21,685 nt of DNA from a phage. How positions within the stretch are numbered: position 1 is the first letter of the stretch; each line of letters opens with the position of its first letter. Position numbers and translations under genes: made by a program. The notes under the pieces were generated by a model, which saw nothing but the letters and a program-made list of their open reading frames with translations, was not told the DNA's origin and ran no database searches. The stretch lies in assembly GCA_037431425.1 (NCBI GenBank), contig GCA_037431425.1_4129.5. One strand, given 5' to 3'. Shown here one piece after another: positions 1 through 21,685 of this stretch.

Positions 1-6600: not shown

Positions 6601-6619
6601 ACAAAAGGACTTGACAAAA

Positions 6620-6928
6620 ATGACTATGACCGTTAAACTACTAAACATCAATAACATTGGCCCAGTACTAGCCGTTCTACAAACTGATTCCGCTGAAGCT
6701 GTTGTAGTTAACTACCCAGCACAACTCGGAACTGACGAAAATGGTGAAATCATTCTTCGTGATTATCTAGAGTTTGTCAGTATGGAGAAAAATGTTATTT
6801 TTTATAAATCCAACATTATTAGTGTTAGTGATGCAAATCCTGCATTGGTTGATGCTTATGTTGATGCTATTAAAGCAATCGAAGACACACCAAAAGTTTT
6901 CGTACCAGAGAATAAAATCATTGTATAA
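6620..6928 (+). CDS. hypothetical protein
   Basis: ORF track 6611..6928. ATG 6620 follows AAGGA (6604-6608). Confidence 0.55.
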   Translation: MTMTVKLLNINNIGPVLAVLQTDSAEAVVVNYPAQLGTDENGEIILRDYLEFVSMEKNVIFYKSNIISVSDANPALVDAYVDAIKAIEDTPKVFVPENKIIV

Positions 6929-6940
6929 TAGAGGTATAAA

Positions 6941-7318
6941 ATGGCTGCTAATGACGTTAAAGTAAAAACTATTCAAGCTATCGTAGTACTGAAAGATTCA
7001 ACTCCATCTCCAAAAGAATTGGTAATGGCTGGAATGACAATGCTTCATCAATACAATCCTGAATCACCAAATTATGTTCAAGAATACGAAGCAAAGCAGT
7101 TTAAAGTACATTGGCAGTCATGGATTAAAGATAATGAAATGGAGCAGGTCGTCTATGCTGCTGATGACATTTTTGAATTAGAACAAATTGAATATCTGGC
7201 AGGTCAACAATCAGTTCCATTGAGTATTTTTGGTAATGGTGAGGAAGTTTTAGTTCTAGGTCCATTCACTGCCGATGTAATTACACACTTACTAAGTAAT
7301 TGTGAAAAAATTGGCTAA
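6941..7318 (+). CDS. hypothetical protein
   Basis: 125-aa ORF with AGAGG SD upstream. Confidence 0.6.
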   Translation: MAANDVKVKTIQAIVVLKDSTPSPKELVMAGMTMLHQYNPESPNYVQEYEAKQFKVHWQSWIKDNEMEQVVYAADDIFELEQIEYLAGQQSVPLSIFGNGEEVLVLGPFTADVITHLLSNCEKIG

Positions 7319-7359
7319 ATGCTTAAAATTATCAGGATACCGAAACAATACATTGATGT

Positions 7360-7373
7360 TAAATAATATAAAG
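7360..7373 (+). promoter_or_regulatory. late-promoter-like motif TAAATAATATAAAG
   Basis: 14-mer identical to 14495-14508 (upstream of tail tube gene). Contains TATAAAG, close to the T4 late-promoter core TATAAATA. Confidence 0.3.
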
Positions 7374-7534
7374 TATTGGGTTGACCCATACTTTAATAAT
7401 TCATTGTTAATGTACAGAGATAAAAGTCGAGATTTATACGGAATATATGTTACGCAGTTAATATATGCTATAGATTCAGAACATTTTACTCCGTTGGTAT
7501 ACCTGTACTGTCTTTATAATTCCAAATAACTATT

Positions 7535-7579
7535 AGCACCTCTAAATAATGTATATAAACATTAATGAGGTGCTTTTTT
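7535..7579 (+). terminator. hairpin + T-run overlapping the RBS of the next gene (terminator and/or translational regulator)
   Basis: AGCACCTC (7535-7542) pairs with GAGGTGCT (7567-7574); the 24-nt loop has an inner AATGT/ACATT palindrome; TTTTT 7575-7579 runs into ATG 7580. The 3' arm contains the GAGG Shine-Dalgarno. Confidence 0.4.
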
Positions 7580-8371
7580 ATGTCTTACGATTATATGGGT
7601 GGAAACCCAGATGCTCCTAACTTTGACCATCGTGAAAAACTGAAAGATGTTATCACTCAAATGTTGGGTGCAGGGGCTGTTGAGGTAGAAATTACTGATG
7701 GTCAATTAGAAATTGCAATTGATAATGCTGTATCAAATTACAGAGCGTGGAGTTCTGCTTCTAAAGAAGAAGCATTTTTAAATATGAAATTCTATGATTC
7801 ACAATCTGTATATATGCTCCCAACTGAAGTTGAAATAGTTAAAAAGATTTACCGCTATGGTAATGGTTATTTAAGTTCTGGGTCAGGTAACAGCGTAGAC
7901 CCATTCTCATTGGCATTCACAAATACATATCTATTGACTTCGGCTAGGAATGCAGGTGGATATGATTTAACAACTTATGATTTCAGTTTTCAATTTCAAG
8001 AATTGGTTGGTCGTATGTTTGGACGTGAAATTATATTCCAATTTAACCCAATGACTAAGAAACTTATTATTGACCGTGATATTCGCGGTACAGAAGAAGT
8101 TCTACTACATGTGTATCATAATATTCCAGAACCATTATTGTTCCAACGTCAGCAAAGCTACCCGTGGCTTCGTGATTGGGCATTGTCTGAAGCAATGATT
8201 ATGCTTGGTCGTAACCGTGCTAAGTTTGCTAGTTTGCCTGGACCACAAGGGACATTTTCAATGGATGGTGATACATTAAGAAATGAAGGTATCCAATTAC
8301 AAGAACAACTAAAAGAACAGTTGAAGCGATATAAAGATGGTGGAGAACCACTTGGAATGATTATCGGGTAA
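7580..8371 (+). CDS. hypothetical protein, possibly virion (neck / tail-completion) protein
   Basis: ORF track 7565..8371. ATG 7580 is 9 nt after GAGG; the 7565 ATG lies inside the hairpin. Structural role inferred only from position near sheath/tube genes. Confidence 0.65.
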   Translation: MSYDYMGGNPDAPNFDHREKLKDVITQMLGAGAVEVEITDGQLEIAIDNAVSNYRAWSSASKEEAFLNMKFYDSQSVYMLPTEVEIVKKIYRYGNGYLSSGSGNSVDPFSLAFTNTYLLTSARNAGGYDLTTYDFSFQFQELVGRMFGREIIFQFNPMTKKLIIDRDIRGTEEVLLHVYHNIPEPLLFQRQQSYPWLRDWALSEAMIMLGRNRAKFASLPGPQGTFSMDGDTLRNEGIQLQEQLKEQLKRYKDGGEPLGMIIG

Positions 8372-8397
8372 ATTTTAAACATCAAAAAGAGTACTAT

Positions 8398-10392
8398 ATG
8401 AATAATGAAGAATTGAAAAAACTTTTGTTGTCAAAACATATTAATTCATGGGTACATTTATACAAAGGGGACTCTCATGTGAGGGATCTCCTTTCTATTT
8501 TTGGAATAGAACCAAAAACTGATTTCGAAATATATAAAATTCTATATATGTTCATGAATGATATATCAACAATCCCAACTGCATATTGCGGAAAAAAAGC
8601 AAGATATAAAAATTTTCAAAAAGGATTTTATAAATTTTGCGATGATTATATTATTAATAAAAAAAATACATGTAATGTATGTCATGAAATGTATTATAAA
8701 AATCGAACAAATAAAACAAAATCAACATTAATGGGTATGTATGGTGTATCTAATGTGTCCCAGATCCAAGAAGTAAAGAAAAAGAAAGAAAAAACTAACA
8801 TGGAGCGTTATGGTGTTTCTACTAATTTACAAACATCAGAATCTAAAGAGAAAATCAAACAAACTAATATAGAGCGTTATGGATGTGAATATCCAAACCA
8901 AAACCCTGAAATATTTAATAAAGTAAAAGAGACAAATTTAAAAAAATATGGTGTTGAATTCCAAAGTAAAAGAAATGAAGTAAAAGAGAAAGCAAAAAAT
9001 ACAAATATCTTAAAATACGGTACTGAGTACTCTTTATCATCACCGACGATTCGTGAAAAAATCAATAAAACAAATCTTGAACGATATGGTGGTAACCCAC
9101 TATCAAATAAAATTATCCAAGATAAAATAAAAAATACCAATATATTGAAGTATAATTCATTTTATCCAATGAGCAATTTGGATGTTCAGAAAAAAGTTCA
9201 TAATACAAATGTGGAAAGATATGGTGTAAAACACCCATCCCAGAATAATTCTATTATTGAAAAAATGAAAGAAACCACAAAAAATAGATATGGGGCTGAA
9301 CACTACTCACAAACTGATGAGTATAAAGAGAAAATGTCACTTGCTCATCTAGACGAAAGATATACTATAATTGTTGAAAATATTGATAAAAACTATATTC
9401 CATTATTTGAAAACACAGACCTGATGATGAAAGTTAACACCGATGAATACCCATTTTGGTGTGAATATTGTGATGATTTGTTTTATAGTAAGTACAAAAA
9501 TCATAAAGTGAAATGTAAGTGTCAGAAAAATAATGGTCATTCCTTGAAAGAGAAAGAGTTAGTTGATTATATAAAATCATTAATACCAAATATGGAAATT
9601 ATAGAAAATGACCGTTCAGTACTGAAACCTAAAGAGTTGGATGTGTGTATTCCAGAACTTAAACTAGCTATTGAATTTAATGGTGTTTATTGGCACAATG
9701 ATGAAAATATCAATTCTACTAAACATCAAGATAAGGTATTAGATTGTTTAAAACATGGTGTAAATCTTATTCACATTTATGAAGATGAATGGGATAACCC
9801 ATTAACCAATAAAATTATCAAGGAACGTTTAAAGAATAAACTTCTAGCGTCTAATAGAATTTATGCTAGAAAATGTACTGTTAGAAACATAGACAAACAA
9901 GTAAGTAATAAGTTTGTGAAATCACATCATATCCAAGGTGTTGCACAAGCAAGTATACACATTGGGCTTTACTATGGGTGCGATTTAGTTGCTGTTATGA
10001 CCTTTGGTAAATCAAGGTTTGATAAAAACTATGAATATGAATTAATCAGATACTGTTCATCTGGTACAGTTGTTGGTGGTGCATCAAAATTACTAAAATA
10101 TTTCGAAACCGTATATAATCCACAATCATTGTTGACATATGCTGATATGGATTGGAGTAATGGTAATCTTTACACGGTTCTTGGTTTTGAGTTAGATAGC
10201 TATACAGAACCTGGATATTTTTATTATGACCCACAAACGCACGAGAGAATTTCACGTCAAAAATGTCAAAAACATAAATTGATTAAGAAAGGTCACGATA
10301 TCAACTTAACCGAGAGACAAATTTGCTGTGATGTATTGGGATATTATAAGATTTACAACTCTGGTAATATAAAATACACAAAAAAATATTAA
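8398..10392 (+). CDS. modular nuclease, free-standing homing-endonuclease-like
   Basis: 664 aa. Two Cys clusters (C-x16-C-x10-C-x2-C near residues 64-95; CEYCDD...CKC around residue 350). About nine tandem ~24-aa repeats with core K-x-TN-[ILMV]-[EK]-[RK]-YG. Vsr/DUF559-like PD-(D/E)XK segment (KELDVCIPELKLAIEFNGVYWHND...HGVNLIHIYEDEW). Extra C-terminal domain of unknown fold. Confidence 0.6.
   Translation: MNNEELKKLLLSKHINSWVHLYKGDSHVRDLLSIFGIEPKTDFEIYKILYMFMNDISTIPTAYCGKKARYKNFQKGFYKFCDDYIINKKNTCNVCHEMYYKNRTNKTKSTLMGMYGVSNVSQIQEVKKKKEKTNMERYGVSTNLQTSESKEKIKQTNIERYGCEYPNQNPEIFNKVKETNLKKYGVEFQSKRNEVKEKAKNTNILKYGTEYSLSSPTIREKINKTNLERYGGNPLSNKIIQDKIKNTNILKYNSFYPMSNLDVQKKVHNTNVERYGVKHPSQNNSIIEKMKETTKNRYGAEHYSQTDEYKEKMSLAHLDERYTIIVENIDKNYIPLFENTDLMMKVNTDEYPFWCEYCDDLFYSKYKNHKVKCKCQKNNGHSLKEKELVDYIKSLIPNMEIIENDRSVLKPKELDVCIPELKLAIEFNGVYWHNDENINSTKHQDKVLDCLKHGVNLIHIYEDEWDNPLTNKIIKERLKNKLLASNRIYARKCTVRNIDKQVSNKFVKSHHIQGVAQASIHIGLYYGCDLVAVMTFGKSRFDKNYEYELIRYCSSGTVVGGASKLLKYFETVYNPQSLLTYADMDWSNGNLYTVLGFELDSYTEPGYFYYDPQTHERISRQKCQKHKLIKKGHDINLTERQICCDVLGYYKIYNSGNIKYTKKY
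8716..9351 (+). repeat. in-frame tandem array of ~9 degenerate 69-75-nt repeats inside the nuclease gene
   Basis: Translated repeats: MGMYGVSNV.., TNMERYGVS.., TNIERYGCE.., TNLKKYGVE.., TNILKYGTE.., TNLERYGGN.., TNILKYNSF.., TNVERYGVK.., TKNRYGAEH.., each followed by a variable spacer ending in EK[IMA]. Confidence 0.6.
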
Positions 10393-10398
10393 TAAAAT

Positions 10399-10426
10399 AG
10401 ACTCCATTTTTTTGGGGTCTTTTTTC
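10399..10426 (+). terminator. putative intrinsic terminator
   Basis: AGACTCC / GGGGTCT 7-bp stem (one G-U pair), 8-nt loop, then TTTTTC. Immediately after the nuclease stop. Confidence 0.5.
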
Positions 10427-10434
10427 ATATGTGG

Positions 10435-10443
10435 TGATATAAT
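10435..10443 (+). promoter_or_regulatory. extended -10 promoter element TGaTATAAT
   Basis: Same 9-mer TGATATAAT as at 4809-4817. About 32 nt upstream of ATG 10475. No good -35. Confidence 0.3.
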
Positions 10444-10474
10444 GTTTATTACATTAACGTAAAGGAATAATCCT

Positions 10475-10741
10475 ATGAATACTGAGAAGGTAATGTACAA
10501 TCGATATCGTTGTGGTAGACCAACCCTAGATTATGAATCTACTGAAAATTTCTGGAGATTTATCAAAGATTCAATTGTTGATGTTATCGGTAGAGATCGA
10601 GTAAATGCATGGGCTAGTATATATCGTGACAATAATGGTGAGACATTTTTCATCACATATGTTTCTGTGTATGACAAAAACGAGATGGTTGTGGATTTAC
10701 TTGAATGTTTAGTAGGGAAAGATTTAATAGAAATTGTATAA
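10475..10741 (+). CDS. hypothetical protein
   Basis: 88-aa ORF with AAGGA SD upstream. Confidence 0.55.
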   Translation: MNTEKVMYNRYRCGRPTLDYESTENFWRFIKDSIVDVIGRDRVNAWASIYRDNNGETFFITYVSVYDKNEMVVDLLECLVGKDLIEIV

Positions 10742-10759
10742 AATACATGGAGTAGTATA

Positions 10760-11386
10760 ATGGGAAGACAAATAATTGCAATCAATGGAACTATTGGAAG
10801 TGGGAAAGATACTTTTGCTAAAACATTCATTGAAAATGGATATACAAAAATGTCATTTGCGACCAATCTAAAAGATTCGGTTGCTTCTATTTTTGGTTGG
10901 GATCGTGAAATGCTTGAAGGAACTACCAAGGAAAGTCGAAAGATTCGTGAAGAGCCAGATCAGTACTGGTGTAAAAAGATGGGACGTGATGATGTTTCAC
11001 CTCGTTGGGTACTACAAAATTACGGAACTAATATTTTACGTAAGTATTTTCATAATGATATCTGGGTATTTAGTTTAGAAAAAACAATGCAAGAAATTGA
11101 TGGAAATATTATCATTACTGATTGTCGTTTCCCAAATGAATTAAAAATGATTAGATCACAAAACGGAACTATTATTGAAGTACGTCGTGTACTTCCACAT
11201 TGGTATGGTCTAGCGGCATCATATAATAAAAGAAATATTTCTATTAAACCAGTAGAACTTGAAACAGTCCATGAATCTGAATGGGCTTGGATTGGAATAA
11301 ATTATCCTGATATTATTGTACATAACAATGGTACGCTAGAAGACTTACAGAAAAAAGCATTGGAGATTATTTACTCTAATATGTAA
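10760..11386 (+). CDS. P-loop deoxynucleoside monophosphate kinase (T4 gp1-like)
   Basis: Walker A INGTIGSGKDT at the N-terminus. Overall pattern resembles T4 gene 1 dNMP kinase (SGxxxSGKDT ... ITDCRFPNE). GGAG 7 nt upstream. Confidence 0.55.
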   Translation: MGRQIIAINGTIGSGKDTFAKTFIENGYTKMSFATNLKDSVASIFGWDREMLEGTTKESRKIREEPDQYWCKKMGRDDVSPRWVLQNYGTNILRKYFHNDIWVFSLEKTMQEIDGNIIITDCRFPNELKMIRSQNGTIIEVRRVLPHWYGLAASYNKRNISIKPVELETVHESEWAWIGINYPDIIVHNNGTLEDLQKKALEIIYSNM

Positions 11387-11443
11387 AATATAAACAATAA
11401 AGACTGGTCATTTAAATCCTTCAATAAATAAGACTATACGAAT

Positions 11444-11451
11444 ATAAATTT
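11444..11451 (+). promoter_or_regulatory. late-promoter-like TATAAATT
   Basis: TATAAATT 32 nt upstream of the sheath ATG; one mismatch from the T4 late consensus TATAAATA. Confidence 0.3.
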
Positions 11452-11482
11452 CGAACAACCAATTATTTTTGGAGGATTTAAT

Positions 11483-14146
11483 ATGGCAGGAGATCTACTC
11501 TCACCTGGCGTGTCTATCTCAGTAACTGATAACAGTATGAGTACTGCTGCTGCTCCTGGCACAGTACCACTATTTGTAATTGCTACTGCTGAAGACAAAC
11601 TTGTCCCTGGCAGCAACGCAATTGCCACTGGAACTACTAAAGCAAATGCAGGTAAATTGCAGCTTTTGACATCACAAAAAAGTTCACTTGATACCTACGG
11701 TACACCAATTTTCCAAACGAATAACGGATCTGTTGTACAAGGAGATGAACTAAACGAATATGGTCTACATGCAGTATATTCATACCTAGGAATTACCAAT
11801 CGTGCTTATGTAATTCGTGCTGATATCGACCTAGCACAACTTGCACCACGTGCTGAAGCTCCAACTGGTCCAGTATCCAATGGTACTTTGTGGTTTGATG
11901 CTGCACAATCGCAAGTTGAAGCATATGTAGCTAAAAAAGATAGTCCAAGTAGTTTTTATGATTGGCAACTTAAGCCAGTAACTTTTGTTAGTGCAGAAGA
12001 AATTGATGATGTAAGCCTAGTAGGTTTAAATGTTGATGATTTAGTTCTACGTTATAAGCCAAGTAATGGTCAGATGTTAATGTATAAGCGTACTGCTTCT
12101 GGTTTGGTTCAAATGGAAACCTACTTATCCCCAATTAACAAAGTTCCAGTAGGCCCAACAGTAGAAAAAGGTAACATTTGGATTCGTGATGGATATACAC
12201 AAAACGGTTCTAACTATTTTGGTACTCGTTTTGTTATTAAACGTTATGCATCGTTAACTCAAGTTTGGAATGTTGTACCAACATACACAGGTAATTCATT
12301 TCAAGAAATCGAAGCGAAAAGTGGAGTACTAAACAATAGTTATATCGCATCTCGTTTTGATGAAGATAGTAAGAGTTTCTCTTTCTATATCCAAAGTGCT
12401 AAACTATCAACTATTAGTGCACCAGCGTTGCCATTAGGTGAAACTATCATTGAACAAGCTGGTGATGATAGTTACATGACATTTACTTACTTGAATAAGT
12501 CAGTGAAAGTACTAGCAGTGCCGAATGGTGGTGTTATTAATACACAAACTATCATCAATAATCTGAATTCTAATGCTGAAGTGATTAACGATGGTTTCAA
12601 ATTCAAACGCGAAGCAAATGGTAGTTTAGTTGTTTCTAATATTAAAGGATATAGTTTCAAAATCACACAAAGTGGTGATGACATTTTTGCAGAAGACGAA
12701 CTACAAAAACTAACTGTAAACAGCAACAACTACTCTCAAATTAATATTAAAAACTTTCGTGTCAGTGAATCCGTACCGCGTAATATCGCAAAAGATGGAA
12801 CTTTGTGGTATGATTTCGGAAACTCAGATAATCTAACTGTCACTCTATATGTGGCTGATGTGGCAAATGACAAATGGGAACTTGTACAAGATGAAAACAA
12901 ATATGTACAAGTTGATGAGCCAGCAGCAGACCGTACAATTTGGGTATGCCCACTATCACAAGGTGTTGATGGTTATGAATTCTATCGCAATGTTGATGGG
13001 GAGTGGGTTAAGCTTGATAACACTGATCAAAGCACCCTAAATGGCATGGTTTTCCACGATTTTAATATTCCATCCACTGTTCCAGCAGCAGCATTATATC
13101 AAAATGGTATGTTGGCTGTTGATTTAGGCAACACTGAAGGTGTTGTTAAAAAAATGGTTAATGGTCAATGGGAAGTTGTTAGTGGTGTAAGTATTGATGG
13201 TGCTGGCTTGTTTGGTCGTGCTGCACAACGCAAACTAGTTGTTGAAGCTTTGGCTGCTGTCATTGTAGGCAATGATGAAATTCGTTCTGAATTTATTGAT
13301 TTTAACCTAATTTGTGTACCTGGGTATGTCGAAACACTATCTGATTGTGTAACACTAAACACTGATCGTAAAGAAACTGCATTTATTGTTACCGATGTAC
13401 CAGCACGTTTAGATCCAACTGGAAATGGTAGTGCCGTACAGAAATGGGCAACCAATGCAAATAATGCACCAACTAATGGTCCAGTGGGTAGAACAACTGC
13501 ATATGATTATGCTGCTCAGTATATGGGTTGGTGTTTAAGTACCAATGTTGACGGTATGGAAGTTGCTGTACCTGGAAGTACTATTGCTATGCGTACATAT
13601 GCATACAGTGATAGTGTAAGTTATGTATGGTATCCACCTGCTGGTACAACCCGTGGTGTTGTAACTAATGCTGCAAGTACTGGTTTTATTAATAGTGAAG
13701 GTGAATATCAACCAGTCGTATACAATCAAGGTCAACGTGATGTTATGTATACTAATAACATTAACCCAATTGCGATGCGACCTAATCGTGGATTGTTGGT
13801 ATATGGTGATAAAACACTATCTGCTAACCAAACTTCCGCTTTAAGCCGTGTTAACGTAGCTCGTTTGGTTGTTTATATTCGTCGCCAGCTAGAAATTATT
13901 TCTGAACCATTCCTATTCCGTTTGAATACACCAAGTACTCGTCAGGAATTCAGTGGTGTTGTGAATAGTTTCCTAGCTGAAATTGTACAACAACAAGGTC
14001 TATATAACTTTGCTGTAGTTTGTGATGAAAGCAACAATACTTCTGAACGTATTGATCGTAATGAACTATGGATGGATATTGCAATCCAACCAACTAAGTC
14101 TATCAACTTCATTTATGTACCAATTCGTATTGAGAAGACTCAATAA
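11483..14146 (+). CDS. contractile tail sheath protein (T4 gp18 family)
   Basis: 887 aa. N-terminus MAGDLLSPGVSISVTD matches T4 gp18 MTLLSPGIELKET. C-terminus VVCDESNNTSERIDRNELWMDIAIQPTKSINFIYV matches gp18 VVCDTTNNTPSVIDRNEFVATFYIQPARSINYITL. Strong GGAGG SD. Confidence 0.9.
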   Translation: MAGDLLSPGVSISVTDNSMSTAAAPGTVPLFVIATAEDKLVPGSNAIATGTTKANAGKLQLLTSQKSSLDTYGTPIFQTNNGSVVQGDELNEYGLHAVYSYLGITNRAYVIRADIDLAQLAPRAEAPTGPVSNGTLWFDAAQSQVEAYVAKKDSPSSFYDWQLKPVTFVSAEEIDDVSLVGLNVDDLVLRYKPSNGQMLMYKRTASGLVQMETYLSPINKVPVGPTVEKGNIWIRDGYTQNGSNYFGTRFVIKRYASLTQVWNVVPTYTGNSFQEIEAKSGVLNNSYIASRFDEDSKSFSFYIQSAKLSTISAPALPLGETIIEQAGDDSYMTFTYLNKSVKVLAVPNGGVINTQTIINNLNSNAEVINDGFKFKREANGSLVVSNIKGYSFKITQSGDDIFAEDELQKLTVNSNNYSQINIKNFRVSESVPRNIAKDGTLWYDFGNSDNLTVTLYVADVANDKWELVQDENKYVQVDEPAADRTIWVCPLSQGVDGYEFYRNVDGEWVKLDNTDQSTLNGMVFHDFNIPSTVPAAALYQNGMLAVDLGNTEGVVKKMVNGQWEVVSGVSIDGAGLFGRAAQRKLVVEALAAVIVGNDEIRSEFIDFNLICVPGYVETLSDCVTLNTDRKETAFIVTDVPARLDPTGNGSAVQKWATNANNAPTNGPVGRTTAYDYAAQYMGWCLSTNVDGMEVAVPGSTIAMRTYAYSDSVSYVWYPPAGTTRGVVTNAASTGFINSEGEYQPVVYNQGQRDVMYTNNINPIAMRPNRGLLVYGDKTLSANQTSALSRVNVARLVVYIRRQLEIISEPFLFRLNTPSTRQEFSGVVNSFLAEIVQQQGLYNFAVVCDESNNTSERIDRNELWMDIAIQPTKSINFIYVPIRIEKTQ

Positions 14147-14152
14147 AACATT

Positions 14153-14180
14153 AAGGGAACCTTTTGGTTCCCTTTTTTAT
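14153..14180 (+). terminator. intrinsic terminator
   Basis: GGGAACC-TTTT-GGTTCCC perfect stem followed by TTTTTT. Directly after the sheath stop. Confidence 0.8.
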
Positions 14181-14230
14181 TAGTTAAAATTAAATACGTT
14201 ATATTATCAATTTAGTGATTTGGATATATT

Positions 14231-14377
14231 ATGGAAGAAATACTTAAAAAAACATTACAGGATGTAAGTAATACAGTAAGGACACAAGAAGAATCATTGA
14301 AAATCTTAAAAGAATTTTTGAATAATCTAGAACATTGTCGGTATTATTCGTGGATATACTGTGTACACAAATGGTAA
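14231..14377 (+). CDS. possible small ORF (48 aa) in the sheath-tube intergenic region
   Basis: ATG 14231 to TAA 14375-14377 (MEEILKKTLQDVSNTVRTQEESLKILKEFLNNLEHCRYYSWIYCVHKW). Weak SD, too short for the ORF track, no motif support. Confidence 0.2.
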   Translation: MEEILKKTLQDVSNTVRTQEESLKILKEFLNNLEHCRYYSWIYCVHKW

Positions 14378-14494
14378 ATGGTCTATTGGTATAAATTATA
14401 TAGATTATAACCAAAATAAAAAATACTTGTATTGTGTTAATATAGATTGGTTCCCTTATTGATGACATACTTCAATAAAAGTATTATTAATAGA

Positions 14495-14508
14495 TAAATA
14501 ATATAAAG
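14495..14508 (+). promoter_or_regulatory. late-promoter-like motif TAAATAATATAAAG
   Basis: Identical 14-mer to 7360-7373. 28 nt upstream of the tail tube ATG 14536. Confidence 0.35.
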
Positions 14509-14535
14509 ATGTCATTCCATAATAGGAGAATATAA

Positions 14536-21685: not shown

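What the first reader, a model, noticed from the sequence alone, without database searches (positions are those of the whole stretch)
7360..14508. Recurrent TAAATAATATAAAG / ATATAAA(G/T) motif upstream of structural genes: candidate late promoter
The same 14-mer occurs at 7360-7373 and 14495-14508. Related AATATAAA(G/T/C) motifs lie upstream of the sheath (11444-11451), tube paralogue B (about 15295-15303) and ORF 17262 (17240-17247). The core resembles the T4 late-promoter consensus TATAAATA, suggesting a gp55-like late sigma system with a slightly different consensus. The 7360 copy is about 200 nt upstream of any gene, so there may be an unannotated small RNA or leader there.
Basis: partly seen in the sequence, partly recalled or inferred. 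Interest (0 to 1): 0.5.

Follow-up and report, generated by a model that had tools for sequence, protein, structure and literature searches.

The report
T4-type late promoters, misread register

Summary
The window is 99.5% identical to Escherichia phage ph0011, an Asteriusvirus (RaK2-like jumbo myovirus). The 14-mer is exact at 7360 and 14495. That alone means little, because dinucleotide shuffles of the window give about 4.7 repeated 14-mers.

It is not depleted, its noncoding/coding density ratio is 1.6, and 7% of copies lie 20-75 nt upstream of a start. It is not conserved upstream of the sheath, tube B or head-completion genes.

The real signal is (A/C)TAAATA:
- It is 3.5-fold depleted overall and purged from both strands of coding DNA.
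- 55% of ATAAATA copies lie 20-75 nt upstream of a start (median 42 nt for both variants).
- It precedes 24 of 40 structural genes against 25 of 442 others.
- It is invariant in four genera upstream of neck (7542), sheath (11424), tube A (14494, overlapping the 14-mer), tube B (15273) and gene 18298 (18262).

The 7360 copy lies inside a conserved, unannotated small ORF, not a leader or sRNA. At neck and sheath the promoter sits inside a hairpin that masks the ribosome-binding site, as in T4 gene e. The same consensus was published for GAP32 and CBB. No transcription start sites have been mapped.

The parts
5776..5782 (+). CTAAATA, candidate late promoter overlapping the stop codon of gene 5541-5783. 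It is followed by a leader hairpin and lies 53 nt upstream of the ATG at 5829.
   Evidence: One search gives the site. One search shows CTAAATA at this position in all seven related phages printed (UE-S1, 121Q, Turkey3, A4, Yen9-03, GAP32, CBB; three genera). The downstream hairpin arms differ between genera: GAAGAAC/GTTCTTC versus GAAGGAA/TTCCTTC.
7302..7529 (+). Unannotated small protein-coding ORF of about 72-75 aa (start GTG 7302 or TTG 7311), the homologue of 121Q gp547. It contains 14-mer copy 1.
   Evidence: The ORF is annotated in 121Q. The frame is open in 5 Asteriusviruses. Against 121Q there are 18 synonymous and 9 non-synonymous codon changes, with 21 third-position differences against 8 and 7 at positions 1 and 2. 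It has no PHROG match.
7360..7373 (+). 14-mer copy 1 (TAAATAATATAAAG). It is coding sequence (codons L-N-N-I-K) and carries TTAAATA, a variant with no promoter-like statistics.
   Evidence: One search confirms the match. It is not conserved: 121Q reads TACAATGATATTAAG and Turkey3 reads TACAATGACTTAAAG. Genome-wide only 10% of TTAAATA copies lie in the upstream zone, which is background.
7535..7582 (+). Neck-gene control hairpin. The 5' arm is AGCACCTC (7535-7542) and overlaps the late-promoter word CTAAATA (7542-7548). The 3' arm is GAGGTGCT (7567-7574) and is the Shine-Dalgarno. A T-run (7574-7579) and the ATG at 7580 follow.
   Evidence: Predicted folding energy is -17 kcal/mol (z -5.4, 0 of 200 shuffles as stable). 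A transcript starting near 7555 is unstructured (z -0.2). CTAAATA and a hairpin are conserved in 4 genera with different arms: ACCCCTAAATATG/CATGTTTAGGGGT in Yen9-03, with GAP32 and CBB sharing the CCCCTAAATATG core.
11410..11485 (+). Sheath-gene control region. The anti-SD arm ATTTAAATCCTTCAA (11410-11424) is followed at once by the late-promoter word ATAAATA (11424-11430). The SD GGAGG (11471-11475) and the ATG (11483) form the 3' arm.
   Evidence: ATAAATA is invariant in the 9 phages aligned, from 4 genera. The long-transcript fold is -23.6 kcal/mol (z -5.2), and the late transcript is unstructured (z -0.2). 94% of stem cells pair across the 9 phages, against 27-68% when the partner is slid.
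11441..11449 (+). It lies in the predicted leader and is not a conserved element.
   Evidence: UE-S1 reads aatatataa, 121Q aatatattt, K64-1 gaataatcg and GAP32 aatattcga.
14494..14508 (+). Tube A late promoter ATAAATA (14494-14500) plus its spacer and predicted start region. 14-mer copy 2 is 14495-14508. The ATG is at 14536.
   Evidence: ATAAATA is invariant in the 9 phages examined, from 4 genera. Downstream only WTAAAGA is conserved: UE-S1 reads AATAAAG, and GAP32, CBB and Yen9-03 read ATTAAAG.
15242..15279 (+). Intrinsic terminator after tube A (15242-15263 plus T-run), followed by CTAAATA (15273-15279), the candidate late promoter of tube B (ATG 15315).
   Evidence: CTAAATA is invariant in the 9 phages examined, and the site is listed.
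15293..15306 (+). It is AT-rich spacer running into the SD (AAAGAGG) and is not conserved.
   Evidence: UE-S1 and 121Q read ataaaataaaaagagg, A4 reads aaattaaaagagg and K64-1 reads atataatacagagg. A start 6-7 nt downstream of it would fall after the SD.
17240..17246 (+). It is not conserved.
   Evidence: UE-S1 reads ttaataaaatc. In 121Q, A4, Turkey3, Yen9-03, GAP32 and CBB there is no intergenic spacer, and the gene abuts or overlaps the stop of the gene before it.
18262..18268 (+). ATAAATA overlapping the stop codon of gene 17712-18269. It is the candidate late promoter of virion-protein gene 18298.
   Evidence: It is invariant in the 9 phages examined, from 4 genera.
18788..18794 (+). ATAAATA inside the end of gene 18298-18834, 50 nt upstream of gene 18838. 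It is specific to the genus Asteriusvirus.
   Evidence: It is present in all five Asteriusviruses and absent in K64-1, Yen9-03, GAP32 and CBB. Its function is uncertain.
15334..15340 (+). ATAAATA inside the first codons of tube B (I-N-K-Y). It is one of the rare coding copies and is not interpreted.

Best explanation
The structural genes of this Asteriusvirus are very likely served by T4-type late promoters. The recognition element is the 7-bp word (A/C)TAAATA, which acts as a -10-type element with no -35 partner. It is probably read by host RNA polymerase core carrying the phage's gp55-family late sigma. In the window the elements sit at 5776, 7542 (neck), 11424 (sheath), 14494 (tube A), 15273 (tube B) and 18262, and possibly 18788. 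Transcription is inferred to start about 5-8 nt downstream of each. The 14-mer at 7360 is a chance match inside a small coding gene. The ATATAAA(G/T) words are background. At the neck and sheath genes the promoter lies inside, or immediately 3' of, the 5' arm of a hairpin whose 3' arm is the Shine-Dalgarno. Read-through transcripts from the upstream genes would therefore be translationally masked, while transcripts from the late promoter lack the 5' arm and are translatable. This is the logic shown for T4 gene e, soc, 49 and I-TevI. What is shown: motif statistics, conservation, the gp55 homologue and the predicted folds. What is inferred: sigma-promoter pairing, start sites, timing and translational masking.
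Against: No transcription start has been mapped in any RaK2-like phage that I could find. The PA5oct RNA-seq paper reports only sigma70-type promoters. No gp33 or gp45 homologue was detected by single-sequence phmmer or in a few neighbouring ORFs, so T4's activation mechanism may not apply. The phage also encodes an RpoD-like sigma (313766-314731) that could in principle read the motif. Genome-wide statistics use ph0011 as a proxy and my own 482 gene calls (about 570 CDS are annotated), so 'noncoding' is somewhat overestimated. The hairpin stems show conservation but little covariation, because the SD arm is constrained. Genome-wide enrichment of SD masking at motif sites is modest: 8 of 47 against 32 of 433, p 0.045.
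Confidence: 0.8

Rival explanations
1. One reading: ATATAAA(G/T), or the whole 14-mer, is the late-promoter consensus. The copy at 7360 drives an unannotated small RNA or a long leader.
For: There are two exact 14-mer copies and one 1-mismatch copy on the coding strand. In the window TATAAA is denser in intergenic DNA on the + strand: 12 of 31 copies in 9% of the sequence. Several true promoters are followed a few bases later by TATAWA.
Against: Genome-wide the word is not depleted (135 copies, observed at or above expected). Its noncoding/coding ratio of 1.6 equals that of AT-rich controls, and 7% of copies lie in the upstream zone. It is not purged from genes. The sites at 11441, 15298 and 17240 vary within the genus. 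The 15300 copy overlaps the SD, so a start 6-7 nt downstream would remove it. The 7360 copy is inside a conserved ORF and is itself not conserved. Repeated 14-mers are expected by chance.
Confidence: 0.04
2. (A/C)TAAATA is an mRNA-level signal, for example a processing site or a translation or stability element in 5' leaders, and not a DNA promoter.
For: It is strand-specific and sits at a fixed distance upstream of start codons. It is often adjacent to RNA hairpins.
Against: An RNA signal should be avoided only on the sense strand. Here the antisense orientation inside genes is purged even more strongly: 7 against 123 expected, compared with 16 against 69 for sense. The word equals the last 7 bases of the T4 late -10 element, and a gp55 homologue is present.
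Confidence: 0.05
3. The motif is a promoter element, but it is read by another factor, either the phage's RpoD-like sigma (ph0011 313766-314731) or host sigma70, not by the gp55-like protein.
For: A second phage sigma with regions 2-4 exists. gp33 and gp45 partners of gp55 were not found.
Against: No -35-like element accompanies the motif. Sigma70-type TTGACA/TATAAT promoters form a separate class concentrated in the early regions. Sigma70-like matches are not enriched in the late region of the window: 54 against 67 +/- 9. The motif matches the gp55 specificity known from T4 and cyanophages (PMC2984593).
Confidence: 0.1

Closest known systems
Phage T4 late promoters (TATAAATA) read by gp55 with gp33 and the gp45 clamp
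   Different: The first T of the T4 octamer is not required; the base before the word is unbiased. C is tolerated at position 1. The sigma carries an extra N-terminal region of about 125 aa with no match. No gp33 or gp45 was detectable by sequence.
Predicted late promoters of the RaK2-like phages GAP32 and CBB (consensus ATAAATA; Abbasifar 2014 as cited in Buttimer 2017, PMC5259590)
   Same: The consensus is the same, the gene class is the same, and a gp55-like sigma was reported (CBB_244). That paper also found no gp33 or gp45. My cross-genus comparison shows the very same sites in the GAP32 and CBB sheath, tube and neck regions.
   Different: Those predictions came from MEME on one genome. 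What is added here: both-strand purging, a single-substitution scan, the CTAAATA variant, site-by-site conservation in four genera, and the link to hairpins that mask the SD. The held papers on Asteriusvirus that I checked do not describe late promoters.
NATAAATA late promoters of T4-like cyanophages (S-PM2, Syn9; PMC2984593)
   Same: They share the relaxed consensus with a free first base, and the presence of g55.
   Different: Cyanophages keep g33 and g45 homologues. None was detected here.
T4 gene e, soc, 49 and I-TevI: a late promoter inside an RBS-sequestering hairpin (PMC3014915, PMC2988022)
   Same: At neck (7535-7582) and sheath (11410-11485) the promoter word overlaps or abuts the 5' arm and the SD is in the 3' arm. 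Predicted late transcripts lack the 5' arm.
   Different: Here the arrangement applies to major structural genes and is conserved across four genera. It is predicted only; no start sites or translation data exist.

Membership tests
T4-type late promoter / gp55 system | A short AT-rich -10-type element related to TATAAATA, without a -35 element | tested here: met
   (A/C)TAAATA is the only word and variant set with promoter-like statistics. Positions -20 to -1 carry less than 0.45 bit each.
T4-type late promoter / gp55 system | The element lies upstream of late (virion and morphogenesis) genes and not of early genes | tested here: met
   It precedes 24 of 40 structural genes against 25 of 442 others (p 7e-17), and 5 of 215 genes in early-type regions. 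'Late' is inferred from gene function, not from measured timing.
T4-type late promoter / gp55 system | The genome encodes a gp55-family sigma | tested here: met
T4-type late promoter / gp55 system | A gp33 co-activator | tested here: inconclusive
   phmmer of T4 gp33 against all ORFs of 40 aa or more finds nothing below E 0.79. gp33 is small and fast-evolving, so the test is weak. Buttimer 2017 also found none in CBB.
T4-type late promoter / gp55 system | A gp45 sliding clamp acting as activator | tested here: inconclusive
   There is no gp45 hit (E above 1), although a gp44 clamp-loader homologue is present at 6.8e-22. Candidates next to the clamp loader match virion or unknown PHROGs.
T4-type late promoter / gp55 system | Transcripts start a few nt downstream of the element, late in infection, and depend on the late sigma | not testable with these tools
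   This needs 5'-end mapping or in vitro transcription. No such data were found for RaK2-like phages.
   Its density ratio of 1.6 falls at the low end of the controls' 1.6-2.7, and 7% of copies lie in the upstream zone against 6-11% for controls. Observed counts are at or above expectation.
   The sites at 11441, 15298, 17240 and 7360 all vary within the genus.
T4 gene e-type translational masking (late promoter inside an SD hairpin) | A stable hairpin pairs the SD or AUG in long transcripts | tested here: met
   The neck hairpin folds at -17 to -26 kcal/mol (z -5.4 to -6.8) in 4 genera. The sheath structure folds at -14 to -24 kcal/mol (z -1.9 to -5.2), with 94% of stem cells paired in 9 phages. 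These are predictions only.
T4 gene e-type translational masking (late promoter inside an SD hairpin) | The late promoter is placed so that late transcripts lack the 5' arm | tested here: inconclusive
   The geometry fits if the start is 5-8 nt after the motif: 7542-7548 overlaps the 5' arm, and 11424-11430 directly follows it. Modelled late transcripts are unstructured. The start sites are not mapped.
T4 gene e-type translational masking (late promoter inside an SD hairpin) | Earlier transcripts read through from upstream and are poorly translated | not testable with these tools
   The upstream genes (aminoacyl-tRNA hydrolase-like, small ORF, dNMP kinase) are of non-structural type, but there are no expression data.

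The most novel reading that the evidence does not exclude
The late sigma of RaK2-like jumbo phages is a gp55 core fused to a conserved N-terminal domain of about 125 aa with no detectable relative. It works without gp33 or gp45, so late transcription is not coupled to the clamp. The major tail and neck genes are additionally gated at translation, because the minimal 7-bp promoter is nested inside anti-Shine-Dalgarno hairpins conserved over four genera.
Probability: 0.25. Interest if true: 0.5.

Novelty: new member of a known kind. Interest (0 to 1): 0.3.

Why it matters
The result gives a usable rule for annotating late transcription units in Asteriusvirus and related 350-kb coliphages, several of which are being considered for therapy. 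The rule is (A/C)TAAATA about 40 nt upstream of the start codon. It shows that the T4 late-promoter logic, including promoters nested in hairpins that mask the ribosome-binding site, extends to a distant jumbo-phage lineage. It also points to a gp55 variant with an extra domain and no visible gp33 or gp45, which is a concrete biochemical question. It is not a new kind of system, and the consensus itself was already published for sister genera.

Tried and rejected
- phmmer of the gp55-like protein against PDB sequences gave no hit. Pfam and NCBIfam gave none either.
- phmmer of T4 gp33, gp45, gp62, DsbA and RpbA against all ph0011 ORFs gave nothing.
- PHROG scans of ORFs next to the clamp loader and the gp32-like gene found no gp45 or gp33.
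- I considered whether TATAWA, which often follows the motif after 3-5 nt, is a second element. Its information content is weak (0.44 bit or less), so I did not claim it.
- I considered the neck hairpin as a plain intrinsic terminator. K64-1 keeps the hairpin and the SD pairing but has no T-run, which favours SD masking. Both functions may coexist in Asteriusvirus.
- Literature searches for mapped late starts in RaK2-like phages found none.
Full report
**Identity of the window.** The window is 99.5% identical over 9 kb to Escherichia phage ph0011 (OP557969, 348,217 bp), genus Asteriusvirus, a RaK2-like jumbo myovirus. It is 84-91% identical to UE-S1, 121Q, PBECO4 and Turkey3, and about 71% to members of Alcyoneusvirus (K64-1, RaK2), Eneladusvirus (fHe-Yen9-03) and Mimasvirus (GAP32, CBB). 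All genes in the window are on the + strand. They include neck (ATG 7580), a homing-endonuclease-like gene (8398-10392), dNMP kinase, sheath (11483-14146), three tube paralogues (14536, 15315, 16103) and a head-completion nuclease (17262). I used the full ph0011 genome as a proxy for genome-wide statistics. My own gene caller produced 482 genes, and its starts are identical to the annotation across the window region.

**Checking the observation.** The 14-mer TAAATAATATAAAG is exact at 7360 and 14495, with a 1-mismatch copy at 15293. It occurs nowhere else in ph0011. This duplication is not significant on its own. The window has 30 distinct repeated 14-mers, dinucleotide-preserving shuffles give 4.7 on average, and 98% of shuffles have at least one.

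Across ph0011, ATATAAA[GT] occurs 135 times and is not depleted; ATATAAA is observed 287 times against 223-247 expected. Its noncoding/coding density ratio is 1.6, against 1.6-2.7 for control AT-rich heptamers. Only 7% of copies lie 20-75 nt upstream of a same-strand start, against 6-11% for controls. Inside genes it is as frequent as codon-permuted expectation.

**What the signal is.** Strand-specific k-mer enrichment in upstream regions returned three things: sigma70-type hexamers (TTGACA, GTATAAT), Shine-Dalgarno words, and ATAAATA.
- ATAAATA occurs 65 times against 211-239 expected. 42 copies are noncoding, and 36 (55%) lie 20-75 nt upstream of a same-strand start.
- A scan of all 21 single-base variants shows that only ATAAATA and CTAAATA behave this way: observed/expected 0.29 and 0.40, with 55% and 39% of copies in the upstream zone. 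Every other variant gives 1-13%, with observed/expected between 0.35 and 1.29. That includes TTAAATA, the form present in the 7360 copy, at 10%.
- The median distance from the word to the start codon is 42 nt.
- Positions upstream of the word carry almost no information, so there is no -35 element.
- Within coding DNA the word is purged on both strands, and more strongly in antisense: ATAAATA sense 16 against 69 +/- 5, antisense 7 against 123 +/- 9. This argues for a DNA-level signal, where spurious promoters are harmful in either orientation, and not an RNA motif.
- The word precedes 24 of 40 genes annotated as structural against 25 of 442 others (odds ratio 25, p 7e-17). It precedes only 5 of 215 genes in the early-type regions.
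- It is found upstream of the major capsid, scaffold, baseplate, sheath and tube genes.

**Conservation.** I compared the upstream regions of ten orthologous genes in seven to nine phages from four genera.
- ATAAATA is invariant upstream of sheath (window 11424-11430), tube A (14494-14500) and gene 18298 (18262-18268).
- CTAAATA is invariant upstream of neck (7542-7548) and tube B (15273-15279), and also at 5776-5782.
- An ATAAATA at 18788 is specific to Asteriusvirus.
- The flanks diverge freely.
At 11441 UE-S1 reads aatatataa, 121Q aatatattt and K64-1 gaataatcg. At 15298 UE-S1 and 121Q read aaataaaaagagg. At 17240 UE-S1 reads ttaataaaatc, and six phages have no spacer there at all.

Its left half (TAAATAA) belongs to the promoter word. 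Its right half is the spacer and predicted start region, where only WTAAAGA is conserved.

**The 7360 copy.** The stretch 7319-7564 is unannotated in ph0011 and UE-S1, but 121Q annotates a 72-aa ORF there, gp547. The frame is open in all five Asteriusviruses aligned. Against 121Q there are 18 synonymous and 9 non-synonymous codon changes, with 21 third-position differences against 8 and 7 at positions 1 and 2. The 14-mer encodes L-N-N-I-K and reads TACAATGATATTAAG in 121Q. It is therefore coding sequence and a chance match, not a promoter for a small RNA or a long leader.

**How the promoters are wired at neck and sheath.**

*Neck.* Directly upstream of the neck ATG (7580) a hairpin pairs AGCACCTC (7535-7542) with GAGGTGCT (7567-7574). 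The latter is the Shine-Dalgarno. Predicted stability is -17 kcal/mol (z -5.4). CTAAATA (7542-7548) overlaps the end of the 5' arm. A transcript beginning near 7555 has no significant structure (z -0.2). K64-1 keeps the same arms. In Yen9-03, GAP32 and CBB the arms are different (ACCCCTAAATATG/CATGTTTAGGGGT in Yen9-03), but they again contain the promoter word on the 5' side and the SD on the 3' side, at -23 to -26 kcal/mol and z -5.8 to -6.8.

*Sheath.* ATTTAAATCCTTCAA (11410-11424) pairs with the SD and AUG region (11468-11485), at -23.6 kcal/mol and z -5.2. ATAAATA follows the 5' arm directly. The modelled late transcript is unstructured. Across 9 phages 94% of stem cells pair, against 27-68% when the partner is slid. 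Covariation is slight because the SD arm cannot vary.

*Precedent and generality.* This is the arrangement shown experimentally for T4 gene e, soc, 49 and I-TevI. There, early read-through transcripts are translationally masked, and transcripts from a late promoter inside the structure are translated (PMC3014915, PMC2988022). Genome-wide, 8 of 47 motif sites show this masked-then-unmasked pattern against 7.4% of 433 controls (p 0.045). It is a recurring option, not a rule. Tube A and tube B instead have a plain terminator-then-promoter layout.

**Comparison with what is known.** Buttimer et al. 2017 (PMC5259590) found by MEME a consensus ATAAATA at 35 sites upstream of CBB structural genes. 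They noted that the same had been predicted for GAP32, that it resembles T4's TATAAATA, that a gp55-like sigma is present (CBB_244), and that gp33 and gp45 were not detected. T4-like cyanophages use NATAAATA (PMC2984593). The Asteriusvirus papers I could read mention only the RpoD-like sigma and no promoters. The RNA-seq study of the more distant PA5oct reports only sigma70-type promoters. I found no mapped late start for any RaK2-like phage.

**Verdict.** What is there is a set of T4-type late promoters, (A/C)TAAATA, of a kind already predicted for sister genera. Two of them are nested in hairpins that mask the ribosome-binding site. I rate it a new member of a known kind, of modest interest. 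The open points are the absence of detectable gp33 and gp45, and the unexplained N-terminal domain of the late sigma.

Noticed in passing
window 8398-10392: A 664-aa 'endonuclease domain' gene sits between the neck gene and the next small gene. K64-1 annotates a 667-aa 'homing endonuclease' at a similar position, between neck and dNMP kinase. The gene is present in ph0011, UE-S1 and K64-1 and absent at this position in 121Q, A4, Turkey3, GAP32, CBB and Yen9-03. This presence/absence pattern is typical of a mobile homing-endonuclease cassette. It has its own terminator at 10399-10420.
   Followed up: partly
window 7302-7529: A conserved small ORF of about 72 aa (121Q gp547) is missing from the ph0011, UE-S1, A4 and Turkey3 annotations. 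It has no PHROG family. It is specific to Asteriusvirus, because other genera go straight from the upstream gene to the neck hairpin.
   Followed up: yes
window 5776-5828: A conserved CTAAATA overlaps a stop codon and is followed at once by a leader hairpin. The hairpin arms differ between genera, GAAGAAC/GTTCTTC versus GAAGGAA/TTCCTTC, which looks compensatory. If transcription starts about 6 nt after the motif, the hairpin would sit at the very 5' end of the mRNA and could act as a stabiliser.
   Followed up: partly
window about 2430-2537 and 3549-3670: Two paralogous mini-ORFs end in ...GFWERL(F/R)DWLMGE*. They share a 17-base repeat, GGCTTCTGGGAACGTCT, at 2496 and 3628. One is annotated in UE-S1 as a 40-aa CDS. 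The 2430 copy may be disrupted.
   Followed up: no
ph0011 193825-194664 (L006 43825-44664), outside the window: The gp55-like late sigma has a confidently modelled N-terminal region of about 125 aa (three helices plus a small beta sheet) that is conserved in all homologues. No Pfam, PHROG or PDB relative was detected for it. No gp33 or gp45 was found in the genome.
   Followed up: partly
ph0011 210871-210907 (L007 10871-10907), outside the window: A T5orf172-domain gene has ATAAATA immediately followed by a hairpin, TCTCCAT...ATGGAGA, whose 3' arm is its SD. This is the same late-promoter and RBS-hairpin layout that controls T4 homing endonucleases such as I-TevI, segB and mobE.
   Followed up: partly
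window 17198-17261: The junction between tube paralogue C and the head-completion gene is variable. The window, UE-S1 and K64-1 have a spacer of about 64 nt and a different annotated start. In 121Q, A4, Turkey3, Yen9-03, GAP32 and CBB the gene abuts or overlaps the upstream stop codon, and the protein begins with different residues.
   Followed up: no
ph0011 300331-302705 (L009 331-2705), outside the window: A repeated early-type promoter cassette, (AG)TACTTGACTAAATAGTTCAGTACTG(T/A)ATAAT, precedes tRNA and small genes. Here CTAAATA falls in the spacer of a sigma70-type promoter, so these copies are probably not late promoters and slightly inflate the CTAAATA counts.
   Followed up: no
window 14147-14535: The 389-nt sheath-to-tube A spacer holds a bidirectional terminator (14153-14174) and a 48-aa ORF (14231-14377), annotated in several relatives. 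It also holds an overlapping 74-aa ORF on the opposite strand (14244-14468). In GAP32, CBB and K64-1 the spacer is only about 110-120 nt.
   Followed up: no

What the first reader, a model, noticed from the sequence alone, without database searches (positions are those of the whole stretch)
8398..10392. Large modular nuclease inserted among structural genes (homing-endonuclease-like)
The 664-aa protein combines two Cys clusters, about nine tandem ~24-aa repeats with a K-x-TN-x-ERYG core (reminiscent of NUMOD-type DNA-binding repeats in homing endonucleases), a Vsr/DUF559-like PD-(D/E)XK segment and an unassigned C-terminal domain. It sits between a putative virion gene and the kinase/sheath genes and has its own terminator, as free-standing homing endonuclease genes do in T4-like phages. 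The repeat architecture is unusual and I do not recognise it as a named family.
Basis: partly seen in the sequence, partly recalled or inferred. Interest (0 to 1): 0.7.

Follow-up and report, generated by a model that had tools for sequence, protein, structure and literature searches.

The report
Mobile Hef-type nuclease–Mom fusion gene
This gene encodes a known kind of selfish phage "homing" nuclease (the Hef family). Comparing near-identical phages shows it was copied between genomes as a 4-kb patch, and its "unassigned" tail is a Mom-like DNA-modifying domain whose role has never been tested.

Summary

- **Source.** The window is Escherichia jumbo phage ph0011 (Asteriusvirus, 99.7% nt identity).
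- **Family.** The protein belongs to the named Hef-like homing-endonuclease family: PHROG 3339 at E=8e-164, and 37% identity (E=4e-41) to the biochemically characterised Hef of phage U5.
- **Architecture.** Helical N-terminus, Zn ribbon, nine 23-aa DUF7487 repeats, a second Zn ribbon, a Vsr-like nuclease of the I-Bth0305I type, and a C-terminal GNAT domain closest to phage Mu Mom. Five of the seven active-site residues proposed for Mom are kept.
- **Mobility.** The gene sits precisely between the neck gene's stop codon and that gene's terminator in 3 of about 35 Asteriusvirus genomes. Phage TH47 is 98-100% identical to gene-less EC.P1 except for a ~4.0-kb patch (gene plus ~1.1 kb and ~0.9 kb of flanks) that matches gene-carrying UE-S1. 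That is a homing-type co-conversion footprint.
- **Selection.** dN/dS is about 0.1 in every domain.
- **Corrections.** The terminator is not the gene's own, the repeats are not NUMOD, and the family is named.
- **Verdict.** A known kind. The Mom-like domain's role and the repeat fold, which has no PDB analogue, remain open. Interest is low to moderate.

The parts
8375..10393 (+). Inserted segment (~2.02 kb) relative to gene-less Asteriusvirus genomes. It holds only a 23-nt leader with the ribosome-binding site and the ORF.
   Evidence: Junction alignments with 121Q, PBECO4, EC.P1 and A4. TH47 has a ~2.0-kb segment with no EC.P1 counterpart here.
8372..8397 (+). 26-nt spacer between the neck-gene stop codon and the ATG, with an AAGAG Shine-Dalgarno-like motif. 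It has no promoter-like site and no RBS-sequestering hairpin, so co-transcription with the neck gene is inferred.
8398..10392 (+). Hef-like homing endonuclease ORF, 664 aa
   Evidence: PHROG 3339 at E=8e-164. 99.8% identical to ph0011 WAE77138.1. 37% identity, E=4e-41, to U5 Hef.
8398..8562 (+). N-terminal four-helix region (aa 1-55), function unknown
   Evidence: AF2 model, pLDDT above 90. No significant Pfam match.
8578..8682 (+). Zn ribbon 1 (aa 61-95; C64, C81, C92, C95)
8698..9315 (+). Nine 23-aa helix-turn repeats (aa 101-306), Pfam DUF7487, core K-x-K-x-T-N-x-x-(R/K)-Y-G. Presumed DNA-binding array.
9445..9525 (+). Zn ribbon 2 (aa 350-376; C355, C358, C373, C375)
9535..9846 (+). Vsr-like (EDxHD-type) PD-(D/E)XK nuclease domain (aa 380-483). 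Conserved residues: E385, E413, D415, E426, N428, H433, H443, K446.
   Evidence: MTES_1575 is sub-threshold.
9847..10389 (+). Mom-like GNAT domain (aa 484-664). H511, R551, S563, D583 and Y592 align with Mu Mom H58, R111, S124, D149 and Y159.
10399..10426 (+). Intrinsic terminator hairpin plus T run. This is the resident neck-gene terminator, not part of the insert.
10435..10443 (+). Extended -10-like motif TGATATAAT, conserved in all seven phages compared. It is a resident feature serving the downstream genes.
7250..11275 (.). Window equivalent of the ~4.0-kb patch that TH47 shares with UE-S1 but not with its near-twin EC.P1. It comprises the gene plus ~1.15 kb upstream and ~0.88 kb downstream.
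   Evidence: Informative sites outside the patch: 482 EC.P1-type vs 13 UE-S1-type on the left, 543 vs 8 on the right. Inside the flanks: 155 UE-S1-type vs 22 upstream, 158 vs 8 downstream.

Best explanation
The gene is a free-standing homing endonuclease gene of the Hef family in an Asteriusvirus jumbo phage.

**Shown here**
- It is homologous to U5 Hef.
- It has a Vsr-like nuclease domain with a conserved active site.
- It is inserted precisely between the neck gene's stop codon and that gene's terminator.
- Its distribution among relatives is sporadic.
- At least one transfer into an otherwise near-identical genome carried about 1 kb of flank on each side.
- Every domain is under purifying selection.

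**Inferred mechanism**
- The gene is transcribed late by read-through from the neck gene.
- The protein binds a long target through its two Zn ribbons and the nine-repeat helical array.
- The Vsr-like domain cuts a gene-less co-infecting genome somewhere in or near the neck-kinase interval. It probably acts as a dimer, as I-Bth0305I does.
- Recombinational repair from the gene-carrying genome then copies the gene and its flanks.

**Mom-like domain (inferred, role untested)**
It keeps five of the seven active-site residues proposed for Mu Mom. It is the most conserved domain against the RaK2 orthologue. The most likely roles are:
- modifying an adenine in or near the element's own target so the carrier genome is spared, or
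- serving as a base-flipping or dimerisation module for the nuclease.
For: **Family membership**
- PHROG 3339 'homing endonuclease', E=8e-164.
- U5 Hef lies in the same 90% cluster as the nrdA|nrdB gene of phage G8. U5 Hef aligns to the nuclease plus Mom half of the window protein at 37% identity, E=4e-41.
- Hef cleaves near nrdB, as cited in PMC2988022.
- Hef-type enzymes are placed in the Vsr-like EDxHD family (PMC3239194).

**Nuclease domain**
- Profile hit to 3R3P at E=9e-7.
- D415 and K446 are invariant. E426, H433 and H443 are kept in at least 86 of 88 homologues.

**Mobility**
- Present in 3 Asteriusvirus records and absent at the identical site in about 30 others.
- Absent in Eneladusvirus.
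- Clean junctions.
- TH47 against EC.P1 against UE-S1 shows a patch with sharp borders at about 7250 and 11275.
- The patch is the longest contiguous stretch of divergent windows in 48 kb, where 114 of 193 windows are at least 98% identical.

**Constraint**
- dN/dS is 0.07-0.15 for the repeat, nuclease and Mom-like domains (0.02-0.15 across all domains), and all three alleles are intact.
Against: - No cleavage activity or target site is known for this protein.
- The last Asp of the EDxHD motif is His (H443) in this family.
- The orthologue is fixed at the same site in all sampled RaK2-like phages, though these are 97-100% identical to each other. It is only 55.6% identical to the window protein, against 70-80% for neighbouring genes. 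Long residence or domestication would also fit that.
- The TH47 patch shows recombination centred on the gene. It does not show that this nuclease started it.
- The genomes are mosaic in general.
Confidence: 0.8

Rival explanations
1. The protein is a single-chain restriction-modification-like conflict module, as Iyer et al. 2021 proposed for jumbo-phage Mom-REase fusions. The Mom domain modifies adenines across the phage's own DNA. The nuclease domain degrades unmodified host DNA or DNA of superinfecting phages. The primary function would be defence or competition, not homing. This partly overlaps the best explanation.
For: - PMC7824862 states this model for jumbo-phage Mom domains fused to REase-fold nucleases.
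- PA5oct's 'five momylating enzymes' match the five copies of this C-terminal domain in the PA5oct-like phages MIJ3 and Paride.
- Five Mom active-site residues are kept.
- The Mom-like domain is the most conserved domain (65.7% against RaK2), with dN/dS 0.07-0.08.
Against: - One genome carries 3-12 paralogues, each with its own Mom-like domain and a divergent DNA-binding array. That fits site-specific elements better than one genome-wide protective mark.
- Most close relatives do without this copy.
- The founding member, Hef, behaves as a site-specific homing enzyme.
- Mom R151, essential in Mu Mom, is Asp (D585) here. The D149 equivalent is Asn in U5 Hef.
- No PADLOC match.
Confidence: 0.25
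2. The gene is a domesticated former homing gene, now kept for a phage-beneficial function and no longer mobile. Candidate functions are anti-restriction adenine modification or processing of DNA late in infection.
For: - It is fixed at the same site in all sampled RaK2-like phages.
- All domains are under strong purifying selection.
- Late-gene context next to neck and tail genes.
Against: - It is absent from about 30 of 33 Asteriusvirus genomes and from Eneladusvirus, so it is dispensable.
- TH47 acquired it recently by lateral transfer.
- The sampled RaK2-like phages are nearly clonal, so fixation there is weak evidence.
Confidence: 0.1
3. The gene is a decaying, inactive relic of a homing endonuclease gene.
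For: - The last EDxHD aspartate is replaced by His, and Mom R151 by Asp.
Against: - Three alleles are intact 664-codon ORFs with dN/dS about 0.1.
- The His at position 443 is family-wide (86 of 88 homologues), not a private lesion.
Confidence: 0.03

Closest known systems
Hef of T-even phage U5 and 'Hef-like' free-standing homing endonucleases (Sandegren et al. 2005; F-LimIII/VII/VIII/X of LIMEstone1; Campylobacter phage Hef-like genes)
   Same: - Homologous over the nuclease and Mom-like domains (37% identity, E=4e-41), with the same repeat motif.
- Same PHROG.
- Free-standing, intergenic, multi-copy and sporadically distributed.
   Different: - Nine DUF7487 repeats plus a longer N-terminus give 664 aa, against about 2-3 repeats in the 530-544-aa U5/G8 protein.
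- It sits at a different locus: neck|dNMP kinase rather than nrdA|nrdB.
- The Mom D149 equivalent is Asp here and Asn in U5 Hef. The R151 equivalent is Asp here and Arg in U5 Hef.
- This protein has never been assayed.
I-Bth0305I and the EDxHD (Vsr-like) homing endonuclease family (PDB 3R3P)
   Same: - Profile E=9e-7.
- E, D, N and H motif positions are conserved (E385, D415, N428, H433).
   Different: - The final Asp (D222) aligns with a family-wide His (H443).
- The gene is not intron-encoded.
- The DNA-binding part is Zn ribbons plus DUF7487 repeats rather than NUMOD/HTH.
- It carries an extra C-terminal GNAT domain.
Phage Mu Mom (tRNA-Gly-dependent adenine N6 modification; PDB 8BV8; Pfam PF25680)
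   Same: - Best Foldseek hit (E=1.4e-6).
- Profile-profile Prob 93%.
- H58, R111, S124, D149 and Y159 equivalents are present.
   Different: - It is fused to a nuclease instead of standing alone.
- It falls below the Pfam gathering score (21.1 against 27.1 bits).
- Essential R151 is Asp, Y59 is Ile, and dimer residue W48 is Gln.
- The donor substrate and any activity are unknown.
Jumbo-phage 'Mom-REase fusions' of Iyer, Anantharaman, Krishnan, Burroughs and Aravind 2021
   Same: - This is probably the same protein family, although the match was not tested directly. The evidence is the domain description and the count of five copies in PA5oct-like phages.
   Different: - That paper reads them as restriction-modification-like modules and never mentions homing. 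The evidence here ties the family to homing.
T4 Seg/Mob free-standing homing endonucleases
   Same: - Intergenic insertion next to conserved genes.
- No promoter of its own.
- Co-conversion of flanking markers.
- Presence/absence among close relatives.
   Different: - The catalytic domains are unrelated: GIY-YIG or HNH in T4, Vsr-like here.
- They have no modification domain.

Membership tests
Hef-like homing endonucleases (PHROG 3339) | Significant full-length profile match | tested here: met
   PHROG 3339 at E=8.4e-164, covering aa 230-664 of the protein and positions 111-535 of the 536-position profile.
Hef-like homing endonucleases (PHROG 3339) | Sequence homology to the characterised founder, U5 Hef | tested here: met
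   BLASTP against ABI48935.1 gives 37% identity over 268 aa, E=4e-41.
Hef-like homing endonucleases (PHROG 3339) | Site-specific DNA cleavage near its own locus | not testable with these tools
   Needs an in vitro cleavage assay.
Homing endonuclease gene (functional class) | Precise presence/absence polymorphism at one site among close relatives | tested here: met
   3 records carry the gene and about 30 have an empty site. Junctions are clean.
Homing endonuclease gene (functional class) | Transfer together with co-converted flanking sequence | tested here: met
   TH47 carries a ~4.0-kb UE-S1-like patch in an EC.P1-like backbone.
Homing endonuclease gene (functional class) | Super-Mendelian inheritance that depends on the nuclease | not testable with these tools
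   Needs phage crosses with catalytic mutants.
EDxHD / Vsr-like homing endonucleases | Vsr-like nuclease fold | tested here: met
   [not shown]
EDxHD / Vsr-like homing endonucleases | Motif residues E, D, (x=N) and H | tested here: met
   E385 in 74 of 88 homologues, D415 in 88, N428 in 63 (Asp in 20), H433 in 87.
EDxHD / Vsr-like homing endonucleases | Final Asp of the motif (I-Bth0305I D222, Vsr D97) | tested here: not met
   This position aligns with H443, which is His in 86 of 88 homologues. K446 is invariant nearby.
Mom family (Pfam PF25680) | Pfam gathering score | tested here: not met
   The window C-terminal domain scores 21.1 bits against a 27.1 cut-off, E=2.6e-4, over profile positions 2-50 only. 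One homologue, P0018, scores 32.4 bits for the whole protein, above the cut-off.
Mom family (Pfam PF25680) | Mom-type GNAT fold and profile-profile homology | tested here: met
   [not shown]
Mom family (Pfam PF25680) | Catalytic residues H58, R111, S124, D149, Y159 (PMC13219725) | tested here: met
   The equivalents are H511 (88 of 88 homologues), R551 (88), S563 (71), D583 (65, with Asn in 16) and Y592 (88).
Mom family (Pfam PF25680) | Essential R151 and important Y59 | tested here: not met
   R151 aligns with D585 (Arg in 34 of 88 family members). Y59 aligns with I512.
Mom family (Pfam PF25680) | HTH-like insertion (Mom residues 175-209) needed for activity | tested here: inconclusive
   The model has helices at aa 620-646 between the last strands. 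The hhalign alignment stops at Mom residue 179, and no residue-level structural alignment was available.
Mom family (Pfam PF25680) | Adenine N6 modification activity | not testable with these tools
   Needs nucleoside LC-MS or kinetic sequencing.
NUMOD DNA-binding modules | Pfam NUMOD profile match | tested here: not met
   No NUMOD hit at E<=1. The repeats match DUF7487.
HNH endonucleases | HNH profile or motif | tested here: not met
   No Pfam HNH hit. PHROG 559 is labelled 'HNH endonuclease' and matches full length. The domain content found here points to a mislabel.
Pfam DUF7487 | Gathering-score match | tested here: met
   138.2 bits against a 27-bit cut-off.

The most novel reading that the evidence does not exclude
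Hef-family elements may be self-immunising gene drives. On this reading the Mom-like domain is an active acyl- or aminoacyl-transferase that marks an adenine in the element's own recognition site, perhaps tRNA-dependent like Mu Mom. The carrier genome would then be spared while unmarked, gene-less genomes are cut. That makes the protein a mobile, single-polypeptide, site-specific 'restriction-modification' system. In addition, the 23-aa DUF7487 units may form a new modular DNA-reading helical array with no solved analogue, whose repeat number (about 2-3 in U5 Hef, 9 here) sets target length.
Probability: 0.2. Interest if true: 0.75.

Novelty: already known. Interest (0 to 1): 0.3.

Why it matters
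As a gene call this is ordinary. It is a Hef-like homing endonuclease gene already deposited and annotated (ph0011 WAE77138.1; the RaK2 orthologue is labelled 'homing endonuclease').

Three points go beyond the annotation:
- **Two literatures, probably one protein family.** One literature calls these proteins homing endonucleases. The other calls jumbo-phage proteins of this architecture Mom-REase restriction-modification-like fusions. The only biochemically characterised member, U5 Hef, carries the Mom-like domain.
- **A natural before/after pair.** EC.P1 and TH47, together with the donor-like UE-S1, delimit the co-conversion tract. They supply ready substrates for mapping the cleavage site.
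- **An uncharacterised repeat fold.** The confidently predicted DUF7487 array has no PDB analogue. It could be a new modular DNA-binding scaffold.

Mu Mom's tRNA-dependent chemistry was solved in 2026, so the role of the Mom-like domain in a homing enzyme is now directly testable.

Tried and rejected
- **NUMOD, HNH, Vsr (PF03852) and DUF559 profiles.** None matches the window protein at E<=1. Only DUF7487 passes its threshold. MTES_1575 and Mom are sub-threshold.
- **NCBIfam.** Only a meaningless XF1762 hit at E=0.056.
- **PADLOC.** No match.
- **DNA-level tandem repeats.** Not detected; the repeats are old and about 49% identical.
- **Own promoter or own terminator.** Rejected. No promoter-like site lies in the 26-nt leader, and the terminator is resident.
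- **RBS-sequestering hairpin, as in some T4 homing genes.** None. The leader is less structured than shuffled controls, z=+2.1.
- **Foreign base composition.** GC is 28.6% against 34.2±3.1% for the other ORFs. GC3 is not different, so the shift reflects amino-acid content and is not evidence of foreign origin.
- **Literature.** No paper mentions DUF7487 or links 'Hef-like' with acetyltransferase. Sandegren 2005 and Iyer 2009 are not held.
- **tRNA and Rfam scans of the window.** Nothing found.
- **Single-sequence hhalign to Mu Mom.** Weak at Prob 20%. It became convincing only with a Mom family profile.
- **Inactive-relic reading.** Considered and rejected.
Full report
**1. Observation**

The window carries an ATG-initiated ORF at 8398-10392 on the + strand, encoding 664 aa. 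The window is 99.7% identical over the 5-kb stretch compared (window 7000-12000) to Escherichia phage ph0011, a 348-kb jumbo phage of the genus Asteriusvirus. There the ORF is annotated 'endonuclease domain-containing protein'.

- Two Cys clusters, C64/C81/C92/C95 and C355/C358/C373/C375.
- Nine tandem repeats of 23 aa starting at aa 101. K6, T10 and Y15 are invariant; N11 is kept in 7 of 9 repeats and G16 in 8 of 9.
- A Vsr-like segment and a further C-terminal domain.

At DNA level the repeats are only about 49% identical, and Tandem Repeats Finder does not see them. They are ancient, not a recent expansion. Upstream lies the T4 gp13-like neck/head-tail adaptor gene (7565-8371, PHROG 211). 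Downstream lie a small conserved ORF, the dNMP kinase gene and the sheath gene.

**2. Family**

- PHROGs places the protein in phrog_3339 'homing endonuclease' at E=8e-164.
- Pfam recognises only the repeats, as DUF7487 at E=5e-40. There is no NUMOD, HNH, Vsr or DUF559 hit at E<=1.
- More than 3,300 homologues exist in the protein collection, and 438 phage records carry one or more copies. These include Campylobacter phages (10-12 copies each), the LIMEstone/ViI-like group, PA5oct-like, Lak and RaK2-like phages. They are mostly annotated 'Hef-like homing endonuclease', and sometimes 'nuclease/acetyltransferase'.

The link to the characterised founder was tested directly.
- The T4-like phage vB_EcoM_G8 has a 530-aa homologue between nrdA and nrdB.
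- That protein shares a 90%-identity cluster with Hef of phage U5, ABI48935.1.
- U5 Hef aligns with the C-terminal half of the window protein at 37% identity over 268 aa, E=4e-41.
- Hef is reported to cleave the nrdB region (PMC2988022).
- Taylor et al. placed Hef-type enzymes in the Vsr-like 'EDxHD' homing endonuclease family (PMC3239194).

**3. Domains**

An AlphaFold2 model built on 88 homologues has mean pLDDT 91.9. It gives this layout:

| Residues | Element |
|---|---|
| 1-55 | helical region |
| 61-95 | Zn ribbon 1 |
| ~93-328 | ten helices: the nine repeat helices plus one long closing helix |
| 350-376 | Zn ribbon 2 |
| 380-483 | alpha/beta nuclease domain |
| 484-664 | alpha/beta C-terminal domain |

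*Nuclease domain.*
- The family profile hits the I-Bth0305I catalytic domain (3R3P) at E=9e-7.
- D415 and K446 are invariant. E426, H433 and H443 are conserved in at least 86 of 88 homologues.
- The motif is therefore E385-D415-N428-H433, with a family-wide His (H443) where I-Bth0305I has D222. Four of the five EDxHD positions are met and one is not.

*C-terminal domain.*
- The best Foldseek hit in the PDB is phage Mu Mom, 8BV8, at E=1.4e-6. Generic GNATs follow.
- A profile of this domain against a profile of 100+ Mom homologues gives hhalign probability 93% and E=3e-7 over 120 columns.
- That alignment pairs H511, R551, S563, D583 and Y592 with Mom H58, R111, S124, D149 and Y159. Silva et al. 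2026 list those residues as active-site or essential residues (PMC13219725). H511, R551 and Y592 are invariant in 88 homologues.
- Not conserved are Mom R151, which is essential in Mu Mom and is D585 here (Arg in 34 of 88 family members), and Y59, which is I512 here.
- Pfam's Mom model scores 21.1 bits, below its 27.1-bit cut-off.
- The domain works like, and is related to, Mom. Strict Pfam membership is not met.

*Repeat array.*
- Modelled alone it reaches pLDDT 95.7.
- It has no sequence relative among solved structures.
- Its DNA-binding role is inferred from position and analogy only. It lies between two Zn ribbons, where other homing endonucleases carry their DNA-binding modules. It is net basic (43 K+R against 29 D+E).

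**4. Is it an insertion, and is it mobile?**

*Distribution.*
- Megablast of the neck-to-sheath interval finds the gene in only three Asteriusvirus records: ph0011, UE-S1 and TH47.
- About 30 others match both flanks, with the two pieces spanning about 2.97 kb instead of 5.0 kb. These include 121Q, PBECO4, slurp01, G17, EC.P1 and A4.
- Eneladusvirus phages (Yersinia fHe-Yen9-04, Serratia BF) also have neck, small ORF, kinase and sheath with no extra gene.

*Junctions.*
- In gene-less phages the neck stop codon is followed within about 10 nt by a terminator hairpin (GGACTCC...GGAGTCC plus a T run), then a conserved TGATATAAT motif.
- In the window, a 2,019-nt segment (8375-10393) lies between the stop codon and that same terminator. 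It holds just a 23-nt leader and the ORF.
- The 26-nt gap before the ATG has no promoter-like site and no RBS-occluding hairpin. Expression by read-through of the late neck transcript is inferred.

*A natural transfer.*
- Over 11 kb, gene-carrying TH47 and gene-less EC.P1 are 98-100% identical, except between window-equivalent positions about 7250 and 11275. There identity falls to 73-90%.
- In exactly that interval TH47 is 92-100% identical to UE-S1. Elsewhere TH47 and UE-S1 share only 66-95%.
- The table counts sites that distinguish EC.P1 from UE-S1 and shows which type TH47 carries:

| Region | EC.P1-type | UE-S1-type |
|---|---|---|
| Left of the patch | 482 | 13 |
| Upstream flank inside the patch | 22 | 155 |
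| Downstream flank inside the patch | 8 | 158 |
| Right of the patch | 543 | 8 |

- TH47 is thus an EC.P1-like genome carrying a ~4.0-kb UE-S1-like patch: the 2.0-kb gene plus about 1.15 kb upstream and about 0.88 kb downstream. That is the footprint expected of double-strand-break repair with co-conversion of flanking markers.
- Across 48 kb of TH47 against EC.P1, 114 of 193 250-nt windows are at least 98% identical, and this patch is the longest contiguous stretch of divergent windows.
- Of the other TH47-only insertions, the two ~1-kb ones examined encode a different free-standing nuclease gene and a LAGLIDADG intein. Mobile nuclease elements account for the main structural differences between these two phages.

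*The window's own allele.*
- It shares a 95-100% identical upstream block (about 6980-8550) with UE-S1.
- The rest of the gene is only about 93% identical.
- The downstream flank is 72-89% identical, no closer to UE-S1 than to gene-less phages.
- Recombination breakpoints therefore cluster at the gene, as Barth et al. 2023 described for nuclease genes in other phages.

**5. Constraint and age**

- All three Asteriusvirus alleles are intact. dN/dS is about 0.10 overall and 0.02-0.15 per domain, with the nuclease at 0.07-0.14 and the Mom-like domain at 0.07-0.08.
- All sampled RaK2-like Klebsiella phages (Alcyoneusvirus) carry an orthologue at the same neck|kinase position. Those genomes are 97-100% identical to one another in this interval.
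- The orthologue is 55.6% identical to the window protein, against 70-80% for neighbouring genes. Its Mom-like domain is the most conserved (65.7%) and the repeats the least (48.5%).
- This fits a fast-evolving element whose DNA-recognition part diverges most. It does not distinguish ancient residence from repeated invasion of the same site.

**6. Mechanism**

*Shown.* Homology to a characterised homing endonuclease; an intact Vsr-type active site; a precise intergenic insertion; sporadic distribution; one documented lateral transfer with co-converted flanks; purifying selection.

*Inferred.* Late co-transcription with the neck gene. Long-target recognition through the Zn ribbons and the repeat array. 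Cleavage of gene-less genomes in mixed infection, probably as a dimer, as I-Bth0305I requires. Repair that copies the gene.

The cleavage site is unknown. In TH47 it must lie within, or be compatible with, the 7250-11275 tract.

*The Mom-like domain is the open part.* Iyer et al. 2021 described jumbo-phage Mom domains fused to REase-fold nucleases and proposed a restriction-modification-like role (PMC7824862). Their 'five momylating enzymes' of PA5oct match the five copies of this domain in PA5oct-like phages. The two literatures therefore probably describe one family, though that paper's proteins were not compared directly. My assessment:
- Every paralogue keeps its own Mom-like domain beside a divergent DNA-binding array. 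That favours a role tied to each enzyme's own site, such as self-protection of the carrier allele, base flipping or dimerisation. It argues against a genome-wide protective mark.
- Sandegren et al. reported that Hef cuts both Hef-carrying and Hef-less DNA. I recall this from the abstract; the paper is not held. Such in vitro assays are usually run on substrates made outside the phage, which would lack any phage modification, so I do not think this excludes modification-based protection.
- Loss of the R151 equivalent here, and of the D149 equivalent in U5 Hef, cautions against assuming Mom-type chemistry.

**7. Comparison, novelty and verdict**

The gene is a member of a named family and is already annotated in public records. 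It is wrong on the terminator, on the NUMOD likeness and on the family being unnamed.

What is new here is analytical:
- a residue-level Mom mapping in a bona fide homing-endonuclease family;
- the EC.P1/TH47/UE-S1 natural homing footprint;
- the absence of any solved analogue for the DUF7487 array.

Novelty class: already known. Interest: 0.3. The most novel reading not excluded is a self-immunising, single-chain, site-specific nuclease-modifier gene drive with a new modular DNA-binding repeat. I give it a probability of about 0.2.

Noticed in passing
L015 30431-31498 (- strand; TH47 MT446416.1): A TH47-only ~1.06-kb insertion lies directly upstream of the CCA tRNA nucleotidyltransferase gene. 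It encodes a 355-aa protein with a treble-clef Zn finger (DUF4379 at E=1.7e-7; a CapR-like hit at E=0.002, below Pfam's cut-off) and a C-terminal 'DFYLVDYDICIEYDGKQHF' PD-(D/E)XK-like motif. It is probably another free-standing homing nuclease gene. It is absent from EC.P1 and from the window, where 3536-3670 is only a 135-nt gap. Its flanks are locally diverged at 0.90-0.92 identity.
   Followed up: partly
L015 44684-46960 (- strand; TH47): A 758-aa RlaP-like nucleotidyltransferase gene carries a ~1-kb LAGLIDADG intein (CYSFDTEF...HGN|C) that is absent from the EC.P1 orthologue.
   Followed up: partly
window 2029-2712: The ORF at 2029-2412 (127 aa, TTG start) has no PHROG match. The stretch at about 2040-2710 does not align with 121Q or UE-S1, so it is a strain-specific replacement.
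   Followed up: no
window 2713-3126 and 3113-3535: Two adjacent ORFs that overlap by 14 nt both match phrog_20693 (E=1.6e-60 and 1.9e-53). They look like a tandem duplication of a gene of unknown function.
   Followed up: no
window 6285-6484: The 3' part of the macro-domain gene (6121-6600) is only 56-66% identical to both 121Q and UE-S1, while its surroundings are 85-98% identical. This is a local hypervariable patch.
   Followed up: no
window 10435-10443: An extended -10-like motif, TGATATAAT, lies just after the neck-gene terminator. It is conserved in all seven Asteriusvirus genomes compared and is probably the promoter for the small ORF and kinase genes.
   Followed up: no
L002 7968-10622 (RaK2 NC_019526.1): In RaK2-like phages the Hef-like gene is followed directly by the dNMP kinase gene. 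The small ORF of phrog_34967, present in Asteriusvirus and Eneladusvirus between the neck and kinase genes, is missing there.
   Followed up: no
window 1247-7318: A cluster of translation- and RNA-related genes lies upstream of the structural genes. It includes an HPF/RaiA-like ribosome hibernation factor, a CCA-adding enzyme, a Nudix hydrolase, a glutaredoxin, a macro-domain protein and a peptidyl-tRNA hydrolase-like protein, according to the ph0011 annotation.
   Followed up: no
PHROG 559 (library label): phrog_559 is labelled 'HNH endonuclease' yet matches this protein end to end (aa 88-663, E=2.9e-77). The protein has no HNH motif or Pfam HNH hit, so the label looks wrong for this family.
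   Followed up: partly
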